Origin: a virus
Length of the DNA stretch: 64,000 bases
Reading direction: 5' to 3' (one strand)
IMG/VR virus record: IMGVR_UViG_3300036985_006248
Coordinates: 32,001 to 96,000 of that record
Of this stretch, positions 1 to 64,000 are shown piece after piece. The notes under the pieces are model-generated. The model ran no database searches and was not told the DNA's origin. It saw only the letters and a program-made list of their open reading frames with translations. The position numbers were made by a program, and so were the translations under genes. Each line of letters starts with the position of its first letter. Position 1 is the first letter of the stretch.

Positions 1-2
1 TT

Positions 3-1241
3 ATAATCCGTTTCTGTAACCGCTCTACTTTGTGAAGAGAAAGAGTTCTCGATTCTTTTTTTCAATTCCTCAGAGTCAATCGTAGTCGTATCACCAAGCA
101 ATGGAGTTTGGTTAATGACTTCTAAACTTTCTTTTACAGAAGTAGAAACAGCAGATGACAGATTTTCTTGATTGCCAAATTCAAAGACCGGTGAAATGAC
201 CTTTGTTAAAATCCCAGAGGCAAAATTAACTGTATTTCCAGTATTATTATATCTATAAGTAACGATTAAGTCGGTGTTTGAAGGTGAAATGCCCATCTTG
301 TCGCTGTTTAAAAGCTTACTTGGATCAAAGTAATCGCTCGATATATAATCTTTGCCAAAGATATCCAGTACAACATCCGTTGGTTCAGCCAACATATTAT
401 CTCTATCAATAATAGTAACATCTGAACTAGCGCCAAACTGTATAGCGGTTGTGCGTAGGTTTTTGTCCACCACAAATCTTCTTGGTACCATAAATGGCTT
501 AAGCACTTCTTTTGCTAATGCAGCATCGTTTAAATCACGATTTGTTACAGAGCGATAAATTATATTTTGTGAAAGATTATCTACTTCAAAGTATTGGTTA
601 CCTTCTAAATCATACACGGAAAGAATTTCGATAATATCTTGTTGTGATAATTTCACGTTTAAGTAACGTTTATAGTCTCCAACGGAGATTCTTTCTGAGG
701 ACACTATGCCAGAAATCACGGTTCCTTGCGCCTTAACCGCATAAAACAAAGGAGCGCCTGTGTTTGGGTCTGTGATACTCACTCTTATTTCATTTCGTGG
801 ATTATCGAAGCGCACGTCTTCATTGAGGATAAAGCGTACACCAGATTTTGTGGAGAAAGAACTGCCTTTCTTTAAGATTGGTGCATATTCGAACATAGGA
901 GCCAAACTTATCGAATTTGATGGAACAGATATAAAAAAGGTTGCAATACCGGTCGAAGAATTGGTATTTGCAAACTTGTAACCGACCTGCTTACCAAGCT
1001 TAATAATATTCTGAAATTCTACCGCTGTATCTAAGAAGCTTTCGTTTGCTTGATAATCCAAGTAAAAAGATAGGATATCGCCAATATATGCTGTGGTGTC
1101 AAGCATCAGGGAGCCGAACGAGGCTTCATTAAAATCCTTATATACATCAGAATAATAACGCTTCGCGTGCTCGACGAGATCGTTTTTTATGCTTTCAAAG
1201 TCTCTGCTTGTATAGTTTATTGGCACTATTTTTTTAGTCAT
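3..1241 (-). CDS. Baseplate wedge subunit, T4 gp6-like (partial, runs off the window edge)
   Basis: Manual translation from ATG at 1241 gives MTKKIVPINYTSRDFESIKNDL...YKDFNEASFGSLMLDTTAYIGDILSFYLDYQANESFLDTA, a typical gp6/BppJ N-terminus. It lies next to a gp25-like gene. Confidence 0.85.
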   Translation of the reverse strand, partial: MTKKIVPINYTSRDFESIKNDLVEHAKRYYSDVYKDFNEASFGSLMLDTTAYIGDILSFYLDYQANESFLDTAVEFQNIIKLGKQVGYKFANTNSSTGIATFFISVPSNSISLAPMFEYAPILKKGSSFSTKSGVRFILNEDVRFDNPRNEIRVSITDPNTGAPLFYAVKAQGTVISGIVSSERISVGDYKRYLNVKLSQQDIIEILSVYDLEGNQYFEVDNLSQNIIYRSVTNRDLNDAALAKEVLKPFMVPRRFVVDKNLRTTAIQFGASSDVTIIDRDNMLAEPTDVVLDIFGKDYISSDYFDPSKLLNSDKMGISPSNTDLIVTYRYNNTGNTVNFASGILTKVISPVFEFGNQENLSSAVSTSVKESLEVINQTPLLGDTTTIDSEELKKRIENSFSSQSRAVTETDY

Positions 1242-1270
1242 TTATTTTTTCCCTCAATATTATAAATAGA

Positions 1271-1648
1271 CTAAGAAACGATATTTAGTTCGTCTTCTAC
1301 GCTTAATGCAGCCACTGAATATCTAATATTCAAAAACATGGTGTTTTCTTCATTACTACCGGGCTCAGAGATATTTATTTCTTCTATTGTTATATAACTT
1401 AAATATCTAGCAACCTGCGCCGCTATTCTCCCTTGCAATTCCTCTCTGGAAGGTCTATTGTCTTGTTCAAATAAAAAGCGTCGAATCCCAATACCAAATT
1501 GGGTATCCATCATTCTTTCACCCGGATTGGTCAATAGAAGCATCTTTAAGTTTTGTTTTATTGTTTCAACCAATGTTTTATTAAGACCATAAAGACCATC
1601 TTCGGTATAATCGTAAGCTAGTGGTAATTTTGGAGAATAACCTTGCAT
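1271..1648 (-). CDS. Baseplate wedge protein, gp25/GPW family
   Basis: IKQNLKMLLLTNPGERMMDTQFGIGIRRFLFE motif. Confidence 0.9.
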   Translation of the reverse strand: MQGYSPKLPLAYDYTEDGLYGLNKTLVETIKQNLKMLLLTNPGERMMDTQFGIGIRRFLFEQDNRPSREELQGRIAAQVARYLSYITIEEINISEPGSNEENTMFLNIRYSVAALSVEDELNIVS

Positions 1649-1678
1649 ATTGTGCCTTTTAATACATGTATAAAATTA

Positions 1679-4600
1679 TTAGTTAAGCCCCCCAGAAGGG
1701 TCGTCGCGTTCAGCTAAGTATATTTTAGCAGAAATAATCGATCTATTTACCGCAGTGGTATATTTTGGATCTTGTAAGCTGGTAATCTCATGATTATTTC
1801 CTGCTGAATTTACTTCAACATTAATTAGTGTCTTTAAGGATATTAATTCTGTTGCGGTACTGAACATTGCACCTATAGTGCTGCGCTCATACGTAGCCGC
1901 CTGTACTCTTACTAACACACTTTCTCTTATTTGTGCCGGTGTAAGCTCCTGTGGGGTCGGTGGTGCATTATCACTTGACACTTGGGCATTGAGTTGACTC
2001 GTTATTCTACCGCCTGCGCCGCGAGGCGTGGCTGTGTTTACGACTTCTTCTACGGTAGCTGCGGCACCGAAACCTTGTTGAGTTGTTTGTGGAGCTACGG
2101 TCAATGTATTAGTTGAAATAATTCTCGACGGCAATACCGGTAAACGCTTTTGTGAAGTAGCGTTTATTACCGCAGCATCTTCTTCTAGCTTATACTTTCC
2201 AGTTTGGATGGGGTTACTACGGTCAAGATAATACAAGTCTTGGTTAAATGTGTCTTTGCAAACAACTCCAGCGGCAGACGACATATTCTTTTCTAGATTT
2301 GAGCTAGCATCGTTTACCATATCATCCAGAGGCTTTTCATCATACCAAGCTAAAGTAGCAAAATAAGCAATTGCTAATAGCGGGTTAGTAAACGGCAATG
2401 GACAAGTGAATGGAGAAATTATTGTACCAAGTGGAATAGAAACGGCTGGTATAATAAAGGACGGCAACTTAGGCACAAAGATTCTTGCAACTTTAAATGC
2501 AGTGGAGGTGAGCGCAATATTAGGCTCTGTAATTTCTGCCATGCCCTTAATGATACCAATCGGAGTTTTAAACAAGGTCTGAACTATAAAGCCCATGATT
2601 ATTTCCATCGGGTCTACGGCCATTGATTGTGCATCATTTGGGTTTTTAGCTATTTCTTGCCCATTTGCTTGTATTACCTTGCAAGTTGTCATTATATCGT
2701 TTTTAGTACCACGGAAGACATTATTGACTAATTGTTTTCTCGTGCAGGTAGACAAGCAATTTAAAATAAAGAAATTATTAAGAGTATGAGAAATTGGAAA
2801 TAGAAATTTAAACAAGAAATCAAATTCCGGGTCACTAATAAACGCTTTCAATAAATCGTTGCCTTCTAGGAATGTTCCTCTTGCGTTTTTAGATTCATAA
2901 ATCTTTTGGTATATAAATACGTCCGGTCTGCTTCCTACCGCAACTGGGGCATATTTTAATTTCAACTTAATATAAACTCCAGTACCACTCACAGAAATAA
3001 CATCCATGTTAGCTATATCATCGTTTAGATTGATGAGGTTTATAGGATTATCTTTTGGAGTATTACCTACTAAGGCGAGGTTTGTATCCGCATTAATTCT
3101 CTTGGCAAGTTTTGGTAATACATAATTCTTTAATTCCTTTCCTACTAAGTCTCTAAATAATTGTGATTTTTTATTTTCTTCATTTACTGTCTTGGCATCT
3201 GGATTTTTATCTTTGTATGACCTGAATAAAAACTCGCTTAATAGAACAAAGAATGCATTGTCTGTTGAACGCATTTCAGACTCAACCATTTTTGCCATGA
3301 AAGATATAAAGGCTGGTTCGTCTCTTAGTGATTGTGGATCATAGTACCCAAAGATTGATATACCTCTCAGCAGAATATCATGCAAGAAGATTCTTGTTGT
3401 CAAATCATACATTCCGCGTAACATAGAATTTTGGGTAGAAGTTGTTTCTATCTCTTTTAATTCATCGGGATTTATTGGTTTGTTACCAACAACTCTGCTA
3501 TCGGCAATTTTTTCAATACAGAGATTGCTAGACTTCTCATCAGCTATGTTATTTTTTATTGAATCGATATCAAGATAATGTGGTCTTATACCACAAGCTT
3601 TTTGGTTTGCTGTCTGTTTAACAACCAGTTTTAAATATTGAGTATACGGTTGCCCAGAACCAGATTCTGTAGCCGCAGAAACTTGATCACTACTGAGATC
3701 TTTTAGGAGAAGAAATTTATTGTCTTTAGACAAAATCTTATTAGATATATTTTTATAGATTCTATCATTCAAATCTTCAAAGCAAACGTAAATATATTCT
3801 CTAGGTTCATCCACGGGTGTGCCCATTAATGTGCCTTGCTTATTTATAAAGCCATATTTTTCTTGTTTATTTTTTATATATCGAGTAAAGATATTCGCTT
3901 TGCTGTTTGGAACTAAAATTCTGCGGGAAGCTGATCCCCTTCCGGAAGCTGATCCACTTCCTACAAAGAGATCAGTGATGTACTGATTTATATCGCTTGA
4001 AACATTATTTATTTCTGTGATTTTAATAAAGTTCTTTTTATTTTTTTGTATTTTAAGCTTTTGAATATCATAAAAACGGGTTCCATCAAACATTGGTACC
4101 GATAACGTATCATTAACTTTAAGATTATCTATTCCTGTTTGGTAATCTACATCAAAATCAGGATAGTTAATTTTTACTTTAAGCATTGTTCTATAAAAAC
4201 TTTTAACATTTACGTAATTGGTTGTGATATCAAGCAATTCTTGCGGCTGAAATCCTAAGCCATTAATGATGGCGCTTCTTACGTTGACGTTGGTTAATAA
4301 CATTTCACATATAACAAGGTAAATAGCTGTGCCATTTTCTGCTGCGAAGAACCCATTTGCCTCTTGGGCATCGCCTATTCCCAATACTTTATATGCGTCT
4401 TTTAGTTTAAATCTTAGTTCTTCTGCATCAGCCACATTACTTCTTAGAAAAGAATCGATAGTGTATAATAAGCCAACTAGAGGACTTAGATCTTTAAATG
4501 CCTTAGATGAAGAAATGTCATACGCTTCATTAATCGACAAATTCTTAACAGCGTTGGAAATATCTTGCCCATGAACACGTAAAACTTCTTTCCATAATTT

Positions 4601-7600
4601 CTTCGCAAATCCTAATAGACGTATTTCTTCGGTCTGTATCTTTTCAGTAAGTTGAGTATCGATAAAGTTTAAATCTAGCTTTAATTGATCGTTACCATTT
4701 ATATTGTTAGAATATAATATGTATGATGCGTCCCCAAGGTTTTTAAACTTGACTGGCTCTGAAGCGGGGTTACTTAATAAATCTTTGAAAATAAAAGATG
4801 GTAATTTGGTTTCCTCAATACCGGTTGAAGCACTGCCAGATAATGCTTCATATTCCTTGCGTTCCGCTTCAGACGCCTTGGGAGAATTAGCTTTAAGAGA
4901 TAATGTTTGATTTTTATCAATAGTTATTTCACTAGCCGGTATAGTAACTATTTCACCCTCGTGTTGTGCGTCTCCTAAATTAAATTTTAGTATATTGGGC
5001 TTGGAAGACTTTACGGAATAGGAAGTCTTATACCATTCTTCTGCTTCTCTATCAAAGCTGTCATAAACACTTCTTAGCATTGAATTAAGCATGTTTGTAA
5101 AGCTTTGCATAGAAGGAGCAATTGTCTCCCCACTAGGAAAAATTTTGCATCCTAAATCTGGAACTTGAGAAAAATCAAATGGGTTATCTGAATTCAGTAA
5201 TTTTAATACATCTTCTAACGCTTTTATTTCATCGTTCTTTAAGGATTCTAACGCTGCGTCAATCAAATCCGGGGTCAATCCATGATCAGCAAGAATTTGT
5301 TCTCTTAATTTTTTTACTGAACCATCATCGCATAGAATATTTATTCCACTATTTGCTGAAGAAGGTGTTTCTGGGGATAAAATATCTGTGCATATTGTCA
5401 AATCTAGTTTATTACCCAATGCCCTAAAGAAACGAGCTACTTGCTCTCTTGTACCAAAAGCCTCTGAGAACGGTGAACCATATTTTCTTTTTACTAGGGA
5501 AATAATTACTTGGTAAACTTCATCGTTAACGGTTGAACCGCTATATAGGGAGCACATCTCTTTTAAGGACATACAAGCTGTTATATCTTGAATGATATTT
5601 TTAAACTTTTCCATCGCAGCTTCTTTTTCTGCGGCTGACATTACACCGGACGCTGAATTGAGCGGGCTCAACGATTCGTTGAATACATCACTTAAAGCCG
5701 TATCAGCAGCGGCGGGGGATGAACCAAAAGGGTTAGCAGGACTTCCAGATGCATTAAAATTTGCATTAGGATTGGATGTACAGGCTTTTGCTGCTGCCTC
5801 TAATGCTTTTTGTATTCCAAAAGAGATTAAGTCGTTTATTATTTTAATAAATATTGTTTCTAACTCTCGTGCTAATGTTTCGCTTGGATTATATGCTTTC
5901 AAAACAGGCAACTCAAACCCGTTAATAAATTTCAAACCATTTTTTAAATATGTGTTGTAGACAGAACCGGATAATATCTGTTCAATGAATTCTTGTGCAT
6001 CCTTATATTTATCCATTAGTTTCAACAAATCTTCTATTGGAATTGGTTGTGATAAGCACTGTGCAGCAACACCTAGAAACTTTGCCCAATCTAATGATTT
6101 TGCTATTGAAATATATTTAGCTAATTTATCTTTTGGAGATACACCCGGCATAGTATCTATACCAAATAGAATTCTCATATTTTTGTCTTTAATTAAATCT
6201 CGCTCTAGTATAGAGCGCATAAAGAGATCGCCTTCGATTTTTATTTTATTTTTTTCGTATGCCTTATTAATATTTAGCCACTTACTTCTTTCTGCCCGTT
6301 CCCGAATAGAATTCAAGTCAGCCACTCTCGTGCCAGTATCAATTATTGAGTTGAACAAATCAAGCGTTTGCTCGGTCATATCAATAATGGTAGGGTAATG
6401 CTTTGTTGTTAAAAAGTTTCTTATTTGTTTATCTATATCGGCAGACAACGTGGATAAAGAGGCGACACTGCCCGCTACAGAGCCCAACAAAGACGTGGCA
6501 TTATCTGCCACTGAGCCTAACAAAGACGTGGCATTAGCTGCCACTGAGGAGGTCGAATTAAGAGTGGAGAAGGCGTTGCTTATTATCGAAGTTGAATCAT
6601 CGGCTAGAGAAACAGTATCCGAAATTGAATTAGATAAATCTGTTGTTACCGAAGAAGATAAATTTTGAGCTTTTTCAACTATATCTTGTAAATGCAGTGG
6701 ATCAGGTGCGTCTTTTATAGGATCAAAAGACATGCAATAATTAATTGTTGTTTTATTTAAAACTTCGGGCGATCTTAAATAAGCGAGCCAGCCCGTATTT
6801 AAAGTATACTGTCTACCTTGTGAATAATATTTGACTGCTTTAAGAGTTATTGTTTTTTTATCGATAATAAAATCTAAAGAATTTTCCCATACTAATTCAG
6901 GTGGCAAAAGAAAATTTACACTAGTGCTTTTAATCTTTTGAGGCTGGTTGACAGATATCAGTTTGTTAGTTGATTCAACAAACATTTTTATGTTACCTAT
7001 TTCGGATAATAAATTAAGTCCAACATCTGGGGCGATAATCCATAATTTTGTTAATAATGCGGCTTGATACATTCCCAAGGTTAAAGTTAAATTATCAAAG
7101 AAAAACTTATATTTTTGATAATTTTCAAATTTTAGTACAAAATCGGTATCTATTACTGGGGTGTTTTGCGATATATCTGTTGCTATACTATCATCAGATA
7201 CCATATCAGGTGTAGGAATCGAGGTACCCGTTGTGTTAGTCAACCCCCGCCCGCCGACGTCGGTTTTGGCATATAAATAACGTTTTGGTATCGCCACGGC
7301 AACTCTTAGAGTAGAGCAAGGACGAACATCTATGTACCAATCTTCAGCAGTGGAAAATGAATAAAAATCATTTAGCAACTCTCGTAATTGTTGTTCATCA
7401 TATTTAAAACCGGTATGGTCTAGGATGAGTTTGGTGCCCTTTTTTCTAGCCTCATCCATATGAGCGGCGAGGGCGGTAGAATCTCCCACCACTACCGTGT
7501 CTTCTAGCTCACAATGGACAATAAAAGCACCATTACGTGTATCTTCATAAGGTATATTTGGTGTCTGTGCTTTCCAATTAATTTCTGGCGCTGTTATATC

Positions 7601-7897
7601 AGGCAGATTCTTGGCTTCGCCGTTTACAGAAAAGAAAGACTTATGTTCTGGTAGCGGTGCTATAGTGCCCAAAAACTCTATGTAGCCGATGCGTTGATCG
7701 CTTGTTTTAATCTTGCACCATTTGCCTCCTGAGCCTATACCGTGTTCGTAAACAAAGATCACTTCCCCATCTTGTAAAATAGAAGAACTCTCTTTATTAA
7801 GAAAAAATTCTTCTTCTGTAAAAAAAAATACAGGAGAAAACACAACGTGCGTTGGAAAATTCTTCAGCGGTACTTTGATAGAGTTTGGATTGAACAT
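1679..7897 (-). CDS. Very large (2072 aa) putative virion/baseplate-associated protein
   Basis: Long ORF inside the baseplate operon; no catalytic motif recognised. Confidence 0.5.
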   Translation of the reverse strand: MFNPNSIKVPLKNFPTHVVFSPVFFFTEEEFFLNKESSSILQDGEVIFVYEHGIGSGGKWCKIKTSDQRIGYIEFLGTIAPLPEHKSFFSVNGEAKNLPDITAPEINWKAQTPNIPYEDTRNGAFIVHCELEDTVVVGDSTALAAHMDEARKKGTKLILDHTGFKYDEQQLRELLNDFYSFSTAEDWYIDVRPCSTLRVAVAIPKRYLYAKTDVGGRGLTNTTGTSIPTPDMVSDDSIATDISQNTPVIDTDFVLKFENYQKYKFFFDNLTLTLGMYQAALLTKLWIIAPDVGLNLLSEIGNIKMFVESTNKLISVNQPQKIKSTSVNFLLPPELVWENSLDFIIDKKTITLKAVKYYSQGRQYTLNTGWLAYLRSPEVLNKTTINYCMSFDPIKDAPDPLHLQDIVEKAQNLSSSVTTDLSNSISDTVSLADDSTSIISNAFSTLNSTSSVAANATSLLGSVADNATSLLGSVAGSVASLSTLSADIDKQIRNFLTTKHYPTIIDMTEQTLDLFNSIIDTGTRVADLNSIRERAERSKWLNINKAYEKNKIKIEGDLFMRSILERDLIKDKNMRILFGIDTMPGVSPKDKLAKYISIAKSLDWAKFLGVAAQCLSQPIPIEDLLKLMDKYKDAQEFIEQILSGSVYNTYLKNGLKFINGFELPVLKAYNPSETLARELETIFIKIINDLISFGIQKALEAAAKACTSNPNANFNASGSPANPFGSSPAAADTALSDVFNESLSPLNSASGVMSAAEKEAAMEKFKNIIQDITACMSLKEMCSLYSGSTVNDEVYQVIISLVKRKYGSPFSEAFGTREQVARFFRALGNKLDLTICTDILSPETPSSANSGINILCDDGSVKKLREQILADHGLTPDLIDAALESLKNDEIKALEDVLKLLNSDNPFDFSQVPDLGCKIFPSGETIAPSMQSFTNMLNSMLRSVYDSFDREAEEWYKTSYSVKSSKPNILKFNLGDAQHEGEIVTIPASEITIDKNQTLSLKANSPKASEAERKEYEALSGSASTGIEETKLPSFIFKDLLSNPASEPVKFKNLGDASYILYSNNINGNDQLKLDLNFIDTQLTEKIQTEEIRLLGFAKKLWKEVLRVHGQDISNAVKNLSINEAYDISSSKAFKDLSPLVGLLYTIDSFLRSNVADAEELRFKLKDAYKVLGIGDAQEANGFFAAENGTAIYLVICEMLLTNVNVRSAIINGLGFQPQELLDITTNYVNVKSFYRTMLKVKINYPDFDVDYQTGIDNLKVNDTLSVPMFDGTRFYDIQKLKIQKNKKNFIKITEINNVSSDINQYITDLFVGSGSASGRGSASRRILVPNSKANIFTRYIKNKQEKYGFINKQGTLMGTPVDEPREYIYVCFEDLNDRIYKNISNKILSKDNKFLLLKDLSSDQVSAATESGSGQPYTQYLKLVVKQTANQKACGIRPHYLDIDSIKNNIADEKSSNLCIEKIADSRVVGNKPINPDELKEIETTSTQNSMLRGMYDLTTRIFLHDILLRGISIFGYYDPQSLRDEPAFISFMAKMVESEMRSTDNAFFVLLSEFLFRSYKDKNPDAKTVNEENKKSQLFRDLVGKELKNYVLPKLAKRINADTNLALVGNTPKDNPINLINLNDDIANMDVISVSGTGVYIKLKLKYAPVAVGSRPDVFIYQKIYESKNARGTFLEGNDLLKAFISDPEFDFLFKFLFPISHTLNNFFILNCLSTCTRKQLVNNVFRGTKNDIMTTCKVIQANGQEIAKNPNDAQSMAVDPMEIIMGFIVQTLFKTPIGIIKGMAEITEPNIALTSTAFKVARIFVPKLPSFIIPAVSIPLGTIISPFTCPLPFTNPLLAIAYFATLAWYDEKPLDDMVNDASSNLEKNMSSAAGVVCKDTFNQDLYYLDRSNPIQTGKYKLEEDAAVINATSQKRLPVLPSRIISTNTLTVAPQTTQQGFGAAATVEEVVNTATPRGAGGRITSQLNAQVSSDNAPPTPQELTPAQIRESVLVRVQAATYERSTIGAMFSTATELISLKTLINVEVNSAGNNHEITSLQDPKYTTAVNRSIISAKIYLAERDDPSGGLN

Positions 7898-7900
7898 ATT

Positions 7901-8785
7901 TTAATTTAAATAGTGGTAAGAACTGTTTATATATCGGCTGCCAGAAGATCTAACATATTTTGTCTTCCAAGCCTCAAAGTTATTAGTGTTAAACTTTAGT
8001 CCCGTCTCAGTTTGTATGAATTGTTGCAATAAAACCATTTTATGATCCACATACAAAAAAGGGTCTAGAGAAGTCTCTTGACCATAAAATGGTGAAAAGT
8101 GCGTATGGTCTGAGATTGAATCGTTGAACTTCTGTTGAGACTTTAAAAAAGACATTACGATACCATTTAATTCTTGTATATGTTCTATTAGTTCATCAAA
8201 AGCATTCACTAAATTATCACCTTTTGGAATAGGCTGCATGTCACTTGAGTCATTGTTAGCTATCATCTGTACACCATAGCCGGTATATGCTTCTTTACCA
8301 TTTGATAATTTTGAATCTGTGTTAGTTACCAATTTAAGTGAGTCTCTTGCTATAATTCTGACGGCATCGGCTTTTAGAACCGCTGCGGATAGAGCCATAG
8401 ATTGTCCTGTTAGCCCATCCGATATACTATAATATGTATCTATATCTGCCTTTTGACTTAGATATAACCGCGCAGCATCAGCACCAGTGCTTGGATTAAC
8501 CGGTCCCCTGAAGATTCTTGAATCTACTGAGGAAAGTCTGCCGGTGACTATATCAATGCATCCAGCTTTTACATGTCCCATACCGCCATATCCGCTGTTC
8601 CAACCACCGGGTCTATCACGACCAAACACTATCCAAGTATTATCTTGTCCTTCAATGACTTTTTCTGAAGTGGTAGAATTGAATTTTGGATTATTGCTAG
8701 GATCAAAAAGCGCAGAACCACGATGGCCCAGTTCTGCATTAATGCTCCCTGTATTTACATCGTTATAGTTCGTTGCTAATGGCAT
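7901..8785 (-). CDS. Putative baseplate hub/spike protein (gp5 C-terminal-like)
   Basis: Position upstream of gp25/gp6, beta-strand-rich repeats and a C-terminal HTH(F) metal-binding-like motif. Confidence 0.5.
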   Translation of the reverse strand: MPLATNYNDVNTGSINAELGHRGSALFDPSNNPKFNSTTSEKVIEGQDNTWIVFGRDRPGGWNSGYGGMGHVKAGCIDIVTGRLSSVDSRIFRGPVNPSTGADAARLYLSQKADIDTYYSISDGLTGQSMALSAAVLKADAVRIIARDSLKLVTNTDSKLSNGKEAYTGYGVQMIANNDSSDMQPIPKGDNLVNAFDELIEHIQELNGIVMSFLKSQQKFNDSISDHTHFSPFYGQETSLDPFLYVDHKMVLLQQFIQTETGLKFNTNNFEAWKTKYVRSSGSRYINSSYHYLN

Positions 8786-8790
8786 GCTTA

Positions 8791-9957
8791 TTATTTTCCT
8801 TCATCCTTTTGTTCTTGTGCGACTGTGGGATTTGCGGGAATAATGCTTTTATATACCCAGTGCCAAGGTTCATTAACACCACTTCCTTCTATGTTGTCAA
8901 ATCCAAATTTGACTGCATTTTCAACCATCCAACGATAGGCTGGATGTTTCCCCATATCTCCCTCATATCTGTTTTTTTCAGCTTTATGTACTCCAACATC
9001 AATATCTACAGCAGTGCCATTTTGATGATTGCTAAAGCCGGGGAATGCTGCAACCCCGATATTCTGACCGTTGGGAGTCAGGGGATCCACCTCGCGTTTT
9101 TTAAAATCAGCCTTCATCAAAAGATGTTGTTCATATTTCATACCGGTAAAATATTTACTTACATACCTGTCATTATAAAGGCTTATTTGTAATTGCTGGT
9201 CCCTAAAGCCACTAGATGCTACTATTCTTATATTTGTTTTGGCAGCTTCTTCACAAAGCGCATTAAATTTGTCAGCAGCTTCGACCCACATTCGCGCGCT
9301 GTGATACGAAACAATTGTTTTTAAAGGAATTCTTTTTATAAAGCTTCCTTTTATGTATTGTTCGCCTTCAACAATGTCGTCTGGTATTTTTCCTATAATC
9401 ACTGGACCTCCTAGTTTTTCCGCGCGGCCACTAATGGCAGATTTAGCGGAACTAGCTTCATTGTTTGCTATAGAAACATCTATCGTTTCAGAAAAAGTAT
9501 ATTCTATAACTTTATCTTGATAACTATTATTGGTTATCCATACAATACTTCCTACTTTTGGAGGTGTTGAGGAATAAGCGGGAGAAAGCGAATAATCATC
9601 AAGAGCATTTATTAGACGTTTATCTTCATCCAATAAATCATATGTCTTGGGCTTTTCAAATATTGAACCGGGACCGCCCATCACATAGACTTTATATTTA
9701 ATTGGAGGCAAATTTTTGTTACTAATGTTTTTTATTTCGGCTCTAGTAGAATATTCAAATTGGTTTTTTTCATTAATTTCTCTCATTACGATTCCTTGCC
9801 ATCCTTTTACGTTTTTAAACGTATCTGGGGTGTGCATGTCGGCAATGAGCCACCTAATAGAACTTTCTACTGTAGTATTTTGTACGTCTTGGGCGCGAGT
9901 TAAGGGATCTGTTTGTTCAGTATTTATTACCGGGATGTTATCTAATACGCTTGCCAT
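8791..9957 (-). CDS. Baseplate-associated protein with a C-terminal M15B (VanY-like) D,D-peptidase domain
   Basis: SGFR, PGFSNHQNGTAVD (SxHxxGxAxD) and EPWH motifs. Confidence 0.8.
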   Translation of the reverse strand: MASVLDNIPVINTEQTDPLTRAQDVQNTTVESSIRWLIADMHTPDTFKNVKGWQGIVMREINEKNQFEYSTRAEIKNISNKNLPPIKYKVYVMGGPGSIFEKPKTYDLLDEDKRLINALDDYSLSPAYSSTPPKVGSIVWITNNSYQDKVIEYTFSETIDVSIANNEASSAKSAISGRAEKLGGPVIIGKIPDDIVEGEQYIKGSFIKRIPLKTIVSYHSARMWVEAADKFNALCEEAAKTNIRIVASSGFRDQQLQISLYNDRYVSKYFTGMKYEQHLLMKADFKKREVDPLTPNGQNIGVAAFPGFSNHQNGTAVDIDVGVHKAEKNRYEGDMGKHPAYRWMVENAVKFGFDNIEGSGVNEPWHWVYKSIIPANPTVAQEQKDEGK

Positions 9958-9962
9958 AATCG

Positions 9963-10262
9963 TTAGCTCTCCTTGATTAAGTCAAAAATATCATCCTTTT
10001 CTCTTTTGGACATACCCTCTTTGCCGCCTTCTTGTCGCTGAACAATGGCAGTAAGCTTCACTAACTGTTCATTCGAACGCTGCAAGGTTTCAAGATACAT
10101 GGCAGCGATTTCACCAAAATTCTTATGTATATATTTATCTTCAGCTTCTTTATTCATATGGTCTACTAAATCTAACAATAGTTTACTAGCCATTGAGCGG
10201 TCGTTTTGAATATTTTTTGTTGTTTCTTCGATATATTCTTGCAAATTCTTTTTAGAACTCAT
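9963..10262 (-). CDS. Hypothetical protein
   Basis: ORF with RBS in the operon. Confidence 0.6.
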   Translation of the reverse strand: MSSKKNLQEYIEETTKNIQNDRSMASKLLLDLVDHMNKEAEDKYIHKNFGEIAAMYLETLQRSNEQLVKLTAIVQRQEGGKEGMSKREKDDIFDLIKES

Positions 10263-10354
10263 TTTTATACTCCTTCCTCTTTATTACATAATTAGGTAAA
10301 ATAAAGATTTATTTTATTTTTTCTATTTTTTGGAGTTGCAACGAGTGTTCTTCT

Positions 10355-11200
10355 TTAGATTTTGCCGTTGTCCCACGCCTCTTTAAAATCACGATATTTA
10401 GTTTTAAATTTCTTTAAATTATTAACAACTTGCTTTGTATTTAAATCTGTTATTTCACGCACATACAAATAGATTGCTTTTTTATTAAAGATTTCTATAT
10501 TTTCGCTTTCTTTAAAAAGAACCAATATAGCTTTATAGACCTTTATCTCGTTTTCTTTAAGACGCTTATCGAACCAACTATCCATTTCACCGTTTAAAGC
10601 TGACCAGAATTCTTCCTTTTCCCGAGAACGTAGATAAGAATCTTCGTATATCAATTCTTCTTCGTTAGAGGTGTCCTTGATATCTTCGATATAAACTTCT
10701 TTTTTAGAATTATTCTTTTTTACCTTATGGATAAACCAATTTTTCGTTATAACTGAAAAGTATGAAAACGCCTTTGAGCCTCGATTGGTGTCGTACTTAT
10801 CTAAAATAGTAGTTAAAAAGATTTTACATTCGCTTTTTAGATCTTCAATATTAGGCAAATTGTTGAATTTATAAGTATAGACTATTTTCTCCACCATTTC
10901 ATTGAATGCCGGTTGGATAAAGCTTACATACAAAAAGGTTTTACGCCCATTATCAGAAATGGACGCATATTCTAAAATAGCGTTTTCATGTACCTTGGTA
11001 AAATATTGATTCTTGCCATCTGCGCTTTTTGGTCTTATGACAGTAGACTTATGCGGTGATGAACGAGAACTATTTTTATAAGGCGTTTTAGGAAACGTTA
11101 GGGCTAACTGGTCCAATGGTAGCGGACGATTGACGGGTAGTGTCTTTTGTGGCATCTTCGTTGGTGCCTTCTTCTTTGTTTTCTTGATTTTCTTCATCAT
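10355..11200 (-). CDS. Phage late sigma factor (T4 gp55-like)
   Basis: YFTKVHENAILEY...EDLKSEC...YDTNRGSKAFSYFSVITKNWFI resembles sigma region 2 and gp55 (FDPEKS.NPFAYFT). Confidence 0.65.
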   Translation of the reverse strand: MMKKIKKTKKKAPTKMPQKTLPVNRPLPLDQLALTFPKTPYKNSSRSSPHKSTVIRPKSADGKNQYFTKVHENAILEYASISDNGRKTFLYVSFIQPAFNEMVEKIVYTYKFNNLPNIEDLKSECKIFLTTILDKYDTNRGSKAFSYFSVITKNWFIHKVKKNNSKKEVYIEDIKDTSNEEELIYEDSYLRSREKEEFWSALNGEMDSWFDKRLKENEIKVYKAILVLFKESENIEIFNKKAIYLYVREITDLNTKQVVNNLKKFKTKYRDFKEAWDNGKI

Positions 11201-11471
11201 AGTCTTCGATCATGGTCTTTTTATAGACACGGCAAGCGTCAACGACTAGTTTAGTATTAGCCACAGCAGAAGTAATAGCTGGGTCGCCATAATAATTTTC
11301 CATTGTAGCTATAGGTTCTAGTAAGCTGGCGTATTCATTAAGCAATTTTTGCATTTCATCTATGTTATTAACACCATAATATAGGTTTTGGACTAACTTA
11401 CGAGTGTACCATATAAGCATCGCATTGCCTGCTAATGATAAAAGTAATAAAAATGTTAATAGTATAGTCAT
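11088..11471 (-). CDS. Membrane-anchored hypothetical protein
   Basis: N-terminal hydrophobic helix. Confidence 0.55.
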   Translation of the reverse strand: MTILLTFLLLLSLAGNAMLIWYTRKLVQNLYYGVNNIDEMQKLLNEYASLLEPIATMENYYGDPAITSAVANTKLVVDACRVYKKTMIEDYDEENQENKEEGTNEDATKDTTRQSSATIGPVSPNVS

Positions 11472-11472
11472 A

Positions 11473-11727
11473 TTATAGTTTCTTATTTGATAATTCTTGT
11501 TTATTATCCAAAAGCAGCTTACGATTGTCTTCTATGGCTTCTTTAACACGCAGCCCAGCCGCCGTTTCTTCACGGGTACGCTCTGGCAAAGAAGTTAAAA
11601 GGGTTGGTATCTTGTTAATATGACCGACCTCGTGGCATTCCATACACTCAGTCAATACATCGTTCATACCATGCTGTGTTTTAAATGTATTTTCACACTT
11701 GTCACACTTGTATATATACGTTGGCAT
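11473..11727 (-). CDS. FmdB-family zinc-ribbon protein
   Basis: MPTYIYKCDKC...CMEC. Confidence 0.8.
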   Translation of the reverse strand: MPTYIYKCDKCENTFKTQHGMNDVLTECMECHEVGHINKIPTLLTSLPERTREETAAGLRVKEAIEDNRKLLLDNKQELSNKKL

Positions 11728-11728
11728 T

Positions 11729-11911
11729 TTACTTTACCAAAGGCGGTGGTGCTGTCATACTCATACTGGATGGGGGATTATTTACCACTAGTTCCTCCCC
11801 TTCTAACACCATTTCAAATCCCTTGAGCAATGGAACAATGTCTGTCTGTTCCATTAACGACTTTTGTAGTGCTACCATTACACAGCTTAATGCTTGATCA
11901 GATAGTTTCAT
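11729..11911 (-). CDS. Hypothetical protein
   Basis: Short ORF tightly packed in the operon. Confidence 0.55.
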   Translation of the reverse strand: MKLSDQALSCVMVALQKSLMEQTDIVPLLKGFEMVLEGEELVVNNPPSSMSMTAPPPLVK

Positions 11912-11920
11912 AAATTATCC

Positions 11921-12508
11921 TTATGTAAATTTAATTGCTGCGTGTTCAATATTTTCACTTTTTAAGTGCTGCCAACTATTTGGAGGAAGTAGTGAAGGAT
12001 TAACATACCAATCTTCAAAGGTTAAGCCACTCCATTTTACGTTTGATATAACTCTTTCATAACCCAACTCAGTCAATAAATTAAAAGCTTTTAATTTATA
12101 TTCATCACCGGCATAATAACAGTCATGCTCGAAGGTTATAACAGAGAACGTGTATTCTTTTAAGGGTATTTTTGTTAAACAAAAATATGTTTGGCTTGGC
12201 GGTTCTATATCTAAAGAGAGATAGTCTATTTGCTTGGGGAAATTATTTTCCTTTAAGTGTCGCTCAAAATCAAAGGTGGTGGCATCGTGGCGAAAGCACT
12301 TATTTTTTCTAACAGAATTAAATAAGTTTACCATATCTGGTAAAAATTCTACAGATATGCCGGTCCAATCATATTCACTTTCCAATAAAAATGTGTTATT
12401 GGTGTTTATTGGATGGTTGCTCCCCACCTCTAAATACCACCCATTTCTTTTTTGTTGAGTTACCGTTGAAACAAATATGTCTTGGTGAGCTTGAGAACAT
12501 GTTTTCAT
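11921..12508 (-). CDS. FkbM/Methyltransf_21-like SAM methyltransferase
   Basis: SQAHQD, YLEVGS...NNT, IDYLSLDIE, FEHD and EDWY motifs. Confidence 0.8.
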   Translation of the reverse strand: MKTCSQAHQDIFVSTVTQQKRNGWYLEVGSNHPINTNNTFLLESEYDWTGISVEFLPDMVNLFNSVRKNKCFRHDATTFDFERHLKENNFPKQIDYLSLDIEPPSQTYFCLTKIPLKEYTFSVITFEHDCYYAGDEYKLKAFNLLTELGYERVISNVKWSGLTFEDWYVNPSLLPPNSWQHLKSENIEHAAIKFT

Positions 12509-13413
12509 TAATTTATTTTCTCCATAATGGTTTCATAGTCGCGAATAAGATTTTCATTTGACCACAATTCTTTAAGCTTATTAACTCCAAATGGGCTTTT
12601 TTGTAATAATTCCTTTATTGAATACTTTTCTAAATCGAAATAATCAAAGTATGGCTCAACGTGCTTAAACATATAAGATCTACTCAACCCAACTGGCTTT
12701 CCTAAGCCGACAACATAATCAAGTACTGATGCAGGACCACGACCATTTAGCCTCTCATAAGCAAAGATATTTATGTCGTTTGTTCCAAGGAAGGCAAGTA
12801 GCTGCTCGTCGCTAAGAAAGGTATCATTTATCTTTAATTCTATCCCGAGCTTAGTTATCTGTTGCTTACACTTTTCAACTATATATTGTAGAAAGTGTTT
12901 ATTATTCCAATAGTGGCTAAATGTAATATGTAGCCTAATTTCAGCTTCATCAAATTGATTATTTACTAACCTGCATATTTCATCAAATCCCTTATGTTCA
13001 AACCCGAAACCAAAACTTCCAATTGTTATTTTATTAGTTGTTCTAATTTGCTCTATTTGGGTAGTATTTAAAATTGGTCTAACCACTTTAAAAAAGGTAT
13101 TAGTTTCCTGTGCCAGAGGATCTACTGTTATAATGTTTTTGATTTCCCCCGCCCATCCTTCGTGAAATATTGCAACCTTCTTTTGAGACAACTCTTGAGG
13201 TTTTAGCCACCCCATTGTTACTTGATGGTAATTAAACAAACAGATATCGGGTTTTTTATCAGCCACATGAGAGAGTAATTCCTGCTGTGATTCTACTTCA
13301 ACATATTGAAAATCCATTTTTTTTGATTTAACCAATATGTCAGCGGTCCTCTTACCGTACTGATAAACCCCGCAGTTAGTTACTTTATGATTTATAAACA
13401 ATATCTTTTTCAT
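12508..13413 (-). CDS. Putative GT-B glycosyltransferase
   Basis: CGVYQY, IGSFGFGFEHKGF and SVLD motifs; glycosylation-cluster context. Confidence 0.6.
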   Translation of the reverse strand: MKKILFINHKVTNCGVYQYGKRTADILVKSKKMDFQYVEVESQQELLSHVADKKPDICLFNYHQVTMGWLKPQELSQKKVAIFHEGWAGEIKNIITVDPLAQETNTFFKVVRPILNTTQIEQIRTTNKITIGSFGFGFEHKGFDEICRLVNNQFDEAEIRLHITFSHYWNNKHFLQYIVEKCKQQITKLGIELKINDTFLSDEQLLAFLGTNDINIFAYERLNGRGPASVLDYVVGLGKPVGLSRSYMFKHVEPYFDYFDLEKYSIKELLQKSPFGVNKLKELWSNENLIRDYETIMEKIN

Positions 13414-13417
13414 ATAT

Positions 13418-14650
13418 TTATTTAGAAATAACTTCGAAGTTAGGACAAGGAACTATAAATTTGCCACCATCATTAAGGAAACTTTTCTCACGCTTAACGA
13501 ATTCATCGATAAAGTGCCAAGGTAATACTAAAAGATAATCTGGATTCATTTCTCTCATTTGCTGCTCAGAAACAATTGGTATATTAGAACCAACCGTTTT
13601 CAAACCAAATTTATAGGGACTTCGCTCCGCTATACAATCCATCATTGTATTATCTATGCCAAAATACTGTAGCAGAGTATTTCCCTTGGTAGAAGCACCA
13701 TATCCTGCAATGACTTTGCCCTTGCTTTTTTCTTGCATAAGGAAGTCACATGTTTGTTTTTTAAGAGCTAAGATTTTATCAAAAAAATTCAACCAAGTTT
13801 CTGGATGGTCTAGTTTAAGAGTTTCTTCATAAGCTAATAAAGACTTGACATTGAAATCGAAAATATCGCGATTTTGTTGTGTGGAGAAACTCTTTATATC
13901 AGCAGTATCTTTAATGGCTGTTACTCTGAAACTGCCGCCATTAGCGTCATTCAAAGTACAGTCTAATATCTTAAGACCGTTTCTTTCAAACAACTTTTTA
14001 ATATTAAATAATGAATAGTAATATAGATGTTCGTGGCAGATATTGTCAAAAGCCAATTGTTTGAGCATCAAAGGTGTGTACGACATTTGCACTACCCATA
14101 CGCCATTGTCATCTAAAATTTGATAGATGTCTTTAATAAAGCCGTCTGGATTCTCAATATCATAAAACATTGCAATAGTCGTTATGACTTTAGCTTTTTG
14201 ATTACCGCATGCCTTTTCATAAACCTGCTTTGAAAAGTAATCTTGAATTACGGTGTGAGCGTGCTCGCTAGATTCATGTAAAAAGGAGTTATCGGCGGGG
14301 TCAATTCCAATTCTTTTTAGTCTATTGTCTACGAAAGATAAAAGTGTTCCGTCGTTACAAGCGATATCTAACCAAATATCGTTTGGATTTAGCTTTACCA
14401 AACTAGACGTCTTCTTTACAACATCAAAAAGATGGTCTTTCATTGTTTGGTTAGTGCCGGAACGATACCAATATTTGCCCCACATCATACTTGATGGAGG
14501 CATTTTTTCAAGGCGCACGGCACCAGTATCAAGTTCAAGCATCATCTTTAACTCATGCTTTTCTCGATCAGCATAGTCTTTTTCGTCTTTGATAAAGTCA
14601 GAAACGTACAATTCACCGAGAGTGAAAAGTTCTTTTAAGTTATTGCTCAT
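13418..14650 (-). CDS. NDP-hexose C-methyltransferase (TylCIII/NovU-like)
   Basis: YWYRSG, DIACNDGTLL, FDNICHEH, GGSFR, GYGASTKGNTLL and LVLPWHF motifs. Confidence 0.9.
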   Translation of the reverse strand: MSNNLKELFTLGELYVSDFIKDEKDYADREKHELKMMLELDTGAVRLEKMPPSSMMWGKYWYRSGTNQTMKDHLFDVVKKTSSLVKLNPNDIWLDIACNDGTLLSFVDNRLKRIGIDPADNSFLHESSEHAHTVIQDYFSKQVYEKACGNQKAKVITTIAMFYDIENPDGFIKDIYQILDDNGVWVVQMSYTPLMLKQLAFDNICHEHLYYYSLFNIKKLFERNGLKILDCTLNDANGGSFRVTAIKDTADIKSFSTQQNRDIFDFNVKSLLAYEETLKLDHPETWLNFFDKILALKKQTCDFLMQEKSKGKVIAGYGASTKGNTLLQYFGIDNTMMDCIAERSPYKFGLKTVGSNIPIVSEQQMREMNPDYLLVLPWHFIDEFVKREKSFLNDGGKFIVPCPNFEVISK

Positions 14651-14658
14651 AGTGAATC

Positions 14659-15382
14659 CTAGGGGTCATGGACCGGAAAGACAGCTTGGTTAATGAAGAT
14701 CTTATTATATCCCATTTCTCGCAGATCTTCACACAAAACAGCGGTGTCACAATCGTATTTCTGGAATCTCTTATTATAAGCGTTGAACTTCAGTCCCTTT
14801 TGAAATGGCTCCATATTGTATAAGCAAACTCCGTTGGCTGTTGTCCAGAATTCTCTTATCGGATTGGTCTTAAAGTCTGGGAAAGCATCGCCCCATTGGT
14901 CTTGATTATCTCTACGCATTCCCCATTTATCATAGGCTACGTTACCCATAATCAATAAACCTGAATAAGCGTCAGGTTTAAAATCCAAATCGGAGCGGGT
15001 AATAATTCTCCTAATCATTTCAGGCGTATAAACAATGTCAGGCTCGATAATTAGGAGCCAATCATACTCGTTTAAATTGACACCCTCAAAAGTCTTATTG
15101 CGAGCGTTGGCATAATTAATCACTCTCTGATCGTGAATAATTGATCCATAATACTGAGTTTGAATGTCTTCGGATTTGATGTAAGACTTGACGAAATGGC
15201 TATAATCGGCGTTTTTCAATATCTGCTTCGAATCGTCGGTGGAATCATTCTCATAAATTGAAATAGAGAATTCAAAAGAATCAGACAACGCAGTTACAAA
15301 CTCTTTTATTTGTTTGAAATAATTCTCTAGTTTTAAACCCCTGTTTCTAACTATCGTACTTATTAAAACTTTCTCTTTCATA
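14659..15382 (-). CDS. GT-A fold glycosyltransferase
   Basis: ENDSTD, ARN and EPD (DxD-like) motifs. Likely start MKEKVLIST at 15382. Confidence 0.7.
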
Positions 15383-15388
15383 ATTTTC

Positions 15389-16558
15389 CTATTCGAAGTA
15401 TTTGACCAACTTATCAAAGATGCTCTTATCATTTAAGTATTTTTGTGTGAAAAGTTTATTTCTCTCACCCATTTCAATTAATTTTAGAGGAGACTCCTTC
15501 CACATATTGTAGGCTGAACGCAAATGGCGTCGTAAATCATATATATCGGTTTCGATAAAGTTCATGTCAACGGAAGAGTAGAAAGGAAAAGACATGTTTT
15601 CCACTGGCTTATATGACGTCTTAACCATAAAAGAAGACTGCTTGTCCAATAAGTCCGCATGACCTCCTGTGTCGGGGGCAATACATGGTATACCGTATAA
15701 AGCCGCATCAGCCATGGTTAGCCCAAAACCCTCACCTCTAGTGGCTAAACAGAATACGTCAGCTCGTTTGTAACACTCTAATAATTCTTCTTCAGAAACT
15801 ATCCCAGTTAAAATCTCTAATTTACATTTTGGGGATTGGTTATAATGTCCAACACTATTTTTATAGCTAACTGCCTCAGACACAATTAAATTTCTTTGTT
15901 CCACTTCATCCGAACCCGCTTGTGCTTCTGCTCTGTATGTTTTAATGAATAACTTGACGTCTTCTTGATTAAAAAACTCTTGATAAAAAGCCTTAATCAA
16001 TATATCAAAACCTTTACGATATTGCCACTGAGACATTGAAAATATCGTAAAGATTGAATTGATATTTTTCTTTATATTTTGATTATATTTTGGAACTGGT
16101 ATTACTACACTAGGAGACATGCTGTCTTTATCGTAAGTTTTTTTGTTCCAATTACATGCAAGAATTAATTGGTCGTATACTCCAGAAGAAAAGATTTCTC
16201 TCCATTCAGCAGGAAGCCTGTCTGATTCCCAGTATGATAAATTGATTCTCTTCTTAGCATTATTATAGAGGGGGGCTATGGAAGCATGACGATAAAAGGA
16301 TGGGATTAAATGCAATAATATAATATAATCTTTATCTTCTATAAATGCATTTAGTTTTTCGTCATCAATGAGATATTTGCTTAATAACTCATTTTCTTCT
16401 TTAGAAGCATAATTTTGTTTTTCATAAGATATCCAAGCGGCTTTTAAATCATATTTTGAATGATCTAAATATTTGTCCAGCGTACTTAGATACTTTCTAG
16501 CGGCATTACCATATCCGCTAGCATCAGTAAACAAACCCGCATAAAGAATCTTTTTCAT
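15389..16558 (-). CDS. GT4 glycosyltransferase
   Basis: SGYG, RKGFD and RGEGFGLTMADA motifs. Confidence 0.9.
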   Translation of the reverse strand: MKKILYAGLFTDASGYGNAARKYLSTLDKYLDHSKYDLKAAWISYEKQNYASKEENELLSKYLIDDEKLNAFIEDKDYIILLHLIPSFYRHASIAPLYNNAKKRINLSYWESDRLPAEWREIFSSGVYDQLILACNWNKKTYDKDSMSPSVVIPVPKYNQNIKKNINSIFTIFSMSQWQYRKGFDILIKAFYQEFFNQEDVKLFIKTYRAEAQAGSDEVEQRNLIVSEAVSYKNSVGHYNQSPKCKLEILTGIVSEEELLECYKRADVFCLATRGEGFGLTMADAALYGIPCIAPDTGGHADLLDKQSSFMVKTSYKPVENMSFPFYSSVDMNFIETDIYDLRRHLRSAYNMWKESPLKLIEMGERNKLFTQKYLNDKSIFDKLVKYFE

Positions 16559-16559
16559 A

Positions 16560-17759
16560 TTAGATTATAATCAGATTTCCGTGTCCGTTTTTTAATAAAT
16601 CAGCAGCTTCTATAAAAGAGGTTAATAGACTTTGTTCATTCATCATTTTCTTAACATGCGGAGCTAACTTCTTTGCTTGTGACTTAAAACGCCCATAATC
16701 CTTATATACTTCACGAAGCTTTTCCTTGTAGCTGTTCATTAACGGATAAGCCCAACTGGTGCCTTCTTCTAATACACCCTTCCAAACATGTTCTTTGGCG
16801 ATAGGTTTTAATTCATAGTCAATCTTGCCAAACATACGCTTGCCATCCATATAGAGGAAATCAACGTGTCCGCTCCAATCGGTGGCAACAACAGGCAATT
16901 CATTTGCAGCAGCTTCCATTAACGGGAGCCCATAACCCTCTCCATGTGTCGTAGAAACGATTGCTTTAATCTTTGGGTGAACGTATAGGGATTCTATTTC
17001 CCCTTCGCTCATATGCCCGTGCAGAAGGGTTACACTGCATTTTCTATTAGGGAAGTTACTCAATAAACCCTCTAGACGCTTTTTAGTGAAGGTTCTATCC
17101 ATAATAGAATCGTTTGCAGTATTAATTTTTAATAAAAGCCCAACTTCTTCACTACGGAATTCTTCTAAAAACCCAATAATTGTTTGGTCTAGATTCTTTC
17201 TCGGACCCCATTGGCATATAGCTAGAAAGTTAAAATCGTGTTTTAGCGATAACTCTAAAGACTTTTTTTCAACATTCTTGTATGGTAAATGTACTACCTC
17301 AACAGGTACCGTCACCTTGAACTGCTTTCCTTCATTATTTCCAAAAACTGTATTCACAAAACTATTTTTTGCATGTTCACTGATAACAATAATTTTATCC
17401 ATTTGTTGGCTAGGCTCAAGCCACGCTGGGCTGATAAAATTTGTTTCTATGCCCGCCGTATAGCCAATATTTATTGGTGCCATCTTCTTCCATTCGTTTG
17501 GAATAGATATTTGTATTGCTACATCAAATTGTGGATTATTACCAGAACTTTGAGCATATGTTTGTGTCTTCGCGGCTAGATTATCGATAAGAGTACGTTC
17601 TTCATTAACTTCAAATAGGTTACCGGTGTTACCCCAAGCAGTTGGCAAAAGATACAAGTCTATGTCTTGTTTATCTTTTAATGAGCGTAATGCAAAACGT
17701 GCCATTTCTCCATACCCGCTGCGGCTTAATAATGGACCACTGATCAAGATTTTTTTCAT
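16560..17759 (-). CDS. GT4 glycosyltransferase
   Basis: SRSGYG, RKN and HGEGYGLPLMEA motifs. Confidence 0.9.
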   Translation of the reverse strand: MKKILISGPLLSRSGYGEMARFALRSLKDKQDIDLYLLPTAWGNTGNLFEVNEERTLIDNLAAKTQTYAQSSGNNPQFDVAIQISIPNEWKKMAPINIGYTAGIETNFISPAWLEPSQQMDKIIVISEHAKNSFVNTVFGNNEGKQFKVTVPVEVVHLPYKNVEKKSLELSLKHDFNFLAICQWGPRKNLDQTIIGFLEEFRSEEVGLLLKINTANDSIMDRTFTKKRLEGLLSNFPNRKCSVTLLHGHMSEGEIESLYVHPKIKAIVSTTHGEGYGLPLMEAAANELPVVATDWSGHVDFLYMDGKRMFGKIDYELKPIAKEHVWKGVLEEGTSWAYPLMNSYKEKLREVYKDYGRFKSQAKKLAPHVKKMMNEQSLLTSFIEAADLLKNGHGNLIII

Positions 17760-17760
17760 T

Positions 17761-19252
17761 TTAGTATTCCTTTACTTCCCAATTCTTATATTTTTTTCGT
17801 GTCTCCCAAGAGCCGTACTTCTCATGGAATTCAGTAAAGATTGTAACCCAAGACTTCTGGAATTGTTCAAAGCCAAAGTTCTTTTGAACATTGTCATATC
17901 CTTTACGACCAACAGCCTTACGTTCTGTTCTTGTCATATTATGTATCTTTTCAAGAGCAGCTATGAAATCTTCCTTTGAAATACGGTCTTCATAGATATA
18001 TGGTACTTCTTGTGAACCAATTATTGCTCGGCTAGCAGGCTCAATTAAGACACCATATGTATCAACCCCATCGGTTAGTTGGTCTTGCATACCGCCTGTC
18101 TTTGTGGCAATAACTGGCGTTCCGCAAGCTAGGCTCTCCAATACCGAGAGTCCGAAGCCTTCTGCATCGCTGATATTTATCGTGCAGTCAGCGGCGTTAT
18201 AAAATTTAGCCATTTCTGCTGCTGGTACTTTTCCTGCTGAAATAGCAAAGTTTTCTTTAGTTAAACCAAGTTCTTCCGCGATGGCAATTAGATCTTGACC
18301 ATTTTGATCTTTTGGGTCAGTATGCATTAGGAGAAGCGCCTTGTCATGTCCTACCTTGTCCAAGAATTCTTTATACCACCACATGACAGTTCCGCTCATC
18401 TTACGGCGTGCATTACGGTTTGTCCAAAAAAACATTGTTTTATCTTTTGGTTGTAAGTGCGTGAACTGACTTTCATCAAGAATCTTAAATAAGTCTGGGC
18501 TGACCGCGTGTGGAACATACTGTTCTTCGACTTCTGGGGCTACAGTTTGCACAATGTCGCTTGTAAGCTTTGAAATAGAACATATCTTATCATTTGAAAG
18601 ATAGAATTGACGATTGAACTTTGGATAAGGATAGTTATCCCATACGTGATAATATAGAATAGGAACATTAGGACGAATCTCTTGCTCCATCTGCCATAGC
18701 CAAGTATAAAAACGAGGATCTGTCATCATCCAGATGATATCGGGCTTCTCTTTCACCAATAGATTTCTGATTAGCTCCGGTGTACCATACCCATCAACTG
18801 GAATGATAATAAAGTCGTCACCATACTCTTGGAATTTAATTGGTCTGTAGTCTTGATGCTTAATAGCACCACCCAAAGAAATTATTTTAAAATTACCAGT
18901 TTTCATCAGGGCTTGAAAGATGTAGTTACACTGAGTACCTACGCCGCTCGGTGATACTTTGATGGACTATATCATCACTTTAAAAGTGTTGGGCGCTGTC
19001 GGATCATTGCCATACAATATTATTGTTTAGGCTAACCGTAGTCTCTGAACCTTCGCCATCTTTTCAGAACAGGCGCTAGGCTGCTGATTGTTCTTAACTA
19101 CTCTTTTTTAACATTCGCGTTTGTCGTTTCCAACTGCGCTGTAGTGAGTAGTTTTACAGAAGTTTCCAGCAATTCACCCAATTTTATATCCGCTATTACC
19201 GAGTGGTTAACGGATGGTCACCTAGAGTTAATATTTTTATCTTTTTCTTCAT
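17761..19252 (-). CDS. GT4 glycosyltransferase, spliced: exon 1 19210-19252, exon 2 17761-18956
   Basis: Removing the intron gives in-frame MKKKIKILTLGDHPLSPSGVGTQCNYIFQALMKTG..., continuing to RNARRK and EGFGLSVLES. Confidence 0.9.
18957..19209 (-). mobile_element. Group I intron (253 nt, no ORF)
   Basis: Core elements P GAAUUGCUGGAAA, Q AAUCAGCAG, R GUUCAGAGACUA and S GAUAUAGUCC. The 5' exon ends in U and pairs with IGS GCGGAU (U.G). The intron ends in G. P10 pairing CUCGGUAAUA/UAUCACCGAG. Confidence 0.93.
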
Positions 19253-19460
19253 TTAACAGCTCCTTTAGTATCGCTTCTTTGTCTTGATTATAGTCGAATT
19301 CCCAAACTATTTTAATATGAAAATTCTGTGTTCTTAAAAAGTCTATTCTTTGCTTGTCTTGTTCCCAAACCTGTTTAGCTAATAATTTCTTCTTTTTATT
19401 GAGCGAATCTTCTTTATAAAATCTGGGATCTGCATGCCAATATGTACCATTAATCAGCGG
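19218..19460 (-). pseudogene. C-terminal remnant of a Vsr-like/DUF559-type homing endonuclease
   Basis: Startless frame INGTYWHADPRFY...VWEQDKQR...IVWEFD, overlapping GT4 exon 1. Confidence 0.7.
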
Positions 19461-19478
19461 TTAGCGGGTGAAGACCCT

Positions 19479-20468
19479 CTATCTGACATTTAAAGTTTCC
19501 TTTTGTAAATCCGAGTTATACATTATGGTTGCTAATTCTTTGGCGTCTATCTTTGCTTCCCAGCCTAAGATTCGCTTTGCCTTAGAAGCATCAGCTAATA
19601 GTAATGGCACGTCACTGGGGCGTTTAAAGCTGTCATCAATGACAACGTGCTGGAATAGATCAAACCCGGCTGCTTCAGAAACAAATGTAATAAAATCTCT
19701 TATTGTATTTGTCTTACCAGTTCCTAAAACATAATCATCGGGTATTCTATGTTGCATCATCATCCACATTCCTTCGACGTATTCTTTCGCATATCCCCAA
19801 TCCCGGCATGCATCTAGGTTTCCAAGACGCAATTCTTTTTCAAGTCCTAACTTAATTCTTGCAGCAGTTTTGGTAATCTTTCTAGTAACAAATTGCTCTC
19901 CTCTTCTCGGAGATTCGTGATTAAAGAGAATACCAGAACATAGAAAGAGATTATAAGCTTTACGATAGTTTATTACCAAGTTGTGTGCAGCTACTTTGGC
20001 GCACCCATAAGGCGAAACAGGAGAGAGAATCGTTTGTTCGTTTTGTGGTGCGTTACCATTATCTCCGAACATTTCACTAGTAGATGCTTGATAAAACTTT
20101 GTTTCTGGAGACAGGTTTCTAATCGCTTCTAAGCAATTCAAAACTCCAGCAGCGTTTATTTCCAGCGTGCTTTCTGGAGTGGTAAAAGAAGCTCCAACGT
20201 GGCTTTGTGCTCCGAGGTTATAGAATTCATCGGGCTTGTGCGTCTTTACAAGTCTCCATATAGAGGATGCATCTGTCAAATCTGCATTTTCTAAAACTAG
20301 ATTTTTGTTGGTTAGTAAGTGTTCAATGTTGAAATACTTCTTATCTTCCATCGAACTTCGTCTTACCATACCTATAACTTTATAGCCTTTTTCTAATAGA
20401 AATTCAGCAAGAAAACTTCCATCCTGCCCCGTAATTCCCGATATGATACTATTTTTTTGCTTAACCAT
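19479..20468 (-). CDS. gmd: GDP-mannose 4,6-dehydratase
   Basis: GITGQDG, AQSHV, QASTSEMFG, YxxxK, NHESPRRG and RDWG motifs. Confidence 0.95.
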   Translation of the reverse strand: MVKQKNSIISGITGQDGSFLAEFLLEKGYKVIGMVRRSSMEDKKYFNIEHLLTNKNLVLENADLTDASSIWRLVKTHKPDEFYNLGAQSHVGASFTTPESTLEINAAGVLNCLEAIRNLSPETKFYQASTSEMFGDNGNAPQNEQTILSPVSPYGCAKVAAHNLVINYRKAYNLFLCSGILFNHESPRRGEQFVTRKITKTAARIKLGLEKELRLGNLDACRDWGYAKEYVEGMWMMMQHRIPDDYVLGTGKTNTIRDFITFVSEAAGFDLFQHVVIDDSFKRPSDVPLLLADASKAKRILGWEAKIDAKELATIMYNSDLQKETLNVR

Positions 20469-20725
20469 AAATTTTCTCTTTCTCAGTATTAAAAAAAGCC
20501 ATCCAAGTGTCTCTATTAAAATTTGTTTTTGCCTGTATTTCTTTCACTTAAATTTTGTTTGAATTCTTCAGAACGTTTTCTTCCTTTGTTATTAATACCA
20601 GTATAGGAGGACGAACAAGCCTGATTACAGAATCTTTTTGCAAAATCGCGCTTATTTGTTTGTTTGACAGTAAAATCTTTGTTACAGAATTCACATATTT
20701 TTGTAGAATAAATGGCTTTTCTCAT
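20462..20725 (-). pseudogene. Internally deleted homing endonuclease (Zn-finger/NUMOD3 N-terminus plus HNH-type tail)
   Basis: CEFC..RFCNQAC..KGRKRSEEFK N-terminus joined out of frame to KTNFNRDTWMAFF...; the catalytic core is absent. Confidence 0.6.
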
Positions 20726-20739
20726 TTTATTTTCTTATA

Positions 20740-20811
20740 TTATATCGATAATAAATGTAGTGACCGTCCAGTTTCCTGCCCCGTAATTCCTGATATGACG
20801 GCTGTCTTCAT
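20740..20811 (-). pseudogene. Orphan 5' fragment of gmd (MKTAVISGITGQ...)
   Basis: 20774-20798 matches 20422-20446 at 24/25 nt; ATGA-coupled to the upstream gene. Confidence 0.75.
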
Positions 20812-21575
20812 GGACAATCCTTGGTTTTATTAAATTCGCAATATTTACAGCTTAATCGATTCTTAGGGAAGAAATTTTTATCGATATTGTATAACGCTTT
20901 TGTCATAAGGTTAAGCGCATTCTGCGTTTTCTTGTCACCGCTAGTTACGCGGAAAATCTCTACATTATCTTTTTTAGCAGTACGCTTAAGCAAGGCAAAA
21001 TGTGTTTCAATAGTGTCAGGATTTATACTGTGCTTTTGAGCGTAAAAGTATTTGTAGAACGTTAGTTGATAAGTCGTCATCGCATCGCTCTTCTTTTTTG
21101 CATCCCAACCCCAAGCACAACTTTTCCAATCAAGAATATGAATTTTTCCATCATCGGTCTTAATAACTAAGTCGATAAAACCTTTGAAGCTCCACTCAGG
21201 AATGGCTCCAATCTTTTCATAGATGTCTTCCTCGGCTGCAAGTATGGTGAAGTTACCAAAAATGTTCTTAAGGGCAGGCAGGGCCATTGGAGCCAGTGTT
21301 TTACCTTGCTCCTTCATCTCAGTAATCATCTTTTGGTTAACTGATACTTCGGCAGGAATTTTTCCAAGTTCCAAATCAAAACATTCAGAAAAAATCTTTA
21401 CTTCATCTTCAGAGTTATTTAAGAGCTTTTTCTCACACGCCTCATGGAGCGCGGAGCCAAATGCTGTGTATTCATTACCTGTAAACTTTTTAATATTATC
21501 CACATAAGACAGTTTATATCTATAGGGACAATCATTCCACAACTTTAATGCAGAAAAAGAAATATGCTTAGACAT
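20808..21575 (-). CDS. PD-(D/E)XK RecB/Cas4-like exonuclease
   Basis: ISFS..CP, GSALH, GFIDL, ILDWKS, QLxFY and C-terminal CxxC...C motifs. Confidence 0.85.
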   Translation of the reverse strand: MSKHISFSALKLWNDCPYRYKLSYVDNIKKFTGNEYTAFGSALHEACEKKLLNNSEDEVKIFSECFDLELGKIPAEVSVNQKMITEMKEQGKTLAPMALPALKNIFGNFTILAAEEDIYEKIGAIPEWSFKGFIDLVIKTDDGKIHILDWKSCAWGWDAKKKSDAMTTYQLTFYKYFYAQKHSINPDTIETHFALLKRTAKKDNVEIFRVTSGDKKTQNALNLMTKALYNIDKNFFPKNRLSCKYCEFNKTKDCP

Positions 21576-21608
21576 GTTTATACCTTCACTTTCTACATGA
21601 ATTATAAA

Positions 21609-22295
21609 CTAGTCTTCCATTTTTGTCAAGGAGTTTATTTTAAAGTAAAGTCTAGGAGATATAGACCTTAAATATTTTGGATTTTCATCTACAAAATAAT
21701 GTTCAAATCCATTAGCGAAGTATTCTTTTATTGAGGTTGCGGCATAAGACGATATGAATAACTTTGAGGTTAATTGAGCTAATACGTCGTAGCCTACCGT
21801 TTTATATAAAAAATCATCAAACGTTTTGTTGTAATCAAGTTGGACATATAAGCGTGGATCACAATATAATTTCTGCTGTTCTAAAATATCTCTTAGCAAC
21901 TTACGCTTTGATATGAATTCCTCTATAATTTCTTGATCGCCATACACTTCTCTGCCATAGGAGTTTTCTACGCTATGCGCCAACTCATGAATTATAGAAT
22001 TCAAAACTGCATCTTCATCAACTATTAAGCTTGAGAGGAAGATAGCCCCGTTCATATATGCTGATTCGACATTTCTAGATTTAAGTTGTGGAAACTCACC
22101 AATATAGATAATGTCTAGTTCTTTTGCTAAGTTTTGTGGAATTCTATTCTCTATAGTTCTAAAAACTTTGTCTAGGTCTATTTCTTGTTGTAACTTGTCT
22201 TTAATAACAACTTGGACTTCGCCAAAGAGAGTGTGTTCTTTTAACGCACTTTGTGCTTTTTTAACAGATTGCTTTATATGATTTTGACTACCCAT
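21609..22295 (-). CDS. Putative zincin metallopeptidase
   Basis: HELAH with a downstream EYFA motif. Confidence 0.6.
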   Translation of the reverse strand: MGSQNHIKQSVKKAQSALKEHTLFGEVQVVIKDKLQQEIDLDKVFRTIENRIPQNLAKELDIIYIGEFPQLKSRNVESAYMNGAIFLSSLIVDEDAVLNSIIHELAHSVENSYGREVYGDQEIIEEFISKRKLLRDILEQQKLYCDPRLYVQLDYNKTFDDFLYKTVGYDVLAQLTSKLFISSYAATSIKEYFANGFEHYFVDENPKYLRSISPRLYFKINSLTKMED

Positions 22296-22297
22296 TT

Positions 22298-22546
22298 TTA
22301 TTTTTTTGTTTGTGGAGAAGATTCTAAATCTGTTACTGCTTGTTGATACCCACGCATAAAATTCTCTTCTGCAATTAACATAAGAAATTCTGGGAATTCT
22401 TTTAACATCTGTTCCACAATCAGAAGCACAGTTACATTACCATCTTTTGGTTGTCGGGTTTCCCCAACATAATTAACTAACCATTCCTTCATCGGGTTAT
22501 CTTTAGATACTACTTCTGATTGTGGACTTTCCATTTTTGTCATCAT
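22298..22546 (-). CDS. Hypothetical protein
   Basis: ORF in the operon. Confidence 0.55.
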   Translation of the reverse strand: MMTKMESPQSEVVSKDNPMKEWLVNYVGETRQPKDGNVTVLLIVEQMLKEFPEFLMLIAEENFMRGYQQAVTDLESSPQTKK

Positions 22547-25083
22547 TATAAAATATCGGCTGCTAATGTAGCGACAGAACTTCTTTCGCCGCGTTTTAAT
22601 GCCACATGCCCCACCAATTCATAAGGTTTCATTTTTTCTATCACGTATGTCAGCCCGTTGGTAGTTGCATCAACATATTGATTATCGATCTGATAAATAT
22701 CCCCCGTTAGTACAATCTTCGTTCCTTCACCAACGCGAGTGATTATAGTCTTTAATTCATGAGAGGTTAAATTTTGTGATTCGTCAATGATAATATATGC
22801 GTTTGAAATTGAACGACCGCGAATATAGGTTAATGCTTCCATTTCGATTGTGCCAGCTTCCATCATCATTCTCATGTGCTCTTTATTACTTCCTAACAGG
22901 AATTCCAAGTTATCTTGCACGGGAGCTAACCACGGAGTCATCTTTTCTTCTAGGGTATTGTGAGTTACGATAAAATCATTGGTTACGTAAAGATGTTCTT
23001 TATTTTCCACAAGAATACATTGTGCTTCTTTTTTTCCAACAAGCTCAATGCTTTTGATACCAACTCCTTGAATATACTTTGTAGAATGTCGTGAAGCTTT
23101 TCTTGAAATGTAGAAAGGATTAATATTTTGTGGTAATGAGACAGTAAACTCATATGATATTCTACGAGAATTTATCTCTCTTCCATCGATATATGACTTC
23201 TTTCCAACTCTATTTCTTTCTTTAATGACAGCTCTTCCACCGAGCGAACGAACCAACTCTTGCATATCTTTAGCGAGTTGCAAAGAGGTTGTAGTAAAAG
23301 ATGATTCTCCGTTTGTTTTTACGGTACCATCTGTATCCATCAATCCTTTTAATAAATTAATTCGGTCTTGCACGCACGAAAACTTATAGATCTCTGGGAT
23401 AAATTTTTCCCACGCTTTTTTATTAGATAAATGTAAGTTATCAAGTATATTTTTTATAGGATTTTGCCAACGGTTTGAACGTTCGGTAAACTCATATTTG
23501 ATTCCATCAATTATTGTGTTGTTATCGCAGCGAGATTGCAGGGTACTTCTGTTAATATTTAATACTTCTAAAGATTTTCCAATACTAGGAAAAGTTGTTT
23601 TTTCTAATGTTTTAACATTAGTTATAGTAACTTGTCTAGCGGGCTTATTATTGTAGAGATCAGTTCTAATGTTGTAAGTAATTGTCTTTCCATCGTTTGT
23701 TAATCTACAGCCTAATGATTTAATTTCATTTTCTACTCTTTTTATCAGTTCATGGTCGGTATTACAAACACTTATATTATTTTTAATACACCCGTCACCC
23801 AATAATACTCCAAGAGTGTATGCAGGAAGAGGCAATTCTTTATCGGTATACTGTACTGGCGAAACTCTAGGTAAAAAGTGATTTAATTTGCCGTTGGTGG
23901 TTTTAAAAGTATCGATAATCTGTTTAGTTGTTCTAACTTGACCATGCTTATTACGCTTTTTTTCTTCAAATGTCCTAGTTAACCACAAGTGGTCTTCACA
24001 ACATTCCGTAGAAGAATCATCGGTAGTTGTAACTTTATAAATTAGTTTCTTCCCCTTCGGAAACACACCTAAAACTCTAGTTGGACTGCCGTCTCGCCCA
24101 ATGACATTATCTCCAACTTTGATAGAGCCCATTTCAACCCAACCAGTAGGAGTAGCCAATTTTGCATCCAGTGGTTGTGGTCCCGGAAGGAAACCGATGT
24201 CTTTTCCCATTGGCTGCACTGGACGGGAGACAATAAGTTTTGTATATATCTTATCTTCAAGGATTTGTTGTAGCCCAGCCGCCAGAGCAATCAAAGTCTT
24301 GCCGCTACCAGCCTTGCCGATAAGAGAAACAATCTTCACTTCTGGATCCATTAGTGAATCAAGAGCAAATTGTTGCTCTTTGTTCTTAGCGTGAACTCCA
24401 AATATGCCACCCTTGAACTCCTTTACTTTAACTAATGATTGGCTGTAGGACTTGAATCTAGCTAAGGCAGACTTTTTCTCATTGGTGTTAGAAACCAACA
24501 TAACATATTCGTTAGCAAAAAGATTAATCTCTTTTTCGAGCAAATAAATCTTATCATTTTTGTGGAATCGATCAATGACAGCATCATCGACTACATGTTG
24601 TTTATAACCAATAAAGACTTCTTCGGCTCGTTCTACTACTTGGTTTGGAACATAGTCTTCAGTTAGGATGCCCAGTGAGTCGCATTTAACTCTCATGTTA
24701 ATATCTTGGGATACTAACACGACGTTCTTATTATCCCCGAGTTTACGTATGAGCGTTAAAGTTGAGGCTATGATTTGATTATCCGGGACGCTCTTTTCAA
24801 AACTGTCTGGTAGTAAAGATAAATCGCAGGGAAGTACCGAGACGCTACCCTTGCCCTTACCAAGCTTAATCTCGTCTTGTAGACTGCCTTTTTCTCGTAA
24901 TCCATCAAGAGTACGAATAAATTGTCTTGCATTAACACCAACACCGTCTTGACGCTTTTTGTGCTTATCAACTTCTTCCAACACCTTAAGAGGAATCCCA
25001 ACATCGTTGTTCTTATAGGCAAAGATAGCATCACAATCGCTTAAATAAACGTTTGTGTCCAAGACATAGTATTTTTTAGACAT
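22546..25083 (-). CDS. phoH: PIN-PhoH family ATPase containing an intein
   Basis: VLDTNV PIN domain, GKAGSGKT, GFLPG, YIRGRS, IIDESQN, TRVGEG and GDIYQID motifs. Confidence 0.92.
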   Translation of the reverse strand: MSKKYYVLDTNVYLSDCDAIFAYKNNDVGIPLKVLEEVDKHKKRQDGVGVNARQFIRTLDGLREKGSLQDEIKLGKGKGSVSVLPCDLSLLPDSFEKSVPDNQIIASTLTLIRKLGDNKNVVLVSQDINMRVKCDSLGILTEDYVPNQVVERAEEVFIGYKQHVVDDAVIDRFHKNDKIYLLEKEINLFANEYVMLVSNTNEKKSALARFKSYSQSLVKVKEFKGGIFGVHAKNKEQQFALDSLMDPEVKIVSLIGKAGSGKTLIALAAGLQQILEDKIYTKLIVSRPVQPMGKDIGFLPGPQPLDAKLATPTGWVEMGSIKVGDNVIGRDGSPTRVLGVFPKGKKLIYKVTTTDDSSTECCEDHLWLTRTFEEKKRNKHGQVRTTKQIIDTFKTTNGKLNHFLPRVSPVQYTDKELPLPAYTLGVLLGDGCIKNNISVCNTDHELIKRVENEIKSLGCRLTNDGKTITYNIRTDLYNNKPARQVTITNVKTLEKTTFPSIGKSLEVLNINRSTLQSRCDNNTIIDGIKYEFTERSNRWQNPIKNILDNLHLSNKKAWEKFIPEIYKFSCVQDRINLLKGLMDTDGTVKTNGESSFTTTSLQLAKDMQELVRSLGGRAVIKERNRVGKKSYIDGREINSRRISYEFTVSLPQNINPFYISRKASRHSTKYIQGVGIKSIELVGKKEAQCILVENKEHLYVTNDFIVTHNTLEEKMTPWLAPVQDNLEFLLGSNKEHMRMMMEAGTIEMEALTYIRGRSISNAYIIIDESQNLTSHELKTIITRVGEGTKIVLTGDIYQIDNQYVDATTNGLTYVIEKMKPYELVGHVALKRGERSSVATLAADIL
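22957..24180 (-). mobile_element. Intein (408 aa) with LAGLIDADG endonuclease, class 3 signature
   Basis: Junctions GFLPG|PQPLDA...VTHN|TLEEK; LGVLLGDG and LKGLMDTDG motifs; WCT triad. Confidence 0.9.
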
Positions 25084-25127
25084 TATTTGTTCCTTCGTAG
25101 AGAGAGGCTTACGATATAAATAGCATT

Positions 25128-25694
25128 CTACAGTATATTCTTAAGATTTTTAATGTGCTTTGTTATAAAATCATTCATCGCAATGCTTCCAGCCACGGCG
25201 GCGTTCAAACTTCTTACCGAACCATATTGGTTGATGTACATATATCTGTCACAAAGAGACAGAGTTTCAGGAGTAATTCCAACTCCTTCTTCACCGATAA
25301 TAATAAGAGGATTTTCAGGCCAAACGAAATCATAAATCGATTCTGCTTGTGGTACTGAATTTTCTAATGCGACAAAGGTATAACGTTCCTTTAGCTTTAA
25401 AAGCTCCTCACGGGTCTTTACGTTAATGATGTCGGTATAGTGGTGGGTTCCAACGGTTCCACGACGGTCGAATTGTTTACGACCCAAATAGAACATTTCG
25501 CGGCCATTCATGGCATTACATGAACGAAGAACACTAGAAAGATTAAAATCTCCAACAAAGTTCTCCATCATTACAGCAAACGGAAAACTATTATTTTGGA
25601 GATCTTTCTTGATTAATTCTGTAGTCCACTTAGTAAAACGGTCTTGCTTATACTTATCGAGAATATTTCTATTATCAACGGGGCTAGCGTCCAT
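25128..25694 (-). CDS. TrmH/SpoU-family RNA 2'-O-methyltransferase
   Basis: NLSSVLRS, IIGEEGVGI and SLNAAVAGSI SPOUT motifs. Confidence 0.88.
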   Translation of the reverse strand: MDASPVDNRNILDKYKQDRFTKWTTELIKKDLQNNSFPFAVMMENFVGDFNLSSVLRSCNAMNGREMFYLGRKQFDRRGTVGTHHYTDIINVKTREELLKLKERYTFVALENSVPQAESIYDFVWPENPLIIIGEEGVGITPETLSLCDRYMYINQYGSVRSLNAAVAGSIAMNDFITKHIKNLKNIL

Positions 25695-27198
25695 CGTTTT
25701 CCTCCAAGGAATCTGCATAATTTATCAGTGCATCGTGAACAAATTTATTAAACTTCTCTTGACTCCAACAGTCCCATCCCATTGCATGTACTAGACTTTC
25801 TTTAAACTCATCGCTAATTTCAAATACTATTGTTGCCGACCCATCATCATTGTCATTGATTTCTGACACTTTGATAGTACCAATTGATTTCATTTTGTTT
25901 CTCCTGTGGAGATTTCTACTGGTACGGTGGGTTCTAAATGCGCCAAGCGACCAATACGAATACATTGATTATAAGCAGCTTTATTGGCAAAGACAGTCGC
26001 ATCAACTATATTCAGTGTCCAACTGCTCTTGTGACCATTCAAGCGGAAATACAAACCATCTAGTCTACGCGCAACAAAGTTCATTTGTTCTCTTTCTGTA
26101 ATTTGTTCAAGTCCACATATACTTTCTAACTTTAATCAATCTCAAGAGCATTTTTTCGTGCTTGATTTTAATTGCCGCGCTTCTCTTTTTATACTCTTCA
26201 TATTTCACAGGATCTTTTGTGGTAGTATTCATAGTATACAACTTCTGGTTCTTTGGAGAGGTTTTCGTTTCACTAACCTCATCCATTGTATAAGACCATT
26301 CGGACTCTTCAAAAAGAATATTAATAGCCGCTTCTTCTTGTTTTTTTCCTTTAGTCCACCATTCATAAATGGAGAGGATTTCATCACGAACCTTGCGAAT
26401 TTTGTAATTACAGTCCCAATTAACGTGACCCGGATATTCTGTCTCAACGAAGGTGGTCAAGATCTTAAAACAGGCAAGCTCCATCTGATAATCAGAATCA
26501 ATCCACCCCCATTTATAACAATCTTGACCGGAGATATCAATAATATGGTAGCGATTAAATGTATGTGCTCTGAGCCAATACATGGGCATTAAACGTTTTC
26601 TAAAAACAGTAGAAAACAAATTATCAACCAATTCTTCAAACCTTCTGTAAGAATATTTAATAGATTCCATAATTTATTTTCCTTGAATTGAAAACTAGTC
26701 TATAATATTAAAAAATGGTTTTATACATTCAAAGATTTCTGAATCAGATTCGGGGAGCCCGGTCCATCCAGACGCCCATTCACGTTCACTGTACATTTCC
26801 CATAAACGCATGCATTGATAGCTGTCGGCATAAAAGCCGTTATCAATTAATATATTTTGAATTCGGTTTGTGTCCTTATCAAAATCTCTATGGGATTGTT
26901 TAATTTTAATTGTTTTTAGGTGGCTCATTGATCTACCTTTACAAGAATAGTATACAAGATCACACCTACATAGGCAAGTAGTTTAAAATATTTAAAAAAA
27001 TATTACATATTATCGCTTTAGGCACTTAACAGCAACAAGATTTGTGTCCGAGTCTACACCGAGTATCTGGCATACTAATTCCATTTCTTGTGATCCACCG
27101 GCAAGATACTTTTGCCATTCATTGTATCCTATGTACCCGGCTAAAACGGCTACGTTTAACGCAAAACCAAGCTTTAATAATAGAATATCTTTTTTCAT
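25684..27198 (-). CDS. Five small hypothetical proteins (25684-25893, 25890-26084, 26107-26670, 26695-26928, 27010-27198)
   Basis: Co-oriented ORFs with no recognisable motif. Confidence 0.5.
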
Positions 27199-27345
27199 AT
27201 AAAATCCTTTAAATAAATTATGGTCCATCGAAAAGGTGAAGTTGTCTATCGCCAGCGGCAGTGAGCGATAAATTAAGTGGCCTACTAATCATCACACAAC
27301 CTCATAAAAAGTGCAAACCCAAATCTGTTCGCTCATCGACTGTTA

Positions 27346-27416
27346 TGGACCGACAGGGAATCGAACCCTGAATCACGCCTTGCAAAGGCGTTGTTATACC
27401 GTTTAACTATCAGCCC
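27346..27416 (-). tRNA. tRNA-Ala(UGC)
   Basis: Cloverleaf with anticodon loop UUUGCAA and a G3:U70 pair. Confidence 0.92.
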
Positions 27417-27485
27417 GAAACGACATCTATTTGTTTGTTTTTACTTACAAACTCCCCATGCCGTTACCTGTGGGATTATATTTCT

Positions 27486-28109
27486 TTATTCAATTATATC
27501 GTCTACTAAACCATATTTTAAGCATTGCTTTGCATCAAAATAAATATCTTTTTTAAGAACTTCTTTTAAGATATTAGGTGGAATCTTTGTCTTTTCTAAA
27601 TAAATATTCTGAATCACTTTCATTAGTGACTTATTATTTTCCATGTCATCTACAAGTTCTTCGAATTTACCAAAAAGTCCAGATGACAATTGATGAATCA
27701 TAATATATGAATGCTTATTAATTGAGCGTCGGTGAGCCATTACACTTATTAGTGTTGCCGCTGATGCTGCGGCACCTTCTACTATTGAATGAACCGGAGC
27801 CTTGCTTCTGCGAACGTAATCTACCGCAGCCAGCCCATCAAAAAGACTGCCACCGGGACTATTAATATGTAACTTAATATCTGGTACTGGAATGTCTAGC
27901 ATATTAGCTGCATGCATTAAATCAGCACCAATTAACTTAATTCCTCTATTCAACTCTAAAACAGAATTTTTATTTACTTCTGAATAAAAGTAAATGTGAT
28001 TCTCGTCTGATTGAACCTCAGAAATATCTTCGTCTTTTCCAAGAAACTTTGGCTTAATATCTTCTTTTTCTTTTTCGACTTTTTCACTTAGACGTTTGCC
28101 AAACAACAT
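27486..28109 (-). CDS. clpP: ClpP-like protease subunit
   Basis: INSPGG, AASAA, MIHQ and YGLVD motifs. Confidence 0.85.
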   Translation of the reverse strand: MLFGKRLSEKVEKEKEDIKPKFLGKDEDISEVQSDENHIYFYSEVNKNSVLELNRGIKLIGADLMHAANMLDIPVPDIKLHINSPGGSLFDGLAAVDYVRRSKAPVHSIVEGAAASAATLISVMAHRRSINKHSYIMIHQLSSGLFGKFEELVDDMENNKSLMKVIQNIYLEKTKIPPNILKEVLKKDIYFDAKQCLKYGLVDDIIE

Positions 28110-28640
28110 TTATTACCTCTTTGTTTTAGAAAGTTTTTCTTCAATTTCTTTTTCAGCGGCGACTAACGAAGGTTCGGTACGACTCTTTACAGCAAAAAGC
28201 TCTTTTCCATCTTTCGGTTCATATCTAGAAATCTTAAATTGTAAGATTGCTCCTCTAGTAGATTCTTGCAAAGTGCTTTTCAATTGAGCTGCTTCTTGAT
28301 ATGTAGAAAACCACCTTTCAACTTTCCATGATTGGCTCATTTATTTTTTCCTTTATCTTAAAATAATAACATGTTTTTTTTTATACGTATAGCTATTTTT
28401 TTATTTAAATAAATCGTTATCTGATAATGCTGGCAATCTTGTTGCCTTTAACATTTCACTTAAGAGCAACTTAAGATTTAATTCAGAATTATCAAATGGA
28501 GTTACATGGTCAGAGTGGCATACTATTTTTCCTTTAGAATCATAATATACTTTTATAATAGAATAGCTATCAGATTGATAGCTATTTTTATACATTCTAT
28601 ATTCCCATTTTTTAAAATGTTTTTTTGTCATAAGAAAAAA

Positions 28641-28944
28641 ATAGTAGGCGTGTTATCACACTAAAGAGATACCGGTAGTTTTCTGAATCAAAACACAAGG
28701 TTACTTTCCAATTACCCAACCAATATTGACTAATGATATATAGACGCTTACCCCCTTAAGCTAATTGCCATATTATAAAAATCAGGTTTCATATGGCAAC
28801 GTTTGGGCAACTTCGCATAACGTCCCGCTGTGAACGGATTTATATCTGCAACTTTGGATTTTGTCTCACTCATTAAAGCGTGATTATTAAGTCTAGATAA
28901 TCACGTCCTTTCGGATGGCTACTTCAAAGCCTACTACCTACTAT
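28641..28944 (-). ncRNA. Structured ~300 nt RNA resembling the 23S rRNA H43-H44 (uL11-binding) domain
   Basis: 9 bp closing stem followed by a U-run; AGGUAGUAGGCUUUGAAGUAGCCAUC...UUUAAUGAGUG...GUGUGAUAACAC; several inserted hairpins. Confidence 0.7.
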
Positions 28945-28949
28945 CACAC

Positions 28950-29507
28950 TTACCAATTCTTAGGAATCTTTGTTTGCAAGCAGGTTATTGTATTGTTACC
29001 CCAATATAACCACGAAGGAAGTACAGTCTTTGGCTCTCCTTCTTCTATAGGCCACGAAGCTGCGGTATGTGGCATTCTTGTATGCAGACCACCTTGTAAC
29101 AAACCAACAATACGAGTATGCCCAGCAATTATACAATTCAAAGAGTTCGCCAAATTTTCTGAAAACCGTTGTCCTTGAGCATTTTGAAATGTACTGCACG
29201 TTCTAAACCATATCACAGATTGTGGCTGTAGTTTCGATAATACCACATCAAAGATATTTTTTGGTATCGGCTTAGAATTTAACCATACTGTACCGGGACT
29301 ACCGTGGCCCCAATATTGAATTGAAGAAAAAGAAGAAGTGTTTCTAGTTTGAAGCCAAAGAGCAGCTTCGGTCCAAGAACTAGCACCATAATATTCATCT
29401 ACGGCACCAAATAGTTTTTGTAAGCGGCTACCAATTGCCCAACTCAGCATAAGAAACCATTGCTGAATTCCAGCTCCCGGCTTACTATCATATATAACTA
29501 CTCTCAT
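28950..29507 (-). CDS. Hypothetical protein, possible His-Cys (caspase-hemoglobinase/DUF4347-like) fold
   Basis: YWGHGSPG and FRTCST motifs. Confidence 0.4.
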   Translation of the reverse strand: MRVVIYDSKPGAGIQQWFLMLSWAIGSRLQKLFGAVDEYYGASSWTEAALWLQTRNTSSFSSIQYWGHGSPGTVWLNSKPIPKNIFDVVLSKLQPQSVIWFRTCSTFQNAQGQRFSENLANSLNCIIAGHTRIVGLLQGGLHTRMPHTAASWPIEEGEPKTVLPSWLYWGNNTITCLQTKIPKNW

Positions 29508-29989
29508 AATGTGTTCTCCTTTTTTTGTTTAGAAACAATGATGCAGTAAAATTCTTTGTTTCTATTCGCCCAACGTTCAACTAAATCAGAAACAGTAACT
29601 AATTGTATACCGCTTTCTAGTTTATTATATTTTGCTCCGTCAGAATCAAAAACAATATACTTTTTGCCTAAAGTACCAACTAGTACACACCAGTGATTAT
29701 CGTTATCAACAGAAATTATGACGGGATTACTATTTTCTAATTCTTCATTTATTTTTTTCAATGCACAAGTTTTATAAAAAAACTTAAAATCATCAGCATT
29801 GAAATTATTGTTCTTTAAGGCTCTAATAATACCTTTTTCAGAAGTACCATTTTTTCTTGTTGTATTAGAATACCTAACAACATCTTTTTTTGTTAAATGA
29901 ATATCAAAACACTTAGCCGCATTTATTATAGCGTAAATACCACAAGAAAAGGAATCGTTCTGAAGTTTCATAAAGGAATTTATAATCAA
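29504..29989 (-). CDS. C39-like cysteine peptidase
   Basis: Q..SCG, HW and FDS catalytic pattern. Confidence 0.75.
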   Translation of the reverse strand: MIINSFMKLQNDSFSCGIYAIINAAKCFDIHLTKKDVVRYSNTTRKNGTSEKGIIRALKNNNFNADDFKFFYKTCALKKINEELENSNPVIISVDNDNHWCVLVGTLGKKYIVFDSDGAKYNKLESGIQLVTVSDLVERWANRNKEFYCIIVSKQKKENTL

Positions 29990-30558
29990 CTTAAAACTTT
30001 TAAAGCTCTTTCGCTGTATACTACACGTTGGGAGTGATGTAACTTAGCCTTGCCATTAACTTTTTCAGTTATCTTATCTAAATCCCATCTATCTGCCAAT
30101 TCTAACAAGCCACGTTCTTTAAAATACTCACAAGCAATTTTTGTGCTAATGACTGGATCACAAGCTAATTCTGGGTTTGTTTCTAAATTGATACCAAGCT
30201 TCTTAGACATATTAACATAATTTGCTCTGCCCGTCAGTTGTAATATACCGCGACCAATAAATTTAGGACCGTCACCGGGTTTCTTATTTCCTAATGCTAG
30301 TCTTCCTTCATATAAAGTCCCAGTGGGCTCCAATGGATCACTAGGAATCTTTTTATTATACTTCGAAGGTAATTCTTTATCATATTTTAGTTCTCCACTC
30401 TCAACAGCTATTTGTCCAAGAAACGCAGCCATTCGATTAATGGTATCCATAGAATATGTTGGTAATACTTCGTTAAAAGCTTTTGTATATAAAATGCACT
30501 TGTCGCTTCGGATGTTAGGAAAAATAGTCTTTAATTGTACTTCAGTTATCTTGATCAT
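29986..30558 (-). CDS. GH19 endolysin (chitinase/lysozyme-like)
   Basis: FLGQIAVES, GRGILQLTGRANY and ITEKVNG motifs. Confidence 0.9.
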   Translation of the reverse strand: MIKITEVQLKTIFPNIRSDKCILYTKAFNEVLPTYSMDTINRMAAFLGQIAVESGELKYDKELPSKYNKKIPSDPLEPTGTLYEGRLALGNKKPGDGPKFIGRGILQLTGRANYVNMSKKLGINLETNPELACDPVISTKIACEYFKERGLLELADRWDLDKITEKVNGKAKLHHSQRVVYSERALKVLS

Positions 30559-30910
30559 TATTCTCCTCCTTGATATAATATTTATTTATATTATACTTTT
30601 TAAGTAATCTAAAAAACTTAATAGAGTCTAAACCCAAAAGTCTCATTGCGTCACTTTTAGTTTTAGATGCTGAAACCGCATATTTCAGCAAAGCATCTTT
30701 AGTTATATAGTTGATACTTTTCCAGATAGGAAAACCATGAAGCGGAAAACCAATGGCTTTATAAGCTAGCTCTAACTTAAGAGCAATGATTTCTTCTAAA
30801 GATAAACTGCTAAGTAATATCTCAAAGTAATCATTGCTCTTATTTTGATTTCTTAGAACTTTACTAATACTATAATCTTCACAAGTATTTTTACTATTTC
30901 TTCTTTTCAT
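30542..30910 (-). CDS. Protein with a C-terminal Fis-like HTH
   Basis: TKSDAMRLLGLDSIKFFRLLKKY. Confidence 0.5.
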   Translation of the reverse strand: MKRRNSKNTCEDYSISKVLRNQNKSNDYFEILLSSLSLEEIIALKLELAYKAIGFPLHGFPIWKSINYITKDALLKYAVSASKTKSDAMRLLGLDSIKFFRLLKKYNINKYYIKEENNDQDN

Positions 30911-31301
30911 ATTATTTACTTTTATATTAAGAAGTATTTAGTTTAAATATTATTCTTGAAAAGCAGTATAACAACAGTACCACACTGATTTTTTTTCGTT
31001 AAACTTTCTTTTTCTTGCGAGTGTCAACTGGTACAGCCACCGTAACAACTGGTTCTGTTGATGTTTCTTCAACAGCTACTACCTGTTCTACTGGCTTTGG
31101 CATTTCTTGTAATCCCAGCTTCATTTCTGTCTTCTCAGCTACAACTGGTTGCTCGACAGAAGCTGAATTTTCTTTTGCTAACTGCATTCTAAAAAGCTTT
31201 TTACGTTTTGCTGGATTCATTTGTTTATATTCCTTTACAATATATAGATTTAACTACAGATTTTCACTAGTGTAAGTTGTACAGTATGTTTGCTGACTTA
31301 G

Positions 31302-32144
31302 TTATGCTGCTGGAACTTCTGGCGGTACTTCTGCTCCAACTTCCTCGCTGCCTACTGGCGGTACCTCTGCCGTTGCTACTGGCGCAGCCCCTTGAAGTGC
31401 TGCGTCTTTCTTTGCTTTCTCAGCCTCATATTCTGGAGTTGTGGGTTCCTCCGGGGTAGCCTGTAGCTCTGTTTCAAACTTATCAAAATATAATTTAGTG
31501 TTTGTTAATAGATAATCGTAGAATGTTTCGCGGTCTTGTTCATTTGACAATAAAGAATAAGTTTCAAGAATTTGCTTTTGAATCTTCTTAAAGGTTTCAA
31601 GAGCAAAGTTTCTTCCTGTAAGGTCTTCAGTCTCGATTGCTTGGAAGGCATTAACTGGGTTTGGCTTCTCTACTTTCTTTGGTTTCTTAACGTCAATGAA
31701 ATTAGGATCTGCCTCTGGAGTGCCGGGAACAGGTTCTTCTCCCTGCTCTTTTAACTCACCAGTTGGCTGCGCTGCTGCTGGAGCCGCCACCGGGGCTGGG
31801 GCTTTTCCACCGGCATTCTTCTTATCCACAGCAAAGTATACAGAAGCCGTAGATAAGAGATTTTGAATAGCACGAAGAATATGCGCTTTGAAAGACTTAC
31901 GTTGTGCTTCGTCGGTCTTTAAATCCTTATAACCAGACTCTAAGATTGGAACAATGCTACTAAGTAGTTTTTCAAGTGCATTGATACCAGTAGATTCATG
32001 TTGTGTGGTGTCTTGCTTCTCACGTAGCAACTTACGAATATCTTTGCGAAGCTTTGTTTCTTCGGTTAATTCTTGTTTTTGCTGGCGCTTGATACTACGC
32101 AGTACATTACGGACATATAATCTTAAAGTATCTAATTCTTGCAT
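31302..32144 (-). CDS. Hypothetical, probably head-associated protein
   Basis: Charged/Pro-Ala linkers and LxE-type motifs. Confidence 0.4.
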   Translation of the reverse strand: MQELDTLRLYVRNVLRSIKRQQKQELTEETKLRKDIRKLLREKQDTTQHESTGINALEKLLSSIVPILESGYKDLKTDEAQRKSFKAHILRAIQNLLSTASVYFAVDKKNAGGKAPAPVAAPAAAQPTGELKEQGEEPVPGTPEADPNFIDVKKPKKVEKPNPVNAFQAIETEDLTGRNFALETFKKIQKQILETYSLLSNEQDRETFYDYLLTNTKLYFDKFETELQATPEEPTTPEYEAEKAKKDAALQGAAPVATAEVPPVGSEEVGAEVPPEVPAA

Positions 32145-32145
32145 T

Positions 32146-34272
32146 TTAGTTTTGCTCCGATTCTTTTCCTAATGGTGCCGCATAGCCACCAACTGCACCA
32201 GCACCCATACTTTCTTCTTTGGCGTGCTTAAAATATTGAACTTGTTTTTCTCTTTTTTCTGCGCCAGATTTATTTGGATAGCAACCTAATTTCTTATTAG
32301 ATTTCTTAGACACTAAACAATACTTACTTCCTGTCTTTATAATATGCTCAGTAATTATATCATATATTTGTTTTTCTTCTAATTTTTGTGAAGAAGAACC
32401 AAACATAGCAAGTATCTCTGCCGCGACTTTTGTTTTATTGACAGAATCAGGTAAAAACTTAACAAGATTTTCTTTGTTTTCCTCTGAAATAGCCTTACGC
32501 ATATCCGTTGCGCTTATTTTGCCCAAAGATGCCATAGGTTTAACAAGTGTCTTCACGCCCTCACGCGCATATTTGGTAATATCTTTTGCGAAACGTTCCT
32601 CGTCTCCACCTTTGGTACTAGTGCCTAAAATAACAGTTTGGCCGGGTTGAGCAAACTCTGGATTGTTATCTTTATTACCAACAAATTCATATGCTGCCCT
32701 TACAGGAGAACTGAAAGGGGAATTCATAACAACTACTTTTTCTGAAAGTCCTTCCGCGTCCAAATATAAATCCCAAATCTTTTTCGATATATCAAATGTA
32801 ACTGGTTGACCATTAGGTAAGTCTCTAGCCAATGGTGAAATCATAATAACTACTTTATCGGCTACTTTTGCATATGATTTAATCATAGCCATATGGCCTT
32901 TATGGGGAGGTTTAAAAGCACCGGGCACAACCGCAATTGTTTCCCCGTTCTTCTTAGACTCATCTAATTTCTGCATAGCAGGAACATTGCCACGACCATA
33001 TTTAAATAATCCAAGAATTTGGTTGACAGGAGCAAAGTTGCCGGTAAACTTATAAGTCATACCATCATAATCAAATACGAATCCTTCTGCGGCTGCGTCA
33101 ACGTTATCGGCGCTACGTAGCTTAATCATTTGTCGTTTTAGAATATTCATTGCATCTTCATTACCGGAAGATTCTATTGCGCTGATTGCTGTTTGGACTT
33201 CCTTTTTCAGACGCTTAACTTCCTTGTCATTATCCAAAACGAATGCGCTTTGTAAACCCTTCAACATTTCAACGGCGAAATCGCTTACAATTGATTCAAG
33301 AGGTAAAATAGCAGTTTTTAATATTTCTTTTTTGCTTGTTTCGTTTAAAAGGTTTTCTTTAACGAATTCTAATTGCTCTTTAGAAATCTTTGCAGATATA
33401 TCTTTAACTGATATTCCTTTGACTCCTAGAATTCTTTTTGCTATATTCATTTTAGCCACAGGATCAAAATTCTTTATTCCACCTCTTTGCAATATTGAAT
33501 TAATTAGAATATATACACGAGCGGCCATATAATCAGCAATTGTGGAATCTTCTCCCAAACTTAATTCTTTATTTTTTACTAGAGTATTAACTGTTGCCAA
33601 TAAAGAATTAATCTTGCTTATAGAAGTATTTAATGGCTTTTTATCGGATAGAGCTTTAAGTTTTTTAACAGCGTTTACTTGAACACTATAGTTGTCGCTC
33701 TTTGATTGTTCTTGAGCATCTGAAATTACTTTTTCTAATTTTGCAGCAGGTTCAGATAAATCTCTTGTTGATGCTTGTTGTTTTTCTCTGTCATATTCAA
33801 AGTGACCTGCGCGATGAATCACTAGAGCTTTTGTATCATAGTTAATAACATTTGGAGTACGTGGATCCATTACTTCTGCGTTATAAAATATGTTAGTCTC
33901 TGGACCAAATATCTCTATTTGTTCTTCGTGGCTCAACCCTTGAACTGCCTTCTCAAACGCCTTAAGGGCATCGCTAAACGTTTCTTTCAATGCAGGGTTA
34001 GCCCGGTCAGCAAACTTAGCTGCTAATTGTTCTGGGGTCAATCCGCCACTTTTTACATCACCTTTGTTTCTAACACCTTTCGCTCTGCCATCTTTGACAG
34101 AAAAAGAAATCATTAAGTTTTGTCCATCAGTTTTTTCAGTGCCTTCAAGTTTGCCACCAGCCGCCGCCGTGAATATTTCTTTTAGTTTGGCGAATGTCAA
34201 ATCACTATTATCATATAAATGATTCATATGACCAGCCACTCCACCTTCTAATAATATTTCTTGATCTGACAT
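32146..34272 (-). CDS. Ligase-like nucleotidyltransferase fused to an HxGH (cytidylyltransferase-like) domain
   Basis: EKTDG, AEV, EGFVF and YKF, followed by PGAFKPPHKGH and ISATDMR. Confidence 0.65.
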   Translation of the reverse strand: MSDQEILLEGGVAGHMNHLYDNSDLTFAKLKEIFTAAAGGKLEGTEKTDGQNLMISFSVKDGRAKGVRNKGDVKSGGLTPEQLAAKFADRANPALKETFSDALKAFEKAVQGLSHEEQIEIFGPETNIFYNAEVMDPRTPNVINYDTKALVIHRAGHFEYDREKQQASTRDLSEPAAKLEKVISDAQEQSKSDNYSVQVNAVKKLKALSDKKPLNTSISKINSLLATVNTLVKNKELSLGEDSTIADYMAARVYILINSILQRGGIKNFDPVAKMNIAKRILGVKGISVKDISAKISKEQLEFVKENLLNETSKKEILKTAILPLESIVSDFAVEMLKGLQSAFVLDNDKEVKRLKKEVQTAISAIESSGNEDAMNILKRQMIKLRSADNVDAAAEGFVFDYDGMTYKFTGNFAPVNQILGLFKYGRGNVPAMQKLDESKKNGETIAVVPGAFKPPHKGHMAMIKSYAKVADKVVIMISPLARDLPNGQPVTFDISKKIWDLYLDAEGLSEKVVVMNSPFSSPVRAAYEFVGNKDNNPEFAQPGQTVILGTSTKGGDEERFAKDITKYAREGVKTLVKPMASLGKISATDMRKAISEENKENLVKFLPDSVNKTKVAAEILAMFGSSSQKLEEKQIYDIITEHIIKTGSKYCLVSKKSNKKLGCYPNKSGAEKREKQVQYFKHAKEESMGAGAVGGYAAPLGKESEQN

Positions 34273-34540
34273 TTTGGTTTCTTATCCTTGGGTACTTGTG
34301 GTAGAAGTTTGGTATGGTACTGTGTTATTTCTCAAAGAAATAGGACCACCTATTTGTTGTGCGATTGGAGTGTGGCGAATTATTCCTGAAGGAGCAGTAA
34401 CTGTTGCCAAAAGGTCATTCGGGTCACCGATTACTTGCGGAAGCGTCACCATGTAGCCATTAATCTGGACTACATAAGCTGCTGTAAGCGTTTTGTTTCT
34501 ACTATCGTCATTCTGTATAGTAAAATCTCTAGCCATATTA

Positions 34541-35350
34541 TTATTTAACGAAACGACGCATTAGTTCTTGATAAACAAGTTCTTCTTTCTTATTAAATAA
34601 TTCCTTACAAACGCGATCCTTTTCCGTGAATAGTTGTGGATATGGATGAACAATCTGTTCTTCTTCTTCCTTACCTTCTTGTAACTTCTCTACATGTTCC
34701 TGTTCGCTCATATCTTTACCGTGACGTGCTTTCATATCATGTGCCGCTTGTTCGGTGGCCTCTTGCTTTATTGACTTTTTAGCTTTCTTTATTTTATTGT
34801 CTTTCTTCTTCTTTACAGGTGCAGTATTACTTGCGTTGCCAAGTGGATCTGACATTTGACGCAGCGCCGCGATTCTGTCTTCTGCCGTTTCTTTTGAATT
34901 TACCTTCTTCTCAGCCATTAGATTTTTCCTCTCAATTTTCTTTGTATCTGTCCAATCTCTAAAAATCATATTGCCGCGCTCAAAAGCATCGCGTTCCATT
35001 TCCCTTAAACCATTATCATGCAATGAATAAGATTCATCGCTTGCAATTTTGCTTAAGTCTATTTTTTCATCAAAACCTTTTAGCTTCTGTGCATGATGTA
35101 TTAGCTCGTGAGAAAAAGAACGAATTATATCTTTCGCATGCCTATCCGTTATATATAAATGTATTTCTTGTCTTTCGGGATCATATCCACCAGTTTTTCC
35201 TAGTAGATCGCTAGCATTATTTTTATCTTTTTTTAAGAAAACACGAGGAGGAATATCTATATTTAGCTCTTTAGAAGCATAATTATAGAACTCTTTCATA
35301 TATTTCTTAAGGTCATTGTGACTAATATTTTCGTTTAGGAGTTGTATCAT
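34541..35350 (-). CDS. HExxH-motif protein
   Basis: HELIHHAQ...EREA-like (ERDAF). Confidence 0.55.
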   Translation of the reverse strand: MIQLLNENISHNDLKKYMKEFYNYASKELNIDIPPRVFLKKDKNNASDLLGKTGGYDPERQEIHLYITDRHAKDIIRSFSHELIHHAQKLKGFDEKIDLSKIASDESYSLHDNGLREMERDAFERGNMIFRDWTDTKKIERKNLMAEKKVNSKETAEDRIAALRQMSDPLGNASNTAPVKKKKDNKIKKAKKSIKQEATEQAAHDMKARHGKDMSEQEHVEKLQEGKEEEEQIVHPYPQLFTEKDRVCKELFNKKEELVYQELMRRFVK

Positions 35351-36151
35351 AGAAATAAAAAAACTACTTATGAGCGTTATGTCATAAGTAGTTTCTTAAA
35401 GCTTATTTTTTCTAAATAATTAGAATATTTGGATTTGGATTACTCTTGGTGAAGGCTTTTCTTCTTTTTTGTTTTTAATATATTCTTCGTATTCTTGCTC
35501 ATAATCGGGAAGCTGCAAGCGTTTTTCTTCTACAATTTGTTGTTCACGCTTTTTCTTTTCTTCAAGTGCAGGAAGAAACATGGCATTCTCCTTGATGGGC
35601 ACAAAGCCCGTTGTGATAAATAGTTTACCAATCTTCGAAAGTCGTAATCTTAAAGACCGAAGTTTCTTTGAACAACATCGTTTTCTCTTTAGACACAGTG
35701 GAAGATTCAAATAAAAACATCCAAATAGCAACATATGAGGAAGGGACACTCAATAATCTTATCAATGCTGAATCAGAATTTTCTACTAATATACCGCGCC
35801 CAAACACTGTGCCATCTTTATTATTTACTCTAACTAAATCTCCCACTTTCATGGCCTACGCCCTTGCAATAAAATTATTATGTGCCTTGCCAATAGCATT
35901 GGTAATCTTAATATAATGTTCCGGGTGTTTCATCATCAGCGATGCTAAAAATTCTTGCTTTGTCAATATAGCCATATGTCCAAAGACATAAACAATACTA
36001 TCAATATCTTTGTCTGAAAGATTCTCGGGCATTTGCATTTGGGTCATTGTTATCCTTGGGTGAGAGATGGGTAGGTTTTGATGCTACCTGCTATACTATA
36101 ACCGTTCATAAGTTGTATGTCAAGAAAAGTATATTTGTTTCAAACAATGTT

Positions 36152-36724
36152 TTATCTTTCTAGATAGAATCTCCAAGCAATTGGCACACTTTTTTCTATA
36201 TTATAATAGCCGTCTGTGGCTTCCTGAAGATATGGTAATTTATTCGGCTTCTTGGGTTGCTTGACGAGTTTGAAGCCAGATTCTTTTAACGACTTATTGG
36301 CTTTTTTCTGATTACACCCATAACAGCAGGTGATAACGTTTTCCCACATTGTTTTTCCACCAGACGTTTTAGGAATTATGTGGTCAATCGTAAAAGTTGC
36401 AAAGGTGACATGATTTTGACAATATTGACACCTGCCCTCGTCACGGGTCCAAACATTCTTACGAGAAAAACGAATAGCCGAGTTTCTTCTCTTACCTATA
36501 GCATTGTTCTTAAATATAACAACGGCTGGTACTCTCATAGACATTGAGGGTGACCGAATTACTTCATCGTATTCTTCTAGCGTTGTTACTTTATTAGAAT
36601 AGATAAGTGTAACAGCACGAGCCCAAGAAATAACACCAAGAGGCTCATAATTGGTGGATAAAGCTAATACTTTCATTTTTGAAACTCCGTTGGAAGTTTC
36701 ATCATACATGACCTTTTCTCCCAC
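36152..36724 (-). CDS. HNH endonuclease (McrA-like)
   Basis: RDEGRCQYC, TIDHIIP..GG...N...CxxCN.KK. Confidence 0.9.
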   Translation of the reverse strand: MGEKVMYDETSNGVSKMKVLALSTNYEPLGVISWARAVTLIYSNKVTTLEEYDEVIRSPSMSMRVPAVVIFKNNAIGKRRNSAIRFSRKNVWTRDEGRCQYCQNHVTFATFTIDHIIPKTSGGKTMWENVITCCYGCNQKKANKSLKESGFKLVKQPKKPNKLPYLQEATDGYYNIEKSVPIAWRFYLER

Positions 36725-36736
36725 GTCAAACGAGAC

Positions 36737-36955
36737 TTATTTTTTAGTTAAACCTAAATCTACTGTGAAATTTTCATTAACATGGTTACAACTATTGCAT
36801 GCAAATACTGGAACAGGAATAAACGTGTCCTTCCCATCTTCCATCAGTAAGCCAGAAATACTCTTTATAACAAATACTTGCTTCAAAAATTCACAGCCAC
36901 ATTTTTCACAAGCTATAGTCTTTGCGTTATCAAGTTGCATTTTATTTAATTTCAT
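36737..36955 (-). CDS. Zinc-ribbon protein
   Basis: CEKC...CNSC. Confidence 0.6.
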   Translation of the reverse strand: MKLNKMQLDNAKTIACEKCGCEFLKQVFVIKSISGLLMEDGKDTFIPVPVFACNSCNHVNENFTVDLGLTKK

Positions 36956-36964
36956 TTTTATCCT

Positions 36965-37288
36965 TTATAAACTCATGGTAATCATACCAACAAATACTAA
37001 TATCAACCCTATCATTTTATGCCCATGTAACTCGTTATTCAAAATGAAATAAGCAGTTGTATACCAAGCGGCATGAAAAAAGAATGTCTGAAATGCCGAC
37101 ATTAATGTTAATGGTAACATTTTTGCACGTAATTGATAAGCAAAAATACTAGCACTAATGAAACTAGTTAAATAAGTCCAATACCAAGCCATGTTACCCG
37201 CTCGTATTGACTTAGCCATAAATGCTGCCATTACGCCGTTTGCTATTAATATTAACGCTACGATTACAACTTTTATTTGATTGTTCAT
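36965..37288 (-). CDS. Small 4-TM membrane protein (SMR/EamA-like)
   Basis: Four hydrophobic segments and an E...K.IG motif. Confidence 0.55.
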   Translation of the reverse strand: MNNQIKVVIVALILIANGVMAAFMAKSIRAGNMAWYWTYLTSFISASIFAYQLRAKMLPLTLMSAFQTFFFHAAWYTTAYFILNNELHGHKMIGLILVFVGMITMSL

Positions 37289-37299
37289 TTTGTCTTTTC

Positions 37300-38001
37300 T
37301 TATGCTTTACAAATTTCATATTTTCCAACCATTTTTATTATTTGTTGTAATTTTGAATTAGGGTGATTAGTTTTAATAACTGCCCAATAGGCACCTTTAT
37401 CGATAGCTATTGATTCATATCTACGTATTTGTTTTGTAAGTATTTTTATTCCACACGATAAATTATTATATGGATTGAGTATCGTCTTTCGTTTATCATC
37501 GTCTGAAAGCTTAGAATCTTTCGACCAATCAAAGCTACAATTATGGTATAGGGAATCTATGTAGCCGACCTGCAACAATCCTTCACTTATCAATGGTGCG
37601 CTAGTAACAGGGTCTATAGAATTTGAAACACTCGCTATTCTCGCACTGGGGTTGAATGTGCTTTCATAAAATGACATTGATGCAATGAGTTGCCCCCAGA
37701 CATTTATCTTTTGATTTTTATTCAAGTTTTTATAATTAGGACAAAAATGCTTTATATCTTTGGCGCTATTTAAAATTTCAAAGTTATTTTCTATTTGTAA
37801 GAATACATACTCGCTCCACCTTTTCCTACTTGGATTGTTTTTTTCCCATTCTAGTGGGAGCATTGTTTCCTCTATTTTTTCTTCTTCTTCAATCATTATT
37901 TCTGGAATTATTACAACTTGTGGAGTATGACAAGCGAGTTTATGCCCAACAAACAACACACTGTTTAATAATAGAAACATATATAATATTTTTGTTTTCA
38001 T
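37300..38001 (-). CDS. SLT lytic transglycosylase with a signal anchor
   Basis: YESTFNP, SEGLLQ and NPYNNLSCG motifs. Confidence 0.75.
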   Translation of the reverse strand: MKTKILYMFLLLNSVLFVGHKLACHTPQVVIIPEIMIEEEEKIEETMLPLEWEKNNPSRKRWSEYVFLQIENNFEILNSAKDIKHFCPNYKNLNKNQKINVWGQLIASMSFYESTFNPSARIASVSNSIDPVTSAPLISEGLLQVGYIDSLYHNCSFDWSKDSKLSDDDKRKTILNPYNNLSCGIKILTKQIRRYESIAIDKGAYWAVIKTNHPNSKLQQIIKMVGKYEICKA

Positions 38002-38484
38002 AGTTTATTTTTAACAAAATTTAAATAATATATTAAATTTAGCTTTAACCTTTGTGGGTCTTAGTATACTCTTATTTCTGAGTATTTTATACTGCCACAT
38101 CTATTTCCCCAAACAGGATGTTTCCATCAACCGCTTGAGATAATGGATTATTGATGCTACTCTTTTATTAATTTAACGATTACTAGCTCATCATCATAAA
38201 AATATAAGGGGTCTGCTTCCTCGTCATAAGCAATCTCTATGTAATAATCTCCATTATTCCCCATTGTATCGATATACGTGACAAAGCCATATAGAGTGTC
38301 GCTATCACGAACTCTGACAAAATCATCGATATCAACCAAACATTGTCTTCTGGCCATAGTATTATAAATAGTATTGCAAATGATAAAGCCCCACCAGCGC
38401 GGGGCAACACAACCGCGAAGCGGGGGAGAATTTTTTTGCCTTTCCTACCATACCACCCTTCCCCCTGCCCGTGTGGATTGTTTT

Positions 38485-39021
38485 TTACTTTATTGTGGTA
38501 TTGTGACGTTCAAGAAACGCATAGAACTTCTTACGCAAGAAATTCGGGAACGGAAACATCCATAGATACTCAGAAGAACTAAAAAGAGATATATAATATT
38601 CAATAACTGCTTTGTTGATATAACCATAACGGTCACGTTCAGCTATCATACTTTCACAGTAACCACGATATTCCCAATATGCGCGCATTGTAAAAACAAA
38701 CGGCAGCGGAAAGAACAGGTAACTCAATTCAAAAAGTACAGGCCAACGTCGCGCATCGCGTAGATGAACAAGTTCGTGACGCAATACGTCGTATCCAATC
38801 GCAGTACCAATCAAACGTCGTGGCATATAGACTTTGCCAAACACGGCAGTTATATAATTGGTCATAAAAGATTTATTCCAGAATGTCATCAAAGTAACGG
38901 CATAAAGTGCTCTCATAAAAAAAGATTCATCCTTTGGCACTACTTTGAAGCGTGGAAACTCTTTTGATATGTTTATAACAAGTTCATTATATTTGAGGTA
39001 ATCATCGCCATAATACTCAGT
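38485..39021 (-). CDS. HExxH hypothetical protein
   Basis: HELVH...EYRGY. Confidence 0.5.
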   Translation of the reverse strand, partial: TEYYGDDYLKYNELVINISKEFPRFKVVPKDESFFMRALYAVTLMTFWNKSFMTNYITAVFGKVYMPRRLIGTAIGYDVLRHELVHLRDARRWPVLFELSYLFFPLPFVFTMRAYWEYRGYCESMIAERDRYGYINKAVIEYYISLFSSSEYLWMFPFPNFLRKKFYAFLERHNTTIK

Positions 39022-41847
39022 CATCTTTTTTATCTCCTTTCTCAATAATTAATAATTGTATTTCTTCAGGATATGCAATGTAAAATTTATTTGTTTTTAT
39101 ACCATAAAGCCTATACCAACTGTTTTCCACCAACCCATAATTACATTCAACAACAACAGCTAACTCAGGCGGGCGGCTTAATATTTGAACCTCCACCAAA
39201 GCACCCACCGGAATTTTTTTCTTTAGATATTGACCTTTTTTCTTCCTTTTGCCTTTACCTCGCATATTATAAATAGTTTTATACTATTATATAAACGCAA
39301 TATTAGCATAGTATTTTGTGACGCTCTAGGAGGCTCTAGAAACGCGATGTGAGAAAAGAGGTGGCCACCGTCTGCCCTATGGGCAGAAATGCGCGTAGGA
39401 GGCAATACAGGCGCTACAATAGCAAAAAGGGATGCATAGCATCCCCTGATTACCAAATAGTTGATTTGCGGATGTCATCGACGTTAAGCTTTAAAAAAAA
39501 TAGTTGGCTTGGTGCAATATCTTGTGGAGAACTTTTGTCACTCCATTGAATCCGATATTCAGGAGACGCACCCGAAACAATTAACCCAAAGATGTACCCA
39601 CCGTTGAGAGTTGTGCATGCAACGAGGTCGCCTACATTGTATTCCATGTTCTGTTGTGTTTTCATAATCCCAAGTTTTGTTTTAAACGGAAAAATGATTC
39701 CCGATATCTCCAAATCATCCATTCGGATAATCTCCTGCTTTCTTCGCCGTTTGCCCAATCGATATTGTATAGTGGCGTTACCTGTCCCTCAACAACAGTC
39801 CAGTCAAGAGATTGTATCCACCCAAGAAGCACTTCATCCCGTGTATCTACATAGTATGCAGCAACAAGGTCACCAATATTGTGTTTATGGCAAACTACAT
39901 CTTTTTTCACAGGCACATCTTTTTTCTTTCTTTTAGGTAAACTCTTCGCCATGTGTCAATTAAGTTTTCGTCATATTTATAGAATTGTTCGCCGGGTGCT
40001 GCATGGCTCCAACATACAAGGTATAAGGTAGAATCGCTTTGCTTCTGTGCTCGACTAGAACGTTTGGTTCCTTTTACTATACCAGTAATCCACCCAATAC
40101 GGTAGTCTTGTTTAATATATAAATCGGATTGATATTGAGCACCGGCAGTTGTCCAAAGCATCAATAGGTCACCAATATTGTGTTTATATTTTTTCATGGG
40201 CTGCATTTCTTTTTTATTTTTAAAGCATTATTCTTCCACACTCTGACCGAGTTCTCGTCGTGCTGTCGCGGTGGCCAACCTTCTCTGTCATCACTCCATA
40301 CCACAGAATAAAGTGTAGAAAGTTCATCGTCATATGGATTATATTTTACCTTAACAACCCACCCAATCAACGTCGAAGCCGCAATCGAACCGACGATTAT
40401 AAGCAGATCACCAACCTTGATATCTTGATCACCAACCTTGATATCTTGTTTTTTCATAAGCCAAATTCCTTTTTTAATTTCAAAGCGTGTCTGTGCCATT
40501 TATCAATATGATACTCAGAATACTCTTTCGGTCTTCTCCCCCCTTCATCACTCCAAGCTGCTTTATAACACATTTCTAAAGAGCCATCTGGTGGCACAAG
40601 CTCAGTAATCCATCCACAGTGAAGCGCCTTGCGCGCCAGCGGTGACGCTCCAATGTAAATATCTTGTATCACCAATAAATCACCAACTTTGTATTTATGT
40701 TTTCGAGTTTTATTTTTCATAGACCCATCCTAGCGCGTTCTTGCAAGTAGTTAAAGCGCCATGATTCTATATCTACTTCACGGTAAGAACCCACCATCTT
40801 TTCCCCGTTGGGACTGAATATATTTAACCACTCTATATCATAGATAAATGAGTGGGGGTGGCGCTCGACCGGATGATAAGACACCATGATTACCATGGCA
40901 AGACGGCAACCTTCGACTCCAAAAGTGCTCCATAACAGATCGCCAACGCTATACTGTGGAGGTTTCATAGACCCATGTTACCACGGTGCGCGAGGTAGTG
41001 CAAGCGCCACTCTGTTACATCCACTTCTCCATAACTCCCATATCTCTCAAGAAACGGAAAATTTTTTTCTGTATTAAGCCATTCTATAACATAATATTTA
41101 TCCCCTTCTACAACTCCATGCACTCCAACAATCATTGCAAGCGAAAAAAATGGCACACCGTCGTTATGGGCTTTTGTCCACTCGCGTTCAATCAACAGGT
41201 CACCAACTTCCAAATTTGTATATTTCTTTTTCATTTGATTTGCTTTTTAATCATCAAGTAGATGTCACGCCAGCCACTCAGTGTTCTATATTTGTAGAAA
41301 AAAGTTTGGTTTGGAATATTGTTCCATTCAACCGCATACCAAATCTTTTCAATGGTTTTGAATTGCTCAATCATATAACCGGGTGGTGTCGCATTCACGT
41401 CCACAATCCAACCAACATTGTATTGTTGAATTTCCGATTCATCTTCATCATAATCGTCGGGATCGGGAAACTCATCGCGGTCATCGGGCCAAGGAGCACC
41501 GCGTGGTGAAGTATTGGGATAGGGTTTTATTTTCACAAACAGCAGGTCGCCAATCGATAACTTCGCGTTCATATACTGTTCTCGTTTCTGTAATCCAAAT
41601 ATGCGTTACGGAGTATTAATATGAGGTTGTCATCGTATATCATGGTATCCACCAATGCATTATTATCATTGTGTGGGTTTAACCAAAGCACTTCGGCTTC
41701 GTTGGTGAATATTCGCATCACTGCACCAATCATTGTCGATTGGTCTATGTTAACAAGCATCACGAGGTCGCCAACTTTGATGTCTTCAAAGGAAATTGTC
41801 ATAAATTTTTTTGGGAAATTTTTTCTCCGTGCCCAATTGTACACCAT
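39017..41847 (-). CDS. Tandem array of about 10 paralogous small SH3/KOW-like proteins
   Basis: Shared pattern (K/N)(V/I)GDL...G.I..I...Y.(I/V).W...Y.E..I..WR..YL; overlapping stop/start codons. Confidence 0.65.
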
Positions 41848-42747
41848 TTTGAAATGGGTAGCAAGAAGTGAAATTTCGGATTTTTATCTGGGGTTGGCGG
41901 GTGACCCTAGCCCGTTTCCCCAGCAATATCAGCCGGTTACCAGACATACATTCCGGCCATATCCCCCCCTATACGGGGAGGGAGGGGAGGGGGGCACCCC
42001 TATAGCCAAGCATGAAAGTCTCACTGCACTCTTTATTAAACAGTTTCATGTCATATGCATGCAAACATTCGGGCAGGTTAAACATCAATGCTTGACCCGC
42101 ATCCTTAAACAGCCTGCTCCATTCGGCAGGTGGTTCACCGTGTAACTCCACCACTTCCCCAACACGCGCAGCGAGGCAACCATATGCGCGCACAGCTAAC
42201 AGCAAGGCTTCCCATTCTCTGGGAGCGTCTACCTTAAGAAAGAACTCGACACGCCAATCCAACTCCTCACCAGTGAACGACCACATGCCGTTCAACCTTG
42301 AGAGGGTCAGCTTGACTTTATTTATTTCGTGCCGAATCATTTTGTCAATCACGCCTCGTTCATATCAAGCATCGCGGTAACATGGTCGCGGTCACGCTCT
42401 GCCGTTGCATATGCTTCCATTGCACGGTTAACGAGGTCCACATATTCCTGAGTTGCCTCAAGAAAGGTTGCGAAGTTAACAGCAACGGCGGCAGCTTCCT
42501 CCGCTTCCTGAATGTCCTCCGCGATGCCTTCACGGGCGGCGAGGTCGGCATCACTGAAAGCATTGTCAAGCTCAGTTGGGAATTCCATGTCTTCGTTCTC
42601 CTCAGTCACCACGTTAACTTCCTCGCCAATTTCGTACACGTCAGACTCTCCGGTGTAAATATCTTTCTCATGGACAAACAGTCTGCCCATCACCTCGCCC
42701 GTCACCACCTCACCCGTCAAGATGTTTTGCGCTTGCATCTTTTCCTT

Positions 42748-43008
42748 TCAGTCTACCCACGTCCAACCACGAGCGGGAAGCATATCCATGAGGTCAGTCG
42801 GTGCGGCTGACATGATGACATAGGGAGCGATTTCCGCTCGCGAGATGTCGCCCGCTTCCTGTTCATATCCGTCAACAAGAGCAAAGCGAATATCCGACTC
42901 GCGTTTATTATCAAGCAGGAAATACTCCCAACGGTTCCGGGTCATAAGCCACCCATACACCTCAACGGACTGCGACCCATCCAGACGCTTCATAGTGCGG
43001 GGCTTCAT
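42748..43008 (-). CDS. DUF2958-like protein
   Basis: WEYFL...FALVDGYEQEAGDISRAEI. Confidence 0.5.
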   Translation of the reverse strand: MKPRTMKRLDGSQSVEVYGWLMTRNRWEYFLLDNKRESDIRFALVDGYEQEAGDISRAEIAPYVIMSAAPTDLMDMLPARGWTWVD

Positions 43009-43010
43009 AA

Positions 43011-45516
43011 TTACGCCTCCTGAATCTTGGTGACAGTGAGATTGAACTTCGGGAGCGCCGAGGCAATGTCCTTGGCGTGAATCTTCGACATGGCCCAGAT
43101 GCGGAACGGTTCACCTTCGTCGTCCACAGCATCGACGCAGTGCGTTGCAGTGCGGCACTCAATTTCGAGGAACGCGGTGAGCAGCGGGTCACGGGTGAGC
43201 ATCTTCTTCGTGGAATTCGTCGCGTTGGTGTCGTTCATGTGAAGTAGTATCTCATGGCAGAGGGTTTACGGCAACAACTATTTCGATGAATGATTCTTAT
43301 TCCAGTTCGGCCAACAACGCCAGCAGCTTATCCATGAGAGCGCCATGCTCCCGATTGACACGCTCGCGATAATAGCGGTTCGCCATATCATGAAACTCGG
43401 GCGGGTTGTTATCAAGGTGTTCGATTGTCGCAGCCAGCATTTCCTTGCACTTTGTAAGCTGACTTTCCATCGTCGCAATATATGCGCCATCGGCCATCGA
43501 CATATTAGCTCTCCTGATTCGAGGTGGACTTGTTCGCGCGGCGGTTCATGCGGGTGATTTCGCGCTTGAGGAAACGGACGGTGGAAGCCTTCACCACGAG
43601 CCACTTGCGGTCAGACTTGAGATAACCGCGCATCGTCTTCGCTCTGCTCGTCGTATCCATGAGACACATAATACACCCGCTCAGTCCCTACGTCTACATC
43701 TTTCAGCATGAAAGAATCTGATACTTGCCCCACCCCGCCAGTAGATTCTTTCACTGGATATTAGTTTTCGGGTGTGATATAATGGTGCCAGCCGCGCGAA
43801 AGCGCGGCTGGGTAGCCACTGTTATTAGCTGGTACCCACGCGCATTTATTAGCGGGTCAAATCTTCCACATAAGCGGTCTTGGCCTTTGTCTCAGCGAGC
43901 AGCTTTTCCACCTGAGCGGTAATCTTTTCGAGGTTGCCCTTCATACCGTATTGCTTACGGGCAATTGTCGTCGCCTGTGGAATTTTGCTTGACATTCGCA
44001 TACCGTGCGCCTGCATTTTCAGACCCTGCAACAGCGAGGCGAGACGATAAACCTCAATGCCGTTTCCGGTCATGATAACGCCACCATTACCAAAAGCTTC
44101 AATGGACATTTTTTTCTCCTGAATTTGTAAGAGGTTTTTACAGGTCGGCAATCATTTGGTCAAGCTCATCACAATCAAGCGTCTCGTCAGCATAAGAAAC
44201 ATCGTCTGGGGTCTTCGTTGCCCCACACATTTCCCACATGGCGTAACGAAAGTCGTTGTAGGGATTCCTACGGTTCCGAAACGACCTTGCGAGTCGGTAA
44301 AGACCCTCCTCGTTCTGAATATAGAGCGCGACGTTCCACGTTTCATAATTCGCCCATCCCTGATAAGTCGTGTCGTTCATGTGGCCTATTATACATGAGG
44401 GAGGTCTAGACGTCTACGCTTTTCTGTATGAAAGGTTTTACTAGTGGACCCACCGCCCATTAGAATAAAACAGTAGATATTCTTTTTTAGGTGTGATATA
44501 ATAGTGCCAGCCGCGCGAAAGCGCGGCTGGGTCACCCCAGACCACGCAAGACTTACCCGCTTCCTTCTGTACAGAGGGTGAAGATTAGCAAACCGAATAC
44601 GGGAAAAAACACAATCAAAAAGAGAACGTCCATATTCACACCTGCTCGAAAAGGTCAACAATCATATAGCTGAAAAAGAAAGTGGTGGCAGCGAAGATTG
44701 AATAGAAAATGATAGTTTCCATTATTAAATCACCCCCATGCGGACAAGAATCGACGGGCACCCATGCTCACAGTGACCGTCAGGTTCAACCTGACACCCA
44801 TCCTTGCAGAGTGCAGGCACAGCGTCATCGGTAGCCCATTGCTCAAGAGCGGTCATCATTTCGGAACCATTCTCGATACAATGTTCATTGCGGAATTCTT
44901 GAAGAGTTAAACTCATGTCAATACCCTTTCCATATTTCGAGTAATCAGCAGCTTCCCAATCAGCTTCAGTCACAACGTCTTTTTTTGCTACTTTGTGCGC
45001 CCCGGCACCCTTTCGGGCAATCGCTGCAATAGCGTTGCCGTTTCGGCGGCGGGGTGAAGGCATGCTGGCTTTGATGTTCTTTGGTCTGCTCACTGTTCGT
45101 CCCGTGAGAACATCGCGGCAATCTCGTGACGGTCTTCGTCGTCGCGACACGCCTTGCAAACCGGCGCGCCGAAGCCTTCGTGCTCAATCAGGAGGGTCGC
45201 GGGTTCGTCAATGCAGCGGGAGCAAATGCAGTCGTAAGCGGTGTCGTTCATGTGGGCTATTATCTCACGGGAATGACTTTACGTCTACATCTTTCAGCAT
45301 GAATGATTCTTATACTCTTCAGTAGTCTGATTCGATGCGCTCACCATCGGTGCTGTAATCCGAGTTTACAAAGATGTCGGGGCGGTACTTCGCCAAACGC
45401 ATCGCCTTGCACTTTCCGCACACTCGCGCGACGGGAATCCCGCGAGCGTCGTTCACCCAGTAACTGCCGTCAAACTTAGTGTGGCGCTTGCAATCCGTCT
45501 CGGTCGTGTCGTTCAT
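43011..45516 (-). CDS. Early-region small genes, several leaderless and starting MNDT (43011-43238, 43505-43660, 43849-44109, 44138-44380, 44725-45093, 45090-45251, 45319-45516)
   Basis: Several ORFs sit directly behind sigma70-like promoters. Confidence 0.6.
43742..43811 (+). promoter_or_regulatory. Repeated promoter + GCGAAAGC hairpin unit, copy 1
   Basis: TGATATAAT followed by CCAGCCGCGC-GAAA-GCGCGGCTGG. Confidence 0.7.
44491..44543 (+). promoter_or_regulatory. Repeated promoter + hairpin unit, copy 2
   Basis: Same hairpin, followed by GTCACCCCAGACC. Confidence 0.7.
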
Positions 45517-45597
45517 GTGAGGTAGTATCTCATGGCCATGCTGTTATGACCAGCTTTTTCTTCATGAAACGTTCTAACGTTCCCCCCGTCCACCTAG

Positions 45598-45680
45598 TAG
45601 ATTCTTTCACTGGATATTCTTTTGTGGACCTGATATAATAGTGCCAGCCGCGCGAAAGCGCGGCTGGGTCACCCCAGACC
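45598..45680 (+). promoter_or_regulatory. Repeated promoter + hairpin unit, copy 3
   Basis: Same hairpin, followed by GTCACCCCAGACC. Confidence 0.7.
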
Positions 45681-45949
45681 GCTCGTCACCATATCTTTTC
45701 TTATGTCACCCCATAGCGCAGCTTCAATGCCGCATCGTACATCTCAGAAAGAATATTAATACCTTCGTTGATTTGAATTTGTGTAGCTTCTGGATTCAAG
45801 GTGACATATGTTTTAATCAACGCGGAAATTTCTTTGATTTCGCTTTCACTCCATGGTCTATGAGGAACATTAATATAAACTTTTGATTCATTCATTTTAT
45901 TTGTTTTCCTTTGTTAGTCCCAAGTATCTCAGAGAGTGTTTTCAAGACG

Positions 45950-46615
45950 TCACGCGAAATAATCCTTCTGAGCGGGAGTCATTTTCTTGACGCCGTGATA
46001 AACCAGACCGATATTAACAACACCTTCGATTGCAGGCATATCGCTAACGTTTCCGTCTTCGTAGCCTGCGCTGATGCGGTCACTGTCAGTCGCAAAGATG
46101 CGCGCGTGAGATTGAGTCAGGTTAACCTTATCGTCAAACTTTCCACCAAGCGATTGCACGATGCGGAGATTTGCAGGTCGGTCAGTTTCAATGTCAAGGT
46201 GCAAACTCTTAGTGTAGGCATAAAAGGTTACATTAGGAGTGAAAAGGGCAATAGCCTTCCATGCGTTCAAGTAGTCTTGTGAGAAGAAATCGCCAGAGTC
46301 ATGGATACGGACAACATTATACCGCTTGCCAAGCTTCAAGAGGTCTTCAATTGCCATGCCAACGAAACCCATCGCCCCCACGGTGAGAAAGAGATTAAGA
46401 TTATGGTTTCGCGCATTGAAGACGCTTGCCATACCGTAACGACCTTGCTTAGCGTAGCAGACACCTCGGCAAGCGCCAGCACCGGGGCAAGTATTACCCA
46501 CCCCGTCAATCTTGAAGTCTGCCGGAATTCCGTAGCCCAGTACGCGCAGAGTTTCACCACCAGTCTTAACAAGCTTCGCGTTGCCTTCGGTCCATTTGAG
46601 GTTATAGGCGGTCAT
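45950..46615 (-). CDS. GP88-family (radical-SAM-like) phage protein
   Basis: GNAKL, TCPGAGAC...CYA, RIHDSGDF and YAYTK motifs. Confidence 0.75.
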   Translation of the reverse strand: MTAYNLKWTEGNAKLVKTGGETLRVLGYGIPADFKIDGVGNTCPGAGACRGVCYAKQGRYGMASVFNARNHNLNLFLTVGAMGFVGMAIEDLLKLGKRYNVVRIHDSGDFFSQDYLNAWKAIALFTPNVTFYAYTKSLHLDIETDRPANLRIVQSLGGKFDDKVNLTQSHARIFATDSDRISAGYEDGNVSDMPAIEGVVNIGLVYHGVKKMTPAQKDYFA

Positions 46616-48251
46616 GGTTTTTTCCTTTGGTGTGGGTCTGTTTGTTTCCCTATCGACTTCACACATACTACACCCTACACGCCCACAGGTCTAGCTTTTT
46701 TTGCATGAATGAATCTAATGTTGGGGCGGCTAGCATAAGAGCAGCTAATAGGTAAAGACTCTTGACAAAAGGATTCCGTTGACCTTTCTGTAAAGTCGTG
46801 CTACAATGACAGTCAAGGTCAGAGCCAGACAACGGCACCACAGTCACTGTGGAATAACACGCATGATGACGTTTGTACTGTATCGTGCTTAATATCATAT
46901 GTCAGATACTTCCATCTGTTAGCATATACGTTTTTAAATACATCAGTGATTAGTGTGAGTGATACCGCTATCGCTTCCTCTGACTCTCCCAAGCTGGAGT
47001 CATAACAAAGCCTCCCAATGTACTTCCGGTAGAAGGCTTCGTCTTGTTCGTCGCCGTCTTGTTCGTCACTCACAGGAAAGTAACTCCTTGCAACCAAAGG
47101 TCATCAGCTATGGTGTAATGGGTCGATCCATTTGTGAGCGAGTGATATATAAAATAAAATCTATGTTCCCCAAGAGTGGCACTCGGTTGCATACCGATAA
47201 TCATATACAAGGGCCACCGGGGTTGCCCAAGAACATCGATGAGGCGATGCTTATAAAACAGTTTGCCAATGTATTTCTTTAATACTTCTTGCATATGCCC
47301 TCATGTGTGCGCGCACGCCCACCCCTACCCTAGCACGGTAGTACCACAGTGTCAACAGGATTCCCAGCCCCCGAAGGGGGGAATATTACATATATAAACA
47401 ACAAAATACCGCCTTATATACTATAAGGCGGCTGGCTATACCTATATTAATAGAGTTACAGTTTTTCATGACCCCCCCCTCCCACACTGGAAGGGCGTTA
47501 CCTACTGTGCCCTCCTAGTACCTTAAGATTGGTACCGGCCAACCAATACGGTGCGGTAGTGAATGGGCTATTAGCTGGAAGAATAAGATATGCATCTACC
47601 TTGTATCTGCACTGCAACACTGTAGCAACATAGTCAATGCACTCATCTAGTCTGCTTAACGTTAGAATCTTAACGAGGTCACCTTTTTTAATTGCTCGCT
47701 TCCCTGACATAGCTTTATCTCTCCACGTCCAATTGGTACAGATTACGGAGGACTAATACAGCCAAGTCCTCTTCCAAGACAGTAGATGAGCATCATCAGG
47801 GGAAGTAAGAGCAGGCCATTACCGCCTGAACCTGTATCGCTTGTGCTAGCACCTAGGGGTCGAGTACAGAAGGGACAGATATAAGCACTAAACGGAATCG
47901 AGCTACCACACTTCAAGCAGGTTTTCAAAGCTTTCTCCTTCAGGGTTAGTTACATACTATTCTAGTTCTGCCCGAAAGTCAAGGTAGTTTTTTCGGTAAA
48001 CCATGATGCGGGTATTAAAGACGGTACCAATGCTTTCCACGGCGAGTGGCGGTGGACAGCCTGTAATCCAATGAACGTTGTGGCTGCCTTTGAAATCATA
48101 GGAGTTTGGTTGAATGACCATTCCAATATCTCCATAATGATTTCTGATAAGCATGCCAAGGGTGACTTGTTTGCCCGCTTCTTCATCAACAGTCGAAGTC
48201 TTATGCATAGAACCGATAGTAGCATGCCTCTGGCGGAAGTCAAGAAAAAAG

Positions 48252-48324
48252 CAGAGGCACTAGGGCTTGAACCTAGAACATCCAGATTCAAAGTCTGGCG
48301 CTCTACCAATTGAGCTATGCCTCT
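48252..48324 (-). tRNA. tRNA-Gln(UUG)
   Basis: Cloverleaf with anticodon arm CCAGA-CUUUGAA-UCUGG. Confidence 0.92.
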
Positions 48325-48331
48325 ATACTAC

Positions 48332-48452
48332 CGTAACATGGCGGGGAATTGAACCCTGCTATAAGGGCGTTACTCGGAATCTACTCGGAGCTTTGCACTC
48401 CAATTATCCACCCTCATTCACCAGACCTGTGATTCCCATACAGCATGTTACG
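48332..48452 (-). ncRNA. tRNA-like RNA with an expanded interior
   Basis: 9 bp terminal stem and a T-arm (GGG-UUCAAUU-CCC), but no standard anticodon arm. Confidence 0.5.
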
Positions 48453-48454
48453 TG

Positions 48455-48525
48455 AGCGATGCATCGGTTTCGAACCGATAATATCAACTTGGAAGGATGA
48501 TGTGTTACCGTTACACTAGCATCGC
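48455..48525 (-). tRNA. tRNA-Gly(UCC)
   Basis: Cloverleaf with U73. Confidence 0.88.
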
Positions 48526-48585
48526 CTATCTTTTGCGCCTATCGTCTTTTTTATGGCATCTGAGTTAATTCCGCATATACACTTG

Positions 48586-48665
48586 TGGGCAAGGTGGGAA
48601 TTGAACCCACAATGCTTGCGCGGCGCATTTTGAGTGCGCTAGATTTACCGTTTTCCTACTTGCCC
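48586..48665 (-). tRNA. tRNA-Leu(CAA)
   Basis: Cloverleaf with a variable arm. Confidence 0.88.
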
Positions 48666-48744
48666 ATGTTTCTTAATCGATTAATCCTTATATATATGAG
48701 GTGTTCCAGTTGTTCCATGGAAAGATGCTTAATTGTCATATTTG

Positions 48745-48818
48745 TAGCAGCGGCGGGATTCGAACCCGCACTGTAGAGATTTTAAGTCTCCTGCCTCCTG
48801 CCTTTGGGCTACGCTGCC
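48745..48818 (-). tRNA. tRNA-Leu(UAA), short variable loop
   Basis: Anticodon arm GGAGA-CUUAAAA-UCUCU. Confidence 0.88.
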
Positions 48819-48873
48819 TTCTCTGTCTCTACTCATTCTACACTGCTTTTGATTCTACGTCTACAACTATTTG

Positions 48874-48945
48874 TGCCCTCAGAGAGATTCGAACCCCCGA
48901 CCTACGGTTTACAAAACCGTTGCACTACCGCTGTGCTATAAGGGC
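48874..48945 (-). tRNA. tRNA-Thr(UGU)
   Basis: Cloverleaf. Confidence 0.9.
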
Positions 48946-49459
48946 GTACTGATTTCATCACAACAACTTCCTTGCATCATATTGACAGACGTAGTATTTA
49001 TCCACTTCTCCATTCCAATCATTCCCATCGGCAGTATAAAAAGCGTGCCGTCCGAGGCGGCTATTGTACCACCAAACAATAAAGCTGTTAGCCTTTCTTA
49101 TTGTTACTATCCCAAACCCCCAACGCTCATCATAAAGCAGCCTGCCGACGTATTGGTTATTTGCCATGTTTCCTTTAGGGTTTGGGCGTCCAACCAAATC
49201 ACCGACTGAGTGAACACTCTTTTTCATCTGTGTCCCTCGCAAGAAGATTCAAGATGTTTTCCTTGAACAATTCAATATTACTACAACGATAGTTCCTTAT
49301 GACTTGCCCATCGTTCCATTCTATAGTGTATACCCATATTCCACAGTCTTCCTTGACATCTGTGAGGATGCCCGTCTCGCCGTAGTGCGTCATCATCAGG
49401 TCGCCAACATAATGAATCGCCATAGACTCATCCTATCATCGATTGTAGCTACCGTCAAG

Positions 49460-49535
49460 CGCATCCGGCAGGGGTCGAACCTGCATGGGTCCAATTAGCT
49501 TTCTCTCGCTTAGAAGGCGAGCGGCATACGGATGC
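49460..49535 (-). tRNA. Atypical tRNA-Arg(UCU) lacking a D-arm
   Basis: Perfect acceptor, anticodon and T stems; a 7 nt linker replaces the D-arm; 20 nt variable region. Confidence 0.75.
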
Positions 49536-49541
49536 ATTTAG

Positions 49542-49612
49542 TGACCCTAAGCGGTATCGATCCGCTGTTCAAGCCTTGAAAGGGCTTTGTTCTACCATTA
49601 AACTATAGGGCC
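49542..49612 (-). tRNA. tRNA-Glu(UUC)
   Basis: Cloverleaf; T-loop AUCGAUA. Confidence 0.85.
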
Positions 49613-49808
49613 AATTCTCTTTTTCAGCTTTTGATAATCATTGATGTACAACTGCATGCTCCGCTGGGTCATATAAACAATTCTTCCGGTATTCCACTCT
49701 ATGTCCCAATCATCATGTTCGTAATCATTACTGTTGTTCCAATTGTGTTTTCTAATGACCATGCCAACTTTACCAGAGAATACATCAAACAACATTGTTC
49801 CAATCATA

Positions 49809-49880
49809 TGGGTTGTCTGGGAATCGAACCCAGTTCTATCGATTAAGAGCCGATTGCTTCACCACATAAGCTTACAACCC
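49809..49880 (-). tRNA. tRNA-Lys(CUU)
   Basis: Cloverleaf. Confidence 0.9.
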
Positions 49881-49899
49881 AAAACCGTATTGTCCATAA

Positions 49900-49986
49900 C
49901 GGAGTGAGGTGGATTTGAACCACCGATACTATTTCTAGTATGCAGATTTAGCAAACCTGTGCCTTAAGCCCCTCGGCCATCACTCC
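49900..49986 (-). tRNA. tRNA-Ser(GCU)
   Basis: Cloverleaf with a long variable arm and G73. Confidence 0.9.
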
Positions 49987-50074
49987 AACTAATGCAGTGC
50001 CGCTCTATCTTTTAAGCTACTCCCCCTTAGTCGTTTCTAATACCGTTCACATCTTCGGTTTATACTGCTAAAAA

Positions 50075-50151
50075 TGGTAGGGGATGTGGGATTCAAACCC
50101 ACGATCTTTCGCTCCCAAAGCGAACGCGATATCAGGCTTCGCTAATCCCCT
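50075..50151 (-). tRNA. tRNA-Pro(UGG)
   Basis: Cloverleaf with encoded CCA. Confidence 0.88.
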
Positions 50152-50171
50152 ATATTATCAAACACTTAATG

Positions 50172-50243
50172 CTCCCAAGGTAAGATTCGAACTTACATAT
50201 TCAAAGTTAACAGCTTTGTCCTTTACCGTTAAGGTACTTGGGA
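50172..50243 (-). tRNA. tRNA-Asn(GUU)
   Basis: Cloverleaf with G73. Confidence 0.9.
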
Positions 50244-50257
50244 ATACAACAACAAAA

Positions 50258-50406
50258 ATGACCTGAAAACTGGACTAGCATATCCTGCGATAACCTCGTC
50301 ACTCAAGCGCGCGGTGACCATGCGGTCGGGCGCTCTCAAGACAACAAGGTTCATGTATTCAGGACACCTTACCAGCTTTCTAAGGTGGGTGTGATCGGCA
50401 CCGCTT
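50258..50406 (-). ncRNA. Unknown structured RNA with a putative pseudoknot
   Basis: Nested stems and a 9 bp loop-to-tail complementarity. Confidence 0.5.
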
Positions 50407-50411
50407 ATTAG

Positions 50412-50498
50412 TGGGAGTGAAGGGAATCGAACCCCCTTATGCTTATTAGGCACGTCAGGTTTACAGCCTGATGTTCAGTCCAGTAGAACATCACTCCC
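50412..50498 (-). tRNA. tRNA-Tyr(GUA)
   Basis: Cloverleaf with a long variable arm. Confidence 0.88.
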
Positions 50499-50558
50499 AT
50501 TATAAGATGTTTTTTTAATCTATTCAGTTTTCAAGTTGTCAAAGAACAAGCTATACTG

Positions 50559-50631
50559 TGGAACCTGTGGGAATCGAACCCACAACCTACTGATTAAAAG
50601 TCAGTTGCTCTGCCAATTGAGCTAAGGATCC
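50559..50631 (-). tRNA. tRNA-Lys(UUU)
   Basis: Cloverleaf. Confidence 0.92.
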
Positions 50632-50640
50632 ATACAACAT

Positions 50641-50714
50641 TTGCAGGGGTGGGATTTGAACCCACAACGGGGAGATTATGAGCCTCCTGAACTACCGGAT
50701 TGTTCTACCCTGCG
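50641..50714 (-). tRNA. tRNA-Met(CAU), initiator-like
   Basis: CAU anticodon and a C1xA72 mismatch. Confidence 0.85.
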
Positions 50715-50728
50715 TTAATATTTAATTA

Positions 50729-50814
50729 TCGGCTCGCTAGGGATCGAACCTAGTCTGGACCCCAATCTAGGGTAAGGAAATTATAAGTCTCCCCCGCGTC
50801 CAACGCCCGAGCCG
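50729..50814 (-). tRNA. Atypical tRNA-Ile(UAU)
   Basis: Acceptor CGGCUCG/CGAGCCG, loop CUUAUAA, mini D-hairpin and a long variable arm. Confidence 0.7.
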
Positions 50815-51043
50815 TTTTGTTTCTTGCTACTCACTGCTTCTTCATCAATACTACACCCGTTTCGCTTCTACGTCTACCACTTTCTTCACTTTCTTTTTCT
50901 ATTCTTTTGTGTAAAGCAACTGTACAGGCGGCTAGTATAGCACCAATATCTAGTGTTGTCTACTTCTTTTTTGATATTTTTTTTTATACCCGCTCTAAAC
51001 GGCAGCACGGTGCTGCCGGGTCATGCAACTAAAAAGGCGGCGC

Positions 51044-51682
51044 TTAGCCGGTCGTCGCCAGCTTGTTAACGATGCTGTCACGATAAAACAGCAACTCACT
51101 TTCAGCAACATTCTGAAGCTCTGCTTCTCCAACAATGTTGATTGTGTAACACCTGCTGCCCTTTGCCCAACTAGCGGGCATGCCTACTTCAACAACAGTT
51201 GACAGGAAGTAACAACCATGTTTCTTGTATACAACAAGCTGTCCCCTCTTATACTTAGCAGCAACCTTATGCTGATTGATATATTTTACTGCATACTTGT
51301 TTTCACACACAGACTTATATTCAGCCTCTGTGGGAATATATTTGGGATCCTTCGCTTTCCTAATGGCATAGCCATAATAAGGAGTAGTTGAATAATACTC
51401 GGTAAGAGTCTTCCAATTGGTAGCAAGCTCATGATTCCAAGCAGCCAACCAACTATCACGCGCAGCAATTGCGGCACCATCATATCGCTGCTCGACCTTG
51501 AGCATGGTATCATATTGCCCTTTGGTCAAGCTCTTATACTTCTGGAATCCTTCTTTGATAGAGGTGAGAAAGTTCTTTTCCCAATCGTTGATAAGACCAT
51601 TACTAAGCAGAATATCAATGCGTGCCGGAATGGTTGCGTCTGCCACCTTTTCTACTGGGGTGTTATAGCGGTGGACGTTCAT
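51044..51682 (-). CDS. Hypothetical protein with a C-terminal SH3-like domain
   Basis: KYKRGQLVVY...YTINIVG. Confidence 0.5.
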   Translation of the reverse strand: MNVHRYNTPVEKVADATIPARIDILLSNGLINDWEKNFLTSIKEGFQKYKSLTKGQYDTMLKVEQRYDGAAIAARDSWLAAWNHELATNWKTLTEYYSTTPYYGYAIRKAKDPKYIPTEAEYKSVCENKYAVKYINQHKVAAKYKRGQLVVYKKHGCYFLSTVVEVGMPASWAKGSRCYTINIVGEAELQNVAESELLFYRDSIVNKLATTG

Positions 51683-52250
51683 GCAGTTCATTCTCCATGT
51701 CGAGGTCATACACTGATACTAGCAGGGAAGTCGTTAGTCGTCAACAACTATTTGGGTACAGACTTAATATACTCGGTGGCTGGTATCCAACGCCCCTGAC
51801 GTATAAGAGTCAATATTCTGGTACCAGTCATTTGCCGACTTGTTTTACTAGTGAGTCGTTGATTACAATATTCTACGTCCATCATCCAAGATTTGCCAGT
51901 TCTCCATAAACTAGTTATATATACTAAGTCGTTTCTTCTCACCGACCAGAACAAGCAACCAATATACTTTCTATACTTTTTCTCGGTTGGAGTCATTGGG
52001 GTTGTCTTGGAATTCGTCTGTATGCCAAATCTGTTTCATCGCTGTATCTGGGGCACACTCAAAACAGAAAATCGTTTCATGCAACTCATCGATTGGAACA
52101 AAGACAAAATCATCTTCAAGACCTGCCTTGTCACAATTGCTGCACCTCCACAAACTCATATTGTTTTCCTTGTAAGTGTTGCCGAAACTAAAGACAGAAG
52201 CGGGTGTCAGTTGGGAGCAGCCCGCTTCTGTCACTATCGCTGCTCCATCA

Positions 52251-52580
52251 TCAGGCAACGGAACTAACAGCCTGCTCCGCTGACTCGATTTGTTCAGCAG
52301 CGCCAACCTCAACTGCCGCCTTCGCCTTCTTCGCCGCGTGCTCAGACCGCTTCAAGACGATATCCGAACCCGGCAGGGCAAGACCACCGTTGCGCCCGCG
52401 AAGGCCAAGCAACACACCCGACCCCTTCAACTCGTCAACCACATCAAGCACATCAATGCCGAACTTCTCGGTGAGGAAATGCGACGGGCAGGGACGCTTG
52501 TTATCAGCAACGAAGACAGAAACCGCAGCGAGAACGTCCGACTTGGAAACGGCAACAACAGTGTTAGTAGCGGTAGTCAT
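52251..52580 (-). CDS. Small winged-helix-like protein
   Basis: ELKGSGVLLGLRGRNGG resembles an Rrf2-type wing. Confidence 0.45.
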   Translation of the reverse strand: MTTATNTVVAVSKSDVLAAVSVFVADNKRPCPSHFLTEKFGIDVLDVVDELKGSGVLLGLRGRNGGLALPGSDIVLKRSEHAAKKAKAAVEVGAAEQIESAEQAVSSVA

Positions 52581-53222
52581 ATTGTTTGTGTCCTTAGATG
52601 GAGTGAACAGCGTTTGGTTGGGGGTTGAACTTCCTACTTCGCCTCGACTTCTGATATCCATACTATTCTACTTTCTGCCTTACGTCAACATCTTTTTTTC
52701 TATTCCGGCTCTTTTCCACTAAGGTCAACGGGTCTATGCAAAAAGCCTTGACATGGTATATTCTTGGTGCCTTCGCTGCTCCATCCGGTACAACGCATAC
52801 GCACTTTTTCTCTATCTGCACAAACAAGCATCAAGCGATAACGATAAATTCTGCCACCGCGATAGATACCAGTAATCATTGAAATGGCATATTCTGGAAC
52901 ATACCGTTCTAATGTATTATCCCAAACAGCATATTTATGCCAATGCAACATGCCCACTCGCTTACCATATTCCCTCGCTGTGGCTGAAGTCTTTGTCTTT
53001 TTGTCTTTCGCGTCCATGAAAACCATATTACCACAACGATGGGTTAAGTCGAATGATTCTTTCTTATGCCCTTCTGCCCCACTATTAGTTCTTTTCACTT
53101 GACCCGGCAGCTGGATATGATATAATAGGGGATTTGTCTTCCACGTATCATATCCAGCCGCCGCAGATCATACATATATCAGGAAGGGCGTCTATCATTA
53201 CCGCCCTTCCAACCTATACTAT

Positions 53223-54440
53223 TTAATCAACAGCAATCACGCGCTCATGGGTCTTGAAAGGCATACCATTCAGGCAATCCCTTGTAGTCATCCACATACG
53301 CTGACACTTGCTGCTGACAGGTTTCTCAGCCTGCATATCAGTCAAGACAATATGACCGTCAAACGACTGCTCATTGACATACTTAGTCGGAGCATTGAAG
53401 TCAGTACCGCCATGCTTGACACGCTCTTTCTTCTTATTCATACCCTTCTTCCAAGTGTAGACAAGCTCCTTAGCGACCTCAGTATCGAAAGGAATAACAG
53501 TGAACGTTGCAATCTTTGCAAGGTTATTCAACTCAGAGAAGAAAGACTCAAGCATCTGGTCAGACACAGAGCCAGACTGGTCGATGCTAATAGCAATCTT
53601 AGCATGACGGAGAACCTTCTTACCCGGATGAATATAAGCATACCGCTTATTGATACGCTTGACAGTCGAGGTCTTCGCAGACCGCTGCGAAGTCTTGATG
53701 AAATAGCGCAGGACAGAACGCCAATCAATCTTGCCGCTAATCCTGTCCATGATATCCTTGCGGACACTCTGGGACACAGTACCCCAACCTTGCGAAGACT
53801 TGTTGGCTTGGTCTGCCGCGTCACGCATCATTTCACGCAGGCGTTCCTTTGCCATTTCACGCAAGGTAGGGTCCAACTTCTCAGCATTCTCACCCCAACC
53901 ACTATGGTCGTCAAACGAGTCACCCTCGCCTTCACCATCTTCACCCGGCTCACCTTTGCCCTTGTCCTTGTCTCCCTTGCTCTTGTTGTCATCGGTCAGC
54001 TTGTTGTAATACCATTCGGCGCTCTCATAGAGAGGATAATCAGCGAATGGACCAACACCCGGCACACAAGCAATAGCAGGAAGCTCAGAGGCAATAAAGC
54101 TATTAATTGCAAGGTCGGCAGCAATATTCCACTTCTTAGTCATCTTGCCTTCTGGCATACGCTCAGTGACGTGACCCAAGACAAGATGATAAAACTCATG
54201 CTTGAGAACACCTGCGCGCTGCTCTCGCGTCAGCTTGTGAAAGAAGGAAGGGTTGTAAAGCATTTCAAAATGACCTTCGCTGGTAATACGAACGCCAGCG
54301 GTGGGCAGATTGGTCGAGGAACGCTTCTCGACATGACGAGAAATCTCTGCAAAGAAAGGCTCACTCTGCAAAAGGTTGTAGACGTAAATGTCAAGGTCAA
54401 ACGACTCAGCGATGACGGATTCAGTAACTTCGTTGCTCAT
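53223..54440 (-). CDS. DUF2201-type metallopeptidase-VWA protein
   Basis: HEFYH, WNIAADLAIN, DQSGS (MIDAS), GGTDF and LTD motifs. Confidence 0.88.
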   Translation of the reverse strand: MSNEVTESVIAESFDLDIYVYNLLQSEPFFAEISRHVEKRSSTNLPTAGVRITSEGHFEMLYNPSFFHKLTREQRAGVLKHEFYHLVLGHVTERMPEGKMTKKWNIAADLAINSFIASELPAIACVPGVGPFADYPLYESAEWYYNKLTDDNKSKGDKDKGKGEPGEDGEGEGDSFDDHSGWGENAEKLDPTLREMAKERLREMMRDAADQANKSSQGWGTVSQSVRKDIMDRISGKIDWRSVLRYFIKTSQRSAKTSTVKRINKRYAYIHPGKKVLRHAKIAISIDQSGSVSDQMLESFFSELNNLAKIATFTVIPFDTEVAKELVYTWKKGMNKKKERVKHGGTDFNAPTKYVNEQSFDGHIVLTDMQAEKPVSSKCQRMWMTTRDCLNGMPFKTHERVIAVD

Positions 54441-54877
54441 TGGTGGAACCTCCTACTGCGAGTGATAGACCTATTATGCCAGAAGACGCAGGGAAGTCCA
54501 ATGAAAGGTACTTATACTGGGCTTGCCCACCGACGTCGCTTTTTCATAGCTTCTTCGCTTGACATGGGCGGCTGGTTATGATATGATGCCGCGCTCACTG
54601 GTATTGCCTGCTTATCAAACAGCTTAGAAGATACATTCTGGTTATGTCGCATTACTTCTGGATGATTCAAATACTCTACTTGGTAATGCCACCAACCACT
54701 AATCTTTTTCACATCAACAGGCATTACAAGTATCTCAGTCGTTACAAACTCTCCTGTGGCACTTATAAATCTCCTACCGTTCATAATAAAAAGCTTACCA
54801 ATGTTCTTTCTGTATTTATCCTCTACTGTAGACATTCCTTTTGAGTCTCCGCGCTATATGAAATGATTGCACAAACA

Positions 54878-54910
54878 ACAAAAAGCAGGGGAGTGTGTTC
54901 TTCCCCTGCT
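54878..54910 (-). terminator. Rho-independent terminator after the AAA gene
   Basis: AGCAGGGGA...TCCCCTGC followed by TTTTT. Confidence 0.7.
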
Positions 54911-54919
54911 CAAAGGCTA

Positions 54920-55975
54920 TCACTTCTTGGCAGGAGTGCTAGGATTCAGAATCTGAATGATACGGTCAGACAGACGGTCATGAATGCGAACCGTGTTCTT
55001 GACGTTCTCACCAGACACCTGACGCCAGAATTTCATGCACACTTCGCTAGGCATGGTGAGCACATACGCGCACACAGCAGCCAGCTTGTTATCGGGCAGT
55101 TCATTCTTGAACAGACCAGAAGCGATAAGCTTGTCAGCCATACCAGTGTGGTCGTTGATGCCCCACTGAGCAGTCTTCTCAAGACGACCCTCAAAGATAT
55201 CATCAACAGTCACCTGACGCTCATACTTGTCAACGAAGTCGCGGAAGGCAACCGCAGCTTCAAAGCCAAGGAAAGCACACCCGACCTCATAGGTCGAAGA
55301 CAAGTGAGCCTTTGCATCGTTGCCAAGGAAGGCGGCAGCAGTGACGCACTCGTTGAACCGCGCCCAGCTACGGCGCGAAGGATACACCTTATTGGGTTCA
55401 AACTCTCCCTTGTGCTCAAGGTGCCCGCGATTCTGGTTGATGAAATCCCAGATGATACCATCGCAGTTGGTCTTCGCCCAAGCAAGCCAATCCTCGACAG
55501 AAGGCTCAAGGTCGAAGGTGGTCCAACGGTCAAGCTCTGCCGGGTCCATTTCGCCAACCTGATACTGCGCGCCGTGGGCACCACCATTGACAGCGGCGAA
55601 GATGATAGTATCAGGGTGCAGAGTGTGACCGTTCAGCTTGCGCGAGTCGGTCAATTCAAAGATGCCCTGACGGACCTCAAGAGTAGCACGGTCAACCTCG
55701 TCAAGAAAGAGCACACGCCCATGGTCGCAGCAATCCTTAAACCAGTCAGGCGGATTGAAGCGGGTCGAGTTACCCTCGACAGACGGCAAACCAATAAGGT
55801 CACCTTCCGTCATCTGCGAGGCGCGGCGCTCAACAACACGCATGCCCACAGAAGCCGCATACTGATAGACAGTCTCACTCTTACCAAGACCGTGACGACC
55901 GCGAATCAGTACAGGCTTCTTGACAGCAGTGATGAAAGGAACAATCTTGAGAAAGGTCTTAAAGTCAACGGCCAT
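54920..55975 (-). CDS. MoxR-like AAA+ ATPase
   Basis: GRHGLGKS, LFLDEVDR, MDPAELDR and PSRRSW motifs. Confidence 0.9.
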   Translation of the reverse strand: MAVDFKTFLKIVPFITAVKKPVLIRGRHGLGKSETVYQYAASVGMRVVERRASQMTEGDLIGLPSVEGNSTRFNPPDWFKDCCDHGRVLFLDEVDRATLEVRQGIFELTDSRKLNGHTLHPDTIIFAAVNGGAHGAQYQVGEMDPAELDRWTTFDLEPSVEDWLAWAKTNCDGIIWDFINQNRGHLEHKGEFEPNKVYPSRRSWARFNECVTAAAFLGNDAKAHLSSTYEVGCAFLGFEAAVAFRDFVDKYERQVTVDDIFEGRLEKTAQWGINDHTGMADKLIASGLFKNELPDNKLAAVCAYVLTMPSEVCMKFWRQVSGENVKNTVRIHDRLSDRIIQILNPSTPAKK

Positions 55976-56048
55976 GTGTGTTACCTCGGTGTTCAGCGAG
56001 TTATGGATAGATACTACAGGAGGTTCGGCTTTACGTCAACATCTATTT

Positions 56049-56669
56049 TTAACTTCTACGCGACCTCTTTCCCTTGAAGATATTTTCAATGCCGCTGGAA
56101 CCGTCAAGCCAATTCTTAGGGACGCTAGCGCGAATTTCGTCTGCGGGGCGGCGCGTCAAGACTCTGACACCGTGGTCCTCATTTGCTTTATTCTTCGCGT
56201 TGACAGCGTTCGCTCGGAATGAATAACCGTATGAACTGTTACTGGTAAGGCCACGTCCCATAAGCGGACGTGAATAACAATTTTTTGATTGAATGTCATC
56301 CCAGCTAATAGATTCAAGTAGATACAGGTCGTCAGAAGCCAACCCTTCCAATGTATCAAAGTCTTGGACTACACCACCGAGGTTCTTGTAATATTTGTCA
56401 TAGAGGGTAATCAATGAACCAACCCCTAAACCATTCTCAGCCATATTATCAAGCACTCGCGCTCTGAATGCGGCGTTTTCCTTGATATAGTTAATCTTGT
56501 TGCCTTTGAGAACAATACAGGTGGGTCGGGTATGACCAGAGTCCCCGCAGTAACTACAGGTACGCACCTTAGCGGTCAGCTTGGTAATAGCCTTTTGTTC
56601 TGGCGTGAGCAGGTGGCAGGTACGTCTGTTATGACCCTTAGCTCCACAATATCTGCAATGTCGCATCAT
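56049..56669 (-). CDS. Double CCHC zinc-knuckle protein
   Basis: CRYCGAKGHNRRTC and CSYCGDSGHTRPTC. Confidence 0.7.
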   Translation of the reverse strand: MMRHCRYCGAKGHNRRTCHLLTPEQKAITKLTAKVRTCSYCGDSGHTRPTCIVLKGNKINYIKENAAFRARVLDNMAENGLGVGSLITLYDKYYKNLGGVVQDFDTLEGLASDDLYLLESISWDDIQSKNCYSRPLMGRGLTSNSSYGYSFRANAVNAKNKANEDHGVRVLTRRPADEIRASVPKNWLDGSSGIENIFKGKRSRRS

Positions 56670-56842
56670 GATATAAGCCCGTTCCCTTCTTGACTGCGCG
56701 GTTCCCCTACTGATATACCTATAATACACCCACCTTGCCCACACGTCCACATCTTTTTGCATGAACAGTTCTAATCGATGCCCTCGTGCCTATTAGCCTT
56801 TTTTACTAGGACATGGCGGCTAGCTATGATATGGTGGATAAT

Positions 56843-57397
56843 TTATCCATTTAGCCCAGACCCAGACCCAGACCAAATAAAGCAGCGAGTAATTCTCACG
56901 TTTCACCAGACCCAGACCAAGACCCAGACCAAGACCAAGACCAAGACCCAGACCTAGACCTAGACCAAATAAAGCAGCGAGTAATTCTCACGTTTCACCA
57001 GACCAAGACCTAGACCCAGACCAAGACCAAGACCAAGACCTAGACCAAGACCCAGACCCAGACCTAGACCAAGACCCAGACCTAGACCCAGACCTAGACC
57101 AAGACCCAGACCAAGACCCAGACCAAGACCCAGACCAAGACCCAGACCTAGACCCAGACCTAGACCAAGACCCAGACCAAGACCCAGACCAAATAAAGCA
57201 GCGAGTAATTCTCACGTTTCACCAGACCCAGACCAAGACCCAGACCTAGACCCAGACCTAGACCAAGACCAAGACCCAGACCCAGACCCAGACCCAGACC
57301 CAGACCTAGACCCAGACCTAGACCCAGACCAAGACCCAGACCCAGACCCAGACCAAGACCCAGACCTAGACCAAATAAAGCAGCGAGTAATTCTCAT
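56843..57397 (-). repeat. Array of four coupled MRITRCFIW-(Ser-X)n mini-ORFs (57212-57397, 56988-57215, 56896-56991, 56843-56899)
   Basis: Constant TGAGAATTACTCGCTGCTTTATTTGGTCT x4, separated by runs of TCT(G/A/T)GG hexamers. Confidence 0.9.
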
Positions 57398-57399
57398 TG

Positions 57400-57684
57400 T
57401 CACTTCATGCGGATAAGTGCAGTGCCGCCTCGGTCAATAACCATTTCAAAAGCGCCTTCATGCTTCTGAACATCTTTCCCTTTGCCTGAGAAAAACTCCT
57501 TGTAGGTGCCGCTTTCGTAAACAGTGGCGGTATCAGTAAAGACAAACACTGTTCCGGTAACAGAATTCAATGTACCAGTATAGTGCAAAGTAGGAGTGCG
57601 AATATAATACTTAGCGCCAATCTTAAAGATTCCTTCTGACAATTCACCATCAGCAGCGACTTCGCGGGCATCATTGACGTTCAT
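57400..57684 (-). CDS. Small beta-rich protein, Sm/Hfq-like fold suspected
   Basis: IGAKYYIRTPTLHYTGTL..V...FVFTD...VIDRGG pattern. Confidence 0.5.
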   Translation of the reverse strand: MNVNDAREVAADGELSEGIFKIGAKYYIRTPTLHYTGTLNSVTGTVFVFTDTATVYESGTYKEFFSGKGKDVQKHEGAFEMVIDRGGTALIRMK

Positions 57685-58098
57685 GTGTTTTCCTTTGGTT
57701 AGTTACTTAAGACAGAATACACCCCTTCTGGCAGTACGTCGAGAGCTTTTTGCATGAACAGTTCTAATGTCACATGCTATACTATAAGAGGTTTTACTTG
57801 ATAGTTGGCGGCTAGGTCACTCCCACACCCCGCGAGTATAGTATACCATAGGGTGCTGGGGATATCCAGTGAAAGAATCTACTAGAAGGGTCACGCGCTA
57901 TAAGAGCTATTAATGCACGCCAGCCGCCCGCATGGTCCTATTATAGCATGGCGCTAGCGAGACGTCAATTGAATCTTTCTTATAGGAGCTATTAATACTT
58001 CTATCAGTAGACAGCCTTATTGAATATCGATATACATATTATTCTTTCTTGTAGCCCTGTATATGTTCCCGTGGTACTGTAGTTTGTGGATGAAGAGC

Positions 58099-58195
58099 GT
58101 AACCCCTTGATTTTGCAGGGATATTTGTAACATATTGTTATATAAGGGCTTTCTGTAACCCCTTGATATATAAGGGATATTTGTAACCCCTTGAT
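58099..58195. repeat. Iteron-like direct repeats GTAACCCCTTGAT x3
   Basis: Copies at 58099, 58155 and 58183 within an ~640 bp intergenic region. Confidence 0.7.
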
Positions 58196-58970
58196 AACAC
58201 GAAAAATATTCCCGGATGGGGGCGTAACTTCCTCCCTCCCAACCTCAATTTTTCACTACCTTATAAGCTGTTGTATACAGTTAAATGAGTAGCCAACCTA
58301 TTAATCGAGACATAGAGTCTACATGACCTATCTATCTACCACCAAACCACACATCTTTTATGCTATACCCTTTGGGTATATAGGACATTGCTTTCTTATG
58401 TTTGCTATCTATAAAGCAAATAGACAAAACAAGTAATATCATACTAGAGATATATATTATATACACTATCCTATCCAGTATCTGTTCACTTGTCTTTTTG
58501 CTTTTCTCTGGAATCATCCCTTAATTCTTCATATAGTTGTTGTGCATCTAATATAACTATATCCTTAAGGGGGATTAAGCTCCATTCATCTTCAAAATGA
58601 TTGAACTGTTTTTCTTTTGATTGCCACGATATAACATATCCTATCAGGTTTGGGTCTGTTGTGGGCCACGCTTTTTTACGAGGGGGTAGGGGGTGGGTAG
58701 AGGATGAGTGGGGGGTACCGGGGTAGGTACCTCCTACTCTAGCTCCTAGTACATACCCTATATAGGTTGTTGATATAGTGAATAAGTCACCAGTGCTTTT
58801 TTTCTTTATTACTGCCGATGCATCTATATGTGATGTATGATAACTTATCCAAGCTTCTTTTGGGCTCATGTAGCTATGTGTATGGAAGAAGGCTTTTGTT
58901 TTTTGTCTGTTGATTGGCCCAAAGGTCTTGTATACCATTTCACCTTCTTGCAAGATTGGTTGATTTGTGT

Positions 58971-61276
58971 TCACTTGACCTTCTTTAACATGTTTTCTAC
59001 TTTGTTTATCAACGTTCCTTCTGCTCTTGCCTTTTCATAATTGTTTAACCATTCTTCTATCAAGTAGGTATAATAATAATGTTTGTTGAATAGACCGAAC
59101 TCTGCTATTCCATTAACATGGCTTTTAGCTGTTAAATTAAATAACCAACTAATTGAATATTTATTATATCTTTCGAGGGCACGCTCAGTATCAATTACAT
59201 CATAACCTTCAATTATTCCCAAGTCTCCTTCTTCTGATAATACTAACATACCCGGCATTAATTTCATAATGTCTTTCTAAAAGCTTCGTAATGTGTTCTC
59301 ATCATTAATACATAATCAATTGGATAAGTAAGAACTCTTTCATCTAGGAGTATCATATCTTTATATTTGTAGCTGCATAGATATATCATGCTAGCATCGA
59401 TGTCAGATATGGCCACTATATAACTGAGCCAGTCACCGTCGCTTGTCATCAACAAATCACCAATCTTTAATGATATCATAGTTTATGCTTCTTTCTATGT
59501 TCAATGAAGGTCACTCTCATTTCAGCAGCCCATTCTAAATCGTATGTAAAGGTATTATATCTTTTTTTCCATTCAGCGTCGTAGCACCATCGTATACATG
59601 CGTCTCTTTCAGTAATTTTTTCTACACATCCCAATACTTTTTGTGATGACATCACGAGGTCGCCAATCTTCACCTTGACTACTACCTTATCATACATTGG
59701 CATAGTGTCTATACTCTTCAAGATTATGAATCATTTTTTCTACTTCACCAAAAAAAAGTAGGGTATCCTGCGTGCCGATGGATGAAGGTCTACTTAACCA
59801 CTCTACTCGATATCCTAGCTGTTCAAACCCTGTTATAATGCCCAAATTTTTGTCTTCAGATAATATCAGTTTTCCTAAAAACCTTTTTTTGACCCTAGCC
59901 ATTGGATTCTTCTCGGGCTTTCCACAATAAATAATTTCTTCGATAGGCATGTATCGTAGGCATAGTATAACATACTCGTTCTGAGCTTATGAGCTTATGG
60001 TACCATTCGATTTTGGTCCCGAAAGGACCAATGTAGCCGCGCCGTACATCTATTTCTATAACCATGCCAAGACTTCCTAGAGGTGACATCACCAAATCTC
60101 CAATTTCAGGGTTCGCTATACCACAATTTTCCATTTTTAAATTCGTCATATAGTTGAAGCATACTGGTTAATTCGGTTACATGATGTTTTGTTTCTTCTT
60201 GAAAAATCGTCCATTCTATTATGTACATAGGATATATTGATGAAACATTACATATTTTCATTATCATTCCCAACTGTACGGGAGGAAAGTAATATGATCG
60301 TTTTGCCACCATCTTGCCGATATACTTGTCTGTCATAGCTTAAGATTCCTTTTATATCTCAAATATACTGGTATAAGAGCTTGGATTTCTCTATCTGTAT
60401 GCCAAAGTGATTTTGGCTCTCGATTAAAGTTTGTTTGGCACCATTCCACACGCCAAACATGATAACAATCTGTCATGTCTTTTCTGCCATGACCTTCTAC
60501 TATCATACCAAAAATTGGTGGATTGTCTCTACTAATAAGTGCCTGACCGACTTTTATATTATATTTTCTTTTAATCGTCATAATCGAATATTTTTCTTAT
60601 ATTTTGACAGCAGTTTTAACATGATCTTTATTTCATTTTCTGAATAATGGGTTCTGAACCCGAATTCATGTTGTGAATTATCATATAGCCATTCAACTAT
60701 ATAAATTTGATATGGTCCACTGGATTCATAAAATCCGGGTTCTCCCATACCATTAGAAATACATTTTATCATTCCCAAGTCACCAGTGACAGACATAACG
60801 AGACGACCAACTGGTGATTTTAGCTGTTTCGCTTTTTCCATGAAAGAAATTTCTTCCTGTATTTGGAGAGGTGTCCCCCATGGACATCATACCTCGTATT
60901 TTTTGCTACGTCAATACCGGGTTCATACCACTCAATATTATAATAAAGTAATGTGCCTATATGTATTATCATCCCAAGTGTACCTTGAGGAGACATGATC
61001 AAATCACCAACGTTATAATTCGATTTTCTCATTGCCTTTTTCATTTAGTTTTTTAGTTACCAAATTATAAAAGTACCTTAAATCACTTTCACGATATTGT
61101 TGATACTCCGTGGTTCCATCTGGGTTGAACCATGCTATGCTATAAAACTTCGGAAGAAGCTGACTTTGTGTGTACCTGTTCCTACGTGCCACTATCCCAA
61201 AAAGAGTTTCTGATGTTGATGCCGTGGAAAAGCGTATAACTAATTTACCGATATGTTTATCTTTCTGGTCGGGCAT
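58971..61276 (-). CDS. Second tandem array of 10 small SH3/KOW-like paralogs
   Basis: Pattern (I/V)GxL(V/I)MS..G.LG(M/I)I...Y.IEW. Confidence 0.65.
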
Positions 61277-61286
61277 ACAATCTTTC

Positions 61287-61697
61287 TTACACTAAATTCT
61301 TCTCACAATCAAGACAGATATTCTGGATCCAGTGTCCAAGCTTGCTTTGCGGGCACTTATTAAGACTAGTCAGTTCTACTCCACAAGTCTCACAAATACG
61401 CACACTCTTCTCTTCGGTATCAGTTATGAACTGATAAATGTCTGTAATAGTTTGTTCATCAACAAGACACACACCACCCTCATCATAGCTAAATTCCACA
61501 TAGAAACGCAGTCCACCAAATTTCTCCTTCACTTGTACTGCACGGCAATGCTTTGTTTTGTTAGAAATAAAGCTTGCTATCTCGGTTATAAGTTTAATCC
61601 ACCCATCACCGCATTCAAAAAACAAATTTTCACCAAATACGGTTGGAAATTCTACTCCTAGCTGCTTTTCACTTTTTTCAGTCATTTTGTTCTCCAT
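61287..61697 (-). CDS. Conserved phage hypothetical protein
   Basis: CGDGW, QVKEKFGGLRFY and CETCG motifs. Confidence 0.65.
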   Translation of the reverse strand: MENKMTEKSEKQLGVEFPTVFGENLFFECGDGWIKLITEIASFISNKTKHCRAVQVKEKFGGLRFYVEFSYDEGGVCLVDEQTITDIYQFITDTEEKSVRICETCGVELTSLNKCPQSKLGHWIQNICLDCEKNLV

Positions 61698-62366
61698 ATG
61701 AAAATGCCCCCTAGCTTGTGCTAGGGGGCATGTGTTTTTCAACTATTCAATTTTTGTTATCGCTTTTAATTCAGCGAGCGCGATACTGCAACTCTTTGCT
61801 AAGGAATGACTGGAAAGCACGAGCTTCAGCCAGTGTCATTACGAATCGACGTGCAGGGCCACTATCATCGGTAGGCTTCCACAAAACCACATCCGACGTA
61901 CCACCGTGGCGCGTGTCACCGCGACGGATACCCATACCGATACGGCGAAGTACATGCTCACGCTTGTAGTTACCATTCTCGGTTACGTTGTAAACGCTGC
62001 GTGAATTACGGGTACGGTTAGTCATTTTTTATCCTTTGGTTGGGGAGTCTTTCGACTCGGCTACATTTCTACTATACACCTACTTCGTTCTGCGGTATAC
62101 AACTTTGTTTTTTATCTTCTATTCAATTTTCGGGATCCATATTTGTGCTCTCTGTGTTTCTCCCAATATACTTGTATACGTACTGCTGCTACATCACAAT
62201 CTTCTGGGAGTGGCTTTGCTGCTCCAATAATCACTGGAAATGGTTTGCGTTTGTTATGAAGATATGGTCCACCACCCGCGCCACAGATATTGCATATATA
62301 GAATGTCTCTATTCCATACAGGCCAAAATCAATGTCTTCCAACTCCCAGACATGTGCTTTCATTTT

Positions 62367-63362
62367 TTATATTTTGTTAGGACTTTCTGACCAGTGGATT
62401 TTCACTTCTGGGACTTGTTCTGCTATCCACTCCTTCATCATACTCTCACTATTGAAGGAAAGCAAGCTTCCTTTTTTATCGTAGGCTTTCCATACTCCTA
62501 AGCTACGAAGAATATCAACCTTATTAACCACGAGATCGGTTACACCATTGATATCAATAGCCTTTTTTAAGAGTGACACATTTATCCAGTTGCATTGACG
62601 AGGGCGACCCGTGGTTGCACCGTACTCATTTCCTAATTCACGAATCTTTTTGAAGATTGGCTCGTCTGGTTCATATTTTTTGCCACCGACGTAGGTTTCA
62701 TACATTTTAGTAACACCCCAAACTTTACTGATTTTCCTAGGTGGCACTCCATTGAGAATAGCGGCTCCAACTGTACATGAGGAACTGGTTACATAAGGAT
62801 AGTCACCCCAATCTATATCTAAACCAAAGCCTTGAGCCCCTTCAAATAGAATGCGGTGCTTGTCTTTGCTAGAATATAATTCTTCATATAGGTCTATCAG
62901 ATAAGGTTTAAGTATTTCAACTTGTTCTGCTCTTAGCCCTTGTCTTGAATACTTATCAGCATAAGCTGGCCCGTTGCCGCGTTTAGTGGTGCCAATCTTA
63001 ACATCTTTTCTATCTTGCTCTAAATGTTCTTCCGTGATGATATGTACGTTCTTAGCGATGTAAACCAAGCCTTCAGTTTTAACACCCGCTTCAGTCAGCT
63101 CTTTCAATTCATCAAAGAACTGTTTAACATTCATAACACAACCGGGGCCAATGATAGACTTTATACCCATCACTACACCAGTTGGTATTGAATGAGTTAC
63201 AATCTTCTTTCCTTCATGGTATATTGTGTGGCCTGCGTTATTCGAACCTTGAAACCTTATACAATGTGTATATTCACCGCTTTTACAAAGCTGATGACAT
63301 ACTTTACCTTTACCGCTATCACCATACGCCAAATCTACTATTACGTCTGCAAACTCAATCAT
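62367..63362 (-). CDS. purA: Adenylosuccinate synthetase (short form)
   Basis: GDSGKGK, NAGHT, GTTKRGNGPAY, EGAQG, YPYVTSS and GATTGRPR motifs. Confidence 0.92.
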   Translation of the reverse strand: MIEFADVIVDLAYGDSGKGKVCHQLCKSGEYTHCIRFQGSNNAGHTIYHEGKKIVTHSIPTGVVMGIKSIIGPGCVMNVKQFFDELKELTEAGVKTEGLVYIAKNVHIITEEHLEQDRKDVKIGTTKRGNGPAYADKYSRQGLRAEQVEILKPYLIDLYEELYSSKDKHRILFEGAQGFGLDIDWGDYPYVTSSSCTVGAAILNGVPPRKISKVWGVTKMYETYVGGKKYEPDEPIFKKIRELGNEYGATTGRPRQCNWINVSLLKKAIDINGVTDLVVNKVDILRSLGVWKAYDKKGSLLSFNSESMMKEWIAEQVPEVKIHWSESPNKI

Positions 63363-63456
63363 GTTGAACCCTTTATAGTCATATGAACAACTAGTTTTTT
63401 CATTTGCTTAGGCTTTCCTGCTTCCTTAATATTTTTGTTTTTAATCTTAATTTTCA

Positions 63457-63739
63457 TTAACTTTCTTCAAATGGTTCATCTTCGGCAGCAATATAATCAT
63501 CGCTGTATTCTGCTTCGTTAACCGCCTCATCGTTGTCTTCATAATCTTCAAATTTGCGTGTGCTGATTTTTGCTGAAGCCCAGTAATATTCTTCTTCTTC
63601 TATCTCTGCAATATGAGCTTCGACAATTTCTTGGTGTTCTTCATCTAACAAATCTAATTCTACAAACTCTTCAAGCTTTTCACGAGCATCTTCTGGAGCT
63701 AATTTGCCGCTCTCTAGACCTTTACAAATCATGCACATA
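63457..63739 (-). CDS. Acidic hypothetical protein
   Basis: MCMICK start; very Glu/Asp-rich. Confidence 0.5.
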
Positions 63740-64000
63740 GATAATACTCCTTTTAAAATAAAACTAACTAGTAGTTGTTTATAGCAAAGGAAAAAGGTCT
63801 TGTTAAGTATTAAGTGAAGTTCTTTGACTGGAATATAAGAGTATACCGGCATCTAACAATACATCGCGTAGCATATCTTCGTTCCACATATCATCAGTGG
63901 CAGCAGAGGCTTTCTTCAAAGCTTCTTCGCCTTTTTGTATAAGTGCATCTGTGTCTATGGATGGATCTTTATATATATATACTTTGTTAAGTATCTCCGC

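Follow-up and report, generated by a model that had tools for sequence, protein, structure and literature searches.

The GTPase-associated centre (GAC) of 23S rRNA is comprised of the top of helix H42, H43 and H44. [quoted passage not shown] The C-terminal domain of uL11 binds the isolated 58-nt rRNA domain. Bases 1067 and 1095 of the domain are exposed, and it is here that factors, the N-terminal domain of uL11 and thiostrepton meet the rRNA. Ribosomal-protein leaders, e.g., the L10 leader (RF00557) and the L1-binding leader of the L11 operon, mimic an rRNA site to bind a ribosomal protein. They are cis-acting, lie upstream of ribosomal-protein genes and show a partial likeness to rRNA. GOLLD and ROOL, two large structured noncoding RNAs of phages, are often placed beside tRNA genes and have no assigned function. 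Copying of an rRNA domain is not known for either of them.

In the rRNA domain, C1072 pairs with C1092 and is bonded to G1099, and G1071 contacts the G1091-C1100 pair (PMC2952862). Among toxins, Tre23 ADP-ribosylates positions 1095-1098 of H44, and the sarcin-ricin loop is cleaved by VapC toxins (PMC8661411). [quoted passage not shown] These "ribosome-in-pieces" oligonucleotides are laboratory constructs that still bind their partners. The phage RNA described here is likewise an isolated copy of a factor-binding rRNA element, but it belongs to a natural, evolving gene family with added domains, and one phage clade joins both elements in one RNA.

The window, i.e., the whole 64,000-nt stretch of DNA that was analysed, comes from an uncultured phage with a 174-kb IMG/VR record. 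The target RNA of 304 nt lies at 28944..28641 on the minus strand, as do the genes in this part of the window, and was single-copy in a whole-genome search of the record. It occupies the whole gap between two complete genes, and the intergenic RNA of about 304 nt proposed by an earlier sequence-only reading was borne out. The upstream 185-aa ORF (29507..28950, minus) is full length against 85 homologues. The downstream 76-aa ORF (28631..28401, minus), with no assigned function, matches phrog_21321 and is followed by ClpP. The two ORFs are separated by 318 bases with no credible ORF between them. As the upstream gene is intact and the downstream one independent of it, the flanking genes are not split exons. 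A C39-peptidase-like gene and the 185-aa gene (28950-29989, minus) separate the endolysin gene from the RNA in the target phage only. They look like an insertion at the RNA locus, as the RNA of relatives follows directly after the endolysin gene or a tRNA array.

Near-identical DNA was found in sediment and freshwater metagenomes of several studies. The copies had two differences in 304 nt, too few for covariation, and by one of these a predicted C-G pair becomes U.G. No RNA sequencing run was among those listed as containing the stretch.

Rfam 15 recognized 14 tRNAs and one group I intron (18947-19248, minus, 58.6 bits, full model) in the window, all outside the target RNA. Of the tRNA genes, the closest to the RNA is one for tRNA-Ala (27346-27416), 1.2 kb off. 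At gathering score or E 10, no Rfam family matched the target RNA in sequence or structure, GOLLD, ROOL and the leader families included, although GOLLD and ROOL are also large structured phage RNAs without assigned function and with tRNA genes as frequent neighbours. A 23S gene or fragment was rejected, as the LSU model (RF02541) had no match in the window at either setting. A ribosomal-protein leader was rejected too, since the genes downstream encode the 76-aa protein and ClpP, and no gene for uL11 or bL12 was found in the phage genome. The leaders and the phage RNA have in common the mimicry of an rRNA site, whereas the phage RNA copies the whole domain almost base for base. No earlier description of a phage RNA copying the GAC was found in Rfam 15 or in a full-text search of the literature open without subscription.

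The RNA is closed by a stem equivalent to the top of H42, in which 28944-28937 pairs with 28641-28648 (minus). Eight of its pairs are Watson-Crick, and the ninth pair that had been counted in the sequence-only reading is a U.G. The U-run which had been seen after the stem consists of six U (28640-28635), or seven with the last stem base. It is a terminator-like match and a possible terminator or 3' end, specific to the target phage since it is absent from relatives. The H43 tip (28931-28917), aligned by the covariance model R1 described below, has a 3-bp stem and a nine-base loop (28928-28920), and is the top match in the window for the 5' module profile of the family (E 5.4e-5). It has U at 1072 (28921) and, as had been read, U at the A1067-equivalent position (U28926). 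On the 3' strand of H43, an insertion (28915-28879) forms a GAAA-loop hairpin (28915-28906) and a 9-bp hairpin (28905-28897/28887-28879), by which the lower stem is broken, and that stem is poorly paired.

The junction and the 5' strand of the H44 base, i.e., positions 1081-1090, were placed at 28877-28868 by the R1 alignment and by the top match of the junction profile in the window. The junction has U at 1086, a variant shared with loci L026, L029, L115 and L119. The H44 5' strand then carries a 202-nt insert (28867-28666), a conserved multi-helix domain with a predicted base helix (28867-28864 with 28666-28669), a long-range helix (28864-28854 with 28714-28723) and a hairpin (28799-28791 with 28773-28765). 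The junction continuation, the insertion of about 200 nt and the extra hairpins of the sequence-only reading, i.e., the two in H43 and the internal one (28799-28765), are all present. A UUUA linker and the H44 tip follow at 28665-28652, also located by R1 and by the top window match of the 3' module profile. The 3' strand of the H44 base (A1101, C1102) and the G at 1103 occupy 28651-28649. The pairs A28651-U28868 and C28650-G28869 are of types nearly invariant across the family, and G28649, at position 1103, faces U28936.

By homology, the H44 tip is formed by G28661-C28652 and U28660-A28653 with a six-base loop (28659-28654), in which G28657 occupies position 1095. The H44-like hairpin had been noticed correctly, but as a 4-bp stem with a four-base loop instead of a 2-bp stem with six. 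Such a shifted hairpin is thermodynamically possible and is preferred by RNAalifold. Because the H44-tip positions are invariant, covariation does not decide between the two folds; in members of the U-A type, the 4-bp hairpin would break the rRNA-like H44 base. The folding-energy z-scores (-1.6 on the minus strand and -2.7 on the plus strand) single out neither the RNA nor the strand, so that the structural evidence is the comparison with relatives. A near-consensus sigma-70-type promoter (TTGCCA, 16 nt, TATAAT; 11/12) is located at 28799-28772 (minus), within the conserved insert hairpin and toward the 76-aa gene. It may be a chance occurrence in AT-rich DNA or an internal promoter.

Viral contigs were searched for the H43 hairpin, with any base allowed at 1067 and 1072, and at least 120 loci were obtained. 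In 51 of the 120 loci listed, the hairpin stood in one shared context, which gave 43 distinct full members. This context begins with a short stem and the lower H43 strand; the hairpin and the junction come next, then 50-370 nt of variable sequence, and last the H44 tip, whose loop has six bases, and the other strand of the stem. In the fold of the members, the closing stem resembles the top of H42 and is followed by H43, the junction and H44, which a variable insert interrupts after position 1090. Their total lengths are about 110 to 430 nt, with minimal inserts of 50-55 nt in some. Model R1 was built from alignment A1, i.e., 25 members with short inserts from other phages, with the target excluded. 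R1 matched the window at 28948..28637 (minus) end to end, i.e., model positions 1-181 (40.3 bits, E 3.3e-13), and three separate profiles, for 5' module, junction and 3' module, had their top window matches inside the target RNA and in the correct order. Typical members score 75-101 bits with R1 against the 40 of the target. The target RNA belongs to a large family of phage RNAs, of which it is a divergent and ornate representative.

Compared with typical members, the target stands out by U1067 and G1095, the two hairpins after H43, the 202-nt insert and the lack of an adjacent tRNA gene. Most members have A or G at 1067 and A at 1095; U1067 recurs in L134, and G1095 in L108, L119 and L211. 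A single hairpin is found in L026, L086 and L095 where the target H43 carries two. A tRNA gene lies within 100 nt on the same strand in 22 of the 43 members, and 11 had none in the fetched locus. Apart from tRNAs and one tmRNA, Rfam recognized nothing in 15 family loci. No insert motif common to the whole family was found, and the insert of the target held no rRNA-like motif beyond chance.

Simpler searches with the target gave little. The target RNA had no blastn match in 50,697 phage records, and no exact 25-mer of it was found in the viral contigs. Seven viral contigs and four whole relatives that were reached through the 185-aa gene had no RNA homologue, the phages being too distant, and the 76-aa gene led to no loci. 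A metagenome scan with the target's own H43 18-mer gave 48 loci, i.e., one full-length member (L134), one short GAC-like piece (L147) and otherwise chance matches. The L147 element (679-748, minus, on a 1-kb metagenome contig) is without the H44 insert and has U1067, U1072 and the U-A pair. It could be either an unusual rRNA or a member of minimal size.

Full-length members scoring 75-93 bits were also found in cultured phages, without annotation in GenBank, i.e., Pseudomonas phage pf16 (L182:1492-1690), Aeromonas phage 4_4572, Xanthomonas phage XacN1, Cronobacter phage GAP32 and Ralstonia phage RSP15 (L183:1493-1786, L184:1491-1798, L185:1486-1739 and L186:1492-1733 for the latter four cultured-phage members taken together). 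The pf16 member lies at about 29411-29609 of KU873925.1, with tRNA-Asn and tRNA-Pro genes on its two sides. Members occur in phages of about 100-190 kb as well, for which the earlier framing as a matter of jumbo phages was too narrow. Blastn also pointed to Serratia phage BF, Pectobacterium phage CBB, the Erwinia pEa_SNUABM phages, Yersinia phage fHe-Yen9-04, Acinetobacter phage ME3 and a Vibrio jumbo phage.

The family and the rRNA domain were recognized by the same model. R1 matched E. coli 23S at positions 1044-1115 with 54.2 bits and Paenibacillus 23S with 60.9 bits, and members equal 23S 1052-1088 at up to 37 of 37 positions. In the pf16 member, the sole Rfam signal was a sub-threshold LSU rRNA match at the GAC. 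For the target itself, the sequence-only reading had compared the 5' part with an E. coli 23S sequence, which proved correct when rrlH 1051-1108 was read out. Its 21/26 match to 23S 1054-1079 is the best ungapped 26-mer, and among 200 shuffles of the RNA none reached 21 and one reached 20. Compared with this fragment of E. coli (1051-1108, the 58-nt uL11/thiostrepton-binding fragment), the phage RNA has the same three-way junction, conserved loops and junction bases, and the same tertiary contacts of 1071 and 1072 with 1091-1100 and 1092-1099. In contrast to the fragment, it is free-standing, has its own closing stem and lies outside any rRNA gene. The H44 of the phage family is always split by an insert after 1090, and the target additionally has U1067, G1095 and two extra H43 hairpins.

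The helices of the family covary strongly. In A1, pairs were formed in 87.6% of cells, against 63.9% in shuffles and 33-50% in slid controls, and the covariation score was 0.607 against 0.171 and 0.11-0.16, respectively. Compensatory changes were seen in 10 of the 10 closing-stem pairs, two lower-H43 pairs and all five insert-base pairs. The invariance of the H43 loop in this first sample is partly a product of the search pattern. G1071, G1091 and C1100 are invariant in A1, where G1071 was set by the search pattern.

The contact between 1072 and the 1092-1099 pair was followed in two samples. In the first, C went with C-G in 34 members, U with U-A in 5 and U with U.G in 4, without exception, while the search patterns had left all other combinations open. 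In a second, independent sample, gathered by a search for the U-A form of H44 and then aligned with the model, U1072 was found in 35 of the 36 distinct U-A members. The rule of the triple holds in 79 of 80 distinct members, and the target RNA has U with U-A. The sole exception is L210 (1100-1377, 100 bits), with C1072 and U1092-A1099. By the covariation and these coordinated changes, the family is shown to adopt an rRNA-like secondary structure and to keep the 1072/(1092-1099) tertiary contact. That the target RNA is a true look-alike of the H42-H43-H44 domain is strongly supported on the same basis. The bases which build the fold are kept or co-varied, and the exposed bases of the binding cleft are changed, i.e., A1067 to U28926 and A1095 to G28657. 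The earlier view of a maintained fold rather than rRNA debris is confirmed by the family model, which also matches the real rRNA domain, and by the base triple kept through coordinated changes.

In one clade (L013:6878-7306, L035:917-1344, L048:4824-5251 and L075:5320-5748), the insert of roughly 370 nt holds a hairpin matching the core of the sarcin-ricin loop (2653-2665) at 13 of 13 positions in three members and at 12 of 12 in L035. As these RNAs carry both a GAC copy and a sarcin-ricin hairpin, they combine both halves of the factor-binding site. The record of Paenibacillus phage Pd_22F (MZ092003.1), entered as a complete phage genome, has an unannotated full 23S and 5S rRNA operon at L181:1273-4378, with 2940 bits to the LSU model. 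It was rejected as a family member because it is a real 23S-5S operon, which probably stems from host DNA or from a prophage with an rRNA operon.

Six relatives of the target locus were found in the second scan, i.e., L209, L228, L230, L224, L232 (identical to L251) and L195. Their gene order is endolysin, RNA, 76-aa gene, 75-aa gene, ClpP, tRNA-Ala and SpoU, with protein identities of 45-87% and insert identities of 61-70%. In the alignment of the target lineage (A3), compensatory changes were seen in 30 of the 73 predicted pairs, against 11.9 in shuffles and 5-8 in slid controls; the structure was predicted from A3 itself, which favours it somewhat. L209 has both H43 hairpins, the first the same and the second with a different sequence that still pairs, and L228, a near relative of L209, is without both. 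A 9-bp distal hairpin is present in the relatives and absent from the target RNA. In L209 and L228, a tRNA array ends with a tRNA-Gly gene, and the RNA begins 1-2 nt beyond this gene. In all syntenic relatives the 76-aa gene (phrog_21321) is the next gene 3' of the RNA, and other members do not have it in their flanks. Besides the copy in the window (28401-28631, minus), copies are located at L230:4728-5184 (duplicated), L209:1368-1586, L228:1168-1401 and L232:1065-1271.

Neighbouring genes gave no common partner. No protein neighbour of the target recurred across the 44 other family loci (392 kb). The SpoU enzyme, which the sequence-only reading had speculatively linked to the RNA, is a generic RlmB/TrmH-like protein far below every NCBIfam cut-off, has no homologue at these 44 loci, and would face U at 1067. 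It accompanies the RNA only in the syntenic lineage of the target, where the whole region is conserved. The link was therefore dropped.

It is probable that the target RNA is a stable, free-standing noncoding RNA which rebuilds the GAC and acts in trans as a decoy. The sequence-only reading had likewise proposed a decoy, for uL11, RelA or an rRNA-targeting nuclease, and this functional part of it is an inference. The 5' and 3' ends of the RNA would meet and form the GAC three-way junction, i.e., the top of H42, H43 and H44, from which its own 202-nt structured domain would project at the H44 5' strand and two small hairpins at H43. Off the ribosome, the RNA would act in trans as a competing site, a decoy or sponge, for a host or defence protein that recognizes the GAC. 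The lack of a conserved protein neighbour at the 44 loci and the proximity to tRNA genes (22 of 43 members, and L209 and L228) were counted for action in trans. The same locus across protein identities of 45-87% and the compensatory changes in the insert were counted for selection. Three candidate ligands are about equally plausible, each with a rather low chance of its own, i.e., host uL11, a toxin or defence effector acting at the factor-binding site, and a translational GTPase or RelA-type factor. The toxin known to modify H44, the binding of EF-G and IF2 by isolated rRNA oligonucleotides and the clade with the sarcin-ricin hairpin were counted for such ligands being plausible. Because the fold bases are kept or co-varied and 1067 and 1095 are changed, the ligand is expected to read the fold and not the A1067/A1095 cleft. 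Given the changed 1067 and 1095, the target RNA may bind something other than canonical members do, or may bind weakly. Its low score and the poorly paired, interrupted lower H43 stem also count against this reading, and no gene for uL11, bL12 or RelA/SpoT which might indicate a partner was found in the phage genome. Any decoy must compete with tens of thousands of ribosomes.

The main rival to a decoy is a scaffold, in which the GAC module recruits host uL11, perhaps with the uL10/bL12 stalk, as a handle or stabiliser, and the insert does the work; module and insert would together be a phage ribonucleoprotein with its own function. The constant point at which the insert leaves the module agrees with this, as do the conservation and compensatory changes of the insert itself in the target lineage, the great variation of inserts between clades around a constant module, the copy of the sarcin-ricin loop in the insert of another clade, and the wide range of total lengths (about 110 to 430 nt). 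Yet inserts of only 50-55 nt leave little room for a second function, and neither a family-wide insert motif nor a conserved partner gene at the 44 loci was found. A scaffold is considered unlikely. More doubtful is a cis element, i.e., a terminator, processing signal or stability element for the neighbours or the tRNA array, whose rRNA likeness would attract an rRNA- or tRNA-processing enzyme. The U-run directly after the closing stem, the RNA abutting a tRNA gene in relatives and the half of members within 100 nt of one would fit it. However, a terminator or cleavage signal needs neither the triple nor near-identity to about 40 nt of rRNA, the U-run is missing in relatives, and the flanking genes are wholly different between clades.

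Decay, either of a drifting family member or of a captured rRNA fragment, would account for the low model score, U1067 and G1095, and the weak lower H43 stem. But the triple is kept in co-varied form with the closing stem intact, and six relatives, with protein identities of 45-87%, have conserved the same unusual architecture. U1067 and G1095 also recur in other members, and the near-identical metagenome copies of several studies differ at two of 304 nt, one change being C-G to U.G. A non-functional copy is for these reasons very improbable. A self-splicing intron or mobile element would be suggested by the group I intron elsewhere in the window (18947-19248) and by a 9-nt direct repeat at both ends (28949-28941 and 28662-28654), but the closing stem and H44 account for this repeat. 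Moreover, no Rfam intron matched the RNA even at E 10, though the RF00028 model finds the other intron of the window, and of the two flanking ORFs the upstream one is complete and the downstream one independent. The chance of this origin is close to nil.

Returning to the decoy, a broader and more tentative proposal is that phages carry a natural "ribosome in pieces", i.e., a gene family in which the factor-binding site is rebuilt off the ribosome (the GAC and, in one clade, also the sarcin-ricin loop) and which could trap or mislead a defence toxin directed at rRNA, a translational GTPase or the uL11/RelA alarm pathway. U1067 and G1095, in a fold that is otherwise kept, would then be the trace of an arms race with such a protein. 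This is possible, and we hold it with less confidence than action as a decoy in general.

If the decoy reading is true, the family would represent an unrecognised viral route to act on translation, i.e., by a free copy of a ribosomal functional centre and not by a tRNA, ribosomal protein or factor. It would also direct attention to host proteins which recognize the uL11/GTPase site, among them perhaps defence toxins not known so far. Since members are present in cultured phages of Pseudomonas, Cronobacter, Xanthomonas, Ralstonia and Aeromonas, the proposal can be tested directly. With several hundred natural sequence variants, the family can further serve for the study of a classic RNA tertiary fold and its 1072/(1092-1099) triple. 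To these variants, the target RNA adds that the fold tolerates hairpin insertions in H43, that the insert can be a conserved ornate domain, and that selection on the RNA, whatever its cause, does not require the exposed adenines.

Follow-up and report, generated by a model that had tools for sequence, protein, structure and literature searches.

Several eukaryotic proteins combine an Sm/LSm barrel with a basic, low-complexity, disordered Gly/Arg region, among them SmD1, SmD3, SmB, and LSm4, through their tails, and the P-body proteins LSm14/Scd6 and EDC3. Alternating Ser-Arg or Gly-Arg low complexity is also characteristic of the RS domains of SR proteins and of RGG/RG boxes, whose function is set by composition. 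Expansion of GGGGCC in C9orf72 gives rise to poly-GR and poly-PR, Arg-rich dipeptide repeats that bind nucleic acids and ribosomes and that arise in disease by non-ATG translation of several frames. [quoted passage not shown] We describe here a phage locus in which a predicted Sm/LSm-fold protein is encoded next to an array of small Ser-X repeat peptides, X being Gly, Arg, or Trp. The locus lies in a 64,000-nucleotide stretch of DNA, the whole of which we call the window, comprising bases 32001 to 96000 of a 174,280-bp IMG/VR virus record (completeness rating, 96%) from an uncultured phage.

The pairing of an Sm fold with basic, low-complexity peptides parallels the tailed eukaryotic LSm proteins, and the likeness comes from the predicted fold: in this bacterial virus the barrel and the tail are separate genes, the tail repeats a Ser-X dipeptide strictly and includes Trp, and the protein has no sequence match to the LSm model. 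In contrast to RS domains and RGG boxes, the phage peptides are free-standing, 18 to 117 aa long, and ~12% Trp, they begin with a conserved N-terminal leader, and no kinase or methyltransferase partner is evident. Unlike the C9orf72 products, they are read in one frame with their own start codon, leader, and stop, and they are conserved across many phages. A constant repeat of ~38 nt alternating with variable stretches also recalls CRISPR arrays, but the phage stretches are low-complexity hexamer runs of 18 to 186 nt, whereas CRISPR spacers are unique and of fixed size, and each phage constant unit holds a start codon and an in-frame leader. We rejected a CRISPR-like array because three hexamers, in 3 to 31 copies, make up the would-be spacers, which are neither unique nor uniform in length. 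As for T4, tblastn with the window protein and with two related families (families 1 and 2, described below) matched no Tevenvirinae record, a comparison made at the level of sequence, and the text of the T4 paper mentions no repeat-peptide partner. The first-pass annotation named no described function for such gene pairs, and we too found no description of the Sm-like/Ser-X module in Pfam, PHROGs, GenBank phage annotation, or the literature, peptide strings included.

The module occupies the minus strand, with a 94-aa ORF (57400 to 57684) followed by four repeat ORFs of 61, 75, 31, and 18 aa. Peptide gene 1 (57212 to 57397) starts with ATG, has its stop within a GTGA, and consists of a leader (57371 to 57397), 24 TCT-NGG hexamers (57227 to 57370), and a terminal S-G-E-T, with a net charge of +6. 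Genes 2 to 4 start with GTG. Gene 2 (56988 to 57215; leader, 57189 to 57215) has 31 hexamers (57003 to 57188), S-G-E-T, a charge of +8, and 13 Trp; gene 3 (56896 to 56991; leader, 56965 to 56991) has 9 hexamers (56911 to 56964) and S-G-E-T; and gene 4 (56843 to 56899; leader, 56873 to 56899), possibly a decayed last unit, has 3 hexamers (56855 to 56872) and ends in L-N-G. The leader, MRITRCFIW, is encoded by an identical 27 nt in all four, and the first three share a C-terminal GET. GTGA overlaps join ORFs 1 and 2, 2 and 3, and 3 and 4, and the gap between the 94-aa gene and ORF 1 is 2 nt. Made up of TCTGGTGAAAC and the 27-nt leader, the constant unit measures 38 nt, and successive units therefore each lie in a different frame. 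The hexamers are exclusively TCTGGG, TCTAGG, or TCTTGG. All 58 matches in the 174-kb genome to four consecutive GGTCTN fall inside the 0.5 kb of this locus, compared with 2 matches for a reversed control pattern, which excludes a chance origin of the array, and neither the leader, nor the hexamer run, nor the 94-aa gene has a second copy elsewhere in the genome. A consensus scan placed a sigma-70-like promoter candidate, TTGACG-17-TATAAT with TG (11/12 matches), on the minus strand at 57968 to 57940, ~255 nt upstream of the Sm-like gene. Just upstream of that gene, on the same strand, lies a 53-nt direct repeat (D3; 57716 to 57768), whose second copy (56723 to 56775; 79% identity) precedes the next gene and contains, in the same type of scan, a weaker promoter-like TGGACG-17-TATTAT. 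The first-pass annotation had set out the 94-aa gene, the four GTGA-chained ORFs with their lengths, the hexamer arrays, and the promoter, and ORF coordinates, hexamer counts, and the promoter scan agree with it in every detail.

The AlphaFold2 model of the product of 57400 to 57684 alone, built with 49 homologs, reached a pLDDT of 95.1 and a pTM of 0.82, with a helix at residues 3 to 17 followed by strands. Sm/LSm chains fill nearly all of the top rows in Foldseek (TM up to 0.75 by target; E, 0.016 to 0.16), and VIA-align, which is independent of Foldseek, gave Z scores of 8.9 to 6.6 for ~35 Sm/LSm entries, with an rmsd of ~2 Å over 57 to 72 residues. Those of EDC3 and LSm14, matched through their LSm domains, rank near the top (Z, 8.1 to 8.2), and Hfq matches with a Z of ~6. 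Unrelated small barrels at their best come near a Z of 8, so the weight lies in the consistency of the list. We confidently predict, at the level of fold, an Sm/LSm-type bent five-stranded antiparallel beta-barrel with an N-terminal helix, which bears out the Sm-like identity first proposed for this gene. Pfam holds no family for the protein at E values up to 1, and a profile of the 49 homologs compared with all PDB sequences returned only the LSm domain of Edc3, at an E value of 1.5, and no Sm sequence match. A D-R-G-G / G-R-G-A stretch near the C terminus resembles the R-G of Sm2, by eye only; given no match to the Sm/LSm sequence model, the canonical RNA pocket may be absent.

A word-based protein search identified three homologs, at 72, 71, and 63% identity, and an exhaustive profile search identified 52 cluster representatives, reaching members of family 2 directly. 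Families 1 and 2 are the two small protein families of which one precedes most arrays, the former of ~87 aa and ending in IESFGxLK, the latter of ~112 aa with IRTVT...ASWVADTGRF. Profile comparison with hhalign indicates that the window subfamily is homologous to both (95.5%, E of 1.5e-8, for family 1; 97.7%, E of 1.9e-12, for family 2), and neither these families nor the window protein has a match in Pfam or PHROGs. Against GenBank phages (50,697 records), blastn of a 2.5-kb region and tblastn of the 94-aa protein gave no match, and tblastn with families 1 and 2 gave one metagenomic record each; in these two records the match is unannotated or labeled hypothetical. No relative turned up when viral contigs were searched with a back-translated pattern of the window protein, and the atlas neighbors of the protein are viral clusters named "hypothetical protein." In three relatives (P0015, P0018, and P0028), the Sm-like domain occurs twice in a single chain, and such tandem duplications hint at self-association. 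The longer profile matches and eight longer family 1 relatives are extended only at the N terminus or by unrelated sequence, and none fuses the Sm-like domain to a Ser-X tail, which is weak evidence on the point.

Evidence that the two components belong together comes from other phages. A scan of viral contigs for six GGTCTN hexamers returned at least 120 stretches, and the gene pair, missing from Pfam and PHROGs, occurs in well over a hundred uncultured phage contigs. Association was tested by hmmsearch with three group profiles over all loci fetched by DNA pattern only. The Sm-like family was found in 71 of 94 Ser-[GRW] loci among the matches listed, compared with 4 of 146 loci with other repeats, and in 58 of those 94 it ends at most 150 nt upstream of the array; 10 of the 23 misses have no upstream sequence. 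Reciprocally, in a contig fetched by its family 1 protein alone (L265) and binned with a Patescibacteria metagenome-assembled genome (MAG), a 57-aa peptide gene immediately follows the partner gene. Stop-start overlap between the partner gene and the first peptide gene is common, and the window likewise places a homologous partner directly upstream, on the same strand, of a leader-bearing Ser-X ORF with NGG hexamers, an association that is nonrandom across loci. The first-pass annotation had suggested a two-component module and mentioned similar pairs in other phages, and both proposals hold. Its expectation that homologs would have adjacent repeat ORFs was borne out in part: peptides follow the Sm-like gene in L005 and L253, L006 (71% identity) keeps only a short repeat remnant, and L007 and L252, two of the six close homologs, have no peptides, so the partner can exist alone. 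Tandem copy number ranges from 1 to ~20 units per locus. Two viral contigs have ~13 to 20 peptide genes in a row, each with a leader (MITKR[TS][KR]WRR, MRYLFEGS) and many CGG or CAG codons (Arg, Gln). In GenBank record MW202825.1, an Sm-like gene and a first peptide gene (1756 to 1933) are unannotated, and a second peptide is a "hypothetical protein."

Whether the repeats are genes is ambiguous from the window alone, as the variable base is also silent in a (Leu-Gly)n frame and in a plus-strand (Pro-Arg)n frame. The question is settled by relatives that keep the leader at the amino acid level with other codons. The leader start M-[RK]-[IL]-[TS]-R is common to three lineages of the window subfamily despite widely different DNA, with the fifth-codon Arg written as CGC, AGA, or AGG. 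L005 (72% identity) has two downstream units with a different constant sequence, the leader MKLSRPFNY, and AGGAG five nt before the ATG of the second unit, and L253 (48%) carries three or more units with the leader MKLTRQVH..., also shows a GTGA overlap, and uses both TCT and TCA for Ser. Stop codons tell the same story. In 68 loci among the matches listed, C is never seen at the variable base, which is always A, G, or T. X is encoded in these arrays by GGG (816), AGG (709), and TGG (705), and NAG at this codon is GAG (55), AAG (33), CAG (2), or TAG (0), where the share of T before GG would predict ~28 TAG (probability near 1e-15). This avoidance of TAG is confined to the Ser-X frame. In a few loci the variable base is T, C, or G, and the Gly/Arg/Trp set is retained with Arg as CGG. 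In all, 135 unique peptides from 78 loci among the matches listed have a start codon, a short leader, and a Ser-X tail, and strong Shine-Dalgarno sites are frequent before the peptide genes of these loci. Translation in the Ser-X frame is very probable on this comparative evidence, and we are confident that the ORFs are genes under protein-level selection and that the Sm-like/peptide pair is a conserved module. Gene callers often omit the peptide genes or call the wrong strand. If made, the peptides would be, as far as we found, the first dipeptide-repeat microproteins described in bacterial viruses and a natural case of composition-only proteins encoded by unstable hexamer arrays. Readthrough of the stop of the 94-aa gene was considered and rejected, as L005 has three consecutive stops.

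The composition of the peptides bears on their function. Among the matches listed, the 135 peptides are 39% Ser, 14% Gly, 14% Arg, and 11.5% Trp, with a median length of 65 aa and a median charge of +10; partner proteins have a median charge of -3, and the window protein one of -1. All nine G/R/W neighbor pairs occur at 0.93 to 1.06 of expectation, and the order of G, R, and W is statistically random. Among the roles listed in the first-pass annotation, nucleic acid binding of the RS/RGG type fits these data best, and a beta-solenoid or amyloid decoy finds nothing in its support, with the order random. The leaders differ with the partner, having a charge of at least +3 in 29 of 34 cases behind family 1 and of at most +1 in 7 of 7 behind family 2, where they are neutral or hydrophobic. 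This covariation may come from shared descent alone, which could explain it as well as contact could.

Our preferred reading, held tentatively and with slightly less than even confidence, is that the peptides are disordered, composition-driven, nucleic acid-binding polycations that act early with the Sm-like partner, linked to it by the leader. One transcription unit would supply the Sm/LSm-fold protein and four translationally coupled microproteins, each made of a 9-residue leader and a presumably disordered tail in which Ser alternates with Gly, Arg, or Trp. The tails would be flexible and polycationic, Arg and Trp making the contacts and Ser and Gly spacing them, and could bind RNA or DNA through composition rather than sequence. 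Acting with the Sm-like protein in early infection, near replication and recombination genes, the peptides might provide it with basic tails in trans or be a partner that forms condensates. The leader varies with the Sm-like subfamily and would be the point of attachment between peptide and protein. To judge from the titles of structure entries 6f9w and 6am0, the LSm domains of EDC3 and LSm14 bind short peptide motifs. Complex prediction for the Sm-like protein with the 31-aa peptide, run without controls, scored 0.00, below the mark. Because only composition would matter, slippage could lengthen, shorten, and reorder the arrays freely, which would account for their variability. The pairing offers a directly testable way into RNA or DNA handling, or condensates, in phage-infected bacteria.

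A narrower form of the idea, which we consider unlikely, is a phage granule kit in which an LSm hub and sticker (Arg, Trp)-and-spacer (Ser, Gly) microproteins condense with RNA or single-stranded DNA (ssDNA). The product could be a membrane-less compartment for early replication and recombination or a trap for host RNA, and the hexamer code would let slippage tune tail length and valency quickly.

Somewhat less probable again is that the peptides are directed at the host, as putatively toxic or inhibitory Arg/Trp polycations acting on ribosomes, nucleoid, or membranes, with the Sm-like protein as chaperone or antidote. Arg/Trp antimicrobial peptides and poly-GR/PR damage or shut off cell processes, and the high positive charge and Trp content of the phage peptides, the position of the module in the early region, and the provision of several doses per operon, preceded by a mildly acidic partner, would all suit such a role. 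However, half of the residues in the phage peptides are Ser, which sets them apart from known Arg/Trp antimicrobial peptides, they have no hydrophobic or amphipathic segments, and most loci show no link to lysis genes.

The variability of the arrays bears on a further alternative, in which the peptides are decoys or inhibitors of a host defense or protease and the hexamer code is kept for fast diversification. Four independent metagenome contigs from other samples contain the same 94-aa gene and the array start, matching the flank at 99 to 100% over 0.4 to 1.2 kb, and the first array differs from that of the window and among the contigs, with the caveat that short-read assemblers may misorder repeats. 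These differences fit rapid reshuffling, and the first-pass suggestion that the array diversifies by slippage and unit duplication is in keeping with them, since near-identical phages have different arrays, the outcome expected of slippage or unit shuffling. An arms race would profit from such differences behind nearly identical flanks, from copy numbers of 1 to ~20, and from a code in which G, R, and W interconvert by one base change and the only reachable stop, TAG, is absent. Yet the random order of G, R, and W and a composition nearly constant in all phages fit neutral shuffling better than directional selection, the possible misordering of repeats in short-read assemblies weakens the comparison, and the sampled loci have no conserved defense-related neighbor. 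We regard an arms-race role as improbable. A diversity-generating retroelement was also considered; all four arrays vary, and none resembles a template. In practical terms, short-read assemblies break at the arrays, whose variation in length might be used to tell strains apart.

That the repeats act as DNA or RNA, as a protein-binding array, a structured RNA, or a recombination hot spot, with the ORFs incidental, is very unlikely. One argument for it is that the wobble is nearly invariant while a nonwobble base varies: in the 68 loci among the matches listed, TCT outnumbers synonymous Ser codons 2,393 to 34, and GGG at X outnumbers other Gly codons 816 to 28. Such invariance is unlike plain purifying selection and needs ongoing array turnover (slippage, conversion) or an added nucleotide-level constraint. 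UCUNGG can also self-pair with G-U pairs, and the variable base of the window is silent in the Leu-Gly and plus-strand Pro-Arg frames as well. As a side property, the GGG runs might form G-quadruplexes. Across phages, however, the peptide and leader are unchanged as Ser passes among TCT, TCG, TCA, and AGC and Arg between AGG and CGG. A second scan, for AGC-NGG arrays, recovered the same peptides and leader types with Ser as AGC, amid many unrelated simple repeats; the same peptides and leaders occur elsewhere in phages with Ser as AGC, TCG, or TCA and Arg as CGG; and one peptide in MW202825 mixes TCG and TCT Ser with CGG Arg. Avoidance of TAG solely in the Ser-X frame and the start codons and Shine-Dalgarno sites before each unit also stand against a nucleic acid role. 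The competing frames fare poorly: (Leu-Gly)n has no start in the window and a stop in L005, and the 38-nt unit interrupts the (Pro-Arg)n and (Asp-X)n frames of the plus strand, whereas all genes are on the other strand. An RNA of NAG triplets like that bound by TRAP was rejected for the wrong strand and the wrong fold. Between 40 and 64 kb, Rfam at a relaxed threshold gave tRNA-type matches and none to the array.

Just as unlikely is the option, raised in the first-pass annotation, of leader-plus-core precursors of the RiPP type, with the Sm-like protein as recognition element. A conserved short leader before a variable core, several tandem precursor copies, and the covariation of leader and partner all recall such systems, but no modifying enzyme is conserved beside the module, a radical SAM protein being 1 of 20 sampled neighbors and absent from the window, and a 9-residue leader with a core of up to ~100 residues does not resemble known RiPP classes.

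The exact number and length of units in the window rest on one short-read assembly. In L010 (437 to 1359), which JGI assembled from the same phage, the first array passes into (GAT)9, after which the Ser-X frame stays open for ~270 codons of unrelated, GC-richer sequence; the contig is probably a chimeric assembly through low-complexity sequence. That the four-unit array is an artifact of a shorter locus is most improbable: two Logan contigs break inside unit 1 and L010 looks chimeric, but L011 shows unit 1 and then the start of unit 2 independently of the window assembly, relatives have two and at least three units and other phages many more, and an artifact could alter the unit count but not the existence of the genes.

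In other loci the module lies in an early region, mostly among genes of replication and recombination; sampled neighbors include UvsX, ERF, a PD-(D/E)XK nuclease, helicases, DNA polymerase A, DnaB, and AAA_24; close homologs are flanked by DNA polymerase A and DprA. Nearly all long ORFs of the window are on the minus strand. Its GC content is ~36%, rising to 44 to 52% between 42 and 58 kb, a richer block that holds the module and a cluster of 14 of the 15 tRNA genes (48.2 to 50.8 kb). The next genes encode a CCHC zinc-knuckle protein and an AAA_5 ATPase, and the other neighbors in the window are proteins without a family. The first of these (56049 to 56762, minus strand), directly downstream of the module, has two retroviral-type CCHC knuckles near its N terminus (C-x2-C-x4-H-x4-C twice) and no significant match to a Pfam or PHROG family. 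Translation probably begins at the ATG-ATG near 56670, past the promoter-like 53-nt repeat, and the protein is a possible nucleic acid-binding neighbor of the module. Elsewhere in the window, a 2,072-aa ORF (1679 to 7897, minus strand) has no PHROG match at an E value of 1e-5, and a 331-aa protein (62367 to 63362, minus strand) matches phrog_1211 (2-aminooxy adenylosuccinate synthetase) with an E value of 1.7e-68, a label that resembles PurZ, which would suggest a 2-aminoadenine (Z-base) genome. An 845-aa PhoH-like protein (22546 to 25083, minus strand) matches terminase, DnaC-like, and primase PHROGs at residues ~302 to 603, a pattern typical of an inserted intein or homing element, which its middle part may represent.
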